From: a virus
Virus genome (UHGV): UHGV-1269212
Strand: one strand, 5' to 3'
DNA length: 39,691 nucleotides
In this document: positions 1-39,691 of the stretch, piece after piece
Position numbering within the stretch: position 1 is the first letter of the stretch
How the letters are laid out: the number at the start of each line of letters is the position of its first letter
Notes under the pieces: model-generated
Databases searched by the model: none
What the model saw: only the letters and a program-made list of their open reading frames with translations
What the model was told of the DNA's origin: nothing
Made by a program: the position numbers and the translations under genes

Positions 1-290
1 GACCAGTAGGACCAGCAGGACCAGCAGGAGCAGTAGGACCAGCAGGACCAGCAGGCGAAAAAGGCGATCCAGGAGTAGCAGGACCGAAAGGCGACAAGGG
101 AGAACCGGGCGTACAGGGACCTGCGGGACCAAGTTACACTCTTCCAGCGGCGAACAAAACAACGCTGGGCGGTGTGAAACAGATGGCTTTGATTGCAGAT
201 TTGTCCACAGAAACAACAACTGACCTGAAAAATAAAATCAATGAGATTCTTGCGGAGATGGGAAAACAGGGGATCATGGCGAATCCATAA
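1..290 (+). CDS. Collagen-like (Gly-X-Y) repeat protein, C-terminal part; the 5' part is at the window end (39535..39691). Position between MCP and head–tail connector suggests a capsid decoration or head-fibre protein
   Basis: In-frame [41 protein letters not shown] then a non-repeat C-terminus and stop at 288-290. The frame continues exactly from the last partial codon of the window. Confidence 0.6.
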
Positions 291-301
291 GGAGTATGCT
301 T

Positions 302-583
302 ATGAGAGTGATTGTATTGCAACTATTAAAAGACAGACTTGGAATCTCTACAGATAGTAGGGATTCCGTACTTTATGCGATCATAGATGGTATTCTTGAC
401 GAATGCAAAAATGTACACGGCGTTCGCATCACAGAAGAGAGATATGACCACATCCTGTTTGTGCTGGATTGGGCTACGTGGAAGTACAATCATCCAGAAG
501 ACGGAGTGATTCCGAGGAGCATCCGGTTTCGACTAAACAACCTGATGATTAAGGCGGTGCAAAATGAATCGAACATGGGATGA
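302..583 (+). CDS. Head–tail connector / DNA-packaging gp6-like protein
   Basis: AAGGAG RBS 7 nt upstream of ATG 302; the ATG at 296 is too close to the RBS. Small protein in the HK97-like position after the capsid module; LLKDRLGIS..DS.L..II motif resembles the gp6 connector family. Confidence 0.45.
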   Translation: MRVIVLQLLKDRLGISTDSRDSVLYAIIDGILDECKNVHGVRITEERYDHILFVLDWATWKYNHPEDGVIPRSIRFRLNNLMIKAVQNESNMG

Positions 584-875
584 GAAAGTGATATTGATAT
601 CTTCCAATGGGTATGAAGAGGATGAGATCGGTCAGCAAGTACCGATTGAAACGGAACAGGAGATCTGGTGTTGCAAAGAAAAAGTTCCCCGAAATGAATT
701 CTACCTTGCAGGACAGAACAATATGGAAATTTCAGAAAATTTGATCGTGCATCCTTACGAATATGGAGGACAGAGGTATATCCGATTCCACGGAAAGAAA
801 CTGAAAGTGGTGAAAACGTATCAGATCAGCGCAGAAGAACTGGAATTGACCTGTACGGAAAGGATCGAAAAATGA
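564..875 (+). CDS. Phage head closure / head–tail joining protein
   Basis: 103 aa; start overlaps the upstream gene; size, position and motifs are typical of the head-closure family. Confidence 0.5.
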   Translation: MNRTWDEKVILISSNGYEEDEIGQQVPIETEQEIWCCKEKVPRNEFYLAGQNNMEISENLIVHPYEYGGQRYIRFHGKKLKVVKTYQISAEELELTCTERIEK

Positions 876-1252
876 GCGAAAGCATAAGTGCTGACAAACT
901 CGCAAGAGAAATTATGCGGCAGATGGAAGAATATACAGAGGAAGTAAAGGAAACAACTGCTGATGTCGCGATGAATGTATCGGAGAAAGCTGTGAGAATG
1001 CTCAAAGCAGAAAGTCCAAAAAGTAAAAATGGCGGAACTTATGCGAAAAATTGGACAAGAACAACAGGTAGAAGCGGAATCACGGTATACAATAAAGATC
1101 CGACATATCGACTGACACATTTGCTGGAAAAAGGACATCAATTAAAGCGTGGCGGTAGGAAGATAGGACAAGTACAGGCGTATCCACATATTGAAGAAGT
1201 GGAGCAAAAATGCGTGAAAGAATATGTAGAAGAATTGGGAAGGAGACTGTAA
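872..1252 (+). CDS. HK97 gp10-family head–tail joining protein
   Basis: 126 aa; ATGA overlap with the upstream gene; the central KNGGTYAKNWTRTTGRSGITVYN region resembles the HK97 gp10 family. Confidence 0.55.
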   Translation: MSESISADKLAREIMRQMEEYTEEVKETTADVAMNVSEKAVRMLKAESPKSKNGGTYAKNWTRTTGRSGITVYNKDPTYRLTHLLEKGHQLKRGGRKIGQVQAYPHIEEVEQKCVKEYVEELGRRL

Positions 1253-1253
1253 A

Positions 1254-1571
1254 ATGACGTTGCCAGAATTAAAAGACAAGTTAAAATCACTCAATCTTCC
1301 GATTGCGTATCGTTGTTTTGCAGTCGGTCAAGTACCAGAATTACCGTACATCGTATACTATGTGGACGAGGATATCGGATTTTATGCGGATGACACCGTG
1401 TATTACGAGGGATATGCCGTCACGATCGAGGTATACACAGATCAGAAAGACTTGCAGTTAGAGAAAAAAGTAAAGGAACTATTAAACAGTAATGAACTCC
1501 CGTATGAATCGTACGAGAGTTTTTTAGAATCTGAAAATATGTATTTGAAAGCATATGAAATTGAAATATAG
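1254..1571 (+). CDS. Hypothetical tail-completion / head–tail joining component
   Basis: 105-aa acidic protein between the gp10-like gene and the major tail protein; call rests on synteny only. Confidence 0.35.
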   Translation: MTLPELKDKLKSLNLPIAYRCFAVGQVPELPYIVYYVDEDIGFYADDTVYYEGYAVTIEVYTDQKDLQLEKKVKELLNSNELPYESYESFLESENMYLKAYEIEI

Positions 1572-1583
1572 GAGGTAAAGAAC

Positions 1584-2153
1584 ATGGCAGAAAAAGAAAA
1601 CAAAGTGGAATTTGGCTTAAGAAACTGTTATTACGCCGTTATTACAGTAGATGAGGGCGGAAAAATCACATACGGATCGCCCAAGAGATTACCGGGGGCG
1701 GTAAGTATCACATTCGACAAAAGCGGCGATCTGATCCGGTTTAAAGCGGATGACATTGATTATTACACCAACGCAAATAATCAGGGATACGAGGGTACAC
1801 TTACGCTTGCAAGAGTACCGGAAGAATTCCGGACAGAAGTGTTAAAAGAGGAGAAAACAGAAAAAGGTGTGATTCTCGAAAACTCTGACGCACAGGTAGC
1901 GAATATCGCACTGATGTTTGAATTTCAGGGAGATGCCAAGGCAACTAGACACCTCTTTTATTACTGCTCTGTAAACAGACCATCTGTCGGAAGTACAACA
2001 AAAGACAGTGGAGAACCGAACACAACAGAACTTTCGCTTGTGGCAAGTCCGAGACCGACAGACAACTTAGTTAAAGCATCCACAGCAGCAGGAGTTGACG
2101 AAACAACATATAACTCTTGGTATACAACAGTATATGAAAAATCGGGGGAATAG
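1584..2153 (+). CDS. Major tail protein
   Basis: GGAGG RBS; 189 aa; sits immediately upstream of the chaperone/tape-measure pair; followed by a strong hairpin. Confidence 0.6.
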   Translation: MAEKENKVEFGLRNCYYAVITVDEGGKITYGSPKRLPGAVSITFDKSGDLIRFKADDIDYYTNANNQGYEGTLTLARVPEEFRTEVLKEEKTEKGVILENSDAQVANIALMFEFQGDAKATRHLFYYCSVNRPSVGSTTKDSGEPNTTELSLVASPRPTDNLVKASTAAGVDETTYNSWYTTVYEKSGE

Positions 2154-2155
2154 CA

Positions 2156-2188
2156 CCCCCTGAAGACCTCGCCTTGGTAGGCAGGGGG
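2156..2188 (+). terminator. Post-major-tail hairpin: CCCCCTG-19 nt loop-CAGGGGG. It is part of a conserved roughly 75-nt element that also follows the capsid gene
   Basis: 7-bp GC stem starting 3 nt after the TAG stop; the downstream block AAGGCAAAAGTAGGTAAA is conserved with 39481-39517. Confidence 0.5.
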
Positions 2189-2254
2189 AAGATTGGAAAG
2201 GCAAAAGTAGGTAAAGCGAAATAAAGGGCGGAGTGATCTGCCCAAATAGAAAAA

Positions 2255-2629
2255 GTGGAGGATGTTATGGAAAAAACAATTTACATTGACGAAAAACAAG
2301 TGAAATTAAAATCAACAGCAGCGTTGCCGAAGAGATATAAAGCGCAGTTTGGAAGAGATTATTTTGCAGACCTGATGAAAGTAGCGAAAGTGTTTGGAAA
2401 AGGAACGAAAAGGAATTTTGGAATACAGGATATTTCTTTTGCTTCTCTTGACCACATGGACATGGAAGTATTTTACGACATCATCTGGACAATGGCTAAA
2501 ACAGCAGATAGGACGATTCCTGATCCATTGGAGTGGCTGGATGGGTTCGAAGTATTCCCGCTCAATGAAATCATGGGAGAAGTAAAGGATCTGCTTACAG
2601 ACACCATGCCAACAAGTAAAAAAAAATAA
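2255..2629 (+). CDS. Tail assembly chaperone (gpG-like)
   Basis: 124 aa between the major tail protein and the tape measure; ends ...PTSKKK* inside an A9 run. Confidence 0.6.
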   Translation: MEDVMEKTIYIDEKQVKLKSTAALPKRYKAQFGRDYFADLMKVAKVFGKGTKRNFGIQDISFASLDHMDMEVFYDIIWTMAKTADRTIPDPLEWLDGFEVFPLNEIMGEVKDLLTDTMPTSKKK

Positions 2630-2835
2630 ATGATAAAGATTCATCGAGTGGCGAACCGTTCACAAATGAATCTTTTTTTTATGTTTGCCGACAGGTTGGA
2701 TTAACCAGCGAAGACATGGAAGAAATGACCATTGGGGATTGCTTGGACTATGTACAGGAGTATATCGATAACCAGAAAAAGGATGAAAATCCTACTGCGA
2801 GAAAAGCAACACAGGAAGATTTTGATAATTTTTAA
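2255..2835 (+). CDS. Tail assembly chaperone, programmed -1 frameshift product (gpGT-like)
   Basis: A9 slippery run at 2618-2626. The -1 frame is open from 2620 to the TAA at 2833-2835 and encodes ...INDKDSSSGEPFTNESFF...TSEDMEEMTIGDCLDYVQEYIDNQKKDE.... The downstream ORF has no start codon of its own. Confidence 0.5.
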
Positions 2836-2847
2836 AGAGGTGAGAGA

Positions 2848-5800
2848 GTGGCGAATAAGAAAATAAAAGGAATCACAATTAAATTCGGTGCGGATACAAT
2901 GGCGCTCAGCAAAGCTTTGAAATCCGCGGAAGATACATCAAAAAGTCTTGGTAGCGAATTAAGCTCTGTAAATAAATTATTAAAATTTGACCCGAAGAAT
3001 ACGCAGTTGCTTGCACAGAAACAGGAGTTATTAAGTAAACAGGTCGAAAATACCAAGGAAAAGCTGGAAGCCTTAAAGCAGGCACAGGGAGAAGTAGAAA
3101 AGAAGTTCAAATCTGGTGACATCGGAGCGGAAGAATACCGAGAATTTCAGAGGGAAATTGCGAAGACGGAACAGGATTTAAAATCTTACACCACGCAGAT
3201 TAGTCGAATGGAGACTGAGCAGAAATCCCTAAAAGAAAGCACGAAGCAGTTGCAGACGCTGTTTGAAGCAACCGGAAAGTCCCTAGATGATTTTCAGGAC
3301 GTGCTCGGCACAAGGCTGACAAATGCTATAAAAAATGGAACTGCAAACAGTGACGATCTGACAGTAGCGCTTAACAAGATAGGAAAAGAAGCGTTTGGGG
3401 CAGAAACTGACCTGTCAAAGATGAAAGCTACATTGAATAAGGTAGATGACGGGGCGAGTATTGATGAAGTGAACAACGACCTGAACGAGATGAAGAAGAA
3501 TTCAGGTGAGGCAGGAGAAGCACTGGACGGTATCGGAAAAGGAATTGTTGCAGGAAACATGATGCAAGCCGCTGAAATCATAGCAGATGCAGGGCAGAAG
3601 ATAAAAGAGTTTAGTGACAACGCAAAAGAAGCATTTAATGAGGTAGATGCCGGATCTGATGCAATCATAACAGCGACAGGTGCTACAGGGAAGCTTGCTG
3701 AAGGAATGGATAATGTCTATAAAAGCATTGCGTCCAGCCTTCCGATAGACAACCTTGAAAACATCGGAAAAGTAATTGGGGAGATGAATACGCAGTTCGG
3801 GTTCACCGATGAAAAATTACAACATGCATCTGAAAAAATGTTGAAGTTTTCGGAAATTACTGGATCCGATGTGGTAGCATCAACGCAAAATGCAAAACAG
3901 GCGATTAGCGTATTCCACATGTCGAGTGATGATCTAGACAGCGTACTTGATGATGTTGCAAAAACAGCGCAAGACACGGGCGTATCTGTAGACGATCTAT
4001 TTCAGAAAGCGATTGAAGGAGCGCCACAGCTACAAGAATTGGGATTGAGTTTCTCGGACTCAGTAAAGCTGTTGGGGGCATTTGAGCAGGCAGGAGTAGA
4101 CGGGTCTGCCGCATTAAGCAGCTTATCAAAGGCAGCGGTAAATTATGCAAAAGACGGGAAATCACTCACTGACGGTTTGGCAGAAACGCAGGATAAAATT
4201 TTGAATGCGACTGACCAGACGGAAGCATTAAACGCCGCCGCCGAGGTATTCGGAACAAAAGGTGCTGTGAGGATGGTAGATGCCATCCAAAGAGGGGTTC
4301 TAAACCTGAACGACCTAGGAGGCGCTGCCTCAGACAGTCAGGGGACTGTGGAAACGACTTTCAGCAATACTTTAGACCCGATTGACGAAGAAACGGTTGC
4401 GCTAAATAACGTAAAGTTGGCTATGGCTGAGTTCGGGAGTGCCATTTCAGAAGCAGTAGCCCCAATTCTGGAAGCACTTGTTCCTATCATTCAGAAAGTT
4501 GCAAAGTGGTTTAGCAGTCTTTCTGGAACAAGCAAGACTATTATAGTCGTAATCGGTGGGATTGCAATGGTGATTTCGGCTTTACTACCGATTCTTGCGG
4601 TTGTAGCTGGTGGAATAGCAGCGGCTGGAGGTGCAATGGCATTTTTGACAGGAGTGCTATTACCAGTAGCCGGAATTATTGCCGGAATTATTGCAGTGGT
4701 TGCAGCAGTTGTGGCAGTAATAAAAAACTGGGGAGATATCACAGATTGGCTGTCCGAAAAATGGAATGCATTTAAAGATTGGATGTCTGACCTGTGGGAC
4801 GGTATCAGCGAGAGTGCGTCTGAAGCATGGGATGGAATCAAAGAATATTTTTCCAATTTATGGGATTCAATTTCACAAAAGGCGTCGGAAGTATGGGAAA
4901 ATATCACAGGGACTTTAAAGGATACATGGGATGGAATTAAAGAATATTTTTCCAATTTATGGGATTCAATTTCAAAAACAGCGTCTGAAACATGGGAAAG
5001 CATTGTAGGAACGTTAAAAGAAGTATGGGATGGAATTGTTGGTTTCTTTCGGGATACATGGGAAACGATATGCGACGTTATGGAGGGTCCGCTGAAATTT
5101 ATCGAGGGAACAATAGGTGCGATAATGTACGCAATTTATGCTGTGATATATACGGTTTGGGAAGTTATAAAATTTGCATTAAAAAGCGCATGGGATTGGA
5201 TAAGCGATACGGCAAGTGCAATTTTTACATCGATAAGCGAATTCTTTTCGGAAACGTGGGAGAAAATTTCCAAGGCAACATCAGAAGCGTGGGAAACAGT
5301 AAAACAAACAATAAGTGATGTGTGGAACTGGATAAAAGACACTGCAAATGCAATTTTCTCTCCTGTTGCCGAATTTTTCGTAAATCTGTGGAATGGAGTT
5401 AAAAATACAGTAATAGTTGTGTGGAGCACAATAAAGCAAGCGCTTAGTGACACATGGAACTGGATTAAAGATACAGCAACTTCGATCTTCGTTCCTGTAG
5501 CAGAATTTTTTACAAATACATGGAATGGAATCAAGGATACTGCAACCGGAATCTGGAACAGCATTAAGGGCACGCTCGGTGGAATATGGGATTCGATCAA
5601 AGAGAAAGCTATGGACGCTTTTTCTTCTGTTTGGAAGTTTATTAAAGACGGATTTAACAATCTTAAGGATACTCTTGGAGGAATCGTGAAAGGGATTGCG
5701 AACGCAATTGTGAAACCAATAGGTGGAGCAGTAAATGGCGTAATTAATGGTGTAAACTGGGTGCTTGATAAAGTAGGATCGGACAAGCAATTTGCATTGT

Positions 5801-6969
5801 GGGAAGTCCCGAAGTTTGCAAGAGGAACTGGTGGCATTCCAAAAGACACGCTAGGTATCGTAAACGACCAGAAAGGCTCTACATACAAAGAAATGATCGT
5901 TCCACCACATGGAAAACCATTTATTCCAGAAGGAAGAGATGTAGTTCTGCCACTGGAAAAAGGAACGAAAATCATGCCAGCCAACCAAACAAAGAGTTTT
6001 CTGGAAGAACTTCCGCATTTTGCAAGTGGAATCGGTGAGTTTTTTGGCGGTGTCTGGGATACGGTTAAAGACTTTACAGGAAATGTATGGGATTACATCA
6101 CGCACCCAAGTAAAATTGTGCAAATTGCAATTGATAAATTTACGGATTTAACGGGAGCGTTTGAACCGTGGATATCCGTTGCAAAAGGTGCTGTCAATAC
6201 AGTATTTGATAGCGTTGTTGGTTTTGTAAAAGGGATATTTGATACTCAGTCACATGTAAACTACAATCCAAGTGCAGGGGTAGAACAGTGGAGAGCACTG
6301 GCCACAAGGGCATTACAGATGACTGGGCAGTATTCCGAAGCTAATTTGGAACGCCTGTTGTATCAGATGCAGACAGAATCCGGTGGAAATCCGAATGCGA
6401 TTAACAACTGGGATATCAATGCGATTAATGGGACGCCATCCAAGGGACTTATGCAGGTCATTGACCCGACATTTAGAGCCTATGCAATGCCGGGATACGA
6501 TAAAAATATCTACGATCCACTATCTAATATGCTTGCATCCATTCGATACGCAGTGTCTACGTACGGAAGCCTTGCGGCTGCTTATCGTGGAGTTGGGTAC
6601 GAGGATGGTATTGGAGATATCAATTTGTCCGATCTATTACCGAGTCTGCCGATGTTGGACGTGAAATGGTTTAAAGATGGTGGAATCCTTACGAAGCCAG
6701 CATTATTCCAGATGCCGTCGGGAGGAATCGGTGGTGCTGCGGAAAGAGAAGCAGAAGCAATCACGCCGCTGAGATCGTTAAAAGGCTATATTAAGGAATC
6801 AATCTTGGAGATTATGGGCGAAAAGGATATTAATCTAAATATCAATCTGACAACGACGCTGGACGGAAGAGTTGTCGCACAGCAGACGGTTGGATATGCA
6901 AGACCGATGATAAAAAAGATGGATGATTTCGAGAAACTATTAGGAGGTGAGAGAGTTGGGCTTGCTTAA
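2848..6969 (+). CDS. Tail tape measure protein with a C-terminal lytic transglycosylase (SLT-like) domain
   Basis: 1373 aa; GTG start with AGAGGTGA RBS; N-terminal coiled coil; TM helices at about aa 550-620; 33-aa WDGIKEYFSNLWDSIS tandem repeats; C-terminal E-S...GLMQV...Y motif. Confidence 0.85.
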   Translation: MANKKIKGITIKFGADTMALSKALKSAEDTSKSLGSELSSVNKLLKFDPKNTQLLAQKQELLSKQVENTKEKLEALKQAQGEVEKKFKSGDIGAEEYREFQREIAKTEQDLKSYTTQISRMETEQKSLKESTKQLQTLFEATGKSLDDFQDVLGTRLTNAIKNGTANSDDLTVALNKIGKEAFGAETDLSKMKATLNKVDDGASIDEVNNDLNEMKKNSGEAGEALDGIGKGIVAGNMMQAAEIIADAGQKIKEFSDNAKEAFNEVDAGSDAIITATGATGKLAEGMDNVYKSIASSLPIDNLENIGKVIGEMNTQFGFTDEKLQHASEKMLKFSEITGSDVVASTQNAKQAISVFHMSSDDLDSVLDDVAKTAQDTGVSVDDLFQKAIEGAPQLQELGLSFSDSVKLLGAFEQAGVDGSAALSSLSKAAVNYAKDGKSLTDGLAETQDKILNATDQTEALNAAAEVFGTKGAVRMVDAIQRGVLNLNDLGGAASDSQGTVETTFSNTLDPIDEETVALNNVKLAMAEFGSAISEAVAPILEALVPIIQKVAKWFSSLSGTSKTIIVVIGGIAMVISALLPILAVVAGGIAAAGGAMAFLTGVLLPVAGIIAGIIAVVAAVVAVIKNWGDITDWLSEKWNAFKDWMSDLWDGISESASEAWDGIKEYFSNLWDSISQKASEVWENITGTLKDTWDGIKEYFSNLWDSISKTASETWESIVGTLKEVWDGIVGFFRDTWETICDVMEGPLKFIEGTIGAIMYAIYAVIYTVWEVIKFALKSAWDWISDTASAIFTSISEFFSETWEKISKATSEAWETVKQTISDVWNWIKDTANAIFSPVAEFFVNLWNGVKNTVIVVWSTIKQALSDTWNWIKDTATSIFVPVAEFFTNTWNGIKDTATGIWNSIKGTLGGIWDSIKEKAMDAFSSVWKFIKDGFNNLKDTLGGIVKGIANAIVKPIGGAVNGVINGVNWVLDKVGSDKQFALWEVPKFARGTGGIPKDTLGIVNDQKGSTYKEMIVPPHGKPFIPEGRDVVLPLEKGTKIMPANQTKSFLEELPHFASGIGEFFGGVWDTVKDFTGNVWDYITHPSKIVQIAIDKFTDLTGAFEPWISVAKGAVNTVFDSVVGFVKGIFDTQSHVNYNPSAGVEQWRALATRALQMTGQYSEANLERLLYQMQTESGGNPNAINNWDINAINGTPSKGLMQVIDPTFRAYAMPGYDKNIYDPLSNMLASIRYAVSTYGSLAAAYRGVGYEDGIGDINLSDLLPSLPMLDVKWFKDGGILTKPALFQMPSGGIGGAAEREAEAITPLRSLKGYIKESILEIMGEKDINLNINLTTTLDGRVVAQQTVGYARPMIKKMDDFEKLLGGERVGLA

Positions 6970-8431
6970 AGCAACCTATGGAGGCGTGGATATTCCGGTT
7001 AAGATTACAAGACTTGACCGGAACTTATCACCTTCCATCACAAATAATACAAGGAGCATTGAAAATGTAAATGGAGGAGAGTTTACGCATTCCACGTACT
7101 CTCCAAAACAGATTGTAATGGAGTTTCGTATTTCAAACTCCACGGCAAGGGAACTCAGTGAGTTCCGCAGAAAAATGTCAGAAATTCTGTATAGTAAAGA
7201 ACCAAAGAGACTGATTTTTTCTGACGAACCAAGCATTTACTATGAAGCAATCGTGGATGGGGAACCGGTACTGGGAGAGGATGATATGTACAGCACCGGC
7301 ACGATCACATGGCTAATCCCTGACGGTGTAGCATACTCCACCGCAGAATTCGACTTCTATGGCGTCCAGAATAACGGATACCAGACCATTACCATCCAAA
7401 ACAACGGTACCGAATGGGCAGACGTGGACTACGAGATCACGCACCAACACGAAAACGGATTTATCGGACTTGTGAGCCAGTATGGAGTGATCCAGCTCGG
7501 AAAACAGGAAGAGGCGGACGGAGAGAACTACGAAGCGTCCGAAGAACTGTTTAACGGTTACGGCTTGTTTCAAGATGATCATGGCACCTCTTATCAGAAT
7601 CCGGAAAACACAACGCAAGGAACGTTGGAAGTACGGAATGTTGCCGGATATAACGTGATGGCATTAAAAGGTGGACAAGCAACATCCGGATACTGGAACG
7701 GTGGAATGAAAACACTTACTATCCCGGTTGACAGCGAGGGCAGACGTGGGGCAAAGAACTTTTACTGTTACACGCAGCACTGGTTCGAGACTGGATTGAT
7801 GGGACAGACGGGAGCACAGACTATTGCATTCCTGACTGGGGATAACGAGGTGATCTGCGCCATGTCTATTAACAAAAGTGATACGGCTGGTAATACGGCT
7901 CGTATCGAGTGGTTTGCTCCCGGAAACACCTTAATCAGACGAGAAGAGTTCCAACCGACAGCCTACGAGGGAAATCCGTTTAACCTAAAAATGGGTGGCG
8001 GTCACAATGACTTTTTGAAAGAGGGAGAAAAGCTGCGGATTTTCTGGTATGGCACTTACAGGGATCTCACGATCCCGGAAATTAAGGACATGGAATGCGA
8101 AAAAATCCAAATCTGGATCGGACAGTGGGGAGACCGAAATCTATCAAACCAGTACGTCACACACAACTATTTAAAAAGCATCCGATTCCGGAAAGACAAT
8201 GTCGATAAGTATAAGGATGTGCCGAACCGGTATCGTGCCGGAGATGTGGTGTCTATAGATGGAGAGAGTACAAAGGTCTATGTAAACGGGATGCCGGCAA
8301 AAGGAGATGAGATTAATGGATCCAATTATCCAAAAGTTCCACCGGGGACAACGGAAGTCCAGTTCTGCTATTCTTCCTTTTCATCTCCACCGCCGCATAT
8401 TAAAGCGAAAATACGGGAGGTTTACTTGTAA
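6956..8431 (+). CDS. Distal tail protein (Dit-like)
   Basis: Directly follows the tape measure. TTG 6956 sits 5 nt after AGGAGGTGA; the GTG at 6947 overlaps the RBS. About 490 aa. Confidence 0.5.
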   Translation: MGLLKATYGGVDIPVKITRLDRNLSPSITNNTRSIENVNGGEFTHSTYSPKQIVMEFRISNSTARELSEFRRKMSEILYSKEPKRLIFSDEPSIYYEAIVDGEPVLGEDDMYSTGTITWLIPDGVAYSTAEFDFYGVQNNGYQTITIQNNGTEWADVDYEITHQHENGFIGLVSQYGVIQLGKQEEADGENYEASEELFNGYGLFQDDHGTSYQNPENTTQGTLEVRNVAGYNVMALKGGQATSGYWNGGMKTLTIPVDSEGRRGAKNFYCYTQHWFETGLMGQTGAQTIAFLTGDNEVICAMSINKSDTAGNTARIEWFAPGNTLIRREEFQPTAYEGNPFNLKMGGGHNDFLKEGEKLRIFWYGTYRDLTIPEIKDMECEKIQIWIGQWGDRNLSNQYVTHNYLKSIRFRKDNVDKYKDVPNRYRAGDVVSIDGESTKVYVNGMPAKGDEINGSNYPKVPPGTTEVQFCYSSFSSPPPHIKAKIREVYL

Positions 8432-10992
8432 TGGATAACATCAGAATTGCGATTTTAAGTGCAAATAACACGCCAGTAGCGTACATGGACAACGGGCATA
8501 AAAAATCCATGCACTACTGGGGAGACGAGCTGCACGAATACTTACAGGGTACGGCAAATACTTGCACTTTTACGGTAAATGCAAAGCATCCAGACGCGCA
8601 GCATATCACGGTCGGGAATAAGGTAGCGTTTACTTATAAAGGTAAATCTTACTACTTAAACATTGTAAATACAGACCAGACAGAACAGACAATCACAGCT
8701 ACGGTATGGTCGCTGTCGTTTGAGTTAATCAACGAGGATGCCGGCGAATATAAGGCAGAAAAAGCAATGAGCTTTGAAGAGTACCTTGCCGTGTTTGACG
8801 CAGAGAGAACGCTAAAATTAGGGCTTAATGAGGTATCAGATAAACGGATTGCCAATGAGTGGACAGGCACAACGTCCGTATTAAAGAGGTTATTCTCCCT
8901 GGCTAATGTCTTTTCTGCGGAGATCGAATTTGAGACAGTACTGAACAGAGACTACTCTTTAAAAGAGATTGTCCTAAATGTATATCGGAAACACTCCGAT
9001 ACAGACAGCGGAGTCGGAGAATACCGGAATGACATTGTACTGCGGTACGGGAAAGGAATTGCCGGAATCCGTAAGACCACGGATGCAGAAAAGTTATATA
9101 CATGCATCCAGCCGACCGGAAAGGATGGTCTGACAATCAATGGTCTGGACAAGAAAGAATACGATGAAAACGGGAATATTGAGTACTTTACAGACGGCGC
9201 AATCATCCGGGCACCACAGGCAAGAGACCGGTTTCCATCCAACATCGTAAATAAGGCTGATGCTTATATCCTGATGCGGAAAGAGTATGATACAGACAGC
9301 AAGGATAAGCTCTATAGCATGGCTCTGTCTGATCTTAAAACAGCATCCGAACCGGTGGTGACTTACGAGGTGGACGGATATTTTGACACCAACATCGGGG
9401 ATACGGTAAGGATGCAGGATCAGGAGTGGACACCAGTCCTTTATCTACAGGCAAGAGTATCAGAACAGATCAGGAGTCTTACCAATCCAAAAACTGCAAA
9501 GACGGTATTTACAAACTACAAAGAGCTGACATCGGAAATTTCGGACAGCTTATTACAGAGGATGCAAGACCTTATTAATAAAAATAAGGTTTATACTTGC
9601 TCTATCTCAACAAACAACGGCATTATCTTTAAAAACGGCATCGGGAGCACAACGCTGACAGCTTGCGCTTACGATAACGGCGTGGACGTGGCAGACAAGC
9701 TACAATTCCGGTGGAGCAAAGATGGCACAGAGTTTTATGTTGGTAAGAGTGTTACGGTAAATGCTACTGACGTGGATACCAAGGCGGTGTACTCTTTTGT
9801 AGCCACCGAAAATGGAATCCGGCGTGGATATTATGAGGTAACGATCACCAAGGTGGACGATGGAGCACCGGGAGACCCGGGAAAAAACGGAGATGATGGA
9901 AAAGACGGCGTAGGAATCGAGAGTGTGACCAAGTATTATCTGGCATCCGAGAAAAGCACAGGAATCACGACAACATCACCTGGGTGGACAACCTTGAAGC
10001 AAGATATGACCGAAACTAAGAAAAACCTATGGAGCTACGACCTTATCCGGTACACCAATAACACGGAAACCAAGACCACACCTGTGATTATTGGTGTGCG
10101 TGGAGACAACGGCGAGACAGGAGATAGCGGAATTATCATATCTCCGACAGCACCAGAACATCCAAAGGTTGGACAGCTTTGGCAGACAGCAAGCGGAGAG
10201 CCGATTAAGAGATGGGATGGAAGCAAGTGGGTGATCCATTATATCGCAGTCGAGAATCTGGACGTGCAAACGCTCAGTGCGATCGTTGCCAACCTTGGAA
10301 CTGTAACAGCCGGACTTATTAAGAGTAAGGGTGGACACTTTTACATAAATGTAGACACCGGAGAGATCGTGTCTAAAAGCAGTGACGGTACAATTTCCGT
10401 TTTTGTAAAAAAAGAGAATATTGACATGGTAAGATCGTTTACAGCGTCTAGGTACTGGGGGAGTCGATTAAACTACTCTGGATTAGAATTTTATTCCGGC
10501 GGCAGTAGCATGGCAGATGATATCGCGAATGGATCTATGGTATGCTCTATTCGCGGAGATGAGGAGATGCGTGACTTTTCGGTGACAAACATAAATGGAG
10601 ATAGCATATGGCTTATTAGGACAATTAAGCAGCTTACAAAATCTATCTCTTACGATTCCGGTACCGTGAAAGGTCCATATACAAGTGCAAACTCCAATAA
10701 TAACATCCGCGTGGAACTAAAAAGAAGAGGATTTATGGTAACATGCAAAATCACAATGATTGCACAGTTTCCGAGCAGCGGAAGATTTGGGGCATTCGAT
10801 GAAGTGAGAATCCCAGACGGGTATCGCCCGGTGTTTGATGTTTATGCGCCGTATATCGAAGCGTCCGGATCGTCAGTGTTTGGCGCTGGACGGTATATAA
10901 TTGGCAGTGATGGGGGAATTACAATTTTCGTTGAGAACCCGAATTGGACAGAGCGTCTCGCAACACTTACATGGATCACGGATAACAATTAA
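8431..10992 (+). CDS. Tail-associated protein (Tal; prophage tail endopeptidase-like N-terminus) with an internal collagen-like segment
   Basis: 853 aa; ATGA overlap with Dit; GAPGDPGKNGDDGKDGVG tract encoded at about 9850-9910. Confidence 0.55.
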   Translation: MDNIRIAILSANNTPVAYMDNGHKKSMHYWGDELHEYLQGTANTCTFTVNAKHPDAQHITVGNKVAFTYKGKSYYLNIVNTDQTEQTITATVWSLSFELINEDAGEYKAEKAMSFEEYLAVFDAERTLKLGLNEVSDKRIANEWTGTTSVLKRLFSLANVFSAEIEFETVLNRDYSLKEIVLNVYRKHSDTDSGVGEYRNDIVLRYGKGIAGIRKTTDAEKLYTCIQPTGKDGLTINGLDKKEYDENGNIEYFTDGAIIRAPQARDRFPSNIVNKADAYILMRKEYDTDSKDKLYSMALSDLKTASEPVVTYEVDGYFDTNIGDTVRMQDQEWTPVLYLQARVSEQIRSLTNPKTAKTVFTNYKELTSEISDSLLQRMQDLINKNKVYTCSISTNNGIIFKNGIGSTTLTACAYDNGVDVADKLQFRWSKDGTEFYVGKSVTVNATDVDTKAVYSFVATENGIRRGYYEVTITKVDDGAPGDPGKNGDDGKDGVGIESVTKYYLASEKSTGITTTSPGWTTLKQDMTETKKNLWSYDLIRYTNNTETKTTPVIIGVRGDNGETGDSGIIISPTAPEHPKVGQLWQTASGEPIKRWDGSKWVIHYIAVENLDVQTLSAIVANLGTVTAGLIKSKGGHFYINVDTGEIVSKSSDGTISVFVKKENIDMVRSFTASRYWGSRLNYSGLEFYSGGSSMADDIANGSMVCSIRGDEEMRDFSVTNINGDSIWLIRTIKQLTKSISYDSGTVKGPYTSANSNNNIRVELKRRGFMVTCKITMIAQFPSSGRFGAFDEVRIPDGYRPVFDVYAPYIEASGSSVFGAGRYIIGSDGGITIFVENPNWTERLATLTWITDNN

Positions 10993-11008
10993 GAGGGAGG
11001 TACAAACA

Positions 11009-13438
11009 TTGTATAATATAGTAACAGTAACTTTTAAGGATTCCAATACCGCAACGGCGAATGGAGTCCGGCAGTGGGACTATGGACAGATCTTAAGGAT
11101 ACAGGGTCTACAGCTCCCAACAGCAGTAGAGGTTCATTTTGCCCTCATAGACAGCAAAGATTCCGTAACGAGAATCGGAATAACAAAAGACGGAGTGACA
11201 GACGTTGTGATTCCGGACTCCATGATCGAGGCTGGGAAAAACATCTTTGCCTACGTCTATCTCAGGGATTCTGAATCTGGCCAGACAGAATATGAAATCA
11301 AGATTGTTGTAACCACAAGAGCGAAACCAGAAGCATTCGACACGCCAGAGGACAAGGAGCTATTTGCACAGGCAATCGAAGCAGTCAACGAAGCGGCAGA
11401 CCGGGCAGAGAAAGCCGGACAAGCTGCCACAGAAGCGGCAGGACAGGCGGCGGAAGATGCGCAGCAGACGGCGGAAGACCGGAAAGAAGTGGCTAAGATG
11501 GTAGAAACCGTCTCGGACATTTCGGAGCAGGTCAAAAAGGTTGAGGAATTAAGTAATAAAGTCCAAGAAGCAGCAACCAAAACCGGACAGGACGCACAGC
11601 AGACCGCAGAAGATCGTGTGGAAGTCGGTAAGATGCTGGAAACCGTCAGGGACGTATCCGAACAGGTAAAAAGCGTGGAAGAATCCGTCAGAAAAGCGAA
11701 GGAATCCGAACAGGCTGCGGCAGGACACAGAACCGCTGTGGAAGAAATGAAGAACAGTGTGGAGCAGACAGCAAGCACATTTCCGCAGAAAGTACAGGAA
11801 GGCGTGCAGGCGATCGAAAACGCCGGAGCGTCAGAAGTACAGGAAATCACCCAAGCCGGAACAGCTCAGAAAACAGCCGTAGAAGCCGCAGGGACGCAAG
11901 CAGTTGAGAGCGTGGAGAATGTGCAACAGGTAGCCACAGAAGCCGTGGAAACAGCGAAAACCGAAGCCGTACAGGCAGTACAGGCAGAGGGAGCGAAGCA
12001 GATCAAGGAAGTACAGGATAAAGGCGCAGAGGTATTGCAGTCTATTCCGGAAGACTTTGCAACGCAGATGGAAACTAAGCTGAATAAACAGCAGGGAATC
12101 GAGAACAAGGGTAAAGTTCTTGTGATCGAAGAAGATGGTAATGTAGTGCCTGGAGAAGTCGCTAGTGGTGGCGGAGATGGTATTGCAATTATAAACACCA
12201 TGAGTGGAGAAAGCCCACTTGTGATACCGGATAGTGCTGAGAGAGTAAATAAGGGGTTGGAGCTTGGTGGGAAGACGGAGCAGGTGACGACTACGGGAGC
12301 GCAGTTGTTCGATAAAGAAAATCTCGTAGTTGGTGTTCTTGAGTATGATGGAAGCATTGTATATAGTAATGGTTATTATACGAGTGACTATATTGCGGTA
12401 GAGCCTAATACAAAATACATCTGTACGAGAACTGGGTCAAAGAGGCTCAAATTTTACAGCGCAGATAAACAGCCTATCCAAACGGTTAGTTTTAGCGATG
12501 CTAATGTTGAGAAAGGTGGTAGTTTCACTACGAGAGAAACGACAAAATATGTGAGATTTTCTGTTGTGGGAGATTATATTAATACGGTCATGTTTACTTC
12601 AGGGATAAGTTTTTTACCTTACGAACCCTACACAGGCGGTAAACCATCCCCATCTTTAGAATATGAGCAGGAGGTCAAGAACGCCGGAAAGTGGAATGAG
12701 GGAACGCAGAAGTATGAAGTGGATGTGAAAGTTACCAACGCCGAGCAGAATTGGAGCAAAGAACAAACCCTCACTCTCACATCCGACCGCCCTCTCACAA
12801 AGTGGGACAGACTGGTAGAGCAGGGTGGACAGATTGGGTGGTTGTATGGGAGCGTGATAGCAACAATTGATGAAACCGCTGACATTTCTTTGTATGCGCC
12901 CAACGGATTCTTTATTCACGTCAAAAATATTGACAAGAAAGAAAAAACTGGATATTGCGACAAGTTGTACACAAAGAAAATGTCGAACGGGGAACCATTT
13001 GTCTTATTCGGGATTGCCAATAATAATTTTCTTTATACGCTTAACACTCAAGAGTTTTACGGGAAAACAGCTTCTGAAATTAAAGCAAAATTGAAAGAAT
13101 ACCCACTCAATATTATCGGAAAATCAGAAACCACCGAATTCGTCCCACTCCCACAATCCGAGCAGAACGCTATCCAAGCCTTAAAAACCTACTACCCTAC
13201 CACAGTAATCACGGTGGATGGTGGAGAAGTTGACCCAGATATTAAAGTAACATATACGGCGGATACAAAGAACTACATTGATGGAAAAGTGTCTGCAAAA
13301 GTGGCGAGCATTATAAGACAATATCGATTAAATACGGCAAATCTGCTATCTTTAATGCCTATGGAGACACAGGCAGCAATGATAGAAAATGATACAAATA
13401 ACATTTTAGAAAACGCGGAGGAAATGAAACGTGAATAA
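11009..13438 (+). CDS. Baseplate upper protein / tail fibre (BppU-like N-terminus, long Ala/Gln/Glu coiled coil, C-terminal putative receptor-binding domain)
   Basis: TTG start 8 nt after GAGGGAGG, in frame with the longer track ORF. Two copies of a 45-aa repeat (DAQQTAEDRKEVAKMVETVSDISEQVKKVEE...). About 300-aa non-repeat C-terminus. Confidence 0.5.
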   Translation: MYNIVTVTFKDSNTATANGVRQWDYGQILRIQGLQLPTAVEVHFALIDSKDSVTRIGITKDGVTDVVIPDSMIEAGKNIFAYVYLRDSESGQTEYEIKIVVTTRAKPEAFDTPEDKELFAQAIEAVNEAADRAEKAGQAATEAAGQAAEDAQQTAEDRKEVAKMVETVSDISEQVKKVEELSNKVQEAATKTGQDAQQTAEDRVEVGKMLETVRDVSEQVKSVEESVRKAKESEQAAAGHRTAVEEMKNSVEQTASTFPQKVQEGVQAIENAGASEVQEITQAGTAQKTAVEAAGTQAVESVENVQQVATEAVETAKTEAVQAVQAEGAKQIKEVQDKGAEVLQSIPEDFATQMETKLNKQQGIENKGKVLVIEEDGNVVPGEVASGGGDGIAIINTMSGESPLVIPDSAERVNKGLELGGKTEQVTTTGAQLFDKENLVVGVLEYDGSIVYSNGYYTSDYIAVEPNTKYICTRTGSKRLKFYSADKQPIQTVSFSDANVEKGGSFTTRETTKYVRFSVVGDYINTVMFTSGISFLPYEPYTGGKPSPSLEYEQEVKNAGKWNEGTQKYEVDVKVTNAEQNWSKEQTLTLTSDRPLTKWDRLVEQGGQIGWLYGSVIATIDETADISLYAPNGFFIHVKNIDKKEKTGYCDKLYTKKMSNGEPFVLFGIANNNFLYTLNTQEFYGKTASEIKAKLKEYPLNIIGKSETTEFVPLPQSEQNAIQALKTYYPTTVITVDGGEVDPDIKVTYTADTKNYIDGKVSAKVASIIRQYRLNTANLLSLMPMETQAAMIENDTNNILENAEEMKRE

Positions 13439-13613
13439 CATAGTAATCGTAAAATTAATGACAAATTTGATTGAAAAGAAGTTTTACAACACAAAGGATG
13501 AAGCGGTTGCAAAACTGGATGTCTATTTCGCTATGAACCGCATCAGCGAGGAAGAATACGCAACTCTAACACTTCTGGCAGAGACAACTTACGCAGAAGT
13601 ACAGACTGTTTAG
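13431..13613 (+). CDS. XkdX-like small phage protein
   Basis: 60 aa; GTG start 9 nt after GGAGG; C-terminal ISEEEYATLT motif; PBSX-like position between the fibre and lysis genes. Confidence 0.35.
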   Translation: MNNIVIVKLMTNLIEKKFYNTKDEAVAKLDVYFAMNRISEEEYATLTLLAETTYAEVQTV

Positions 13614-13696
13614 ACATTTTTATAGGTGGCGAATATGGAGATCAGGGCAAGACCGTAATGGTCTTATTTTTATACTTTAAAAACCGGAGGGAAAAC

Positions 13697-13978
13697 ATGA
13701 CAGAAAATGAAGTAGAAGTGAAACTTGCAGAGCACGGAAAAGAAATCGGCTCATTAAAGCATCGAATGAAAGAAGCAGAGGACGTTGTGAGCGTGGTACA
13801 TCAACTGGCACAAGAAATGGTAGGGCTAACCAAAGAGGTCGGCTTCATGAACCAGACGTTGGTACAACTCACCGCAAAGGTGACGCATCTTGAGCAGACA
13901 CCAGCTAAGAGATGGGATGGGGTTGTTACCGCTCTCATTGGAGCTATTATCGGTGCAGTAGCAGCAATGCTTTTTTAA
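13697..13978 (+). CDS. XhlA-like haemolysin / lysis accessory protein
   Basis: GGAGGGAAAAC RBS; 93 aa; N-terminal coiled coil with a single C-terminal TM helix (VVTALIGAIIGAVAAMLF). Confidence 0.5.
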   Translation: MTENEVEVKLAEHGKEIGSLKHRMKEAEDVVSVVHQLAQEMVGLTKEVGFMNQTLVQLTAKVTHLEQTPAKRWDGVVTALIGAIIGAVAAMLF

Positions 13979-13990
13979 GGAGGTAGAACC

Positions 13991-14239
13991 ATGAAAAAAA
14001 TCAATTGGATTGTAAGAATCAAAAACAAGGCTTTCTGGGTGGCACTGATCCCGGCAATCTTACTGTTGATACAGGCAATTGCGGCAGTGTTTGGGCTTAA
14101 CATCAACCTTGGAGACCTTGGTGATAAGCTATTAACCGTAATCAATGCGCTCTTTGCAGTGCTGGCGATCCTCGGTGTAGTGGTAGACCCAACGACACCT
14201 GGAACAGGAGATTCGGAGAGGGCACTTACATATAAGTAA
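13991..14239 (+). CDS. Holin (SPP1 / phage_holin_1-like)
   Basis: AAGGAGG RBS; 82 aa; MKKINWIVRIKNKAFWVALIPAILLLIQ start with two TM segments. Confidence 0.7.
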   Translation: MKKINWIVRIKNKAFWVALIPAILLLIQAIAAVFGLNINLGDLGDKLLTVINALFAVLAILGVVVDPTTPGTGDSERALTYK

Positions 14240-14245
14240 ATAGCT

Positions 14246-14275
14246 AGAGAGCTTGGAAACAGGCTCTCTTTTATT
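14246..14275 (+). terminator. Hairpin AGAGAGC-N10-GCTCTCT followed by a TTTATT run (intrinsic terminator after the holin)
   Basis: 7-bp stem with a U-rich tail, seen directly. Confidence 0.45.
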
Positions 14276-14306
14276 GTGCGACATCGCACGGAAAGGAGTT
14301 AAAATC

Positions 14307-14573
14307 ATGGGAAGCAAGGAATTTTTAAACATTTGCAAGGCAAAGGTAGCAGATTATTTTAACCAGAATAAAGACAAGACTGATACATCTGACAACATGA
14401 CGGTAGATGATGTATTTGTGGTTTGGTATTGTAAGACACTGCAAAATCACAAGGCGCTGCTTAGTACGCCGGTAAGTGATGGAATGTATTATGAGATCAC
14501 ATACAACGGAGATAAAAACGAGTTATATTTTGATGCTTATAAAAAGTGGAAAAACATTAAATACGATATGTAA
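14307..14573 (+). CDS. Hypothetical protein in the lysis cassette
   Basis: GGAAAGGAG RBS; 88 aa; preceded by the GTGCGACATCGCAC dyad. Confidence 0.4.
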   Translation: MGSKEFLNICKAKVADYFNQNKDKTDTSDNMTVDDVFVVWYCKTLQNHKALLSTPVSDGMYYEITYNGDKNELYFDAYKKWKNIKYDM

Positions 14574-14607
14574 GTTGTGCGACATCTCACAGAAGGGAGG
14601 CGAGATC

Positions 14608-14694
14608 ATGAGCGAACAGAACGAATTTGGCAGAACAACAGCAGAAGAACTGGAAAAAGCGTTTGAGACAGAAGAGCAGGAGGAACACAAGTAA
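14608..14694 (+). CDS. Small acidic peptide (28 aa) ending at the endolysin start
   Basis: GAAGGGAGG RBS 7 nt upstream of ATG 14608. The track ORF 14476..14694 is its in-frame extension, which has no RBS. Its stop overlaps the endolysin ATG (TAATG). Confidence 0.3.
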   Translation: MSEQNEFGRTTAEELEKAFETEEQEEHK

Positions 14695-15500
14695 TGAAAA
14701 TCGGTTTAAGAGGAGGCCACTCTCCGAATTGCAAGGGTGCGATCGGTCTGATTGATGAGCAGGCAGAAGTGCGGAAGATTTACAATGAGCTTGTACCAAT
14801 GCTGCAGGCTGTCGGTCATACTGTGGTTGACTGCAATTCCAACGCATCCAATGTGTCTGGCGAGCTGACTGACGGCACAAATAAGGCGAATGGAGCAGGA
14901 TGCGATATTTATGTCACCTTGCACATGAACGCCGCAGGAGCGACATCAGCAGGGGGCACAGAGGTGTGGTTATATGATGCATCTAACCAGACCATGAACA
15001 CGATCGCAAGCAACATCTGTAATAATTTTGCAGGAAAAGGATTTACTAACCGTGGTGTAAAGTACAGTTCGGGATACCATGATCTGAATGTATCTAATAT
15101 GCCTGGCATGATCGTGGAGACATTATTCTGCACTGGCACAGGTGATGTGGCCAGATATCGAAATTTAGGTACAAAAGGAATTGCTGAGCTGATTGCAAAG
15201 GCAATCGACAGTAGAGCGTCTGCATGCAGCGAACAAAAAAATAACCAGAATACAGGAATCGAACAGGAAGGAGAAGAAGAGATGAAATGTTTATTTACAG
15301 TAGAGGGAAAAGGTGCAGTGTATTATTTTGACGGTCAAAAAGTAATAACATTGGGTCATCCAGACGAATTAAAAATCATCCAGCAGATTTACAAGGACAA
15401 CAATGGTAAGGACATGCCGTGTTACAAGTGGAGTCCTAAAGCGCCATGGTATGCAAGGCTCATGTCGGTAATTTACAGTAAAGAGACCACATCTATTTAA
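14694..15500 (+). CDS. Endolysin: N-acetylmuramoyl-L-alanine amidase (Amidase_3-like) with a C-terminal cell-wall-binding region
   Basis: N-terminus MKIGLRGGHSPNCKGAIG..E...N...........DIYVTLHMNA... is typical of MurNAc-LAA. Confidence 0.75.
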   Translation: MKIGLRGGHSPNCKGAIGLIDEQAEVRKIYNELVPMLQAVGHTVVDCNSNASNVSGELTDGTNKANGAGCDIYVTLHMNAAGATSAGGTEVWLYDASNQTMNTIASNICNNFAGKGFTNRGVKYSSGYHDLNVSNMPGMIVETLFCTGTGDVARYRNLGTKGIAELIAKAIDSRASACSEQKNNQNTGIEQEGEEEMKCLFTVEGKGAVYYFDGQKVITLGHPDELKIIQQIYKDNNGKDMPCYKWSPKAPWYARLMSVIYSKETTSI

Positions 15501-15507
15501 TAAAAAT

Positions 15508-15534
15508 CCCCTCGGAGATCAGCTCTCTGAGGGG
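15508..15534 (-). terminator. Strong hairpin CCCCTCGGAGA..TCTCTGAGGGG; the minus strand follows it with ATTTTTATT
   Basis: Stem of about 11 bp. The U-run is on the minus-strand side, so it likely stops leftward (int) transcription; on the + strand it may also help stop lysis readthrough. Confidence 0.45.
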
Positions 15535-15572
15535 TGAATATTGTATCAATCTTATTGAATAAAAACATTCTA

Positions 15573-15791
15573 TTTACAACACACTTACAACAAAAATGCC
15601 AACAAAGCCCGTAAAACCGTCAATAATATTTAAGCAATCTTAAGATTTATTGATTTTCAAAGATTCCCGTGGTTGACGCAAAAACTTCAAAAAACGTGTC
15701 AACCACGGGCTTTTTGTCGAATAAAATGCAATCAAAAAAGAATTGATTTCAGGTAGAATAATCGAACCGTTTACAACACACTTACAACAAA
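15573..15791. repeat. attP-like region: 22-bp perfect direct repeat TTTACAACACACTTACAACAAA at 15573-15594 and 15770-15791
   Basis: Identical 22-mers 197 bp apart flank the terminator. The second copy overlaps the integrase stop codon (TTA at 15782-15784). Confidence 0.45.
15666..15715 (+). terminator. Intrinsic terminator with a 12-bp perfect stem (CCCGTGGTTGAC / GTCAACCACGGG) and a TTTTT tail
   Basis: Seen directly; terminates the rightward late/lysis operon inside the att region. Confidence 0.7.
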
Positions 15792-16936
15792 TTGATTTCT
15801 ATTTTTTCAATCTCATTTCTTAAGTCTTCCAATGTCCGGTGACCATATGTGTCATTTGTAATATCACCTATCTTATGTCCAAGCATTCTTTTTCGATCAT
15901 TCTCCGCGACTTTATATTTTTCGCACAATTTTGAAAATGTGTGCCGGCAATCATGTGGAGTATGCTTTTCAATTCCAAGTGCGGACAGTTGCGCATACAT
16001 CTTATCCCGGAATATATCGATTCTATCAGGCAGGATATAACCCTGTACTTTTATCCTGTGCTTTACAAGATTTAAAATCCCGGAATAAATCGGAACGGTT
16101 CTGTTTTTCCCAGCATCCGTTTTGATACCACCCAAAAAATAACGTTCTTTCAAATGGACTTCTAAAGTCTTATATTCAGAGATTCGAAAGCCGGAGTAGC
16201 ACATGATCAGAATCATCTCGGACACTTCATTTTCTTTTGTTTCCCACAATTTCTTCAAATCTTCATCAGTAAATGGAATGCCATGCTCGTCATCGTCATC
16301 CTGTGTGATTTCGACATAAGACGAATAATCTTTTGTACATAAATTGTTTGCCATAGCATACTTGTACATGTGATAGTATAGATTTTGGATGTGTTCTATG
16401 CTGGCGTGTCTGAGTGGACAAGCGTCCATTACTTCCTGTAGATCGTCTGTAACAAGCTCTGCGAAAATTCTGTTGTGTAGGGCAGCAGAGTTCTTGAATC
16501 CTGCGCGTAGCGTATATTCTAAGCTGGTACGTTTTACTTTTTTCGCATCGTATTCATGCCCAAACTTTTTAACATTGAATTTCCGGTATACTTCCGCAAA
16601 TGTTAATTGTGGCTCTTCCTTTGATTTAATTCCTTGCACCTGATTATAATTTGCAAGCAGAGACTGGATAAAATCCTCCGCATTCTTTTTGTCATCCACC
16701 TGGATATCATTTTCCATGCCGGGAGTATAGGTGCCGGCTTTGTATGCTGTCAGTACTGCGAAGCCGATCATCCAGTCAGAAACATAGCATATTGCTTTCT
16801 GTGGCTTCATTTGCCCGTTTTCGTATTCTTCTTTAGCTGGCGGGTAAACGCCGTAAGGATTGCGGCGCCCTTTGCCGAGAAAGCGTATCTGACCGTAACC
16901 ATTGGGCAAACGAGGATGCTTTTTTCTTTTGGCCAT
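15782..16936 (-). CDS. int: Tyrosine recombinase / phage integrase
   Basis: AAAGGAGATGATTAT-ATG RBS at 16936; 384 aa; C-terminal HDCRHTF...LGHK...YGH catalytic motifs (R, HxxR, Y). Confidence 0.85.
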   Translation of the reverse strand: MAKRKKHPRLPNGYGQIRFLGKGRRNPYGVYPPAKEEYENGQMKPQKAICYVSDWMIGFAVLTAYKAGTYTPGMENDIQVDDKKNAEDFIQSLLANYNQVQGIKSKEEPQLTFAEVYRKFNVKKFGHEYDAKKVKRTSLEYTLRAGFKNSAALHNRIFAELVTDDLQEVMDACPLRHASIEHIQNLYYHMYKYAMANNLCTKDYSSYVEITQDDDDEHGIPFTDEDLKKLWETKENEVSEMILIMCYSGFRISEYKTLEVHLKERYFLGGIKTDAGKNRTVPIYSGILNLVKHRIKVQGYILPDRIDIFRDKMYAQLSALGIEKHTPHDCRHTFSKLCEKYKVAENDRKRMLGHKIGDITNDTYGHRTLEDLRNEIEKIEINLL

Positions 16937-17097
16937 ATAATCATCTCCTTTAAATTTAGGTATAAAAATAACAGCCAGCGCAAAACAAACGTTCCGCTTG
17001 CATGACTGCTCCGAAGATGATACAATATTCTTGGATTTCAATCGCATATCTTCGGATGTGTAGACCGTCTCTGTTGGCGCAGGGGCGGTTTTTTTAT

Positions 17098-17430
17098 TTA
17101 GTCTATAGGGACAGCGTATCCTTCTTTGATAGCGCTACTCTTTTTGCATGCTGAACATTTCACCGCTGTCTTATTCTTCGAAACTTCACACGTTTTTCCG
17201 CAATAAGGGCATGTCACCTTCACACCTCCGACAATCTTTTGAATGCCCGCCATAATAAAGCTCATTCCGAAAATCAATAATCCAACTCCTGGTAGGATAA
17301 AGATAAAGAAACCTATAATTGAAAATGGGAATATGAATATTCCTCCAAGTATTATTAGAAATAGTCCTAAAATCCAATTTGGTTTAACAGTTTCAAGTTT
17401 CGTTTTTTCTGGATTCACTCTACAATCCAT
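17098..17430 (-). CDS. Membrane protein with two TM helices and a C-terminal zinc ribbon (CPYCG...CSAC); lysogeny-side moron
   Basis: 110 aa; own promoter/leader module shared with the next gene. Confidence 0.5.
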   Translation of the reverse strand: MDCRVNPEKTKLETVKPNWILGLFLIILGGIFIFPFSIIGFFIFILPGVGLLIFGMSFIMAGIQKIVGGVKVTCPYCGKTCEVSKNKTAVKCSACKKSSAIKEGYAVPID

Positions 17431-17513
17431 ATAAATTACCTCTCTTTCCCGTCACTTCAACACGACTTTTACTATATATAAACGCCGTCCTTGTATTGGA
17501 ACATAGGCTGTTT

Positions 17514-18071
17514 TTATTGTACTGCTAATTCAAATTTCGCTTTATGCTCATTATAGTCGTCATCGTAAACTGAAACGATTACTGAGATTTTATCGCTTAC
17601 GTTATTTAAGCCATACGCATCCTGTGCGCCTGCACATTTCGCTCCTTGTGGAGTGGATTGTGGAAGATTGGTTACTCCAGCAGGATATGTGTCAGCCACC
17701 TCTCCGTTTGCATCTATTACTTTAAAGTTGTCAATATACAAATCATCATCTAGTCCTATATTTTCATAATCATAATTGAGAACCACTACTTGAGCTGGAG
17801 ACTTTTCAGAAAACTGGTTTCTCTCATCAGTTGGCGTCGCAGCAGTAAAGGTGAGTGAGAACAATCCATCAACATTCCAAGTTTCACCGTTTGTATAAAC
17901 TTTATCCTCTGCCAGCTTCTCGGGTTCTATTTTCCCATCATCGACTTCTTCTTTGACAGTTTCTTCCTTTGGAGCTTCTTCTTTCTTTACTTCCTTACTT
18001 TCTCCTCCACAAGCTATAACTGATAACGACATGGTTACCGCCAATAATAATACTACAATTTTCTTTTTCAT
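17514..18071 (-). CDS. Lipoprotein (signal peptide with LSVIAC lipobox; DUF4352-like Ig-fold domain); lysogeny-side moron
   Basis: MKKKIVVLLLAVTMSLSVIACGG start; acidic linker; the VVVLNYDYENIG region resembles DUF4352. Confidence 0.55.
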   Translation of the reverse strand: MKKKIVVLLLAVTMSLSVIACGGESKEVKKEEAPKEETVKEEVDDGKIEPEKLAEDKVYTNGETWNVDGLFSLTFTAATPTDERNQFSEKSPAQVVVLNYDYENIGLDDDLYIDNFKVIDANGEVADTYPAGVTNLPQSTPQGAKCAGAQDAYGLNNVSDKISVIVSVYDDDYNEHKAKFELAVQ

Positions 18072-18134
18072 TTCTTTTTCCTCTCTTTCTTGTGCACTTT
18101 AACACCACTTTGCTCTATATAAACGCCGAAGCGG

Positions 18135-18620
18135 TTATATCATTTCCATAACTGCTAAATTAGGAATAAAATAAATAACATAATTATCTACAGTAGTACA
18201 TTCACCATATTTTCCAGTATAGCAGTCAATAGCTTCCTGCAGATATTCTTCTGTGACATGTAGATGTTCTGCAACTTCATATCGATTCTGGCATCCAGCA
18301 TTAAAAGCGGATATGATACCACGCAACCCGATCATTCGGTTATATCCGCGTAATCGACCTTTTTGTTCTTGCTTTAGATTTTCAATATTCATTTGGTCAA
18401 TGATATTTCCAACAGCAGTGAAATGATGTCCCATTTCTTCTGCGAGTACACACGCTTTTTCTGTTGATGTTCTTAACCTATCAGATATTGCAATTCTATT
18501 TCTGAATATTCGTCCATCACTCCCGGACAGAGGCTTCTCACGGACTACGAGTCCGCTATTTTTCGCCTCTTCTAAAAGTTCCTCATAAATTGTCATCGTA
18601 TCACTCCCATTCAGAGTCAT
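18135..18620 (-). CDS. immA: ImmA/IrrE-family zinc metallopeptidase (anti-repressor protease)
   Basis: HEXXH motif AEEMGHHF; 20-nt overlap with the upstream XRE repressor gene, as in ImmR/ImmA pairs. Confidence 0.7.
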   Translation of the reverse strand: MTLNGSDTMTIYEELLEEAKNSGLVVREKPLSGSDGRIFRNRIAISDRLRTSTEKACVLAEEMGHHFTAVGNIIDQMNIENLKQEQKGRLRGYNRMIGLRGIISAFNAGCQNRYEVAEHLHVTEEYLQEAIDCYTGKYGECTTVDNYVIYFIPNLAVMEMI

Positions 18621-19092
18621 CCATCATGATGTCATCATCATGTTTTCTCATTTCATTGGTTACTTTAATATCGGTACGTTCGTGAGCCGCCATTACTGAT
18701 AGATCATCATCCATTTGTTGTATAGATAGCAATTGTTCAATGTAATTATCGGCTTTTCTTCTATTCATCTCAATCAACTGCAAATACTTTTTAAAATGAG
18801 TCTTTTCTCTCGAAGATAATGCGCCAATGTTATTAATTATATTTTCGAGATTATCATTTGTAAATACGTTTTCAATGTATTTATCGGTAGCTGAATCTAA
18901 ATCCATGAGATAGGTAGGTGAGCAATCAAAAATTTCTGACATTTTCGCAATAGTAGAACGTTTTATATTCTTAACTCGCCCATTCTCATATTTTGCTATC
19001 GCAGATTTTTGAAGCCCCAACTTTTGTGCAAGTTCTTCTTGGGTGAGCCCAACTTCTTTTCTTTTGCTCTTTATTCTATCTGACATTGCCAT
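18601..19092 (-). CDS. immR: XRE-family HTH repressor (CI/ImmR-like)
   Basis: N-terminal HTH (GLTQEELAQKLGLQKSAIAKYENG); divergent from the cro-like gene; AAAGGAG RBS. Confidence 0.8.
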   Translation of the reverse strand: MAMSDRIKSKRKEVGLTQEELAQKLGLQKSAIAKYENGRVKNIKRSTIAKMSEIFDCSPTYLMDLDSATDKYIENVFTNDNLENIINNIGALSSREKTHFKKYLQLIEMNRRKADNYIEQLLSIQQMDDDLSVMAAHERTDIKVTNEMRKHDDDIMMDDSEWE

Positions 19093-19112
19093 GTTTCTGT
19101 TCTCCTTTCGAT

Positions 19113-19239
19113 GTGTCTTAATTTTACTACATTAAATACGAGATTGCAAGCTTTTTGTGAAAAAGTGTCTTAAAAATATAAAAAAGTTGTTGACAATAAA
19201 GACACCCAGTGCTATTCTGTAAGTGTCTTAAACAGACAC
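19113..19239. promoter_or_regulatory. Immunity switch region. Leftward PRM: TTGCAA 19144-19149, TAAAAT as ATTTTA 19121-19126. Rightward PR: TTGACA 19190-19195, TATTCT 19213-19218. Operator dyad GTGTCTTAAACAGACAC 19223-19239. Half-sites GTGTCT at 19113 and 19165, AGACAC at 19200
   Basis: Hexamers with 17-nt spacers read directly; the GTGTCT-N5-AGACAC dyad overlaps the PR +1 region. Confidence 0.55.
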
Positions 19240-19265
19240 AAATAAATTAAAGGAGGTTTGGTAGG

Positions 19266-19472
19266 ATGAATAAAAACATGCTAGAGTCGGTCATGAAGCT
19301 AAATGGTGACACGGGAACTTCCCTTGCTTCTTATTTAGGGATTGCACGAGGTACGTTTTCCGCAAAAATCAACGAAACAAACGGTGCGGAATTTACTCAA
19401 GGAGAAATTTCTAGAATTAAGCAGAAGTATTCTTTGTGTGGGGAAGATATTGAAAAAATTTTTTTTGATTAA
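19266..19472 (+). CDS. Cro-like small HTH regulator
   Basis: 68 aa; AGGAGG RBS; first gene of the rightward early operon; HTH-like GTSLASYLGIARGTF segment. Confidence 0.45.
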   Translation: MNKNMLESVMKLNGDTGTSLASYLGIARGTFSAKINETNGAEFTQGEISRIKQKYSLCGEDIEKIFFD

Positions 19473-19475
19473 AAA

Positions 19476-19492
19476 GTGTCTAAAAAAGACAC
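19476..19492. promoter_or_regulatory. Second operator GTGTCTAAAAAAGACAC (same dyad and spacing as 19223-19239) immediately upstream of the Rha antirepressor RBS
   Basis: Perfect 6-5-6 dyad 14 nt upstream of ATG 19506. Confidence 0.55.
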
Positions 19493-19505
19493 AGAAAGAG
19501 GAAGT

Positions 19506-20273
19506 ATGAACAATTTAACAGTATTCGAACAAAATGGGCAGCTACTCACCGACAGTAGAGAAGTAGCAATGATGGTAGAGCTTGAGCATTACAATCTTAT
19601 CAAAAAGATAAAGTCTTATGCAAAGCATCTTACTGACGTAAATTTTGACGTGAGTGAATATTTCATCGAATCAGAGTACAAAGACAGCACAGGAAGAACG
19701 CTTCCATGTTACCTCTGTACAAAGAAAGGATGCGACATGATCGCCAACAAAATGACCGGAAAGAAAGGTGTCATTTTTACAGCTACATATATTGAAGCAT
19801 TCGAGAAGATGAAAGATTTCATCGAAAAGGGAACACAGTACGTTGGCATTCCATTAAAAGAACAGGTGGAATCACTGGAAGTGGTAGCAAGCATGTTAAG
19901 AATGAACGATGCAAGCAAATTGCTGATGCTGAAAGGGTTCTATGATTCTTACCATATTCCGACAGGATTCTTACCGAATTATGAGTTTAACGGCAATAGG
20001 GAAATGAAGTCGCTCACAGCACTGCTGAAAGAAAATAATCTCGGAATCAGTGCGGTGCAGTTCAATAAGAAACTTTTATCTGCCGGAATCTTAGAAGAAA
20101 AGGAACGCCAGTCAAGTAAGGGAAGAGTGAAGAAGTTCAAATCACTGACAGAGAAAGGTTTGAAATACGGCGAAAATGCAGTCAGTCCTCATAATCAGAA
20201 AGAGGTGCAGCCGTTGTATTACAGTGACACGTTCAATGAACTGTTTGAGGTTGCGACAGATTCGTTGGCGTAA
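19506..20273 (+). CDS. Phage regulatory protein Rha-family antirepressor
   Basis: AGAGGAAGT RBS; N-terminus NNLTVFEQNGQLLTDSREVAMMVELEHYNLIKKIK matches the Rha (pRha) N-domain; 255 aa. Confidence 0.55.
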   Translation: MNNLTVFEQNGQLLTDSREVAMMVELEHYNLIKKIKSYAKHLTDVNFDVSEYFIESEYKDSTGRTLPCYLCTKKGCDMIANKMTGKKGVIFTATYIEAFEKMKDFIEKGTQYVGIPLKEQVESLEVVASMLRMNDASKLLMLKGFYDSYHIPTGFLPNYEFNGNREMKSLTALLKENNLGISAVQFNKKLLSAGILEEKERQSSKGRVKKFKSLTEKGLKYGENAVSPHNQKEVQPLYYSDTFNELFEVATDSLA

Positions 20274-20308
20274 GTGTTGAGTATTTTTGGAGTAGGAGGT
20301 GAGCGAGA

Positions 20309-20599
20309 ATGGGATACACGGAACATGAAGTAGGTGACACTGTGATTATGACACAAGAAGAGTGCAACGAATACTTATTAAAACACGAAAATTTTATTCG
20401 CTGCTCTCGGTGCAAAAATTTAATACACAGTTCAAACAAATATTGTCAATATTGTGGATGTCCTAATGAAAAAGAACTCCAAGCTATTAAAAAAAGCAAG
20501 GAGCTCAGTTCCGATATTGTGCTTAATGGAAAGATTATTTCTCAAGCTGTTCGGAAAGCCATTTGTGATACAACTCAAGAAGACGGACGTTCATTTTAA
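20309..20599 (+). CDS. Small zinc-ribbon protein (CSRC...CQYC)
   Basis: GGAGGTGAG RBS; 96 aa; 3' end overlaps the convergent gene 20535..20759. Confidence 0.4.
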   Translation: MGYTEHEVGDTVIMTQEECNEYLLKHENFIRCSRCKNLIHSSNKYCQYCGCPNEKELQAIKKSKELSSDIVLNGKIISQAVRKAICDTTQEDGRSF

Positions 20600-20759
20600 A
20601 ACTGAATCCAGCTATAAATCCGGCTATTTCGTTAAAAGCATTAGGGTCTCCAAGAGATGTTTCAAGCGTTGGATAATCCTCATCATTAACGCCGTTGATA
20701 TAGTCGATATCTTCTTGTGTTAACGATTTTTTAAATTCGTCAAAAGATTTAAGTACCAT
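20535..20759 (-). CDS. Hypothetical acidic 74-aa protein, antisense to the early operon
   Basis: GGAGATCGACT-ATG RBS on the minus strand; driven by the consensus leftward promoter in repeat module 1. Confidence 0.4.
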   Translation of the reverse strand: MVLKSFDEFKKSLTQEDIDYINGVNDEDYPTLETSLGDPNAFNEIAGFIAGFSFKMNVRLLELYHKWLSEQLEK

Positions 20760-20761
20760 AG

Positions 20762-20871
20762 TCGATCTCCTTTCTTAAATACTCGGCATTGGCAGATGCC
20801 TGTAAGTAAATTATAGGAGATAAGGAAACAAATGACAAGAAAGATTCAACAAGAAAGAGGTGAGAAAGATG
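20762..20871. promoter_or_regulatory. Repeat module copy 1. Leftward promoter TTGTCA (as TGACAA, 20833-20838), 17-nt spacer, TATAAT (as ATTATA, 20810-20815). Dyad GGCATTGGCAGATGCC at 20785-20800. RBSs in both directions
   Basis: About 90% identical to 21165-21273; consensus hexamers read on the minus strand. Confidence 0.55.
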
Positions 20872-21030
20872 TTAAAAAAGATTTACAGTGAACTGCTCCT
20901 TATAAGGAGAGAAATAAAGCAGCTCAACAAGACTTTGGAAAGAAATGTTGAACTGCAAAATAAAATGCGTGATGAGCCAATGTTTATACCGAGCTACTCA
21001 CGTTCGTCCAAAGAACATACTGCTGAATAA
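20869..21030 (+). CDS. Hypothetical 53-aa protein
   Basis: AAGAAAGAGGTGAGAAAG-ATG RBS; not in the ORF track (<60 aa). Confidence 0.3.
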   Translation: MLKKIYSELLLIRREIKQLNKTLERNVELQNKMRDEPMFIPSYSRSSKEHTAE

Positions 21031-21161
21031 CATGATTTGAGTATGTTCTCTACATCATCACCAGACAATGGTTTGTGCATATTATTTTGGCTCATTTGAG
21101 CCATGGCCATCAATGCGGATTTCGCCAAATCTACAGCGAGTTCCTTGTTTGATTTATCCAT
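20994..21161 (-). CDS. Hypothetical 55-aa protein, antisense to the early operon
   Basis: AGGAGATGTAGTT-ATG RBS on the minus strand; driven by module copy 2; 3' end overlaps 20869..21030 convergently. Confidence 0.35.
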   Translation of the reverse strand: MDKSNKELAVDLAKSALMAMAQMSQNNMHKPLSGDDVENILKSCYSAVCSLDERE

Positions 21162-21164
21162 AAC

Positions 21165-21273
21165 TACATCTCCTTTCCTAAATACTCGGCATTGGCAGAT
21201 GCCTGTAAGTAAATTATAGGAGAGTTGGAAACAAATGACAATAAAGATTCAAAAAGAAAGAGGTGAGAACATG
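21165..21273. promoter_or_regulatory. Repeat module copy 2. Leftward promoter TTGTCA (21236-21241) / TATAAT (21213-21218). Dyad GGCATTGGCAGATGCC at 21188-21203
   Basis: Near-identical to 20762-20871. Confidence 0.55.
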
Positions 21274-21444
21274 AGTGAAACATTAGAAAACATCACAAGA
21301 AATCAGGAAGAGAAAAGATTGGAGGATTTTAAAAGGATTGCAGAGAACTGGGACAAGCTTCCGGAAAGAGCACAGGGAAAGATCGATGGGATTATTTCGA
21401 TGGCTGCATCTGCATTTTTAAAAGAAACAAAGAAAGCAGGATGA
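21271..21444 (+). CDS. Hypothetical 57-aa protein
   Basis: GAAAGAGGTGAGAAC-ATG RBS, the same leader as gene 20869..21030. Confidence 0.35.
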   Translation: MSETLENITRNQEEKRLEDFKRIAENWDKLPERAQGKIDGIISMAASAFLKETKKAG

Positions 21445-22220
21445 TGAAAGGACGAACAATGAACGAATTAAAAGTAATTGAAAATGAACTTGTCCCAGTA
21501 TACGAGACAAGCACAGGAGAAAAAGTTGTATACGGTTCAGAACTGCATGAGGTTCTTGGAGTTAAAAGCAGATTTAACGATTGGGTTAAAAATAGACTTG
21601 GAGACGTAGATGCTTGCGAGAAAGAAGATTTTGATACGCTTACTAAAAATTTAGTAAACGGCGGAACGCAGAAGGAATACATAATCAAACTGGATACTGC
21701 CAAAGAAATGGCAATGCTTGAGCGGAACGAAAAAGGAAAGCAAGTACGCAGATATTTCATCCGGGTAGAAAAGAAATACAAAGCGGCATCTCTTGCCACA
21801 CAAGAACTCTCACCGCAGTTACAGGTCATGATTAACTTGGAAATTGAGCAGAAGCGTCAGGCAGAGAAGCTTGAGCACGTGGAAGAACGGATTGAAAGCA
21901 TCCGTGAGGTTGTTGCAATCGATACAACATCATGGAGAGAAGATACCGGAAGAATCTTGAGAAAAATCGGTATGGAGTGTGGAGACAGCAAGTCTTATCA
22001 AGATGTAAGAGCGGAATCCTATCAGCTGTTGGAAAAACGCATGGGAGTGAATGTAAAACAGAGACTCACGAACAGGCGTAGGAGAATGGCAGATGAGGGT
22101 GTTTGCAAATCCAGAAGAGACAAATTGAATTATCTTGATGTGATTGCTGATGATAAGAAACTGATTGAGGGATATACGGCTATTGTAAAAGAACTGGCTA
22201 TTAAATACGGAGTTGCATAG
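21441..22220 (+). CDS. Antirepressor-like protein (AntA/ORF6N-type N-domain)
   Basis: ELHEVLGVKSRFNDWVKNRL resembles the AntA N-terminal motif; coiled-coil C-terminus; 259 aa. Confidence 0.45.
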   Translation: MMKGRTMNELKVIENELVPVYETSTGEKVVYGSELHEVLGVKSRFNDWVKNRLGDVDACEKEDFDTLTKNLVNGGTQKEYIIKLDTAKEMAMLERNEKGKQVRRYFIRVEKKYKAASLATQELSPQLQVMINLEIEQKRQAEKLEHVEERIESIREVVAIDTTSWREDTGRILRKIGMECGDSKSYQDVRAESYQLLEKRMGVNVKQRLTNRRRRMADEGVCKSRRDKLNYLDVIADDKKLIEGYTAIVKELAIKYGVA

Positions 22221-22241
22221 AAGAAAAGGAGGAAAAAGAGG

Positions 22242-22604
22242 ATGTGTTGGAGTGGCAGTCCGGGAACACCGGGAATGGATCCCGTTCAAGAAGCAGAAAA
22301 ACGTACAGGAAAGATGTTCAATGCTCAATCGCAGAGAATGGATCAAATTGAGTTTGATGCGTTAAGAAAAGAGGCAGAAGAACTTAAAACAGAAGTGGAT
22401 AGCCTAAAACATAAGACCCTCTGTCTGCTTGTAACGCTTGTTGTCTTTGTGATTTTTGCTTCATTTTCAGTTGTGAATATGTCAAGACAGTATTCAACTA
22501 TCCATGACTATTACATGGATTCTCGGAGTACTGATCAGGAGATAAGTCAATCTCTGGAAGAACTGATTCCGAAGATAGAAGTACTTCAGTCAGAATTTAA
22601 ATAA
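22242..22604 (+). CDS. Hypothetical coiled-coil / single-TM protein
   Basis: ORF with an RBS; no recognisable family. Confidence 0.3.
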   Translation: MCWSGSPGTPGMDPVQEAEKRTGKMFNAQSQRMDQIEFDALRKEAEELKTEVDSLKHKTLCLLVTLVVFVIFASFSVVNMSRQYSTIHDYYMDSRSTDQEISQSLEELIPKIEVLQSEFK

Positions 22605-22618
22605 GGAGGGAAAACACA

Positions 22619-23014
22619 ATGTTTAGCACTGTAAAAATAGAAAACGGGGTAATTTTGGACGGCAAGAAACTTAAATGCGTGAAATCATACAAATTAGAAC
22701 AGAAAGAGAGAGATGATATCGCAGAACTTACAGTAAATATGGATGTTCGGGTTTTTTGTAAGGACGATAAGCCGTCCGATATCAAAGTTGGAACTATTAA
22801 GGCGGACAAGCCATCTGGATTGAGGTTGGCGGACTTGGCAAATGTAATTGGAGAAGAAGTACTTGTGAAAGTTGTATATCAAAAAGAAATGGGTACGGCA
22901 GTAAATATATATGAACCTGGAAGCATTTCCGGAGAAGACCCAAAATTTTTGGAAAAACCTGTGAAAACAATACGAACCATTATTGGTGTGCTGGTTGTGG
23001 AATTGGGGGACTAA
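22619..23014 (+). CDS. Hypothetical protein
   Basis: GGAGGGAAAACACA-ATG RBS; 131 aa. Confidence 0.4.
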   Translation: MFSTVKIENGVILDGKKLKCVKSYKLEQKERDDIAELTVNMDVRVFCKDDKPSDIKVGTIKADKPSGLRLADLANVIGEEVLVKVVYQKEMGTAVNIYEPGSISGEDPKFLEKPVKTIRTIIGVLVVELGD

Positions 23015-23015
23015 C

Positions 23016-23201
23016 ATGGAAATTGTAATAGCAAGCACTATCTGCTCGATCATGGTTTCTGTTGTTACAAGCATTATTATTACAAGGGAATACATGAGCG
23101 TTACTCAAAACGAGGTAGACAGGATGTTCAACATGAGTATTAAGCTTGTCGAGGATGCTGTGAAAATGATGGCTGATAGATTTGGAGCAGACCAGAAATA
23201 A
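23016..23201 (+). CDS. Small membrane protein (61 aa)
   Basis: In-frame ATG next to the upstream stop; N-terminal TM helix. Confidence 0.3.
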   Translation: MEIVIASTICSIMVSVVTSIIITREYMSVTQNEVDRMFNMSIKLVEDAVKMMADRFGADQK

Positions 23202-23243
23202 ATTACGACAATCCAACCTGCATACATAAGTGAGGTGATAAAA

Positions 23244-23477
23244 ATGAACACCGCAATTGCATTAAAAGAAACATTAAAAACGGCGGAAATCGCAAAGATT
23301 ACCGGTTGCTCCGTGAACGAAGTACGATACCGCATGAGACACAACATCTGGACATTTGGAGTCGTGCGGAAGACCGGGGCAGTAAAGAAACACTATGAAG
23401 CTACTATTTCCGAAGTGGCTGAGTTCTTCAGACTGAGCCGGGAGGAAGTTATCAGGAGGTTAAACGATGGGAAATAA
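23244..23477 (+). CDS. Small HTH DNA-binding protein (excisionase / MerR-like)
   Basis: GTGAGGTGA RBS; TAEIAKITGCSVNEVRYRM helix-turn-helix. Confidence 0.4.
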   Translation: MNTAIALKETLKTAEIAKITGCSVNEVRYRMRHNIWTFGVVRKTGAVKKHYEATISEVAEFFRLSREEVIRRLNDGK

Positions 23478-23658
23478 GAGATTAACCATACAAAGAGTTG
23501 ATCAATTCATCAGGCTCCTGGGAGCAACTGAAAAAGTGAACGGGTATGCAGAACAGCAGAAGCAGCATGCGATTGCCTGTTTAAATAATTATTGCAGGGA
23601 GTTGGAGTATCAAGGAAGAAAATCCGTGAAATTAAAGGAGGAAGAACATGGAAATTAA
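23467..23658 (+). CDS. Hypothetical protein
   Basis: 63 aa; overlaps the upstream gene by ATGGGAAATAA. Confidence 0.3.
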   Translation: MGNKRLTIQRVDQFIRLLGATEKVNGYAEQQKQHAIACLNNYCRELEYQGRKSVKLKEEEHGN

Positions 23659-23836
23659 AGGAACCTACCACTGCCAGACCACCCAGCATCCAAACACTTT
23701 AAACAGCTGGGACATCCGCTCCGTATCGGTAGATCTGCCGGAAGAAGAGGACAAGCCTTATTGGATCAGAGCTGGTGCGATGGTGATCGGGTTTATCTTG
23801 GTGCTACTGGCGTGGTATCTGGTGTTTGGGTATTAA
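23648..23836 (+). CDS. Hypothetical protein with a C-terminal TM helix
   Basis: AAGGAGG RBS; 62 aa. Confidence 0.35.
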   Translation: MEIKGTYHCQTTQHPNTLNSWDIRSVSVDLPEEEDKPYWIRAGAMVIGFILVLLAWYLVFGY

Positions 23837-23924
23837 AAATGAGCACCTACAAAAAGGCTGGGGAGCCGTAGGTACTCTGACAAAAAAATCAAGAATATAG
23901 TAACAGATTTTAGGAGGATAAGCA

Positions 23925-24197
23925 ATGGATAGAGAAAAAATACATAAACTTTTAGACTTAATTCTTGAGATTCAAGAGCGTGGAGAAGGTAGGAATGGGT
24001 ATCCGTACGTAAACATTGAATTTTCGAACTACGGTAGCAGAATATTTTTAACCGCACAAGAAAACGGATTTGTTACTGATGGAGATTACGATTTGTTTGA
24101 CGGTATTGCAACAGATAAGCAACTAGATAATGCAATCATTTTAGTTGGGGTATTGCTGGAAATGGCAGTGGACAAGACGGAGGAACAGTATGCTTAG
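23925..24197 (+). CDS. Hypothetical protein
   Basis: AGGAGGATAAGCA-ATG RBS; 90 aa. Confidence 0.4.
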   Translation: MDREKIHKLLDLILEIQERGEGRNGYPYVNIEFSNYGSRIFLTAQENGFVTDGDYDLFDGIATDKQLDNAIILVGVLLEMAVDKTEEQYA

Positions 24198-24316
24198 CTA
24201 TACAGATACCGAGCAAGAAGAAATGACGGAACGAGAAGTTGTTGAGAGTGAGAGATATTTTAAAGTACGGAGAAGACATTATCAAAATTATTGCGATTTT
24301 ATGGAGGAGATAACAA

Positions 24317-24781
24317 ATGGCAACATTATACGAGATTGATGAAGAGATTTTAAATTGTGTAGATCAGGAAACAGGCGAGATTATCGACCCGGAAAAGCTG
24401 GCACAGTTGCAGATGGATTTTGACAAAAAGGTAGAGGGAATTGCTCTCTGGATCAAAAACCTCTTATCTGATGCAGAAGCAATCAAAGCAGAGAAAAATA
24501 AACTGGCTGACCGCCAGAAATCATGTGAAAACAAGGCGAGAAACTTGAAAGAATACCTGTCTGGATATTTGTGCGGAGAAAAATTCAAGACAGCAAGGGT
24601 CAGTATTTCCTACCGAAAATCAGAGAGCGTAGAGGTGCAAGACATTTCAAAACTGGATGAAGAATACTTGAAGTTCACTGATCCGGAGGTGGACAAGACC
24701 AAGGTGAAAAAGGCGCTGAAAGATGGAATTGAACTCTCTGGCGTTGTATTGGTACAGAACAATAATATTCAGATTCGGTAG
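24317..24781 (+). CDS. Siphovirus Gp157-family protein (recombination-module partner)
   Basis: MATLYEIDEEI... N-terminus is typical of Sipho_Gp157; immediately upstream of the annealase. Confidence 0.55.
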   Translation: MATLYEIDEEILNCVDQETGEIIDPEKLAQLQMDFDKKVEGIALWIKNLLSDAEAIKAEKNKLADRQKSCENKARNLKEYLSGYLCGEKFKTARVSISYRKSESVEVQDISKLDEEYLKFTDPEVDKTKVKKALKDGIELSGVVLVQNNNIQIR

Positions 24782-24789
24782 GTGCAATC

Positions 24790-25392
24790 ATGGGAAATTT
24801 GGATTTATATAACAGGGTTAGAATTGTCCCGGAAGAGGCAAAGAAGCCTATCAAAGGCGGCCGCTTGAACGGAATGACGGATATTAACCCTATGTGGAGA
24901 ATCAAAGTACTTACAAGTGAATATGGTCCGTGTGGCATTGGCTGGTTTTACAAGCCTGTTAAGAAATGGACGGAGCAGGCAGGAGGTGAAACAGTTGCAT
25001 TCGTAGATATCGAACTGTTTATAAAGGTAGATGGTGAGTGGTCGCAACCGATCTGTGGAACTGGGGGGAGTAAGCTATCGCAAAACGAAAGAAATGGTCT
25101 TTTTGTTTCCGATGAATGTTACAAAATGGCAACAACAGACGCTATTTCTGTAGCTTGTAAGCAACTTGGAATTGGAGCAGACGTGTACTTTGGGGCAGAT
25201 AGAACTAAGTACGATTCTCCATTTGAAAGAGTGGAGCGAGTGCGAAACGAACTGAAAAAGCGCAGATGTTCAGAAGCGAATTTTATGCAGGTATATAGGT
25301 TGGATAATATTGAACAGGTGACAGATAGCCAAATCAAAGATTTTATAGCGAGAATGGAGGCGGCAAAGCATGACAGTGTGGATCAGAAGTAG
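24790..25392 (+). CDS. Rad52/Sak-like single-strand annealing protein
   Basis: GTGGSKLS...DECYKMATTDAISVACKQLGIGADVY aligns with the Rad52 GYG..EG...EKA.KEAVTDGLKRALR.FG..LG core. Confidence 0.55.
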   Translation: MGNLDLYNRVRIVPEEAKKPIKGGRLNGMTDINPMWRIKVLTSEYGPCGIGWFYKPVKKWTEQAGGETVAFVDIELFIKVDGEWSQPICGTGGSKLSQNERNGLFVSDECYKMATTDAISVACKQLGIGADVYFGADRTKYDSPFERVERVRNELKKRRCSEANFMQVYRLDNIEQVTDSQIKDFIARMEAAKHDSVDQK

Positions 25393-25885
25393 AGTGCAGA
25401 TGCCGAACTACGTGAAAGAAAGTATTAGATCATTGGTAAAGTCGATTTGCGATAAAGATGTCGATGTGAGTATTGCTCTGCACAAAGAATCAAAAACAGA
25501 TCAGCAAAGAAAATACTTTTGGACGCTGGTAAAAGAACTCCGCAGCGTTATGAAAAACGGACAGACTGAAAACGATGTGTATTTGCATCTTTTAAGGATA
25601 TACGGGACGTCAGATTTTATAAGCCTTCCGTCCGATCAGGTGCATCTTGCAAGAGCTTGTTACCGGATTGTAGAAGTACAGAACAAGAAAGAGTTTGTGA
25701 ACAAGGAGAATGAGTGCATTACTGTTTGTACTTTGCGCTGCTGGAAAGGATTGAGCGAATACGATACCAACGAAGCTTGCATGTTGATAGATGGAGCGGT
25801 TGAAGAGTGCAAAAGTCTTGGTATTCCGACAGATACGCCGGATGAAATTCGCAAAATGAAAGAGTTGTGGGGGATTGAATTATAA
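25370..25885 (+). CDS. Hypothetical protein in the recombination module
   Basis: 171 aa; overlaps the annealase stop. Confidence 0.35.
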   Translation: MTVWIRSRVQMPNYVKESIRSLVKSICDKDVDVSIALHKESKTDQQRKYFWTLVKELRSVMKNGQTENDVYLHLLRIYGTSDFISLPSDQVHLARACYRIVEVQNKKEFVNKENECITVCTLRCWKGLSEYDTNEACMLIDGAVEECKSLGIPTDTPDEIRKMKELWGIEL

Positions 25886-25902
25886 GCATTGATTACAGTG
25901 AC

Positions 25903-26262
25903 ATGGCGCTCCCAAAGCCGAAGCGAAAGAAAAAGAAAAAAGGTCATCAAAGAGCATCCGGCAGACCAAAGAAGCTGTGGAGCATATTTACAGAAGATAT
26001 GGATCACTGCATGTACACAGGAGTTTACGGAGTGGAGCGTCATCATATTTTTAGCCACACATCAAGAGAAATAGAACTTTCGGAAGATTACGGATTCATA
26101 GCTCCACTGAGACCGGATCTGCATCCAAACGGAACAAGGGCAGGGGAGAATGCTTCGAAAGTTGACCGATACTTAAGAAAATGCTGCAAGGAGTATTATT
26201 TGCAGCACTACGGAACAGAAGAACAGTTCCGGCAAGAATTTCACTATGTTAGTAAGGGTTAA
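25903..26262 (+). CDS. Hypothetical basic protein, possibly HNH-like nuclease (C..TG....ERHHI...H)
   Basis: Polybasic N-terminus KPKRKKKKKGHQR; weak HNH-like Cys/His pattern. Confidence 0.3.
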   Translation: MALPKPKRKKKKKGHQRASGRPKKLWSIFTEDMDHCMYTGVYGVERHHIFSHTSREIELSEDYGFIAPLRPDLHPNGTRAGENASKVDRYLRKCCKEYYLQHYGTEEQFRQEFHYVSKG

Positions 26263-26375
26263 ACCTTTGCTATAAATTGTAACCCGTTCATGGCTGCTGT
26301 GTAGTACGTCACAAATACCTTAAGTAAGCCAGATTCATTGTCTCCCGGTAACTCCGGGAGCAGAAAGGAGAATAA

Positions 26376-26786
26376 ATGGTAATTACAATTCCGGGAAAAC
26401 CCGTTGGAAAAGCAAGACCAAAATTCCGCAGAGCCGGATTTAAGGTCATTACATACACACCACCCGCAACCAAGAAATATGAAAAGGAAGTTGCGAGGAT
26501 TTATAAACAAAGCGCATGCGTTCTTTATACAGAGATACCTCTGAGAGTTCGAATTTTAGCGAAATTTCCGATTCCAGAGAGCTGGTCTAAGAAGAATAAG
26601 GAGAAAGCATTAAAAGGCGAAATAAAGCCGAATAAGAAGCCGGACTTAGACAACATTGCAAAAATCATTTTGGATGGACTGAACGGAGTCGCATACACCG
26701 ATGATAAGCAGGTGACCAGTCTGGAGATTGAAAAAGTGTACTCGGACACACCTTGCGTGGTGGTCTATATTGCGGAGGATGAGTGA
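26376..26786 (+). CDS. rusA: RusA-family Holliday-junction resolvase
   Basis: GKPVGKARPKF...KPDLDNIAKIILDGLNGVAYTDDKQV matches the RusA signature. Confidence 0.8.
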   Translation: MVITIPGKPVGKARPKFRRAGFKVITYTPPATKKYEKEVARIYKQSACVLYTEIPLRVRILAKFPIPESWSKKNKEKALKGEIKPNKKPDLDNIAKIILDGLNGVAYTDDKQVTSLEIEKVYSDTPCVVVYIAEDE

Positions 26787-27592
26787 TGGCAGATAACAAG
26801 AAATACTACTATCTAAAACTGAAGGAGAACTTTTTCGATTCAGACAGCATGGTTTTATTGGAAAGCATGCAAGATGGCATTCTTTACAGCAACATTTTGA
26901 TGAAAATGTATCTTAAGAGCCTTAAAAACAACGGGAAACTGGTTTTGAACGATGCAATCCCGTATAACACGCAAATGATAGCGACTGTAACACGCCATCA
27001 GGTTGGAACTGTGGAAAAAGCAATTGAGGTGTTCGAACAACTCGGACTAATAGACATATTAGATGGAGGAACTATTTACATGTCTGATATCGAACTATTT
27101 GTCGGGAAATCTTCTACTGAAGGAGACCGGAAAAGAGCAGAGAGGATGAAGTTGAAACATGTTGAAAATTTAGCACTTGGACAAATGTCCGACATTCATC
27201 CACCAGAGATAGAGATAGATATAGATATAGAGAAAGAGATAAGAGATATAGATAATATATATGATTGCGCAGAAGCGCAAAAAGCACACAAGAAACAGGT
27301 AAAGAAAGAAAAACCTACAAAGCATAAATACGGAGAGTATAACAACGTACTTTTGACAGACGATGAGCTCGACAAGCTAAAGGATAAATTTCCAGACTGG
27401 GAGGATAGGATTGAACGATTATCCGGCTACGTTGAGTCTAAAGGGGCGAAGTATAAGAGCCATTATGCAACAATCATAAACTGGGCGAGAAGAGAAGGCG
27501 GTACTGGCAGAACTGCGATAAAGAGCAGCATACCAAAGAATACAGGGTATGCACCAGAACAGGATATGAATGATCTGGATGATCTATTTTAG
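26783..27592 (+). CDS. Phage replisome organizer (DnaD-like N-terminal domain)
   Basis: YYYLKLKENFFDSDSMVLLESMQDG...MKMYLKSLKNNGKLVLND matches the replisome-organizer N-terminal family; internal hexamer repeats at 27205-27262. Confidence 0.75.
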   Translation: MMADNKKYYYLKLKENFFDSDSMVLLESMQDGILYSNILMKMYLKSLKNNGKLVLNDAIPYNTQMIATVTRHQVGTVEKAIEVFEQLGLIDILDGGTIYMSDIELFVGKSSTEGDRKRAERMKLKHVENLALGQMSDIHPPEIEIDIDIEKEIRDIDNIYDCAEAQKAHKKQVKKEKPTKHKYGEYNNVLLTDDELDKLKDKFPDWEDRIERLSGYVESKGAKYKSHYATIINWARREGGTGRTAIKSSIPKNTGYAPEQDMNDLDDLF

Positions 27593-27604
27593 AGGTGAAG
27601 TAAC

Positions 27605-28435
27605 ATGAGCATAGAAACAGCAATGGATAAAATGGCAGACGGGATCAGTGCAAGAGTCCCTGTATCCGAAAATGAATATATGGGGGAAGACGGTCTTCTG
27701 CACTGTGGGATTTGCAAGAAGAATGTGCAGACGAAAATAAAGTTCCTCGGCAAAGAAAAAACGGTGCGTTGTATATGCGATTGTAAGCGGAAAGAGTTGG
27801 AAGCGTTTGAGGAAAAAGAACGACAGCAAGAGAAAGAACGAAAGAGAAAAAGCTGCTTTGCGGAAACGAATATGGCAGCATGGACTTTCGAAAACGATGA
27901 CAGGAAGAATGCGAAGATCTCTGACGCAATGATCCGGTATGCAGAACGATTTCCAGACTTCAGGAAAATGGGTAAGGGACTCCTGCTTTACGGAAGTGTT
28001 GGGACAGGCAAAACGTATTATGCAGCTTGTATTGCAAATAAGCTGATCGATGATGGATACAGTGTAGTGATGACAAATTTTGCACGTCTTACGAATACCA
28101 TACAGGGTAAATTTGATGGAAAGCAAGAGTTTATTGACAGCCTAAACAGGTACAGCCTGCTGATTATTGATGATCTTGGAGCGGAGAGAAAATCAGAATT
28201 TATGCAAGAAATGGTATTTAACATTATTGACAGCAGATACAGGTCTGGTTTGCCTTTTATTATCACAACAAATCTGACAGCAGAAGAGATTAAAAAGAAT
28301 CAGGATATCGGATATTCGAGGATTTATGACCGAATTCTGGAAAGATGCTTCCCAGTAGCTGTAACGGGAGACAGCAGAAGAAGACGGAAAGTGAAAGACA
28401 CGTTCTTGGATGTAAAAGAAAAGCTAGGATTGTAG
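27605..28435 (+). CDS. DnaC/IstB-like AAA+ helicase loader
   Basis: Walker A GSVGTGKT; Walker B LLIIDDLG; N-terminal Cys cluster. Confidence 0.8.
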   Translation: MSIETAMDKMADGISARVPVSENEYMGEDGLLHCGICKKNVQTKIKFLGKEKTVRCICDCKRKELEAFEEKERQQEKERKRKSCFAETNMAAWTFENDDRKNAKISDAMIRYAERFPDFRKMGKGLLLYGSVGTGKTYYAACIANKLIDDGYSVVMTNFARLTNTIQGKFDGKQEFIDSLNRYSLLIIDDLGAERKSEFMQEMVFNIIDSRYRSGLPFIITTNLTAEEIKKNQDIGYSRIYDRILERCFPVAVTGDSRRRRKVKDTFLDVKEKLGL

Positions 28436-28715
28436 GTGATGAAATGGGAATGCCAACAGGGAAAATAAGAAAAAAAGTGCAAAACTTGCGTATACAGAAT
28501 GAGCAAGCATGAACAGGGATTTATGCACGGGAATTGTAATTATATTTGCATAACAGGCAAAATTCGCGGATGTGATGTGGAAAATTGCGATAAATACATA
28601 AACGGAAAAAGAAAAGAGGAAAAAGATTGGTGCGTAGAAAATCAAAACATGGAAACATGAATAAATTTATGTACAGCAGCACAAAGCGGAAGAGAAGGAA
28701 TAGGGTGAGAGGGAA

Positions 28716-29033
28716 ATGAATAAAAGAAAGTTGTACAAGCCATATACAAAAGATATTGAAAAAATGATCGAAAACGGCTTTAATATCCAGAACATCTATG
28801 CAGCAATAAGCGAAGAGAGCGGAATCGATGCAAGTATTGAAACGTTCAAAAACTTCCTGAAAGACAATGATATGCTGCCTGAGTCAAAGAAACAGGAAAC
28901 TTCGGTCAAGGATATCTTCGGCAACATTGCAAATTACATGGAGTTTCACGAGGGCTGGGTGCGGACCAGTTGCCGGCTCAACAGGGCGATGTCGAACCCA
29001 AACCGGATATTAATGCGGAGGTATTTACAGTAG
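28716..29033 (+). CDS. Hypothetical protein
   Basis: GAGGGAA-ATG RBS; 105 aa. Confidence 0.4.
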   Translation: MNKRKLYKPYTKDIEKMIENGFNIQNIYAAISEESGIDASIETFKNFLKDNDMLPESKKQETSVKDIFGNIANYMEFHEGWVRTSCRLNRAMSNPNRILMRRYLQ

Positions 29034-29188
29034 CTATGAAAAAAAAAGAAAGAGAAACCAAAGAAAAATGAAGTACATATCTGCTCTTCCTGCGGACGGG
29101 AAATTATCGGAGATTTTGAGTATGTAAAGACAAAGAGAAGGACGGAATTGTATTTTTGTAAAGATATGAGGTGTAGGAGGAATGACTA

Positions 29189-29578
29189 ATGCCAAAAACA
29201 GAAGAAACATGGATGGACGGGATCACTGCAGAAATGATGGAGCATATATGCGACGACCTGTGCAGGCATCCAGATCATTTAAGTGGTGAAGCACTAGAAG
29301 ATAAATGCGCAGAATGCAAGATGGGACGGTTTGTGTGCGATATTTTGAACCAGTATAACAAGGTGAATGATTTTGCAAACAGCCAGTGCGAGAAGTTGAT
29401 GTGTGAGATGCATGAGCTGAAAGAACGAGATACGGCAAAGAAGCCGAATATAATGGACTACATACTTGGTGACATTAACTTTAAATGCCCTACGTGCAAA
29501 AGTGAATATATTTGTGAAAAAGGATATGAACATTTTTATTGCCCGAATTGCGGTCAGAAAATTAAATGGAGTGAGTAA
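29189..29578 (+). CDS. Cysteine-rich (multi zinc-ribbon) protein
   Basis: GTAGGAGG RBS; CDDLCRH..CAECK..CPTCK..CPNCG motifs. Confidence 0.45.
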   Translation: MPKTEETWMDGITAEMMEHICDDLCRHPDHLSGEALEDKCAECKMGRFVCDILNQYNKVNDFANSQCEKLMCEMHELKERDTAKKPNIMDYILGDINFKCPTCKSEYICEKGYEHFYCPNCGQKIKWSE

Positions 29579-29579
29579 C

Positions 29580-29801
29580 ATGGAAGAATTAAAGAAATGC
29601 CCGTTTTGTGGTGGAGAAGCAAGAATAAAAATGGAAAGAAAAAATAATGTTGGTTGGACTATTTGGTGTGAATGCAAAAAATGTTATGCAAAAGCAGAAG
29701 GATATTGTCCTAGTATGCAAAATGCAGACAACGCACTAAATAGTATTAATACTTGCAAAATAAATGCAATCGAAGCATGGAATAGGAGATGGAATAAATG
29801 A
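29580..29801 (+). CDS. lar: Lar-family restriction alleviation protein
   Basis: MEELKKCPFCGGEARIK...WCEC...AWNRRWNK is the Lar-family pattern of about 70 aa. Confidence 0.6.
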   Translation: MEELKKCPFCGGEARIKMERKNNVGWTIWCECKKCYAKAEGYCPSMQNADNALNSINTCKINAIEAWNRRWNK

Positions 29802-30121
29802 AATACAAAATAGGTCAAATCCTAACATCAAATTGTGATATAGAAGTAGAGAAGATGTTTGGAGAAAAAGTAATTATTCCAAAAGGGAATAAAATAATTA
29901 TTGGAGCTGACGAATTTGCACATCATTTAAAAGATGGAATGATTCAACCTTTACAGAAAGATACTATTGTCGAAGAATATGATACAGAGGGAATAGCAGA
30001 ATACTTAATGAAAAAACTGTCTGAAGTATTTCCATTAGAAGAAATGCTTGAAGATTATGGTATTGAAAAAGAAGAATTTGAAGAAGAAATTGGTTTTTTC
30101 TTAGATGATATAGGATTTTAG
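29798..30121 (+). CDS. Hypothetical acidic protein
   Basis: ATGA overlap with lar; 107 aa. Confidence 0.4.
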   Translation: MKYKIGQILTSNCDIEVEKMFGEKVIIPKGNKIIIGADEFAHHLKDGMIQPLQKDTIVEEYDTEGIAEYLMKKLSEVFPLEEMLEDYGIEKEEFEEEIGFFLDDIGF

Positions 30122-30133
30122 GAGAGTGGAATA

Positions 30134-30619
30134 ATGGAGAACGTACTAGAGAAGATCTTGGAAGAGATAAAAGAAGCATTTGACGAAAACATAGACGACA
30201 TAGAAGATTCAGCAGGCATTCATCATTTTGCGATAGATAGTTTTACTGCATGGTATATTGCAAGAAAAATCATCCGTTCTCACATGGACGATGTTCCGAA
30301 GTGCGGAGAATGCAGCAGAAAAAAGTTGTATCAGATCGGATATGAAGACGGGAAGAAAGATAAAGACTGGATTTCAGTAGAAGATAGATTGCCAGAAGAT
30401 GATGATATGAGATTCTATATGTGTATTGTCGAAAATCACGAAGAGGATTTGCCGATGTTCTGCCAGTATGATAGTGAATATGGATTTGGATTTTGGCATG
30501 ATATTTACGATTCGACAAGTTTAGGATTCGTTGATACGGTGTTTAAAACAAATGATGAATTGGGGTATGAAAAGGTTGTAGCATGGCAGCCACTACCAGA
30601 ACCTATGAGAAAGGAATAA
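30134..30619 (+). CDS. DUF551-domain protein
   Basis: C-terminal WISVEDRLPEDD...VVAWQPLPEP resembles the DUF551 signature. Confidence 0.45.
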   Translation: MENVLEKILEEIKEAFDENIDDIEDSAGIHHFAIDSFTAWYIARKIIRSHMDDVPKCGECSRKKLYQIGYEDGKKDKDWISVEDRLPEDDDMRFYMCIVENHEEDLPMFCQYDSEYGFGFWHDIYDSTSLGFVDTVFKTNDELGYEKVVAWQPLPEPMRKE

Positions 30620-30621
30620 CG

Positions 30622-30813
30622 ATGGACATTATAATCACAATCGCATTCCTAGCCCTGTATTACATCCTGGGGCTGGGAACCGTGATTACTTTAAAAACAG
30701 GAATCGAAGAGGAAGTAGAACTTGAAGGAGCAGATTACCTTCTGGCTGGAGGATTCCCAATACTGCTATTTGTGGTGTTTTTAGATTGGATTGTGCGAAA
30801 GATAGTGAGGTAG
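30622..30813 (+). CDS. Small two-TM membrane protein
   Basis: In-frame ATG after the upstream stop; 63 aa. Confidence 0.3.
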   Translation: MDIIITIAFLALYYILGLGTVITLKTGIEEEVELEGADYLLAGGFPILLFVVFLDWIVRKIVR

Positions 30814-30818
30814 GAAAT

Positions 30819-31415
30819 ATGAGAAAATTTAACTGGGACGAATTTAAAAATGAAGAAAATAAGATTGCAGTACACTGCAAGACAGAAGAGGAAGCGAAAG
30901 ACTTTTGCGAAAGAATGCATAAGCAAGGAATGAAGTGGTGTTCAGGCGAAAGCTACCTGAAAGAGACAAATTACGAATTCTGCGAAGAAGAAATATGTTA
31001 TATCAAAGGAGAGTTTTCGCCGTATCAGTACTATAAAAGCAATGGGTATGAAATCTTAGAATGGAGCGATTATATGAACAAAGAATTTACCAAGGCGGAT
31101 TTGAGAGATGGGATGGTGGTTGAACAGAGAGATGGGGACATGTATCTTGTATTGGCTGGGATGGTAGTGAGAAAAAGAGGATACAATCGTATAGGCGATT
31201 ATGATGATGACTTGAAATGCGCAGGTTATACAGGAGGAGACATCGTTAAAGTTTATAGAATTACTCCGGGATCACTCGGATGCGTAGAACATGTGTTTAT
31301 TAAATGCAACCTCGAACTCATCTGGGAGCGCAAAGAACCAAAGAAAATGACAGTGGAAGAAATGAAACAGAAGCTGGAAGAGCTGACAGGAGAGGAAATT
31401 GAGGTAACGGAATGA
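30819..31415 (+). CDS. Hypothetical protein
   Basis: GGTAGGAAAT-ATG RBS; 198 aa. Confidence 0.4.
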   Translation: MRKFNWDEFKNEENKIAVHCKTEEEAKDFCERMHKQGMKWCSGESYLKETNYEFCEEEICYIKGEFSPYQYYKSNGYEILEWSDYMNKEFTKADLRDGMVVEQRDGDMYLVLAGMVVRKRGYNRIGDYDDDLKCAGYTGGDIVKVYRITPGSLGCVEHVFIKCNLELIWERKEPKKMTVEEMKQKLEELTGEEIEVTE

Positions 31416-31452
31416 ACAGGGAAACCATGAGACGCAGGAAGGAGAAGAGAAA

Positions 31453-31896
31453 ATGCTAATTGAAGATAAAGTGCAGATAGAAGCAGTGAAAACAAGATCG
31501 TATATGATGGGCGAGATAGACGGAAAAGTGATGATTACGCAAGGTAGATATATTGTATTTGTGAAGAAAGAAGATTTCTTGCTCGACATAGATAAGCAGA
31601 AGAAATTGCCAGAAGATGGGGTGAAACATTTTTCCACAGAAAATATTCAGAGCCAAATGAGGGCGGCCAAGTTGTCAAACAGAATGCTTACAACTGGCAA
31701 AAGCATTCTGAGAGCAATAAGAGACGAGACAACAGGGGAATACGCTTGGTTTGATGATAAATATTTGAAAATGTTTGACGGATGCACGCCAAATCTTATT
31801 AAATACCAAGGAAACTCTGAATACTACGATGCCGTGTTTACACGCTACGGAGAAATAATAGGCATCATACTTCCTGTGAGGGTGAGTGAATGGTGA
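31453..31896 (+). CDS. Hypothetical protein
   Basis: AGGAAGGAGAAGAGAAA-ATG RBS; 147 aa. Confidence 0.4.
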   Translation: MLIEDKVQIEAVKTRSYMMGEIDGKVMITQGRYIVFVKKEDFLLDIDKQKKLPEDGVKHFSTENIQSQMRAAKLSNRMLTTGKSILRAIRDETTGEYAWFDDKYLKMFDGCTPNLIKYQGNSEYYDAVFTRYGEIIGIILPVRVSEW

Positions 31897-31932
31897 TAAT
31901 AAGCTAGATGCAGAAAGGAGACAGCGGACATC

Positions 31933-32142
31933 ATGAAGAAAATAGAAGCATACACTACGGCAACGAGAAAGCCCTGTGAGACCGCTTTAAAGCAACAGGA
32001 GCATAAAGCCTTTGCCTGTGATTTTAAAAGCCGTGAGAGGACGAATAAGGACGCTGTGGAGTACATAGCAGAGAAATACAACATAAAAGATCCTGTTCCG
32101 GGAGGTGATAGAGTTGGACAAGAAAACACTGAAAAAGTTTAG
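31933..32142 (+). CDS. Hypothetical small protein
   Basis: AAAGGAGACAGCGGACATC-ATG RBS; 69 aa. Confidence 0.35.
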   Translation: MKKIEAYTTATRKPCETALKQQEHKAFACDFKSRERTNKDAVEYIAEKYNIKDPVPGGDRVGQENTEKV

Positions 32143-32527
32143 ACCGAACAAAGATAGACTTATCCGGATTGAGAACCAGATACAAGAACTCAGTGAACGG
32201 GAATCGACTGTTGTCATGGGGAAGGTAACGGGATCTAGCGCAGATTTTCCGTACACCGAAGTGAGAACGTCTGTACAAATGTATGACCCTTACGAAGAAG
32301 AGAATGTAAGACGGCAGATCAGAAGAAAAGAAGCGGATAGGCTACTGATTCTGAAGGAGCAGAAAGAAGTTGAAGACTACATAAATGGGATTGATGATCC
32401 GGAGATTAAGGAGATATTCGAGTTGCACTATCTTGAGGGGAAAACCCAGCAAAAAGTCGCAGATGAAATTGGATATACCCAGGCGCGAGTATCGCAGATT
32501 ATAAGCGCACAGCTTAAAGATTTATAG
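32114..32527 (+). CDS. Late-gene transcriptional activator (sigma-70 region-4-like; ArpU/RinA-class)
   Basis: TTG start 6 nt after GGAGGTGA; C-terminal HYLEGKTQQKVADEIGYTQARVSQI HTH; sits just upstream of the packaging genes. Confidence 0.5.
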   Translation: MDKKTLKKFRPNKDRLIRIENQIQELSERESTVVMGKVTGSSADFPYTEVRTSVQMYDPYEEENVRRQIRRKEADRLLILKEQKEVEDYINGIDDPEIKEIFELHYLEGKTQQKVADEIGYTQARVSQIISAQLKDL

Positions 32528-32605
32528 CATTTATATTTTACTTATGCTATAATTATTCTAGAACGATTGTATATTGTTCTAAAACAATCTTTCCAAACAT
32601 TCAGA

Positions 32606-32648
32606 ACACCGCCGGACTTTTACCCTTTCTTGTCTGGCGGTGTTTTTA
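32606..32648 (+). terminator. Intrinsic terminator ACACCGCCGGAC-14 nt-GTCTGGCGGTGT + TTTTTA
   Basis: 12-bp stem with one G·U pair, followed by a U-run. Confidence 0.6.
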
Positions 32649-32649
32649 T

Positions 32650-32693
32650 GCCGTGGTCAGTTGGGACAAGCAGGTTCGATCCCTGCACACGGC
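32650..32693 (+). ncRNA. tRNA-like minihelix: acceptor stem (GCCGTG/CACGGC), a short D-like hairpin and a canonical T-arm (GCAGG-TTCGATC-CCTGC), with no anticodon arm
   Basis: Base-pairing read directly; TTCGATC T-loop; 44 nt. Confidence 0.35.
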
Positions 32694-32869
32694 TATTGTG
32701 ACATATTACTGCATACCGGGAGCAGTAAAGAGTCACATGTGATATCACAAAACGCAGATATCCGCAGATCTGCAAAAGACAACAAATAAAAAATAGATTC
32801 GGTAATCTATATTTAGTGTCAGTACCCGAGTGCGGATAGGGTAAAGGATGTCAATAAAAGGCATCCTGA

Positions 32870-32943
32870 TCGGACATAGCTCAGTCGGTTAGAGCGGCAG
32901 CCTTATAAGCTGTGTGTCACGGGTTCGATTCCCGTTGTCCGGA
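32870..32943 (+). tRNA. tRNA with anticodon TAT (Ile; AUA codon)
   Basis: 74-nt cloverleaf: acceptor TCGGACA/TGTCCGG (U1·G72), D-arm GCTC-AGTCGGTTA-GAGC, anticodon loop CTTATAA, 5-nt variable loop, T-arm ACGGG-TTCGATT-CCCGT, discriminator A, no encoded CCA. Confidence 0.6.
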
Positions 32944-33050
32944 TTGTGGGCTACTGCAAGTTCCTCATTGTGTTAGAGAATCCAGTAAAGTTGCCAAGTT
33001 ACGTATTTTTGCAGTAGTCCTATAAATTTTAAAAACCTCTGAGAAAAGTA

Positions 33051-33079
33051 TTGACATATGGTTAACCATATGATATTAT
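33051..33079 (+). promoter_or_regulatory. Consensus sigma-70 promoter TTGACA-17-TG-n-TATTAT with a perfect 18-bp palindrome CATATGGTTAACCATATG (33055-33072) filling the spacer
   Basis: Hexamers and dyad read directly; AAGGAGGTGA RBS and ATG 33105 lie downstream. Confidence 0.6.
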
Positions 33080-33104
33080 ATACTTGTAAGGAGGTGAGAT
33101 ACAG

Positions 33105-33218
33105 ATGAGCAAGAAACGAAAGAAAAAAGAGAGCTTGCCAAGATTGATAATCGAATCGTTAATCGCAACTGGGGCGCTATTAACTGGGATTGCCAATCTT
33201 ATAGAAGCTCTCAAATAG
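33105..33218 (+). CDS. 37-aa peptide MSKKRKKKESLPRLIIESLIATGALLTGIANLIEALK (polybasic N-terminus, hydrophobic/amphipathic C-terminus)
   Basis: Strong RBS 7 nt upstream; GGGGC-GAAA-GCCCC hairpin at 33224-33237 follows the stop. Confidence 0.4.
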   Translation: MSKKRKKKESLPRLIIESLIATGALLTGIANLIEALK

Positions 33219-33272
33219 GGGACGGGGCGAAAGCCCCAATCCTTAATAGAAGTATAGCTCATCTTGGAAGAA

Positions 33273-33437
33273 ATGAAAAGAACTAAATTCGGAGAATTGT
33301 TTTTATTGTTTGCAATCGTTTATTTTGTGGCATCTGATAAAAATATCTATTCATCCATTTTTCTTATTTTAGCATCTGTTTATTTATTGATAGACATAGT
33401 ACCAAGACTGTGGAAGGAGTGGAAGAAATGCCGGTAG
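33273..33437 (+). CDS. Small two-TM membrane protein (54 aa)
   Basis: ATG with a weak GGAAGAA RBS; very hydrophobic; not in the ORF track. Confidence 0.25.
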   Translation: MKRTKFGELFLLFAIVYFVASDKNIYSSIFLILASVYLLIDIVPRLWKEWKKCR

Positions 33438-33631
33438 GTAGTCCAAAACCTCAAACGATTGCATCGGAGAAGTATCAAAAGAAAGCAGGATGGATGACAA
33501 AGGGTTTCAAGATAAAGCGAGAGTTAGCGGATGAATTTGCAGAAGCATGTGAAACTGCAGGAGTCAGTCAAGCTTCAAAGATAAGCGAACTTATGAAAGC
33601 ATTCATAGAAGAAGTAAATAATGGAAAATAG
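33428..33631 (+). CDS. Small DNA-binding protein, ribbon-helix-helix-like
   Basis: GGAAGGAGTGGAAGAA-ATG RBS; KGFKIKRELADEFAEACETAGVSQASKISELMKAF looks like a beta-strand then two helices. Confidence 0.35.
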   Translation: MPVGSPKPQTIASEKYQKKAGWMTKGFKIKRELADEFAEACETAGVSQASKISELMKAFIEEVNNGK

Positions 33632-33986
33632 TAGAGAGCATCTGGCGAAAGCCGGGTGCTTTTCTAGTGAGGAAAAGATGAAATTTTATGAGAGTCGAAA
33701 ATGGAAAAAGAAAAGAGAACACATACTAAGGCGTGACAGCTATCAATGCCAAGAGTCAAAGAGATATGGGAAGTATGCAGAAGCAACGACAGCGCACCAT
33801 ATCTATCCACTGGAAGAGTATCCAGAGCTTGCATTTGTGGACTGGAATCTTATCAGTATGTCCACTGCACAACATGACAGGATGCACGACAGGAAGACAG
33901 GTAAGGTCACAGCTGCTGGATTGTACTGGCAGAGAAAAAGAAGAAGGGAGTTTGAAGCATGGAAAAAATCAAGATGTATGCAGTGA
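33621..33986 (+). CDS. HNH endonuclease (terminase-associated)
   Basis: C..C...HH...N...H pattern (CQESKRYGK..HHIYPLEEYPELAFVDWNLISMSTAQHDRMH); immediately upstream of terS/terL. Confidence 0.7.
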   Translation: MENSREHLAKAGCFSSEEKMKFYESRKWKKKREHILRRDSYQCQESKRYGKYAEATTAHHIYPLEEYPELAFVDWNLISMSTAQHDRMHDRKTGKVTAAGLYWQRKRRREFEAWKKSRCMQ

Positions 33987-34264
33987 AATGGAGAGGTAAA
34001 GCAAGTGATTACGGATACGAAGCAATGCACATAATCGAGGAGATTGTTAAGACATGCATGGAGTGTTGCGGAGGAGATATATACACTAGATACAGAATAA
34101 GTGGTGGACTTAAATTCGAAACAGTGAAAATAGATATAGTTACATTAGGAAAAGAAAAAGCAGTCAGCATGGTCGAATGGTTCAAAGATAAAGTTGGAAT
34201 GGAAATGAAAATGGAAGAGATTGAGGTATCCCCCCCTCCCTTTGAGGTAGCAGCAGGAGCATAG
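33959..34264 (+). CDS. Hypothetical protein between HNH and TerS
   Basis: 101 aa; GGGAG RBS. Confidence 0.35.
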   Translation: MEKIKMYAVKWRGKASDYGYEAMHIIEEIVKTCMECCGGDIYTRYRISGGLKFETVKIDIVTLGKEKAVSMVEWFKDKVGMEMKMEEIEVSPPPFEVAAGA

Positions 34265-34344
34265 GAGAATCGGGAGAGAGGACTCTTTCCAATAGAGCGG
34301 ATTTGTGAAAATAAATTTTCCGGCAGATAAGGAGGTGAGAATAG

Positions 34345-34707
34345 ATGGCGAGATATATACCACAGAAGCAAACAATCATCGACAGAACAGTCAGATACAT
34401 GAAAGAGCTTGGAACCTACAAAGTGCAGTATAAACAGGTAATCGAGATATATGCAGACATGATCTATCAGTATAATGTCTTAAGTAAACAGTTTGAAGAG
34501 TCTGGATACGAAGTAATTCTGGACACGGAGAAAAGTGGGGGTAAAAAAAGTCCTATTCTCGTGAGTCTCGAAAATCTCAGGAAAGATATCGGAACATATT
34601 CCGACAGACTGATGTTGAATGCGAAAACGTACAATGCGGAGATTGAACAGCCGAAAAAAGAGAAATCTGCATTTGCATTATTACTGGAAAAGCAGCAGGG
34701 GAAGTAA
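34345..34707 (+). CDS. terS: Terminase small subunit (P27 family)
   Basis: AAGGAGGTGAGAATAG-ATG RBS; 120 aa; directly upstream of the large subunit. Confidence 0.65.
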   Translation: MARYIPQKQTIIDRTVRYMKELGTYKVQYKQVIEIYADMIYQYNVLSKQFEESGYEVILDTEKSGGKKSPILVSLENLRKDIGTYSDRLMLNAKTYNAEIEQPKKEKSAFALLLEKQQGK

Positions 34708-36492
34708 ATGGACTTATCCCATATTAGCAGTCCGCATTTCGATACGGCTGTGCGTTATGCGGAAGATATCGTAAGTAGGAAAGTCCTGGTAAATATAGAC
34801 AGAGTACTTGCGTGCAAAAGATTTCTGGAAGATTTGGAGCGTGACGATCTGGATTTTCGTAGCGATCAATTTGATTTTGTGATTGATCTAATTGAGGGGA
34901 CCATCCACCACGTACAAGGTGAGGATAAGAATGGAGTGAGCTTTAAAGGTACTCCAATGTTATTGACGGATTGGCAGAAATTTGTATGTGTGAATCTGTT
35001 TGGATTCTTCCGGAAAGGCACAGACATTAGGCGTTTTAACGAAGCGCTTATTTTTTTACCAAGAAAACAGGGAAAAACATCCTTTAGTGCTGCGCTTGCT
35101 GAAGCAAAGAGTATTTTGGATAGATGTTCCGGTGCAAAGACATATATTGTAGCCAATTCCGTAAAACAGACAATGGAAAGTTTTGGATTTTTGGTAGATA
35201 ACGTTGAGACTTTACGCGGAGATGTTGATAAGTTGAGAATCCGAAACAACAATCAGGAGCACTCCATCCGTATTGATTTTGGAGATGGTACCGCAGAAAT
35301 GTATGCGATTGCCAACCAAGAGGACAAATTGGACTCTCTGAACTGTAACTGCCTGATTCTTGACGAGCTGCATTCCTGGAAGAGAGCAGCGGCAAAGAAA
35401 TATATACTGATGAAAAATGCTATGAAAGCGTATCGGAACAAGCTTTTGATTGGTATTTCTACGGCTGGTGATATTCCAGATGGTTTTTTAGCAAATAGGT
35501 TAAATACGTTACATGGAGTTTTGGATGGAACAAATACAGAAAAGGCGTATGACTCCTATTTTATTTTTATTTGCAAAGCAGATCAGGACAAAGAAGGCAA
35601 TGTTTTAAACAGCAAAGGCGAGATCACGACATTGGATGATCCGGAAGTATTGCAGATGTGCACGCCGTCAATCGGAGTCACTGTTACAATAGAAGACCTT
35701 ATGGATGATGCAGCGCAGGCAATGAATGAACCGCAGTTAAGGGCGGAGTACCTGAATAAAACTCTGAATATCTTTACAAATGCTCTGAATGCATACTTTG
35801 ACATTAACGAGTTCAGATCATCCGATGATGAATACAACTGGACACTGGAAGAGTTGGCGAAGCTCCCAATCACATGGTATGGCGGAGCCGACTTGTCGAA
35901 ACTTCACGATCTGACCGCAGGCGCAATTTACGGAACGTACAAAGATGTTGATATCTGTATCACACATGCGTTCTTCCCGAGGGCGGCCGCAATTAAAAAA
36001 GCGGATGAGGATGGTATCCCACTGTTTGGTTGGGAAGAGGATGGATGGCTGACGATGAGTAATACAGCCACAGTACTTCCGGATGACATTGTAAACTGGT
36101 TTATCTCCATAAAAAAGATGGGATTCAAAATAAAAATTGTTGGATTCGACAAGAAATTCGGACGAGAGTTTTTCTTAAAAATGAAAAAATCTGGATTTAA
36201 GATTCAAGATCAGCCACAGTATTTTTACGTGAAGTCTGAGGGATTCCGGCATATCGAAGTGAAAATGAAGAATAAGAAATTTTACTATCTACATTCGGAC
36301 GCTTTTGAATATTGCGTGCAGAACGTAAGGGCAATTGAAAAAGTGGATGACATGATCCAATATGAAAAGGTAGACGGAGACGGCGGCGTAAGACGAATTG
36401 ATTTGTTTGATGCCGGTGTCTTTTCATGTTGCCAGATGTTGGCTGACATGGCACTTGGAAATGCAGCAAATAAATGGTTAAAGAGAGAATAG
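34708..36492 (+). CDS. terL: Terminase large subunit
   Basis: 594 aa; N-terminal ATPase and C-terminal nuclease regions typical of Terminase_1. Confidence 0.85.
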   Translation: MDLSHISSPHFDTAVRYAEDIVSRKVLVNIDRVLACKRFLEDLERDDLDFRSDQFDFVIDLIEGTIHHVQGEDKNGVSFKGTPMLLTDWQKFVCVNLFGFFRKGTDIRRFNEALIFLPRKQGKTSFSAALAEAKSILDRCSGAKTYIVANSVKQTMESFGFLVDNVETLRGDVDKLRIRNNNQEHSIRIDFGDGTAEMYAIANQEDKLDSLNCNCLILDELHSWKRAAAKKYILMKNAMKAYRNKLLIGISTAGDIPDGFLANRLNTLHGVLDGTNTEKAYDSYFIFICKADQDKEGNVLNSKGEITTLDDPEVLQMCTPSIGVTVTIEDLMDDAAQAMNEPQLRAEYLNKTLNIFTNALNAYFDINEFRSSDDEYNWTLEELAKLPITWYGGADLSKLHDLTAGAIYGTYKDVDICITHAFFPRAAAIKKADEDGIPLFGWEEDGWLTMSNTATVLPDDIVNWFISIKKMGFKIKIVGFDKKFGREFFLKMKKSGFKIQDQPQYFYVKSEGFRHIEVKMKNKKFYYLHSDAFEYCVQNVRAIEKVDDMIQYEKVDGDGGVRRIDLFDAGVFSCCQMLADMALGNAANKWLKRE

Positions 36493-36501
36493 GAGATTGA
36501 A

Positions 36502-37686
36502 ATGGCGAAGAAAAAGAAGCAGAAAAGCATTAGATCAGAACCACAGAATAAAGTATTTGTGTATCAGGGAGCTACGTTCTCTGATTTTTTATTTCCGTCA
36601 GGATACACAACGCTGGCGCAGAATCCAGAAATTCGGGCAGCGTGTCAGAAGATTGCCGATCTTGTTTCCGGTATGACAATCCACCTAATGGAAAATGGTC
36701 CACATGGAGATATCCGAATTAAGAATGAGTTATCACGAAAGATAGATATCAATCCATATTCGCTAATGACAAGAAAAGCATGGGTATACAACATTGTATA
36801 TTCCATGTTGTTGCCGGGTGACGGGAACGCAGTTGTCCTACCGGTGATGAGAGATGGATACATTGACGAGTTGATCCCATTAAAGCCGTCTATGACAAGT
36901 TTTGAAGAGACACAGACGGGATATAAGGTGATTTACGGAAGCGAAGAATATGATCCCAGCGAAGTGCTGCACTTTGCAATCAACCCGAACCCGGAATATC
37001 CGTGGAAAGGAACAGGCTACAGGCTTGCTTTAAAGGATATCGCATCGAATTTAAAACAGGCAAATGCAACCAAAAAATCTTTTATGAGCGGACAATATAT
37101 GCCTAACATCATCGTGAAGGTAGATGCAATGTCAGAGGATTTTGCGAACGAAGCTGGAAGAAAACAGATCAAAGAAAAGTATCTGAAAGAATCAAAACCC
37201 GGAGAACCTTGGATCATACCAGCGGAATTTTTGGAAGTATCCGAGGTAAAGCCGTTGTCCCTAAAAGATATTGCGATCAATGAATCGGTGGAGATTGATA
37301 AGAGGACGGTTGCATCCCTGTTGGATGTGCCGCCTTTTTTTCTTGGGGTCGGAAGTTTTAACAAGGATGAATACAACAACTTTGTCCGTACGCGGGTGAA
37401 GTCGATTGCGGACGTATTCCAGCAGACACTTACGAAAGGTTTGATTCAGAGCCCGCATTGGTACTTTAAATGCAACTCGAAAAGCCTGATGGCTTATGAC
37501 ACCAAGGAGCTTGCGGAAATCGGAATGAACCTATATATCCGAGGAATCTATACAGGAAACGATGTATTGAACTTAATTGGTGACTCTCCGAAAGACGGAT
37601 TGAACGATCTGATTATCCTTGAAAACTTTATTCCACAGGGGATGATCGGAGAACAGAAGAAATTAAGGACGGGAGGTGATGAATAG
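36502..37686 (+). CDS. Portal protein (HK97 family)
   Basis: 394 aa, following terL. Confidence 0.8.
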
Positions 37687-38267
37687 TGGAACGAAAGAAA
37701 GAAAACCTAACCAGATCGTGGAAAGCAGAATTTGAAACAAGAGAAGCGGAAGACGGGAAGAAAACAATTTCCGGTTATTTTGCTGTGTTTAATTCCGAAA
37801 CAGAGTTGTGGCCGGGAGCTTACGAAGAAATCGCACCAGAAGCGTTTGCAAATACCATGAGCAACGACATCCGCGCTCTGACAAACCATGATGACACACT
37901 TGTACTTGGACGGACAAAAGTTGGAACTTTACGCCTGAGAACCGATACAAGAGGTCTATGGGGCGAAATTGATATCAATGAAAATGATTCAGACGCAATG
38001 AACCTGTATGAGAGGGTAAAACGTGGAGATGTGGATCAGTGCTCGTTTGGATTCAATATAGTTCGGGAAGAAACCGATTGGAGAGATGACGGCACTGTGA
38101 AATGGACAATACGAGAAGTTGATCTGCACGAAGTGTCTGTATGCACATTCCCGGCTTATGAAGATACGGGCGTACAGGCGAGACATGCACAGGTGGAGCA
38201 GTATCGGGAGAAACAGTTGGTGCAGTGGCGAAGTAATGCCACGAGGAGATTGAAAGGAGAAAAATAA
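37686..38267 (+). CDS. Prohead protease (HK97 / peptidase U35 family)
   Basis: 193 aa; ...NHDDTLVLGRTKVGTL...; ATGA overlap with the portal gene. Confidence 0.75.
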   Translation: MERKKENLTRSWKAEFETREAEDGKKTISGYFAVFNSETELWPGAYEEIAPEAFANTMSNDIRALTNHDDTLVLGRTKVGTLRLRTDTRGLWGEIDINENDSDAMNLYERVKRGDVDQCSFGFNIVREETDWRDDGTVKWTIREVDLHEVSVCTFPAYEDTGVQARHAQVEQYREKQLVQWRSNATRRLKGEK

Positions 38268-39445
38268 TGGCTTTAAGACAGTTAATGCTTGCGAAACAGA
38301 TCGCAGACAAAGAAAAGGAACTGGAAGAAATGCGTGGAAAAGACGCAGAGTTTGAAACAAGAGAAAAGGAACTGGAAGAATCAATCAATGAAGCAAATAC
38401 CGAAGAAGATCGCTCTTTGGTAGACGATGCTATCACAAAGTTTACTGAGGAGAATGATGCTCATAATGAGAGAAAAAGCAAATTGGAAACCGAATTATCA
38501 GAACTCCGTGAGCAGATGAAGGAGTATGAAAAAACACCGGAAAGAAGGGAGAAGAAAAAAGACATGGGTAGAAGAAATGAAGAAGAAATTGAAGAAATGA
38601 GAAGTGCGATTAACGCATTTGTAAAGTCCAAAGGACAGGTGAGGGCAGAAGGATTTAAAGAAGCAGATGCAGGTGCTCTGATCCCACAGGAACTCCTTGC
38701 ACCACAGGAGAAACCAGAGGACATCGTTGATTTGAGAAACTATGTAAAAGTAGTAGGCGTAAACAGTGCATCTGGAAAATATCCAGTAATTGCGAAATCT
38801 GGAAGCAAAATGAACACTGTAGAAGAACTTGCGCAGAACCCAGAACTTTCCAAACCAAAAATTACTGAAATTAGCTACAACATCGAAACAAGAAGAGGAT
38901 ATATCCCGATTTCACAGGAGGCGATCGATGACGCTGACTATGATGTAACAGGTCTGATCCGAGATGAAATCAATGACCAGTCCGGAAACACAATCAACAC
39001 AGACGTTGCGACTGTATTAAAAAGTGCAACACCTAAGACTGTGAACGGGCTGGATGGATTGAAAGATTTAATTAACAAGGATATTAAGAAAGTCTATCCA
39101 GTGAAGCTTATCATTTCAGCGTCTCTTTACGCAGAACTGGACAAGCTGAAAGATAAAAATGGAAGATATCTGTTGCAGGATTCTATCACTTCCTCAAGCG
39201 GAAAGGTGCTGTCTGGCAAAGAGGTAATCGTTTTGGATGACGAAATGATCGCAGGAGCTGGCGAATTAAAAGGTTTTGTCGGTGATCCGAAATCATTCTG
39301 CACATTCTTCGACCGCAAACGGACAAGCGTTGAATGGGTAGATAACCAGATTTACGGCAAACTGCTTGCCGGAGTTGTAAGATACGATGTGAAGAAAACG
39401 GATGCAGACGCCGGATTCTACATTACATACACACAGGGGGAATAG
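38267..39445 (+). CDS. Major capsid protein (HK97 fold) with an N-terminal coiled-coil scaffold/delta domain
   Basis: 392 aa; Lys/Glu-rich coiled coil for about 120 aa, then the capsid core. Confidence 0.8.
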   Translation: MALRQLMLAKQIADKEKELEEMRGKDAEFETREKELEESINEANTEEDRSLVDDAITKFTEENDAHNERKSKLETELSELREQMKEYEKTPERREKKKDMGRRNEEEIEEMRSAINAFVKSKGQVRAEGFKEADAGALIPQELLAPQEKPEDIVDLRNYVKVVGVNSASGKYPVIAKSGSKMNTVEELAQNPELSKPKITEISYNIETRRGYIPISQEAIDDADYDVTGLIRDEINDQSGNTINTDVATVLKSATPKTVNGLDGLKDLINKDIKKVYPVKLIISASLYAELDKLKDKNGRYLLQDSITSSSGKVLSGKEVIVLDDEMIAGAGELKGFVGDPKSFCTFFDRKRTSVEWVDNQIYGKLLAGVVRYDVKKTDADAGFYITYTQGE

Positions 39446-39447
39446 TT

Positions 39448-39480
39448 CCCTCTGACGATGTAGCCTTAGTTGGCAGAGGG
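39448..39480 (+). terminator. Post-capsid hairpin CCCTCTG-19 nt loop-CAGAGGG, homologous to 2156-2188
   Basis: 7-bp stem 3 nt after the TAG; shared downstream block AAGGCAAAAGTAGGTAAA. Confidence 0.5.
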
Positions 39481-39534
39481 AAAGTAGGCAAGGCAAAAGT
39501 AGGTAAAACAAAATAAGAGACGGAGGTAATAATA

Positions 39535-39691
39535 ATGGCATATACACCAACTACATGGAATAATGATGACGTTATTACAGCAGAGAAACTGAATAAGTTA
39601 GAGCAGGGCGTAAAGAATGAGCAGGTAGGACCAGCAGGACCAGTAGGACCAGCAGGACCAGCAGGAGCAGTAGGACCAGCAGGAGCAGTAG
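39535..39691 (+). CDS. Collagen-like repeat protein, N-terminal part; continues in frame at position 1
   Basis: GGAGG RBS; MAYTPTTWNNDDVITAEKLNKLEQGVKNEQ then [13 protein letters not shown]... The track start at 39536 is offset by the partial end codon. Confidence 0.6.
   Translation, partial: MAYTPTTWNNDDVITAEKLNKLEQGVKNEQVGPAGPVGPAGPAGAVGPAGAV

Follow-up and report, generated by a model that had tools for sequence, protein, structure and literature searches.

The locus between the integrase and immunity genes of a gut phage genome, where two minus-strand genes are each preceded by a similar leader, raised the question whether a novel two-gene system with duplicated promoters is located there. 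The window analysed is the whole 39,691-nt stretch of UHGV virus genome UHGV-1269212, a temperate Ruminococcus (Mediterraneibacter) gnavus siphophage with ~97% identity to phiRg507T2_2 and phiRM10 across the cargo region. Both ORFs proposed in a first-pass annotation were confirmed between the integrase and the immunity genes, each with a strong SD (GAAAGAGAGG), and the features of the locus are listed in Table 1. The duplicated promoter and the novel two-gene system are largely explained by ordinary cassette stacking. Our overall reading, with a probability of about 0.55, is that the window contains stacked cassettes with a truncated second head, which would form one operon and be expressed from the prophage for exclusion at the envelope.

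Table 1. Features of the cargo slot and its flanks in the window
Feature	Coordinates	Strand	Description
Tyrosine integrase	15782..16939	-	PF00589, E 2e-7; phrog_1, E 4e-26; conserved right-hand flank of the cargo slot
T element	17055..17097	+	Conserved hairpin that immediately follows the last cargo stop codon and closes the slot on the integrase side
ZnR, 110 aa	17098..17430	-	Two-helix membrane hairpin and cytoplasmic C-terminal CPYC...CSAC zinc ribbon; distal cassette
Leader copy 2	17431..17487	-	Right arm of P only (CGGCGTTTATATA, 17475-17487), type-a leader, SD; left arm absent
Decayed T-like remnant	17488..17516	-	From the lipoprotein stop codon (17514-17516), joined at ACGG to the right arm of P
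Lipoprotein, 185 aa	17514..18071	-	Lipobox VIAC, Cys21; acidic/lysine-rich linker; Ig-like beta-sandwich of DUF4352/DUF5067 type; proximal cassette
Leader copy 1	18072..18115	-	Between P and the start codon; type-a leader and SD GAAAGAGAGG
P element	18116..18141	-	Complete 26-bp imperfect palindrome GATATAACCGCTTCGGCGTTTATATA; ImmA stop TAA (18135-18137) inside the left arm
Immunity operon	18135..19092	-	ImmA/IrrE metalloprotease 18135-18620 (Peptidase_M78) and XRE repressor 18601-19092

Comparison with related phages showed that temperate phages of Lachnospiraceae share a cargo slot in the interval from repressor/ImmA to integrase. The slot was hypervariable among phages that are otherwise 93–98% identical, with four other cargo sets in six isolated relatives, and the integrase was 94–98% identical across six isolated R. 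gnavus phages. Homology between the window and the relatives broke at 17093–17108 (at T) and at 18143–18151 (at P); the immunity module of the window, which runs in the same direction as the cargo and adjoins P directly, was absent from the six isolated relatives. The cargo is organised as cassettes, each composed of a head (the 26-bp palindrome P), a 24–65-nt leader and a strong SD, and the window carries two of them in tandem, the lipoprotein gene being the first and the ZnR gene the second. In a literature search, neither P nor T nor the hot spot was found to be described, and two publications on these R. gnavus phages ascribe cross-resistance to repressors, the slot going unmentioned.

Behind P, 125 cargo ORFs were grouped into 21 clusters, and at least 21 unrelated families were represented. 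As in a defence hot spot, recognised anti-phage systems were found among the alternative occupants of the slot, namely AbiD (3e-35), PD-Lambda-1 (9e-124), Lipoprotein_Ltp (1e-50) and the candidate PDC-S19 (7e-148). Further cargo included PemK, PBECR3 and Abi_2 along with HNH/REase-like nucleases and a MazF-like toxin, and the slot also held families without a known defence role (DUF4236, bPH, TM2 and SHOCT).

P is a 26-bp imperfect palindrome with the consensus GATATAACCGCTNCGGCGTTTATATA, of which 182 instances were collected in 92 upstream contexts. It was nearly invariant, occurring in 107 stretches in viral contigs and in 29 Lachnospiraceae-type species genomes, and the exact 13-mer of its right arm stood upstream of each different cargo gene in the six isolated relatives. 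P co-occurred with differing immunity modules and with tyrosine integrases (the window) as well as serine recombinases (loci L016 and L108), and T was likewise found with both recombinase types. The idea of P as operator of the phage repressor was discarded, as at least three unrelated immunity modules accompany P; LexA control was also rejected, a Cheo box being present ~60 nt upstream of P in relatives and none in the window.

P may be an extended -10 promoter, an RNA hairpin or an operator. Among 132 non-redundant instances, a divergent ORF lay upstream in 39, where the cargo genes therefore need a promoter at P, and in 68 P abutted or contained the stop codon of a co-directional ORF (0–6 nt after it, or over it). 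The conserved block begins with the G at -14, and TG occupied -15/-14 in ~60% of the contexts. No conserved -35 was found upstream of P across the 92 contexts, and P failed the standard sigma-70 scan, its TATAAC being without the T at -7. We prefer to read P as an extended -10 promoter (G-n-TATAAC), which would set +1 at the G of GGCG.

It is possible, though rather doubtful, that P is not a promoter and that the cargo strand instead forms an RNA hairpin there, its tetraloop being C(UNCG)G and its lower stem AU-rich. Such a hairpin would serve as a 5' or intercistronic stabiliser or processing site, or would be a leaky terminator; transcription of the cargo would in this case start at an upstream promoter (in the window, that of repressor-ImmA), and the armless copy would be a functionless relic. 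The loop variants TTCG, TACG, TCCG and TGCG all have the UNCG form with the flanking C and G fixed, but the variants CGCCATGGCG and TATG violate this rule. Several left-arm variants retain pairing via G.U, and a T-deletion variant makes the C.U mismatch a bulge; the tally of variants nevertheless held zero true compensatory changes, with ~9 compatible against 5 disruptive. The adjacency to stop codons is just as characteristic of an intercistronic RNA element or terminator, the combination of hairpin and GTTTATATA recurs among T::right-arm fusions, and the divergent contexts have a conserved AATAnT box ~7 nt upstream, which would set +1 at the first base of P. Against the hairpin stand the weak fold (-7.2 kcal/mol, z -1.7), its 3 G-C pairs only and the failed terminator scan. 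In three scans of viral contigs for covariation, the core was almost invariant and variants were single-sided only, which fits an RNA as well as a DNA element.

The opposite end of the slot is marked by T, which followed the last cargo gene in most of the fetched loci (111 BLAST matches). The terminator scan located it at 17062–17091 on the + strand with 13 pairs, and only on this strand, antisense to the cargo, does it form a canonical intrinsic terminator (stem and U7). Its upper stem covaries (CTG/CAG, CAGTG/CACTG and GGTA/TACC). As judged from its sequence, T ends antisense transcription entering the slot from the integrase side.

The signal peptide of the lipoprotein ends in the lipobox MKKKIVVLLLAVTMSLSVIAC, which fits [LVI][ASTVI][GAS]C, and the Cys was aligned in 13 of 15 homologues. 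In the predicted structure, residues 57–185 form an all-beta domain with pLDDT >90. The protein matched phrog_806 over its full length (E 2e-21) and is annotated as 'beta-sandwich domain-containing protein'. It had been called a lipoprotein with a DUF4352-like Ig domain; the lipoprotein assignment and the fold were upheld, the best PDB match by Foldseek being YjhA (3CFU, E 1e-3, TMt 0.60) with further fold matches to MPT63 and to phage proteins named DUF4352 or DUF5067 in BFVD, but no Pfam family was matched even at E<=1, so that the protein does not belong to the DUF4352 profile (PF11611). The Ltp repeat domain PF07553 was not found in the window lipoprotein by a search which, performed identically, gave 1e-50 for the cargo of a relative. 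Homologues of the lipoprotein hold the same position between repressor and integrase in Enterococcus phiEf11 and Listeria A500.

ZnR had been described as a two-TM protein with a C-terminal zinc ribbon, and the structure prediction proposed at that time agreed with this. The AF2 model (pLDDT 80) contains helices at 19–43 and 45–67 followed by a beta zinc ribbon with strands within 69–108, the ribbon having two CxxC knuckles on a beta hairpin pair, and C74, C77, C92 and C95 were invariant in 40 homologues. Pfam ribbon models were matched below cutoff only. ZnR falls into phrog_10121 (function unknown) and is annotated as 'zinc finger domain-containing protein' in phiRg507T2_2 and phiRM10, while a fold search in BFVD returned uncharacterised phage proteins only. 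With the PADLOC models, ZnR gave only sub-threshold defence matches, none convincing, and the lipoprotein gave no convincing match.

The earlier suggestion of lysogeny-side cargo of exclusion or defence type was strengthened by the hypervariable slot, by the same head fronting Ltp-type Sie, AbiD, PD-Lambda-1 and PDC-S19 genes, and by the homologues in phiEf11 and A500. The function of the pair is most likely superinfection exclusion or defence, expressed from the prophage as one operon. Both products would keep out superinfecting phages at the envelope of the lysogen. The lipoprotein would display its Ig-like DUF4352-type domain on the outside of the membrane and would interfere with adsorption or DNA delivery in an Ltp- or Llp-like mode; ZnR, with two TM helices and both ends cytoplasmic, would work on its own at the membrane, in the manner of T4 Imm or HK97 gp15.

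A published phenotype bears on this function. The lysogen of phiRg507T2/2, a phage carrying the same lipoprotein/ZnR cargo pair as the window, blocks phiRg507T2/3 and not phiRg519T2 (PMC10072058, Table 2). The repressors of phiRg507T2/3 and phiRg519T2 are identical and their immunity regions 98.6% identical, and the repressor of phiRg507T2/2 is unrelated; thus, the exclusion of phiRg507T2/3 is not explained by repressor immunity. The exclusion by phiRg507T2/2 could stem from any other gene of the prophage.

That the cargo is not anti-phage and instead serves lysogenic conversion benefiting the bacterium in the gut, as a surface Ig-like adhesin or a host-interaction or stress protein, appears unlikely. 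The fold does resemble secreted or surface Ig-like proteins such as MPT63, and several slot families are those without a known defence role, but anti-phage families, recognised or candidate, are over-represented in the slot and the phiRg507T2/2 lysogen shows a heteroimmune exclusion phenotype.

The conserved leader repeat reported upstream of both genes proved real: 17436–17487 and 18077–18128 aligned over ~52 nt with ~80% identity and one indel, and the local alignment score of 33 was reached in 0 of 5000 shuffles (shuffle maximum 20). The 13-mer CGGCGTTTATATA, which is the right arm of P, and the 10-mer GAAAGAGAGG had exact copies only at the two leader sites in 39.7 kb. The repeat is not specific to the lipoprotein/ZnR pair, as the same head fronts many unrelated cargo genes, and what had been taken for a duplicated module is two copies of the cassette head, of which the second is truncated to the right arm and is without its most conserved half. 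A permissive Rfam search of 15500–19600 gave chance matches only, with nothing relevant even at E<=10, and neither leader folded better than shuffles.

From the sequence around the junction, the second copy of P probably lost its left arm by deletion at an ACGG microhomology. The two ACGG sites would have been the end of an internal T and the centre of P, and their recombination would have left the truncated second head, removed the internal insulator together with the -10-like arm, and fused the cassettes into one lipoprotein-ZnR transcription unit. The T-like remnant aligned with T at 22–23 of 30 positions, with modest significance (the score was reached by 9/2000 and 69/2000 shuffles). An intact T-30 nt-P arrangement was found in locus L206 and an independent T::right-arm fusion in locus L262; the sequence of leader copy 2 was identical in the window, L001 and L005.

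The left arm GATATAAC is the only promoter-like part of the conserved element, and of the two copies only copy 1 has the extended -10-like G-n-TATAAC; because the second copy of P is without the left arm, an independent promoter there is unlikely. The first-pass annotation had given each gene its own similar promoter, and this was not supported by the promoter scan, which detected no sigma-70-like site on the minus strand at either copy (17431–17520 and 18072–18160), nor by the sequence of copy 2, where the left arm is missing. Its placing of these promoters outside repressor control was not supported either, since copy 1 overlaps the ImmA stop codon, which makes co-transcription with the repressor operon as likely as independence, and no terminator separates the two genes: the sense-strand scan detected none between them and none after either gene. 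A promoter-like site upstream of the repressor-ImmA operon was detected at 19149–19121, and in the lysogen, transcription of the lipoprotein-ZnR unit would start at the intact P, arise by repressor-ImmA read-through, or both.

Two independent promoters within the duplicated part, each giving a repressor-independent transcript as originally proposed, are quite improbable. The candidates would be a -35 TTTATA in the right arm with TGT-TAAAGT (copy 1) or TGT-TGAAGT (copy 2), and an alternative -10 TATAGT in copy 2. Copy 1 reads TTTATA-16-TAAAGT with a preceding TG, the TATAGT of copy 2 matches 5/6, and copy 2 is unchanged across the three genomes with its sequence. However, in addition to the negative scan, the -10 that would go with TTTATA in copy 2 is TGAAGT, without the A at -11, TATAGT is without a -35, and the TSS would lie inside the SD or immediately precede it; these motifs are missing altogether from other leader types behind P, which argues that the motifs are not the conserved function.

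The pair had also been regarded as a system in its own right, but ZnR was found alone behind a full head in L207, behind an Ltp-type gene in L206 and without any head in L204 and L205, so the two are not an obligate system. One two-component system, in which ZnR would for example partner the surface lipoprotein in the membrane or transduce its signal, is very unlikely, since besides these occurrences each gene retains the hallmarks of a separate cassette, although four related genomes have the genes side by side and probably co-transcribed and P0007 fuses the same beta domain to a zinc ribbon and TM, this ribbon being N-terminal and of a different type.

Several known systems resemble the slot. 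Lambdoid morons were reportedly described by Juhala and Hendrix in 2000. Like these and the defence hot spots of P2/P4 prophages (Rousset et al., 2022; PMC9122126), the slot has accessory genes present or absent between near-identical phages, a fixed position, enrichment in anti-phage genes and presumed prophage expression. Presence or absence at the same position between close phages was found as in morons, whereas a sense-strand terminator of the cargo's own was not, T terminating the opposite strand only. The slot differs from both in being bounded, besides conserved genes, by two short non-coding elements, P (26 bp) and T; P accompanies immunity modules of different kinds and integrases of the tyrosine as well as the serine type, and T faces antisense transcription and does not end the cargo transcript.

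Sie2009 of lactococcal P335 phages is a Sie gene between integrase and repressor. Another is Ltp of S. thermophilus TP-J34 (PMC3952083), and these dairy-phage genes have the same genomic position and strand as the cargo and a lipoprotein or small membrane protein as product. In relatives of the window phage, the same slot contains, behind the same P head, a genuine member of the Ltp family (PF07553, 1e-50); the window lipoprotein, in contrast, has an all-beta Ig-like domain and no Ltp repeats, and ZnR has no known Sie homologue. With the DUF4352/DUF5067 proteins YjhA (3CFU) and Mpr of M. smegmatis (PMC12596739), the lipoprotein shares the fold (TM ~0.6) and membrane anchoring, and the domain occurs in temperate phages and, in the mycobacterial Mpr, is implicated in phage resistance. 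It differs from them in having no sequence-level membership, no nuclease N-domain, and a lipid anchor in place of the TM helix.

A broader reading, which we put forward tentatively, is that P and T are portable bookends of a defence/exclusion slot across Lachnospiraceae genera, with P as regulated head and recombination handle, and that the lipoprotein and ZnR are new exclusion factors. In this case P would combine a promoter with a palindromic operator, or would be an RNA stability element, and its 26-bp identity would serve as the handle for cassette exchange. If this is true, scans for P would harvest new anti-phage genes directly from gut metagenomes, and the lipoprotein and ZnR would explain why phiRg507T2/2 lysogens exclude the heteroimmune phage phiRg507T2/3. 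In the gut, R. gnavus is a species associated with IBD, and its phages are being considered as tools; the locus bears on how R. gnavus prophages block other phages. With its P/T flanks, the slot can be searched for as a concrete marker of defence cargo carried by Lachnospiraceae prophages, and the lipoprotein and ZnR genes are specific candidates for a published, unexplained exclusion phenotype.

The arrangement is also reminiscent of integron cassettes, which likewise form an array of single-gene cassettes beside an integrase gene, each bounded by an imperfect palindrome. P, however, is located 5' of the ORF and is nearly invariant, the cassettes bring their own SD and leader, and exchange looks like homologous or microhomology recombination and not attC x attI. 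Since P and T accompany unrelated Tyr and Ser recombinases and thus no single dedicated integrase type, an integron-like array was rejected.

We showed that the leader repeated ahead of the two minus-strand genes between integrase and repressor is real, and its reading is corrected here: a common cassette head occurs twice, its second copy (copy 2) is truncated, and the two genes, encoding a two-TM zinc-ribbon protein (ZnR, 110 aa) and a lipoprotein (185 aa), are independent cassettes. The window (39.7 kb) is a temperate siphophage of Ruminococcus (Mediterraneibacter) gnavus. Its 15500-19600 region was 93-98% identical, in pieces, to six isolated R. gnavus ATCC 29149 phages described by Buttimer et al. 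2023 (PMC10072058), namely phiRg507T2_2 (T2/2), phiRM10, phiRg519T2, phiRgIBDN1, phiRgPS_6 and phiRg507T2_3 (T2/3). Both ORFs reported between the integrase and immunity genes were confirmed as real, each with a strong Shine-Dalgarno (SD) sequence.

Gene order and T hairpin around the cargo slot of the window
Feature	Position	Strand	Basis
Endolysin	before integrase in gene order	+	
Integrase	15782-16939	-	
T hairpin	17062-17091	+	terminator scan
ZnR	17098-17430	-	
Lipoprotein	17514-18071	-	
ImmA/IrrE protease	18135-18620	-	
XRE repressor	18601-19092	-	
Cro-like and Rha genes	beyond XRE repressor	+	

The leader repeat (17436-17487 against 18077-18128) was about 80% identical with one indel, and CGGCGTTTATATA and GAAAGAGAGG occurred exactly in the window only at its two copies. 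Its local score of 33 was reached in 0/5000 shuffles (maximum 20), so the duplication seen in the first-pass annotation stands, but it is not private to this pair. Every relative has the exact 13-mer 50-64 nt upstream of the slot occupant, whichever gene this was (Ltp-type superinfection exclusion protein, DUF4429-SHOCT, DUF5067 lipoprotein or DUF4236 protein). In first-slot copies the conservation runs on leftward into a 26-bp imperfect palindrome, P (GATATAACCGC-TNCG-GCGTTTATATA), with nine stem pairs, one C.T mismatch and a TTCG, TACG, TCCG or TGCG loop. An IMG/VR scan with three core pairs left free detected 107 stretches with a near-invariant core. The P 23-mer was present in representative genomes of 29 species, from genera and groups including Dorea, Mediterraneibacter, Blautia, Roseburia, Anaerostipes, Lachnoclostridium, Bariatricus and mouse Lachnospiraceae. 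All fetched loci together contained 182 instances in 92 distinct upstream contexts. The ORF behind P is co-oriented, has a strong SD and starts at a median distance of 41 nt (range 24-65).

The 125 cargo ORFs behind P fell into 21 unrelated clusters. Among them were defence families (Abi_2/AbiD; DUF4041-T5orf172, which is PD-Lambda-1, E 9e-124; DUF3644-EC042_2821, which is PDC-S19, E 7e-148), nucleases and toxins (HSDR_N nuclease-like protein, PBECR3, PemK/MazF, membrane HNH), BRCT, HIRAN, bPH, SHOCT, TM2 and DUF4236 proteins, and numerous lipoproteins and small membrane proteins with a zinc ribbon. The slot has the make-up of a prophage hot spot for defence and exclusion. It is closed directly past the last cargo stop codon by a conserved hairpin, T (AAAACCGCCCC...G(A/G)GACGG, 17055-17097), with an upper stem that covaries among loci (CTG/CAG, CAGTG/CACTG, GGTA/TACC). 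Only when read antisense to the cargo is T a canonical terminator, through G.U pairing and a U7 tail, and it thus insulates the slot against transcription arriving from the integrase. Compared with relatives that have different cargo, the window loses homology precisely at T (17093-17108) and at the P left end (18143-18151). No description of a slot bounded by P and T was found in the papers searched, and this defence-cargo slot across Lachnospiraceae prophages, which extends outside the interval first annotated, is the more interesting result.

Tandem lipoprotein and ZnR cassettes were found in the window, phiRg507T2_2, phiRM10 and one metagenomic contig. ZnR was always the last gene before T. 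In related loci, a ZnR homologue was the sole cargo with a complete P ahead (L207, 95% identical), followed an Ltp-type gene across a T-30 nt-P junction that is intact (L206), or lacked P (L204, L205). Since these arrangements do without this lipoprotein, the pair is a lineage-specific stack of independent cassettes and not the obligate two-protein system that had been suggested. Complete P elements can be stacked too, for example in L016, L060 and L108. In the window, copy 2 starts exactly at ...^CGGCG and holds the right arm of P alone. The 30 nt from the lipoprotein stop to this arm aligned with T at 22-23 of 30 positions (score matched by 9/2000 and 69/2000 shuffles), and the junction reads ...GGACGG|CGTTTATATA. 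Judged by sequence with L206 as reference, this would be the expected product of a deletion between ACGG at the T end and ACGG at the P centre; such a microhomology deletion would have taken out the internal T end and the P left arm, joining both cassettes. A separate T::right-arm fusion, independent of the window's, was found in a distant MAG (L262).

A divergent ORF starts within 250 nt upstream of P in 39 of 132 non-redundant instances, therefore the cargo there has to be transcribed from a short intergenic region containing P. This need for a transcription start favours P as a promoter with an extended -10 (G-n-TATAAC), as do the conserved block beginning at the G of position -14, the TG at -15/-14 in about 60% of contexts, and a predicted +1 (G of GGCG) at most 1 nt from the start of copy 2; however, TATAAC lacks the -7 T, the -35 is not conserved and the consensus scan was negative. 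P could also act as an RNA hairpin, with a UNCG-form loop closed by C-G, several left-arm variants that still pair via G.U, and a stem surviving in a variant with a deleted T base. Also in its favour, P abuts or contains a co-directional ORF stop codon in 68/132 instances (in the window, the ImmA TAA lies within the left arm), and in divergent contexts an AATAnT box would set +1 at the first base of P. Against the hairpin, the fold is weak (-7.2 kcal/mol, z -1.7), double compensatory changes number zero, and a few variants break the UNCG rule. Under every reading copy 2 lacks the conserved half of P, thus the proposal of two independent, similar promoters is unsupported, and the truncated copy is probably not a promoter. 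Because the terminator scan revealed no sense-strand terminator between the two genes, a single lipoprotein-ZnR transcript is predicted as the most economical model.

In a third leader type (L017, L022, L073, L075, L100, L123 and others), a separate conserved hairpin, AAGGGTTGGTTACCCT, lies just downstream of P and ahead of the SD. Leader types a (both window copies) and b share a recurrent G(T/C)GG motif, located 8-15 nt past the right arm and complementary to the CCGC in P. In L001, L003, L005 and L006, the non-coding stretch from the repressor gene to P contains a perfect Cheo/LexA box, GAACATTTGTTC, some 50-60 nt ahead of P; the box is present in L204 and L207 too. None was found in the window, where ImmA takes its place. 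The most frequent upstream context is a divergent 57-aa XRE-type HTH ORF with its own terminator (L207 ~2990-3165, opposite strand, absent from the L207 gene calls; equivalent in L007), separated from P by the inverted repeat TTGTAGT-N17-ACTACAG.

In the AF2 model of ZnR (pLDDT 80), a pair of long helices (19-43, 45-67) precedes a beta zinc ribbon at the C terminus, and all four cysteines were unchanged across 40 homologues, in agreement with the architecture first assigned. The window protein lacks the additional N-terminal zinc ribbon that is present in most homologues. The lipoprotein has the lipobox VIAC, and its charged linker leads into an all-beta domain modelled with confidence. Pfam gave zero matches for it; Foldseek grouped it with YjhA/3CFU, MPT63 and phage DUF4352/DUF5067 proteins, so 'DUF4352-like' is valid for the fold and not for the sequence. 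GenBank annotates the two as 'zinc finger domain-containing protein' and 'beta-sandwich domain-containing protein', respectively. Over 43 aa, signal peptide and linker of the window lipoprotein share 53% identity with their counterparts in the phiRgPS_6 DUF5067 lipoprotein (L004 4600-5199), and the mature domains have no sequence relation; this comparison suggests modular exchange among lipoprotein cargo. In a metagenomic homologue (P0007) the beta-sandwich domain is anchored by an N-terminal zinc ribbon and TM helix, with no lipid, an anchor also found in the phiRgIBDN1 Ltp-type Sie protein (L003 2603-3199).

Position, strand, envelope location and slot company point to prophage-expressed exclusion or defence; the earlier idea of exclusion or moron cargo is well supported by context and is putative for these two proteins. 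Lipoprotein homologues also lie between repressor (or ImmA) and integrase in Enterococcus phiEf11 (ORF32) and Listeria A500 (gp32). Mpr-mediated phage resistance in mycobacteria requires a DUF4352 domain (PMC12596739); the architecture of Mpr is different. Published plaque results offer a circumstantial phenotype: on a JCM 6515T lysogen of T2/2, which carries the lipoprotein-ZnR pair, T2/3 does not plate and phiRg519T2 does (PMC10072058 Table 2). T2/3, phiRg519T2, phiRgIBDN1 and phiRM10 have identical repressors and immunity regions 98.6-100% identical, and the T2/2 repressor is unrelated to theirs. The exclusion of T2/3 is therefore heteroimmune, phage-specific and beyond repressor immunity, and could come from the lipoprotein/ZnR genes or some other T2/2 gene. 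The text of PMC10072058 describes reciprocal T2/2-T2/3 lysogen cross-resistance, whereas its Table 2 gives one direction only.

The immunity module of the window (18144-19505; XRE repressor, ImmA protease, switch region) is shared by none of the six isolated relatives, whose repressors are of two other types. Around the divergent promoters (19105-19235), GTGTCTTAA is present in three places; it is a likely operator. A 22-bp direct repeat, TTTACAACACACTTACAACAAA (15573-15594 and 15770-15791), between endolysin and the int 3' end likely represents attP arm sites; it encloses a terminator-like hairpin (15669-15712), and the nearby AATCTTAAGATTT is similar to the attP core published for phiRgPS6. 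An inverted repeat, CCGAAGAT (17011-17018) and ATCTTCGG (17048-17055) with a loop of ~29 nt, separates T from the start of the integrase gene; it is kept in most related loci listed and may regulate int.

What the first reader, a model, noticed from the sequence alone, without database searches (positions are those of the whole stretch)
20309..21444. Duplicated 110-bp bidirectional promoter/operator module driving two antisense small genes inside the early lytic operon
Two about 90%-identical copies (20762-20871 and 21165-21273) each carry three things:
- a textbook leftward promoter, TTGTCA-17-TATAAT;
- a GGCAT-N6-ATGCC dyad between the -10 and the RBS;
- ribosome-binding sites for both a leftward and a rightward small gene.

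The resulting gene order is +ZnR, -A, [module], +B, -C, [module], +D. The two minus-strand genes (20535..20759 and 20994..21161) are convergent with, and overlap at the 3' end, the rightward genes. The five proteins have no recognisable family.

Strong constitutive-looking promoters firing against the PR transcript, each gated by the same dyad, suggest an uncharacterised antisense or roadblock control layer. Alternatively the embedded leftward genes are lysogen-expressed defence or anti-defence genes.
Basis: seen in the sequence. Interest (0 to 1): 0.72.

Follow-up and report, generated by a model that had tools for sequence, protein, structure and literature searches.

The report
Reusable promoter-hairpin cassette for phage accessory genes
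The duplicated 110-bp module is two copies of a widespread plug-in unit in gut Firmicutes phages (a strong leftward promoter, a short RNA hairpin at the start of the message, and a ribosome-binding site); it drives many unrelated small genes set against the early lytic operon and is the point where these genes are swapped between phages.

Summary
Two copies, 94% identical (20765-20866 and 21168-21269), each carry a minus-strand TTGTCA-17-TATAAT promoter, the GGCAT-N6-ATGCC dyad, and ribosome-binding sites in both directions.

The interpretation needs correcting.
- **The dyad is a conserved hairpin, not an operator.** Its stem covaries across more than 100 phage contigs, and different stems occur within one phage. 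It is unrelated to this phage's GTGTCTT-type cI/Cro operators. It sits a fixed 5 nt after the -10 box, so it should lie at the 5' end of the leftward mRNA.
- **No rightward promoter was found.** The module is not bidirectional.
- **The leftward ORFs are real protein genes.** A matches phrog_7728 and C matches phrog_13376; both occur in Mediterraneibacter gnavus chromosomes.
- **The unit is reused widely.** The same promoter-hairpin-SD unit precedes about 72 unrelated small-protein families.
- **The module is a recombination joint.** Any leftward gene can be found with any rightward gene. Close relatives lack exactly one 403-bp unit.
- **Convergent gene pairs travel together.** B with C, and ZnR with A, overlap at their 3' ends.

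The best reading is a constitutive, probably lysogen-active, cassette for accessory genes. It resembles T4 PeSL cassettes and the Listeria TerI defence/self-immunity layout. The functions of A and C remain unknown.

The parts
20309..20599 (+). ZnR: a 96-aa zinc-ribbon-like gene of the early operon. It is the convergent partner of A, with a 65-nt 3' overlap.
   Evidence: ORF list. Pfam Zn_ribbon_15 scores 27.0 bits, just under its 28.9-bit cutoff. Annotated as a zinc-ribbon protein in phiRg519T2 and phiRgIBDN1. It is the partner of the A family in 3 of 6 distinct pairs.
20535..20759 (-). Gene A: a 74-aa leftward accessory protein, predicted to have three helices.
   Evidence: Matches phrog_7728, E = 2.8e-5. 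Homologues are 74-99% identical with conserved ends. The exact sequence is on at least 1000 contigs, including M. gnavus chromosomes. AF2 pLDDT is 87.6, with no PDB fold match. GC and AT skew fall to about 0 here.
20760..20779 (-). Module 1, leader 3' part: the spacer and the Shine-Dalgarno AAAGGAG (20767-20773) for A.
   Evidence: Read from the sequence. GAAAGGAG is nearly invariant in alignment A2.
20780..20804 (-). Module 1 leader hairpin: 5'-UAC-A-GGCAU-CUGCCA-AUGCC-GA-GUA-3'. The predicted transcription start is A at 20803.
   Evidence: 97.2% of cells paired versus 80% in shuffles, and 158 double-change cells versus 52. My own count gives 86% versus 43%. The -10 box lies exactly 5 nt upstream of TACAGG in 107 of 114 sequences. 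Free energy is -6.1 kcal/mol.
20810..20838 (-). Module 1 promoter: -35 TTGTCA (20838..20833), 17-nt spacer, -10 TATAAT (20815..20810).
   Evidence: 11 of 12 matches. Among leader hits not selected on the promoter, 97 of 114 have TTGnnn-16..18-TAnnnT, against 0 in shuffles.
20839..20868 (+). Module 1 right part: an A/T-rich stretch upstream of the -35 box that also carries the Shine-Dalgarno AAGAGGTGA for rightward gene B.
   Evidence: Read from the sequence. Conserved in alignment A1. The homology block ends at the start of the rightward gene.
20869..21030 (+). Gene B: a 53-aa rightward early-operon gene. It is the convergent partner of C, with a 37-nt 3' overlap.
   Evidence: ORF list. It is always found with C as a 403/404-bp unit. 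No Pfam or PHROG match.
20994..21161 (-). Gene C: a 55-aa leftward accessory protein, predicted to be a helical hairpin.
   Evidence: Matches phrog_13376, E = 2.5e-5. The only substitutions seen are synonymous third-position changes. It lies on the opposite strand of the early module in phages with other replication and integration modules. The exact sequence occurs in M. gnavus genomes. AF2 pLDDT is 80.1, with no PDB match.
21162..21270 (-). Module 2: Shine-Dalgarno for C, leader hairpin 21183-21207, -10 box 21218..21213, -35 box 21241..21236, then the rightward Shine-Dalgarno for D.
   Evidence: Repeat copy at 94% identity. Covariance-model hit of 98 bits. Promoter scan. Strict leader match.
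21271..21444 (+). Gene D: a 57-aa rightward early-operon gene.
   Evidence: 62 synonymous versus 25 non-synonymous codon changes, and 68 third-position versus 25 first- and second-position substitutions, among 8 homologues. In phiRg519T2 it directly follows the single module.
19190..19218 (+). Context: the putative PR promoter (TTGACA-17-TATTCT with a TG motif). Its transcript must cross both modules head-on.
   Evidence: Promoter scan. No other plus-strand site of 9 of 12 matches or better lies between 20376 and 23000. It is flanked by GTGTCTT-type operators.

Best explanation
Each module is one copy of a portable expression cassette. Reading leftward it holds:
- a near-consensus sigma-A-type promoter with no recognisable operator;
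- a short stem-loop that starts about 3 nt after the predicted transcription start;
- a strong Shine-Dalgarno sequence;
- the start codon of a small protein gene.

**How it is proposed to work.**
1. (Inferred) The promoter fires constitutively. A and C would therefore be made from the repressed prophage, as well as early in infection, independently of PR.
2. (Shown and inferred) The base pairing of the hairpin is conserved; that is shown. Its role is inferred: it most likely gives the mRNA a structured 5' end that protects it from 5'-dependent decay and shields the ribosome-binding site from whatever cargo follows.
3. (Inferred) The leftward orientation keeps this constitutive transcription from running into the replication and lytic genes.
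4. (Inferred) After induction, PR transcription crossing the module head-on could damp the leftward promoters.
5. (Shown) The roughly 110-bp block from the leftward Shine-Dalgarno to the rightward start codon is the only sequence shared between otherwise unrelated flanks. It is therefore where homologous recombination exchanges cassettes. The second copy in this window came with a 403-bp unit (B, C and a module) that the closest relatives lack.
6. (Inferred from architecture only) Each unit between modules is a convergent, 3'-overlapping pair: a PR-driven gene and a constitutively driven gene. This is the layout of prophage defence genes with early-lytic self-immunity partners.
For: **Promoter.**
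- Both copies match 11 of 12 consensus positions.
- 114 unique leader hits were chosen without any constraint on the promoter. Of these, 97 have TTGnnn-16..18-TAnnnT and 107 have the -10 box exactly 5 nt before TACAGG. Shuffles give 0.

**Hairpin.**
- More than 15 distinct compensated stems are seen.
- Pairs 3-5 are 86% paired versus 43% in shuffles.
- On the 127-hit alignment, 97.2% of cells pair versus 80% in shuffles. There are 158 double-change cells versus 52. The covariation score is 0.375 versus 0.080. Registers slid by 1-3 columns pair in at most 46% of cells.
- Median free energy is -6.1 versus -2.7 kcal/mol for shuffles.
- The hairpin variant travels with the leftward cargo.

**Not an operator.**
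- Three different stems occur in one phage (L034).
- The window's operators are of the GTGTCTT type.

**The leftward ORFs are coding genes.**
- PHROG matches.
- Protein-level conservation.
- A drop in base skew over the region.
- The same genes are annotated in GenBank phages.

**Cargo diversity.** There are 72 families with a median length of 72 aa, and 15 have a predicted transmembrane segment.

**Recombination joint.**
- Leftward and rightward gene families combine freely.
- The shared block runs from -50 to +55 relative to the -10 region.
- phiRg519T2 and phiRgIBDN1 lack exactly 403 bp.

**Fixed convergent pairs.** C is found with B in 5 of 5 distinct pairs, and another family has the same partner in 8 of 8. 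The median 3' overlap is 23 nt.

**Published parallels.**
- PeSL cassettes of T4-type phages (PMC2839356).
- TerI, a 65-aa gene on the opposite strand of the early lytic module, with its own sigma-A promoter, constitutively transcribed, and with self-immunity genes in the early operon (bioRxiv 10.1101/2025.02.27.640495).
- Genes encoded antisense to prophage lytic genes are described as characteristic of accessory loci (PMC7067206).
Against: - There is no transcript evidence. The transcription start, constitutive activity and lysogen expression are all inferred.
- The strand on which the hairpin acts is not settled. G-U versus A-C counts favour the promoter strand (26 versus 13), but folding energies do not (38 versus 55).
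- Folding the window's own leaders with their ribosome-binding sites gives unremarkable z-scores and alternative pairings.
- The conserved loop (CUGCCA and similar) and the conserved A/GA asymmetry are more than a passive stabiliser needs.
- No terminator follows the leftward genes, and the GC content is not deviant. These are therefore not classical morons.
- The functions of A and C are unknown: no PADLOC, Pfam or PDB fold match.
- Co-inheritance of convergent pairs may only reflect that they lie between two recombination joints.
Confidence: 0.6

Rival explanations
1. Antisense or transcriptional-interference layer. On this view the main job of the leftward promoters is to send polymerase and antisense RNA against the PR transcript. 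That would silence leaky expression of ZnR and the Rha-type antirepressor in lysogens, or throttle early lytic transcription. The small ORFs would be secondary.
For: - No terminator lies behind A or C. Leftward transcripts should therefore run antisense through B, ZnR and the antirepressor gene, as far as the terminator-like dyad at 19492..19476.
- PR has no back-up promoter downstream of the modules, so it must cross both head-on.
- Antisense RNAs with immunity roles are known in prophages (PMC7067206).
Against: - The same cassette precedes about 72 unrelated protein families, and the antisense targets differ between phages.
- A, C and many other cargo genes are conserved as proteins.
- Close relatives do without module 2 altogether.
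- In the Listeria TerI case, over-expressing the opposite-strand gene did not change the level of the overlapped gene's transcript.
Confidence: 0.12
2. The dyad is a DNA operator. A dimeric regulator from the phage or the host would bind it and gate both leftward promoters.
For: It is a perfect 5-bp inverted repeat placed just after the -10 box, which is a classic repressor position.
Against: - The half-sites change by compensatory substitutions while the loop is kept.
- Three different stems occur in one phage.
- The flanks are asymmetric (A on one side, GA on the other).
- It is unrelated to the phage's own operator motif.
- The cassette occurs in elements with quite different regulator sets, including Rep/ParA-type elements.
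Confidence: 0.05
3. The hairpin is an RNA operator rather than a passive stabiliser. A host or phage RNA-binding protein or RNase would recognise the conserved loop and the A/GA internal loop, and so control all cassette genes together, for example by shutting them off after induction.
For: - The loop sequence is conserved (CUGCCA, CUGGCA, CCGCCA or UGCA in most of 89 variants) while the stems vary.
- The flanks UAC-A-GG and CC-GA-GUA are nearly invariant even where no search pattern constrained them.
- The position relative to the transcription start is fixed.
Against: - No gene co-occurs with the cassette across the different backbones examined.
- Much of the flank conservation in the second set was imposed by the search pattern.
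- There is no Rfam match.
Confidence: 0.18
4. The cassette genes are immediate-early infection genes (host take-over or anti-defence), as with PeSL-driven ORFans in T4-type phages. They would not be lysogen-expressed defence genes.
For: - A constitutive sigma-A promoter also fires as soon as the DNA enters the cell.
- The cassette occurs as arrays in elements without an obvious lysogeny module.
- PeSLs drive early ORFans.
Against: - In the temperate phages examined, the cassette genes point against the early operon. That orientation is what is expected for genes that must be on while lytic genes are off.
- 15 of 72 cargo families have transmembrane segments, which is common among superinfection-exclusion proteins (the link to exclusion is from my own knowledge).
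Confidence: 0.15

Closest known systems
PeSL 'promoter-early stem-loop' mobile regulatory cassettes of T4-type phages (Arbiol et al. 2010, PMC2839356; Comeau et al. 2014, PMC4122927)
   Same: - A short repeated motif with an A/T-rich stretch, a consensus sigma-70-type promoter, a stem-loop, a Shine-Dalgarno sequence and a start codon.
- It sits in front of small genes of unknown function in plastic regions.
- Insertions, deletions and replacements between close relatives end in the motif.
   Different: - The host phages here are temperate siphophages and other mobile elements of gut Firmicutes, not virulent T4-type myophages.
- The cassette points against the surrounding operon.
- The stem-loop is at a fixed place in the transcribed leader, has conserved flanks and loop, and has no U-tract. 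PeSL stem-loops sit at variable positions around the promoter and act as terminators.
- No sequence similarity to PeSLs is claimed.
TerI / anti-TerI defence and self-immunity system of Listeria prophage phi10403S. The same preprint says the Tab and Tai systems share the opposite-strand layout (bioRxiv 10.1101/2025.02.27.640495).
   Same: - A small protein gene (65 aa there; 55 and 74 aa here) on the opposite strand inside the early lytic module.
- It has its own sigma-A promoter.
- It overlaps an early-operon gene on the other strand.
- It is conserved together with neighbouring early-operon genes.
   Different: - No homology to TerI was tested, because its sequence was not at hand.
- No phenotype is known for A or C.
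- The conserved hairpin leader and the multi-copy shuffling cassette are not described for TerI.
Morons of lambdoid phages (Cumby, Davidson and Maxwell 2012, PMC3594210)
   Same: Extra DNA that is present in one phage and absent from close relatives, carries its own promoter and encodes an accessory protein.
   Different: - There is no terminator of its own, and the 3' ends overlap the neighbouring gene.
- The GC content is not deviant.
- The promoter and leader are a standard part shared by many unrelated cargo genes.
5'-terminal stem-loop mRNA stabilisers (E. coli ompA and papA, B. subtilis aprE leader). The primary papers are listed in the review PMC3997798.
   Same: A short stable hairpin a few nucleotides from the 5' end, followed by a strong ribosome-binding site.
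   Different: - Those are single-gene leaders; this is a family-wide motif with a conserved loop and bulges.
- A stabilising effect has not been measured here.
- The 5' end is predicted, not mapped.
Integron attC sites
   Same: Imperfect palindromes with conserved outer parts, a variable paired centre and conserved unpaired bases, which separate small gene cassettes.
   Different: - No integron integrase is present. The window has an ordinary phage tyrosine integrase, and other carriers have serine recombinases.
- Breakpoints lie at the module edges or are spread across it, not at one point in the hairpin.
- Every cassette has its own promoter.

Membership tests
PeSL-type mobile regulatory cassette | Repeated intergenic motif holding a consensus sigma-70-type promoter with an A/T-rich upstream stretch | tested here: met
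   Two copies in the window and 1-3 per contig elsewhere. Promoter conserved in 97 of 114 unconstrained hits.
PeSL-type mobile regulatory cassette | Stem-loop that acts as a terminator or attenuator for upstream transcription | tested here: not met
   A stem-loop is present and covaries. However, it lies after the promoter, has only 4-7 bp and no U-tract, and the terminator scan found nothing in either module.
PeSL-type mobile regulatory cassette | Shine-Dalgarno sequence and the start of a small gene of unknown function at the 3' end of the motif | tested here: met
   GAAAGGAG then about 7 nt then ATG. Cargo has a median length of 72 aa and is mostly without known function.
PeSL-type mobile regulatory cassette | Insertions, deletions and replacements between close relatives end in the motif | tested here: met
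   A 403-bp unit is absent from phiRg519T2 and phiRgIBDN1. Leftward and rightward genes combine freely. Homology is limited to the module.
PeSL-type mobile regulatory cassette | Formation of mini-circles by recombination between neighbouring motifs | not testable with these tools
   This needs PCR or sequencing of phage DNA.
Moron (lambdoid definition) | Extra DNA relative to close relatives | tested here: met
Moron (lambdoid definition) | Own promoter | tested here: met
   Met by sequence and conservation only. Activity has not been measured.
Moron (lambdoid definition) | Own terminator | tested here: not met
   No terminator-like site lies behind A or C. The 3' ends overlap the convergent genes by 65 and 37 nt.
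Moron (lambdoid definition) | GC content different from the surrounding genes | tested here: not met
   GC is 0.355-0.385 in the region, against 0.35-0.43 in the flanks.
Moron (lambdoid definition) | Expressed from the repressed prophage | not testable with these tools
   This needs RNA-seq or reporters in a lysogen.
TerI-type opposite-strand prophage defence with early-operon self-immunity | Small protein gene on the opposite strand inside the early lytic module, with its own sigma-A promoter | tested here: met
TerI-type opposite-strand prophage defence with early-operon self-immunity | Conserved together with overlapping or adjacent early-operon partner genes | tested here: inconclusive
   C is with B in 5 of 5 distinct pairs and A with ZnR in 3 of 6. 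Many other families have fixed partners. Linkage between two recombination joints would give the same pattern.
TerI-type opposite-strand prophage defence with early-operon self-immunity | Sequence or structural homology to TerI or its anti-TerI partners | not tested
A and C have no PADLOC or PDB fold match.
TerI-type opposite-strand prophage defence with early-operon self-immunity | Protects the lysogen against other phages and is neutralised by the partner on induction | not testable with these tools
   This needs phage challenge and induction assays.
Repressor-gated promoter (operator dyad) | The dyad sequence is conserved and matches the regulator's other sites | tested here: not met
   Stems covary and differ within one phage. 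The window's operators are of the GTGTCTT type. The dyad occurs only in the modules.
5'-terminal stem-loop mRNA stabiliser | Conserved base-paired stem within a few nucleotides of the mRNA 5' end | tested here: inconclusive
   The pairing is conserved. The stem starts 3 nt after the predicted start in 72 of 95 variants. The 5' end is inferred only from the fixed 5-nt spacing to the -10 box.
5'-terminal stem-loop mRNA stabiliser | Lengthens mRNA half-life | not testable with these tools
   This needs a rifampicin chase with stem mutants.
Integron attC-type recombination site | An integron integrase, and exchange at one fixed point in the hairpin | tested here: not met
   No such integrase is present. 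Breakpoints lie at the module edges or are scattered.
Known RNA family (Rfam 15) | Match to a curated covariance model | tested here: not met
   Only a chance-level PYLIS_6 hit in 19-23 kb at E up to 1.

The most novel reading that the evidence does not exclude
The conserved leader (UAC-A-GG, stem, loop, CC-GA-GUA) could be an RNA operator that ties dozens of unrelated small genes into one regulon in gut Firmicutes phages. Each inter-module unit would then be a two-gene defence/self-immunity pair: the leftward gene made in the lysogen, and its convergent overlapping partner made from PR on induction. If so, the leader is a sequence beacon for a large, unexplored reservoir of TerI-like small-protein phage defence systems in the human gut.
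Probability: 0.2. Interest if true: 0.8.

Novelty: new variant of a known kind. Interest (0 to 1): 0.55.

Why it matters
**A search handle.** The promoter-hairpin-SD unit picks out independently expressed accessory genes in gut phage and prophage sequence with no need for homology.

**Candidates for experiment.** The convergent, overlapping pairing with early-operon genes is the layout recently shown for prophage defence genes with self-immunity partners. These pairs are therefore concrete candidates for testing in Mediterraneibacter gnavus, a species linked to inflammatory bowel disease (PMC10072058).

**Wider reach of a known idea.** It extends mobile regulatory cassettes that both express and shuffle genes from virulent T4-type phages to temperate phages of Gram-positive gut bacteria.

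**A new RNA motif.** It adds a covarying 5' leader motif that is absent from Rfam.

Tried and rejected
- **Genome-collection scan.** The pattern ATACTCGG-N8-16-CCTGTA was too loose: 120 chance hits and none real. Host evidence comes only from GenBank phages, the cluster look-up (M. gnavus chromosomes) and an Acetoanaerobium prophage.
- **Rfam.** Nothing found.
- **Function by family search.** Pfam and PADLOC on 69 cargo representatives gave only DUFs and zinc ribbons, and no defence family.
- **Function by structure.** AF2 models of A and C were confident, but Foldseek against the PDB gave no match.
- **Strand assignment of the hairpin.** G-U versus A-C counts and folding energies gave conflicting answers.
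- **Single-sequence folding.** The window's leaders gave z-scores near zero and alternative pairings with the Shine-Dalgarno region. These pairings are not conserved in other variants.
- **Terminator reading of the hairpin.** Rejected: no U-tract on either strand.
- **Rightward promoter in the module.** Rejected.
- **attC-like site-specific exchange.** Rejected.
- **Codon-substitution test for A.** The homologues held as DNA were identical, so it was uninformative.
- **R. gnavus phage papers.** Neither mentions promoters or these genes.
Full report
**What the window is.** The window is a temperate siphophage genome of the Ruminococcus (Mediterraneibacter) gnavus phage group. It is 90-95% identical, in shared parts, to phiRM10, phiRgIBDN1, phiRg519T2 and their relatives.

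The finding lies just right of the genetic switch. The layout is as follows.
- The lysogeny genes are on the minus strand: integrase at 15782..17047, an M78 peptidase-like gene, and an HTH_3 cI-type repressor at 18601..19092.
- A putative PR promoter sits at 19190-19218, among repeated GTGTCTT-type operator half-sites.
- A cro-like gene and a Rha-type antirepressor gene (19476..20273) follow on the plus strand.
- Everything from PR to the end of the window is on the plus strand, except the two small genes in the finding.

**Check of the observation.** All the items described are present.
- The repeat is 20765-20866 versus 21168-21269: 102 nt, 94% identical, 403 nt apart.
- Each copy carries TTGTCA-17-TATAAT on the minus strand. 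These are the two best promoter matches in 17-23 kb. They are two of only four sites reaching 11 of 12 matches in the whole window, where chance gives about 1.3.
- The dyad GGCATTGGCAGATGCC occurs only in the two modules.
- Shine-Dalgarno sequences and start codons flank the module on both sides.
- ZnR and A overlap by 65 nt at their 3' ends. B and C overlap by 37 nt.

**The module in other phages.** GenBank R. gnavus phages and an Acetoanaerobium phage have the same module in the same place. It always lies between a small leftward gene and a small rightward gene, and those genes differ from phage to phage.

I ran two scans of IMG/VR viral contigs.
- *Scan 1, promoter pattern.* It returned about 85 true modules, with 1-3 per contig.

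From the second scan, 114 unique upstream regions gave a test free of promoter selection.
- 97 have TTGnnn, a spacer of 16-18 nt, and TAnnnT. Shuffles give none.
- The -10 box is T94 A93 T89 A74 C65 T99 (percent) and lies exactly 5 nt before TACAGG in 107 of 114.

So the promoter is conserved at a fixed distance from the dyad. This is much stronger evidence than the match score in one genome.

**The dyad is a conserved hairpin.**
- Across the variants the stem changes by paired substitutions: GGCAU/AUGCC, GGACA/UGUCC, GGUGUUG/CAACACC, GGCG/CGCC, GGCC/GGCC, GGCUA/UAGCC, and CCGA/UCGG with AAUUA/UAAUU outside it. The loop stays mostly CUGCCA, CUGGCA, CCGCCA or UGCA.
- In 89 unique cores, the three inner pairs, which no search pattern constrained, are paired in 86% of cases. 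Shuffled partners give 43%, with a maximum of 54%.
- A covariance model built from 48 variants found 127 copies in the second set of contigs.
- On that alignment 97.2% of cells are standard pairs, against 80% in shuffles. There are 158 cells changed on both sides, against 52. The covariation score is 0.375 against 0.080. Registers slid by 1-3 columns pair in at most 46% of cells. The alignment was fitted to the model, which favours the structure somewhat. My anchor-based count did not depend on it.
- One phage contig (L034) has three modules with three different stems.
- The window's own operators are unrelated to the dyad.

A shared DNA operator is therefore very unlikely.

**Where the hairpin sits.** With the -10 box 5 nt upstream, a start at the usual seventh nucleotide gives 5'-ACA-GGCAU-CUGCCA-AUGCC-GAGUA. 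After a few more nucleotides come GAAAGGAG and, about 7 nt later, AUG.
- Folding the 95 variants from that start gives a median of -6.1 kcal/mol, against -2.7 for shuffles. In 72 of them three unpaired nucleotides precede the stem.
- Such 5'-proximal hairpins are known to stabilise bacterial mRNAs. The primary papers on ompA, papA and the aprE leader are listed in PMC3997798. That proximity to the 5' end matters in B. subtilis is from my own knowledge.
- This role is an inference, for four reasons.
  - The 5' end is not mapped.
  - G-U versus A-C counts (26 versus 13) and folding energies (38 versus 55 variants) disagree on the strand.
  - Folding the window's leaders together with their ribosome-binding sites gives unremarkable scores.
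  - The conserved loop and the conserved A/GA asymmetry suggest something may recognise it.
- Two facts tie it to the leftward transcript: its fixed spacing to the leftward -10 box, and the fact that the hairpin variant is inherited with the leftward gene (12 pairs break at its promoter-side edge).

**Features that are absent.**
- There is no plus-strand promoter match in either module, so the module is not bidirectional. Its right part is an A/T-rich stretch upstream of the -35 box that also carries the rightward Shine-Dalgarno sequence.
- The hairpin has no U-tract on either strand, and no terminator-like site follows A or C.
- Rfam has no matching family.

**The genes.** A and C are real protein genes.
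- They match PHROG families of unknown function, phrog_7728 and phrog_13376.
- Homologues show protein-like conservation, with variable middles and conserved ends.
- The substitutions seen in C are synonymous.
- GC and AT skew fall to about zero across 20.4-21.2 kb, as expected where half the coding is on the other strand.
- The exact sequences are on at least 1000 contigs, including M. gnavus chromosomes.
- C occupies the same opposite-strand position in phages with different replication modules and serine integrases.
- D shows 62 synonymous versus 25 non-synonymous codon changes.
- AF2 gives confident helical models for A (pLDDT 87.6) and C (80.1), but no PDB fold match. No Pfam or PADLOC family fits.

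Their functions stay unknown.

**Cargo and shuffling.**
- Across both sets the cassette precedes about 72 unrelated families. The median length is 72 aa. Fifteen have predicted membrane segments, and several are zinc ribbons or DUFs such as DUF2513, DUF2321, KTSC and DUF4145.
- In the first set, 23 families occur only on the left and 16 only on the right of the module, and they combine freely.
- Between contigs that share one flank but not the other, similarity covers just the module, from the leftward Shine-Dalgarno to the rightward start codon.
- phiRg519T2 and phiRgIBDN1 lack exactly the 403-bp unit of B, C and one module. Their single module follows module 1 up to GGTGAGAA and module 2 after it.

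This is the pattern described for PeSL cassettes in T4-type phages: a promoter, a stem-loop and a Shine-Dalgarno sequence in front of ORFans, with indels ending in the motif (PMC2839356, PMC4122927). The differences are the type of phage, the orientation against the operon, and a transcribed, non-terminating hairpin.

**Convergent pairs.**
- Between modules there is typically one rightward and one leftward gene with overlapping 3' ends. The median overlap is 23 nt.
- Most leftward families keep the same convergent partner: C with B in 5 of 5 distinct pairs, another family in 8 of 8, and A with ZnR in 3 of 6.
- A distant homologue of A in Streptococcus pneumoniae phage IPP16 sits in the same alternating, overlapping layout. 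It has its own promoter but no hairpin.
- This layout matches the Listeria phi10403S TerI system. There a 65-aa gene lies on the opposite strand of the early lytic module, is constitutively transcribed from its own sigma-A promoter, and has self-immunity genes in the early operon. The same preprint says Tab and Tai share the opposite-strand arrangement (bioRxiv 10.1101/2025.02.27.640495).
- Owen et al. describe genes antisense to prophage lytic genes as typical accessory loci (PMC7067206).

The analogy rests on architecture only. Simple linkage between two recombination joints would also keep the pairs together.

The module is a conserved, reusable promoter-leader-SD cassette that expresses small accessory genes against the early operon and serves as a recombination joint. 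The dyad is a hairpin, not an operator, and the promoter is not bidirectional.

An antisense or interference effect on PR is possible as a side effect, or as part of the timing, but nothing supports it as the main purpose.

It is a new variant of known kinds (PeSL-like cassette, moron or TerI-like accessory locus), with a leader motif I did not find described: Rfam has no match, and the two R. gnavus phage papers are silent on it.

Interest is moderate. The mechanism is familiar, but the cassette is a practical beacon for many untested gene pairs in gut phages.

Noticed in passing
window 19476-19492 (also 19112, 19166, 19202, 19223, 19235): The cI/Cro operator half-site appears to be GTGTCTT/AGACAC, repeated around PR. 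A further perfect dyad, GTGTCT-N5-AGACAC, lies between the cro-like gene and the Rha gene. On the minus strand it is followed by TTTTT, so it could be a distal operator, a terminator that stops leftward transcripts before cro, or both.
   Followed up: partly
window 18864..18836 (-): A promoter match of 11 of 12 (TTTACA-17-TATAAT) lies inside the cI-type repressor gene. It points towards the M78 peptidase-like gene at 18135..18620.
   Followed up: no
window 33051 (+), in the ORF-poor stretch 32527-33410: A promoter match of 11 of 12 (TTGACA-17-TATTAT) lies ahead of the small genes that precede the 594-aa ORF at 34708..36492. It may be a late or packaging-region promoter.
   Followed up: no
positions -15 to -12 of the cassette promoter (window 20819..20816 and 21222..21219, minus strand): CTCC directly upstream of the -10 box is conserved (65-73% per position) in 114 hits not selected on the promoter, and T at -4 is 86%. 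In the window, AUCUCC is exactly complementary to the Shine-Dalgarno GGAGAU of A. Read-through transcripts, but not transcripts started at the module, could therefore mask the ribosome-binding site. This was not tested.
   Followed up: no
P0011, P0013 and P0005 (homologues of C and A): Gene callers often extend these proteins by 'MPSIMK...' or 'MPSKRERR...'. The extension is a translation of the leader, starting at the AUG in the 3' arm of the hairpin (AUGCC). It is an annotation artefact.
   Followed up: yes
L034 about 2774-2850; window 21235-21270: The -35 box AAATGACAA contains an ATG. In one L034 module this ATG opens MTIKKLKILADYFGVSV, which is the C-terminal half of an XRE-type HTH. In the window it opens MTIKIQKERGEN, in frame with D. 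The module may descend from the divergent control region of a cI/cro-type gene.
   Followed up: no
L261, L266, L344, L289, L303: Contigs with arrays of up to three cassettes, about 500-700 bp apart, carry a rolling-circle-type Rep (PF23343 REP_ORF2-G2P). Some also carry ParA or RNase H. The cassette is therefore shared with a different kind of mobile element.
   Followed up: partly
L373 (Streptococcus phage IPP16, KY065457) 1300-4800: The pneumococcal phage early region alternates plus- and minus-strand small genes with overlapping 3' ends, four times in 3.5 kb. This is the same layout as in the window, and one of the genes is a 32%-identical homologue of A.
   Followed up: partly
window 20417-20512 (+): A weak Rfam hit to PYLIS_6 (27.7 bits against a gathering score of 80, E = 0.16) lies inside the ZnR gene. 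I take it as chance.
   Followed up: no

What the first reader, a model, noticed from the sequence alone, without database searches (positions are those of the whole stretch)
33051..33237. Perfect consensus promoter with an 18-bp palindrome in its spacer, driving a 37-aa polybasic/hydrophobic peptide
TTGACA, a 17-nt spacer, then TG-n-TATTAT is an unusually perfect sigma-70 promoter. Its spacer is filled by the perfect palindrome CATATGGTTAACCATATG, the classic geometry of a tightly repressed promoter.

It drives a peptide with a strong RBS (MSKKRKKKESLPRLIIESLIATGALLTGIANLIEALK), which ends at a GC stem with a GAAA tetraloop. That architecture resembles a type I-toxin-like or small membrane-active peptide.

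The cassette sits between the tRNA and the packaging genes, followed by a small membrane ORF and an RHH-like protein that could be the cognate repressor.
Basis: seen in the sequence. Interest (0 to 1): 0.65.

Follow-up and report, generated by a model that had tools for sequence, protein, structure and literature searches.

The report
Self-repressed phage membrane-peptide cassette
A strong promoter with a built-in repressor site drives two tiny membrane peptides and their probable repressor in a gut-bacterium phage; the same cassette recurs in well over a hundred related gut phages and prophages, and its RNA folds to hide the first peptide's start codon, as toxin genes do.

Summary
TTGACA-17-TGnTATTAT (33051-33079) holds a perfect 18-bp palindrome (33055-33072) and drives a real 37-aa peptide gene followed by a GAAA-loop hairpin.

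The window is a Ruminococcus gnavus temperate phage close to phiRgPS_6. The feature is the front end of a compact cassette: promoter/operator, peptide A (polybasic N-terminus, one TM helix), GNRA hairpin, peptide B (two TM helices), RHH protein, terminator-like hairpin.

The exact promoter/operator string occurs in 113 viral contigs, and 96 of 101 evaluable copies have the RHH gene downstream. Of 71 RHH genes found independently, 58 carry the operator (consensus CATAnGGT-N2-ACCnTATG) upstream. A and B are under purifying selection.

New finding: a covarying long-range mRNA helix pairs A's start codon (33103-33110) with the segment where B's ribosome-binding site would lie (33257-33264). A conserved antisense promoter-like element lies beside it but is weak in this window.

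The ImmR alternative is not supported. Best reading: an RHH-autorepressed accessory cassette whose cargo is a tightly gated, type-I-toxin-like membrane-peptide pair. Toxicity, RHH binding and the antisense RNA are untested. I found no description of the cassette.

The parts
33051..33056 (+). -35 hexamer TTGACA of the cassette promoter
   Evidence: TTGACA was fixed by the search pattern in the 113 viral contigs. In the RHH-anchored loci, which were not selected on it, it is kept or nearly kept.
33055..33072 (.). 18-bp dyad operator CATATGGT-TA-ACCATATG; family consensus CATAnGGT-N2-ACCnTATG; half-site centres 10 bp apart
   Evidence: Unique in the window. The central 2 bp vary freely (GC 49, AC 30, TA 26 and others). 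In the unbiased RHH-anchored set, 58 of 71 loci have it with 3 or fewer mismatches, 305-385 nt upstream of RHH. There are 34 operator variants: 7 symmetric double changes against 3.3 +/- 1.5 expected, and 35 single-arm changes. As an RNA hairpin it is weak, -7.6 kcal/mol.
33071..33079 (+). Extended -10: TG-a-TATTAT
   Evidence: Variants in relatives are TATTAT, TAATAT, TATAAT and TATACT.
33090..33096 (+). Shine-Dalgarno GGAGGTG of peptide A; unpaired in the predicted mRNA fold
   Evidence: (nearly invariant column block).
33103..33110 (+). 5' arm (AGAUGAGC) of the long-range mRNA helix; contains A's start codon 33105-33107
   Evidence: Complementary partner found in 76 of 87 variants at 7-12 nt exact. 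77% of cells paired against 68% in shuffles; 82 cells changed on both sides against 26; 0 of 500 shuffles reach either value. Present in the window's MFE fold.
33105..33218 (+). Peptide A, 37 aa, MSKKRKKKESLPRLIIESLIATGALLTGIANLIEALK: polybasic N-terminus plus one hydrophobic helix
   Evidence: The ORF is kept at 35-45 aa in all 137 complete cassettes, across at least 5 sequence subfamilies. pN/pS is 0.26 against 0.82 and 1.27 in the off-frames. No Pfam, PHROG, NCBIfam or PADLOC family. Not annotated in phiRgPS_6.
33216..33245 (+). Stop-proximal hairpin; core GGGGC-GAAA-GCCCC at 33224-33237; mostly GNRA loops in relatives; no U-tract
   Evidence: -16.1 kcal/mol. RNAalifold predicts it from the 94-sequence alignment; 4 of 5 pairs show compensatory changes. 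Alternative stems in relatives are listed.
33251..33279 (-). Candidate convergent (antisense) promoter: -35 TTTTCA 33279-33274, 17 nt, -10 TATACT 33256-33251; predicted start near 33244
   Evidence: The best sigma-70-like site in the A-B spacer is on the minus strand at the same position in 38 of 38 variants. A TAnnnT element is present in 86 of 94 variants, mostly TATAnT, and 54 have TGn. In this window it is weak: score 7.1, reached by 75 of 200 shuffles. No transcript evidence.
33257..33264 (+). 3' arm (GCUCAUCU) of the long-range helix; ends 8 nt before B's AUG, where B's SD would lie
   Evidence: The arm ends 4-10 nt before B's ATG in 85 of 87 variants.
33273..33437 (+). Peptide B, 54 aa, two predicted TM helices (MKRTKFGELFLLFAIVYFVASDKNIYSSIFLILASVYLLIDIVPRLWKEWKKCR); overlaps the RHH start by 10 nt
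   Evidence: pN/pS is 0.22 against 0.77 and 1.02 in the off-frames. B subfamilies (1-TM of 28-34 aa, or 2-TM of 52-58 aa) pair with fixed A subfamilies. Only weak TM-biased family hits. Not annotated in phiRgPS_6.
33428..33631 (+). RHH-type DNA-binding protein, 67 aa; candidate autorepressor of the cassette promoter
   Evidence: Annotated as RHH regulator gp58 in phiRgPS_6. Sub-threshold hits to CopG, Arc and RepB-RCR_reg. At least 241 close homologue clusters. Invariant K25, K28, K30 and G45-V46-S47. AF2 helices 31-44 and 48-65 are confident. Weak Foldseek hits are mostly RHH proteins. pN/pS 0.14.
33637..33664 (+). Terminator-like hairpin AGCAUCUGGC-GAAA-GCCGGGUGCU followed by UUUC, closing the cassette before HNH (ATG 33678)
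   Evidence: -21.6 kcal/mol, z = -6.0. The consensus scan did not list it. A strict-criteria terminator follows RHH in 25 of 104 non-redundant relatives, against a 2.7% background.

Best explanation
This is a self-contained, autoregulated phage accessory cassette (a 'moron') with a constant regulatory platform and a gated cargo.

Platform (inferred). A near-consensus sigma-A promoter carries an 18-bp dyad operator between its -35 and -10 elements. The last gene of the transcript encodes a small RHH protein. As a dimer of dimers on half-sites 10 bp apart, it would occlude both promoter elements. That gives negative autoregulation independent of the phage's ImmR immunity repressor.

Cargo (shown to be real genes; function inferred). 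A cognate pair of small membrane peptides. A has a polybasic N-terminus and one TM helix. B has two TM helices here and one in many relatives.

Translational gate (helix shown by covariation; consequence inferred). A conserved long-range mRNA helix pairs A's AUG region with the segment 4-10 nt upstream of B's AUG. It encloses the A ORF and a GNRA hairpin. It would mask both initiation sites at once, keep the full-length mRNA poorly translatable, and tie B synthesis to A initiation.

Possible third layer (candidate only). A convergent promoter just 3' of the hairpin could make an antisense RNA against A.

Strong promoter, protein repressor, start-codon-masking fold-back and a possible antisense RNA are how bacteria and phages handle dangerous membrane peptides such as type I toxins. 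So A is most likely a membrane-active toxin or effector and B its partner or immunity factor. The probable benefit is to the phage or prophage: stabilisation (addiction), abortive infection or exclusion, or control of host physiology at the early/late boundary.
For: - Promoter, operator and ORFs as described.
- The cassette is absent from sibling R. gnavus phages at the same slot and present at 99.6% identity in phiRgPS_6.
- A diverged copy at about 70% identity keeps the promoter and both operator arms exactly.
- 113 viral contigs hold the exact promoter/operator string. 96 of 101 evaluable copies have RHH within 600 nt.
- RHH-anchored loci from 80 species-representative genomes: 58 of 71 have the operator inside a TTGACA...TATAAT promoter at a fixed distance.
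- Arms are conserved, the centre is free, and symmetric changes are enriched.
- The platform occurs with other cargo (phage Villandry, a 96-aa soluble protein) or none (L004, L082).
- A, B and RHH are under purifying selection in frame only. A and B subfamilies form fixed pairs on a single RHH family.
- Long-range helix: own duplex -15.4 kcal/mol against -7.2 shuffled, and 4.4 kcal/mol better than with foreign partners. Covariation score 0.251 against 0.112, 0 of 500 shuffles; slid registers 25-41% paired. G.U at GUG starts fits the + strand RNA. Present in the window's MFE fold, z = -3.9.
- The 3' arm sits 4-10 nt before B's ATG in 85 of 87 variants.
- Hairpin covariation.
- Antisense promoter-like element at a constant position in 38 of 38 variants.
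- Literature parallels: a 5'-3' interaction masks the toxin's ribosome-binding region, and kissing loops engage the antisense RNA, in aapA1 and hok (PMC5416894). The P22 ant moron has RHH repressors plus sar antisense RNA and variable cargo (PMC2629481).
Against: - No experiment or transcript data: RHH binding, transcription starts, the antisense RNA and peptide toxicity are all inferred.
- The RHH assignment rests on sub-threshold family hits. The AF2 monomer does not show the beta-strand.
- Operator covariation is modest (35 of 2000 permutations reach the observed count), and there is no clear co-variation between RHH residues and operator variants.
- In this window the antisense promoter is no better than chance on its own. 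No terminator for an antisense RNA was found.
- Part of the conserved block read as an antisense promoter is explained by the helix arm itself.
- Unlike classical type I systems, the helix masks the AUG rather than the SD, its 3' arm is internal to a polycistronic mRNA, and a protein regulator is present.
- The arm-to-arm alignment used was anchored with a duplex predictor, and the sequences are related, so the shuffle statistics overstate independence.
- A phiRgPS6 lysogen does not exclude the three sibling phages tested (PMC10072058, Table 2), which argues against one of the proposed benefits.
- The module is absent from PLSDB plasmids, where addiction modules are common.
Confidence: 0.55

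Rival explanations
1. Non-toxic lysogenic-conversion or superinfection-exclusion cassette. A and B are benign small membrane proteins made at a low, RHH-set level in the lysogen. They alter the envelope or block DNA entry of other phages. The RNA helix only sets the A:B stoichiometry.
For: Moron-like anatomy and presence/absence among sibling phages. Own promoter and terminator-like hairpin. Membrane peptides in fixed pairs. Some copies lie next to integrases or at prophage ends, a typical moron site.
Against: A phiRgPS6 lysogen is immune only to itself; three related phages lacking the cassette still plaque on it (PMC10072058, Table 2). Start-codon masking on top of a repressor on a near-consensus promoter is more control than known exclusion genes need. 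No PADLOC hit.
Confidence: 0.2
2. Lytic-cycle membrane effector, such as a holin/antiholin-like pair, pinholin or depolarising timer. It would be expressed as a brief RHH-limited pulse at the early/late boundary to prepare the cell for packaging or to tune lysis timing.
For: The preferred site is immediately upstream of the packaging module, whatever its type (HNH, TerS, TerL, portal). Two small TM peptides with opposite charge polarity. Weak PHROG holin hit for B, E = 0.0046. Negative autoregulation of a strong promoter gives a pulse after infection.
Against: The phage's lysis module (XhlA-like protein, endolysin 14694-15500) is about 18 kb away. The holin hit is weak and TM-biased. The platform also occurs away from packaging genes and with soluble cargo. 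Sibling phages propagate without the cassette (PMC10072058).
Confidence: 0.1
3. A and B have no function of their own. They are upstream leader ORFs whose translation and RNA structure merely tune expression of the RHH regulator, which has another target.
For: RHH is the most conserved gene (pN/pS 0.14; a single family) while A and B are diverse. The platform exists without A and B.
Against: A and B amino-acid sequences are under purifying selection in frame only. They keep polybasic and TM features across subfamilies and co-vary as pairs. The operator occurs only once in the phage, so no second RHH target is visible.
Confidence: 0.07
4. The palindrome is bound by the phage's ImmR/CI-type repressor, so the cassette is silent in lysogens and switched on at induction.
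For: The window encodes an ImmR-like HTH_3 repressor and an ImmA-like M78 peptidase. An 18-bp dyad also suits an HTH dimer.
Against: The immunity intergenic region has its own repeated dyad GTGTCT-N6-AGACAC in at least 3 copies, unrelated to the cassette operator. No other copy of the operator, and no enrichment of its half-sites, exists in the window. The operator is conserved across many phages together with RHH and across differing genomic contexts; I did not compare those phages' immunity regions.
Confidence: 0.03
5. The palindrome acts as a nucleic-acid hairpin or is incidental, for example a terminator for leftward transcription or a cluster of restriction sites (NdeI-HpaI-NdeI).
For: The terminator scan flagged it. 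It would be transcribed if an antisense RNA extended that far.
Against: As RNA it is only -7.6 kcal/mol, with no adjacent U-tract on either strand. Single-arm changes (35) outnumber symmetric ones (7), so pairing is not strictly kept. Its position is locked to the -35 and -10 elements in all relatives.
Confidence: 0.02

Closest known systems
Type I toxin-antitoxin systems with fold-back toxin mRNAs (hok/sok of plasmid R1; aapA1/IsoA1 of Helicobacter pylori; clostridial prophage type I TAs)
   Same: A small hydrophobic membrane peptide expressed from a strong promoter. The peptide's translation start is buried in a long-range helix that closes off the whole ORF (PMC5416894 for aapA1 and hok). 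A stable hairpin could serve as a kissing-loop target. There is a convergent promoter-like element. The module is carried on a mobile element or prophage.
   Different: - The helix masks the AUG, not the SD.
- Its 3' arm is not at an mRNA 3' end; it sits in front of a second cistron in a three-gene operon.
- A dedicated RHH protein and operator are present.
- A second membrane peptide always accompanies the first.
- The charge layout is reversed: polybasic N-terminus then TM, rather than TM then basic tail.
- The antisense RNA and toxicity are unproven.
- No Rfam or Pfam family matches.
Phage P22 immunity I region, the 'ant moron' (arc, mnt, sar RNA, ant)
   Same: An independently expressed insert in a phage morphogenesis-side operon. 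It is controlled by small RHH repressors that autoregulate, plus a small antisense RNA made from within the unit. Its cargo is highly variable between related phages (PMC2629481). From my own recollection of the classical P22 literature, not checked here: the Arc operator lies between the -35 and -10 of Pant. Arc is among the top weak structural matches of the RHH protein (31-36% identity over about 33 residues).
   Different: No sequence-level homology was established. The RHH gene is last rather than first in the transcript. The cargo is a membrane-peptide pair rather than an antirepressor. There is no second repressor and no divergent promoter. The host is a Firmicute. The long-range start-codon helix has no P22 counterpart that I know of.
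CopG / CopB (RepB-RCR_reg, RepA2) plasmid copy-number RHH repressors
   Same: These are the best, still sub-threshold, sequence matches of the RHH protein (PF10723, 14.6 bits against a cut-off of 21; NF010256). They are small RHH proteins that repress the promoter of their own operon through a symmetric element overlapping the promoter (established knowledge of CopG from pMV158).
   Different: No replication gene is present. The module is absent from 72,556 plasmids. A 24-residue, highly conserved N-terminal extension (MPxGxPxxQTIAxxKYxKKAG) is not part of CopG.
Long-distance translational coupling in RNA phage MS2 (the Min Jou interaction)
   Same: The initiation site of one cistron is base-paired to a distant segment of another cistron, so ribosome traffic on one opens the other (established knowledge).
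   Different: Here both initiation regions are paired with each other. The context is a DNA-phage operon, and the partners are two membrane peptides.

Membership tests
Type I toxin-antitoxin system | Toxin is a small (<60 aa) hydrophobic, membrane-targeted peptide | tested here: met
   37 aa, polybasic N-terminus and about 22 hydrophobic residues. Conserved as a 35-45 aa ORF under purifying selection.
Type I toxin-antitoxin system | Peptide is toxic when expressed | not testable with these tools
Heavy multilayer control is only circumstantial.
Type I toxin-antitoxin system | Antisense RNA antitoxin complementary to the toxin mRNA | tested here: inconclusive
   A minus-strand promoter-like element is at a constant position in 38 of 38 variants, strong in most. 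It is weak in this window (75 of 200 shuffles as good). No terminator found. No Rfam hit. No transcript data.
Type I toxin-antitoxin system | Toxin mRNA translation start sequestered by stable, often 5'-3' long-range, pairing | tested here: met
   Covarying 8-12 bp helix over the AUG; present in the MFE fold. Departures: the SD is left free, and the 3' arm is internal to the operon.
Type I toxin-antitoxin system | Belongs to a described toxin or antitoxin family | tested here: not met
   No Pfam, NCBIfam, PHROG, PADLOC or Rfam family for A or the region.
Ribbon-helix-helix (Arc/MetJ/CopG) repressors | Beta-strand, helix, G-x-S/T/N turn, helix fold forming an intertwined dimer | tested here: inconclusive
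   Sequence pattern K25-x-F-K28-I-K30, then a helix, then invariant G45-V46-S47, then a helix. AF2 monomer gives confident helices 31-44 and 48-65 but no strand. 17 of 23 weak Foldseek hits are RHH proteins, all with E > 1. The dimer could not be modelled.
Ribbon-helix-helix (Arc/MetJ/CopG) repressors | Passes a curated RHH family threshold | tested here: not met
   PF10723 at 14.6 bits against 21; NF010256 at 16 against 87; PHROG CopG/Arc families at E 0.01-0.06. A few homologues carry precomputed PF10723. GenBank calls gp58 an RHH regulator.
Ribbon-helix-helix (Arc/MetJ/CopG) repressors | Binds a repeated or symmetric operator overlapping the regulated promoter | not testable with these tools
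   Operator and RHH co-occur in 96 of 101 and 58 of 71 loci. The half-site geometry, 10 bp centre to centre, fits a dimer of dimers. Binding was not tested.
Phage moron (independently expressed accessory insert) | Own promoter and own terminator inside a phage operon | tested here: met
   Promoter. A -21.6 kcal/mol hairpin plus U-run follows RHH. Terminators after RHH are enriched 9-fold in relatives.
Phage moron (independently expressed accessory insert) | Present or absent between otherwise related phages, and found in different contexts | tested here: met
   Present in phiRgPS_6 and absent from at least six related R. gnavus phage records at the same slot. Found elsewhere next to integrases, at prophage ends, or before other packaging modules.
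Holin / antiholin lysis proteins | Encoded in the lysis cassette next to the endolysin; matches a holin family | tested here: not met
   Endolysin at 14694-15500 and an XhlA-like gene at 13658-13978, about 18 kb away. Only a weak PHROG holin hit for B, E = 0.0046.
Superinfection exclusion / anti-phage defence system | Matches a known defence family, or the lysogen excludes heterologous phages | tested here: not met
   No PADLOC hit for A, B or the window's RHH protein. Published spot tests show a phiRgPS6 lysogen is immune only to phiRgPS6 (PMC10072058, Table 2). Only three sibling phages were tested.

The most novel reading that the evidence does not exclude
The cassette is a previously unrecognised class of phage-borne toxin-control module. 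It merges type I logic (fold-back mRNA, antisense RNA) with type II-like logic (an RHH autorepressor). A single RNA helix couples a membrane toxin (A) to its membrane immunity partner (B). It is conserved at the early/late gene boundary of well over a hundred Lachnospiraceae phages and prophages, where it would stabilise the prophage or gate host physiology before DNA packaging.
Probability: 0.3. Interest if true: 0.8.

Novelty: new variant of a known kind. Interest (0 to 1): 0.66.

Why it matters
The cassette is unannotated apart from its RHH gene, yet it is one of the more widespread conserved accessory modules of human-gut Lachnospiraceae phages. It was found in 113 viral contigs by exact string, in 140 loci of species-representative genomes, and in at least 241 RHH protein clusters.

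It offers a compact set of parts with clear predictions: a near-consensus promoter with a defined 18-bp operator and candidate repressor, usable as a genetic switch in hard-to-engineer gut Clostridia; and a covariation-supported long-range RNA helix that masks two start sites at once.

If peptide A is a toxin, this would extend type-I-like toxin control to a new architecture and a new clade. It would also provide a candidate prophage-stabilisation or host-control factor in a bacterium linked to inflammatory bowel disease. The host, the phage and sequenced lysogens already exist (PMC10072058), so every prediction is directly testable.

Tried and rejected
- Rfam, at gathering and permissive thresholds, gave only the tRNA.
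- Pfam, PHROGs, NCBIfam and PADLOC gave nothing usable for A or B.
- A profile search of PDB sequences with the RHH alignment gave no significant hit.
- tblastn of RHH against plasmids found nothing.
The accepted monomer model cannot show the RHH strand.
- A half-site search of the window for extra operators was at chance level.
- RNAalifold on the MAFFT alignment recovered only the hairpin. The 3' arm of the long-range helix is misaligned between the B-type groups, so I used an alignment-free duplex test and an anchored gapless alignment instead.
- I looked for a terminator for the putative antisense RNA upstream of the promoter and found only about twice the background rate. A U-run antisense to the lysine codons, following a long stem, is only a speculation.
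- I looked for co-variation between RHH strand residues and operator variants by eye and saw none convincing.
- A simple insertion model against sibling phages was rejected. The whole tRNA-to-HNH slot is replaced, not interrupted.
- My first coordinate for the HNH start was off by one; it was corrected to 33678.
Full report
**1. What is in the sequence**

- Promoter: TTGACA (33051-33056), a 17-nt spacer, TG (33071-33072) and TATTAT (33074-33079). That is 11 of 12 consensus positions plus an extended -10. It is the only such site in 31000-36000; the other ten promoter-like hits score 9 of 12.
- Palindrome: CATATGGTTAACCATATG (33055-33072) overlaps the end of the -35 and the TG motif. It is unique in the window even with three mismatches allowed.
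- Genes: a GGAGGTG Shine-Dalgarno (33090-33096) precedes a 37-aa ORF (33105-33218). Then come a GGGGC-GAAA-GCCCC hairpin (33224-33237; extended stem -16.1 kcal/mol) with no U-tract, a 54-aa two-TM ORF (33273-33437), and a 67-aa ORF (33428-33631) overlapping it by 10 nt.
- End of the unit: a -21.6 kcal/mol hairpin plus U-run (33637-33664), just before the HNH gene. The true HNH start is 33678.
- Flanks: a RinA/ArpU-like sigma-region-4 activator (32105-32527) and tRNA-Ile(UAU) (32870-32943) upstream; HNH, TerS and TerL downstream.

**2. Where it comes from**

The window is a Ruminococcus (Mediterraneibacter) gnavus temperate siphophage. The cassette region is 99.6% identical to phiRgPS_6 (MT980839). 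In that record only the third ORF is annotated, as an RHH transcriptional regulator; peptides A and B are not. Sibling phages such as phiRg507T2_2 share the flanks but have a different tRNA and an unrelated roughly 300-nt segment between the tRNA and HNH. So the cassette occupies a variable slot.

**3. It is a widespread module**

- A human-gut phage scaffold (MT837199) carries the same three genes at about 70% DNA identity. It keeps the promoter and both 8-bp palindrome arms exactly and changes only the central dinucleotide. There the cassette lies next to an integrase.
- Scanning IMG/VR for TTGACATATGGTNNACCATATG returned 113 contigs. The centre is free (GC 49, AC 30, TA 26, GT 5 and others).
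- Of 101 copies with enough flank, 96 have the RHH gene within 600 nt. Three of the five exceptions are chance matches inside coding sequence.
- That set fixed the arms by design, so I also fetched loci through the RHH protein from one genome per species. This gave 140 hits, 80 retrieved, almost all Lachnospiraceae. In 58 of 71 scorable loci, the operator (3 or fewer mismatches) sits inside a TTGACA...TATAAT promoter 305-385 nt upstream of RHH.
- The 34 operator variants give the consensus CATAnGGT-N2-ACCnTATG. Symmetric double changes occur 7 times against 3.3 +/- 1.5 expected (35 of 2000 permutations reach 7). There are 35 single-arm changes.
- This pattern fits recognition by a symmetric protein better than an obligately paired hairpin. 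As RNA, the palindrome is only -7.6 kcal/mol.

**4. Who binds the operator**

RHH is the best candidate for three reasons.
- It co-occurs with the operator in both directions.
- The pair persists when the cargo changes. In L004 and L082 the promoter drives RHH directly. In Enterocloster phage Villandry a 39%-identical RHH follows a 96-aa soluble protein, behind TTGACA-17-TAAAAT with the operator variant CATTGGGT-AC-ACCCTATA.
- The half-site centres are 10 bp apart, which suits two RHH dimers on one face of the DNA, as in Arc.

The RHH assignment itself is suggestive, not proven.
- Hits to CopG, Arc and RepB-RCR_reg are all below threshold.
- K25, K28 and K30 are invariant in an alternating strand-like segment, and the turn G45-V46-S47 between two helices is invariant.
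- The AF2 monomer (pLDDT 78) is confident only for the two helices.
- 17 of 23 weak PDB matches are RHH proteins (Arc 31-36% identity, CopG, ParG, MazE, AmrZ), all with E > 1.

The ImmR alternative fails. The window has an ImmR/ImmA pair (18601-19092 and 18135-18620). Their control region carries a different repeated dyad, GTGTCT-N6-AGACAC. Neither the cassette operator nor any enrichment of its half-sites appears elsewhere in the window.

**5. The peptides are real genes and form a cognate pair**

- All 137 complete cassettes have A (35-45 aa), B and RHH.
- pN/pS in the annotated frame against the two off-frames: A 0.26 against 0.82 and 1.27; B 0.22 against 0.77 and 1.02; RHH 0.14 against 1.78 and 1.74.
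- A always has a basic, usually strongly polybasic, N-terminus and one hydrophobic helix, but falls into at least five subfamilies.
- B is either a 28-34 aa single-TM peptide with a basic C-terminus or a 52-58 aa two-TM hairpin.
- A and B subfamilies travel as fixed pairs, while all RHH proteins form one family.
- No curated family covers A or B.

**6. RNA-level control (new here)**

*Hairpin.* The hairpin after A's stop codon keeps its structure while its sequence changes. Loops are mostly GNRA on the + strand. RNAalifold recovers it with compensatory changes in 4 of 5 pairs.

*Long-range helix.* The conserved block further downstream is the reverse complement of A's start region, and the two sides co-vary. 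Examples: ACAGATGAGC with GCTCATCTGT...GAGT with ACTC..., CAGATGGG with CCCATCTG, AAAGATGGCGA with TCGCCATCTTT, ACAGGTGAGT with ACTCACCTGT (a GTG start), AAGCCAATG with CATTGGCTT.
- A cassette's own duplex averages -15.4 kcal/mol, against -7.2 for shuffled 3' regions. It is 4.4 kcal/mol better than with 3' regions from cassettes whose 5' arm differs.
- On 72 distinct arm pairs, 77.2% of cells pair against 67.7 +/- 0.6% in shuffles. 82 cells change on both sides against 26 +/- 4. The covariation score is 0.251 against 0.112. No shuffle of 500 reaches any of these. Slid registers give 25-41% paired.
- GUG starts pair as G.U five times and as G-C once, which fits the + strand RNA.
- Caveats: the arm alignment was anchored with a duplex predictor, and the sequences are related.
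- In the window the helix is AGAUGAGC (33103-33110) with GCUCAUCU (33257-33264). It appears in the MFE fold of the predicted transcript, which is unusually stable (-56 kcal/mol, z = -3.9) and leaves the SD unpaired.
- The 3' arm ends 4-10 nt before B's ATG in 85 of 87 variants, where B's SD would be. Many B genes have no recognisable SD.
- So one helix masks A's AUG and B's ribosome-binding region together. The regulatory consequence is inferred.

*Candidate antisense promoter.* Between the hairpin and the 3' arm, the minus strand reads as a promoter pointing at A.
- It is the best sigma-70-like site in the spacer in 38 of 38 variants, at a constant position and nearly always with 17-nt spacing. 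An example is TTTACA-17-TGnTATATT, reached by at most 5 of 200 shuffles.
- A TAnnnT hexamer, mostly TATAnT, is present in 86 of 94 variants, and 54 of them have TGn.
- In this window it is weak (TTTTCA-17-TATACT; 75 of 200 shuffles as good). No terminator for such an RNA was found.
- Part of the conservation is explained by the helix arm lying in its spacer. I treat it as a candidate only.

**7. Context and phenotype**

- At least 66 of 131 copies with flank lie directly upstream of an HNH/terminase module recognisable with my reference proteins.
- Most of the rest lie before other HNH, TerS, TerL or portal types. A few are next to integrases or host genes.
- A strict-criteria terminator follows RHH in 25 of 104 non-redundant relatives, against a 2.7% background.
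- The module is absent from 72,556 plasmids.
- The lysis genes of this phage are about 18 kb away.
- Published spot tests show that a phiRgPS6 lysogen resists only phiRgPS6; three siblings lacking the cassette still plaque (PMC10072058, Table 2).

**8. Interpretation**

Shown by comparative evidence:
- a conserved promoter/operator tied to an RHH gene;
- two genuine small membrane-peptide genes in cognate pairs;
- a covarying hairpin;
- a covarying long-range helix over A's start codon and B's initiation region.

Inferred:
- RHH autorepression;
- translational masking and coupling by the helix;
- antisense transcription;
- toxicity of A and a partner or immunity role for B.

The design resembles type I toxin genes. 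In aapA1 and hok, a 5'-3' interaction hides the ribosome-binding region, and hairpin loops engage the antisense RNA (PMC5416894). As a unit, it resembles the P22 'ant moron', which combines RHH repressors with the sar antisense RNA and has variable cargo (PMC2629481).

It fails membership of any described type I family. The antisense RNA and toxicity are unproven, it adds a protein repressor and a second peptide, and its fold-back arm is internal to an operon. I therefore file it as a new variant of known kinds of control, not a member of a known family. I found no paper describing it.

**9. Scores**

The anatomy is solid, widespread and directly testable in an available host-phage system. The function is still a hypothesis. 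Interest 0.66. Confidence in the overall best explanation 0.55: roughly 0.8 for the regulatory architecture and about 0.4 for the toxin/immunity function.

Noticed in passing
window 32870-32943: Phage-encoded tRNA-Ile with anticodon UAU (reads AUA) just upstream of the cassette. Sibling phages carry tRNA-Asn, and sometimes tRNA-Ala, in the same slot.
   Followed up: partly
window 19100-19500: The ImmR/ImmA control region holds at least three copies of a dyad GTGTCT-N6-AGACAC (e.g. 19221-19242, 19474-19495). These are probably the immunity operators. A Rha-family regulator starts at 19476.
   Followed up: partly
window 33105-33437; MT980839 (L001): Peptides A and B are not annotated in the GenBank record of phiRgPS_6; only the RHH gene (gp58) is. 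B has almost no entries in the 5.8-billion-protein collection. Gene callers seem to miss these genes systematically.
   Followed up: yes
L197 1494-1510 (Clostridium phage Villandry, ON453902): The RHH homologue has no start codon in its frame. Removing one G from a G5 run (1499-1503) would fuse it to an ATG overlapping the upstream stop codon (ATGA). This could be a sequencing error, a pseudogene or programmed slippage.
   Followed up: no
L048 (IMGVR_UViG_3300045988_093879), about 54-237 nt downstream of the -35 box: One copy of peptide A is frameshifted within the lysine-codon A-run, giving a 60-aa read-through product. The long A-runs at the 5' end of A could be slippage-prone in general.
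   Followed up: no
L044 (IMGVR_UViG_3300010167_000078), within about 1.1 kb downstream of the operator at 11636-11657: The exact promoter/operator string is followed by different cargo (a 62-aa soluble protein) and two unrelated CopG-like small proteins (MMGRPTTNPRTEKIGFRMSKDE...), rather than the usual RHH.
   Followed up: no
L004, L082, L012, L016 and related loci: Some RHH proteins are 139-149 aa long with a strongly acidic C-terminal extension (...EELKSYSFDELKDFFEPNEEFEE...). In L004 and L082 this long form is driven directly by the promoter, without peptides A and B.
   Followed up: no
window 33125-33245, minus strand: The antisense of A's lysine codons is a U-run (UUUUUUCUUUC) that follows a long stem in the predicted antisense fold (z = -4.7). 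It could terminate a roughly 120-nt antisense RNA, but this is speculative.
   Followed up: partly
L002 2740-2945 (phiRg507T2_2) and many IMG/VR loci: Phages lacking the cassette, and several that have it, carry a small Cys-rich (zinc-ribbon-like) ORF immediately upstream of HNH, sometimes followed by a tRNA.
   Followed up: no
window 33055-33072: The operator consists of restriction-enzyme palindromes: NdeI (CATATG) twice, flanking HpaI (GTTAAC). In relatives the central HpaI site is lost while the CATATG arms are mostly kept.
   Followed up: no
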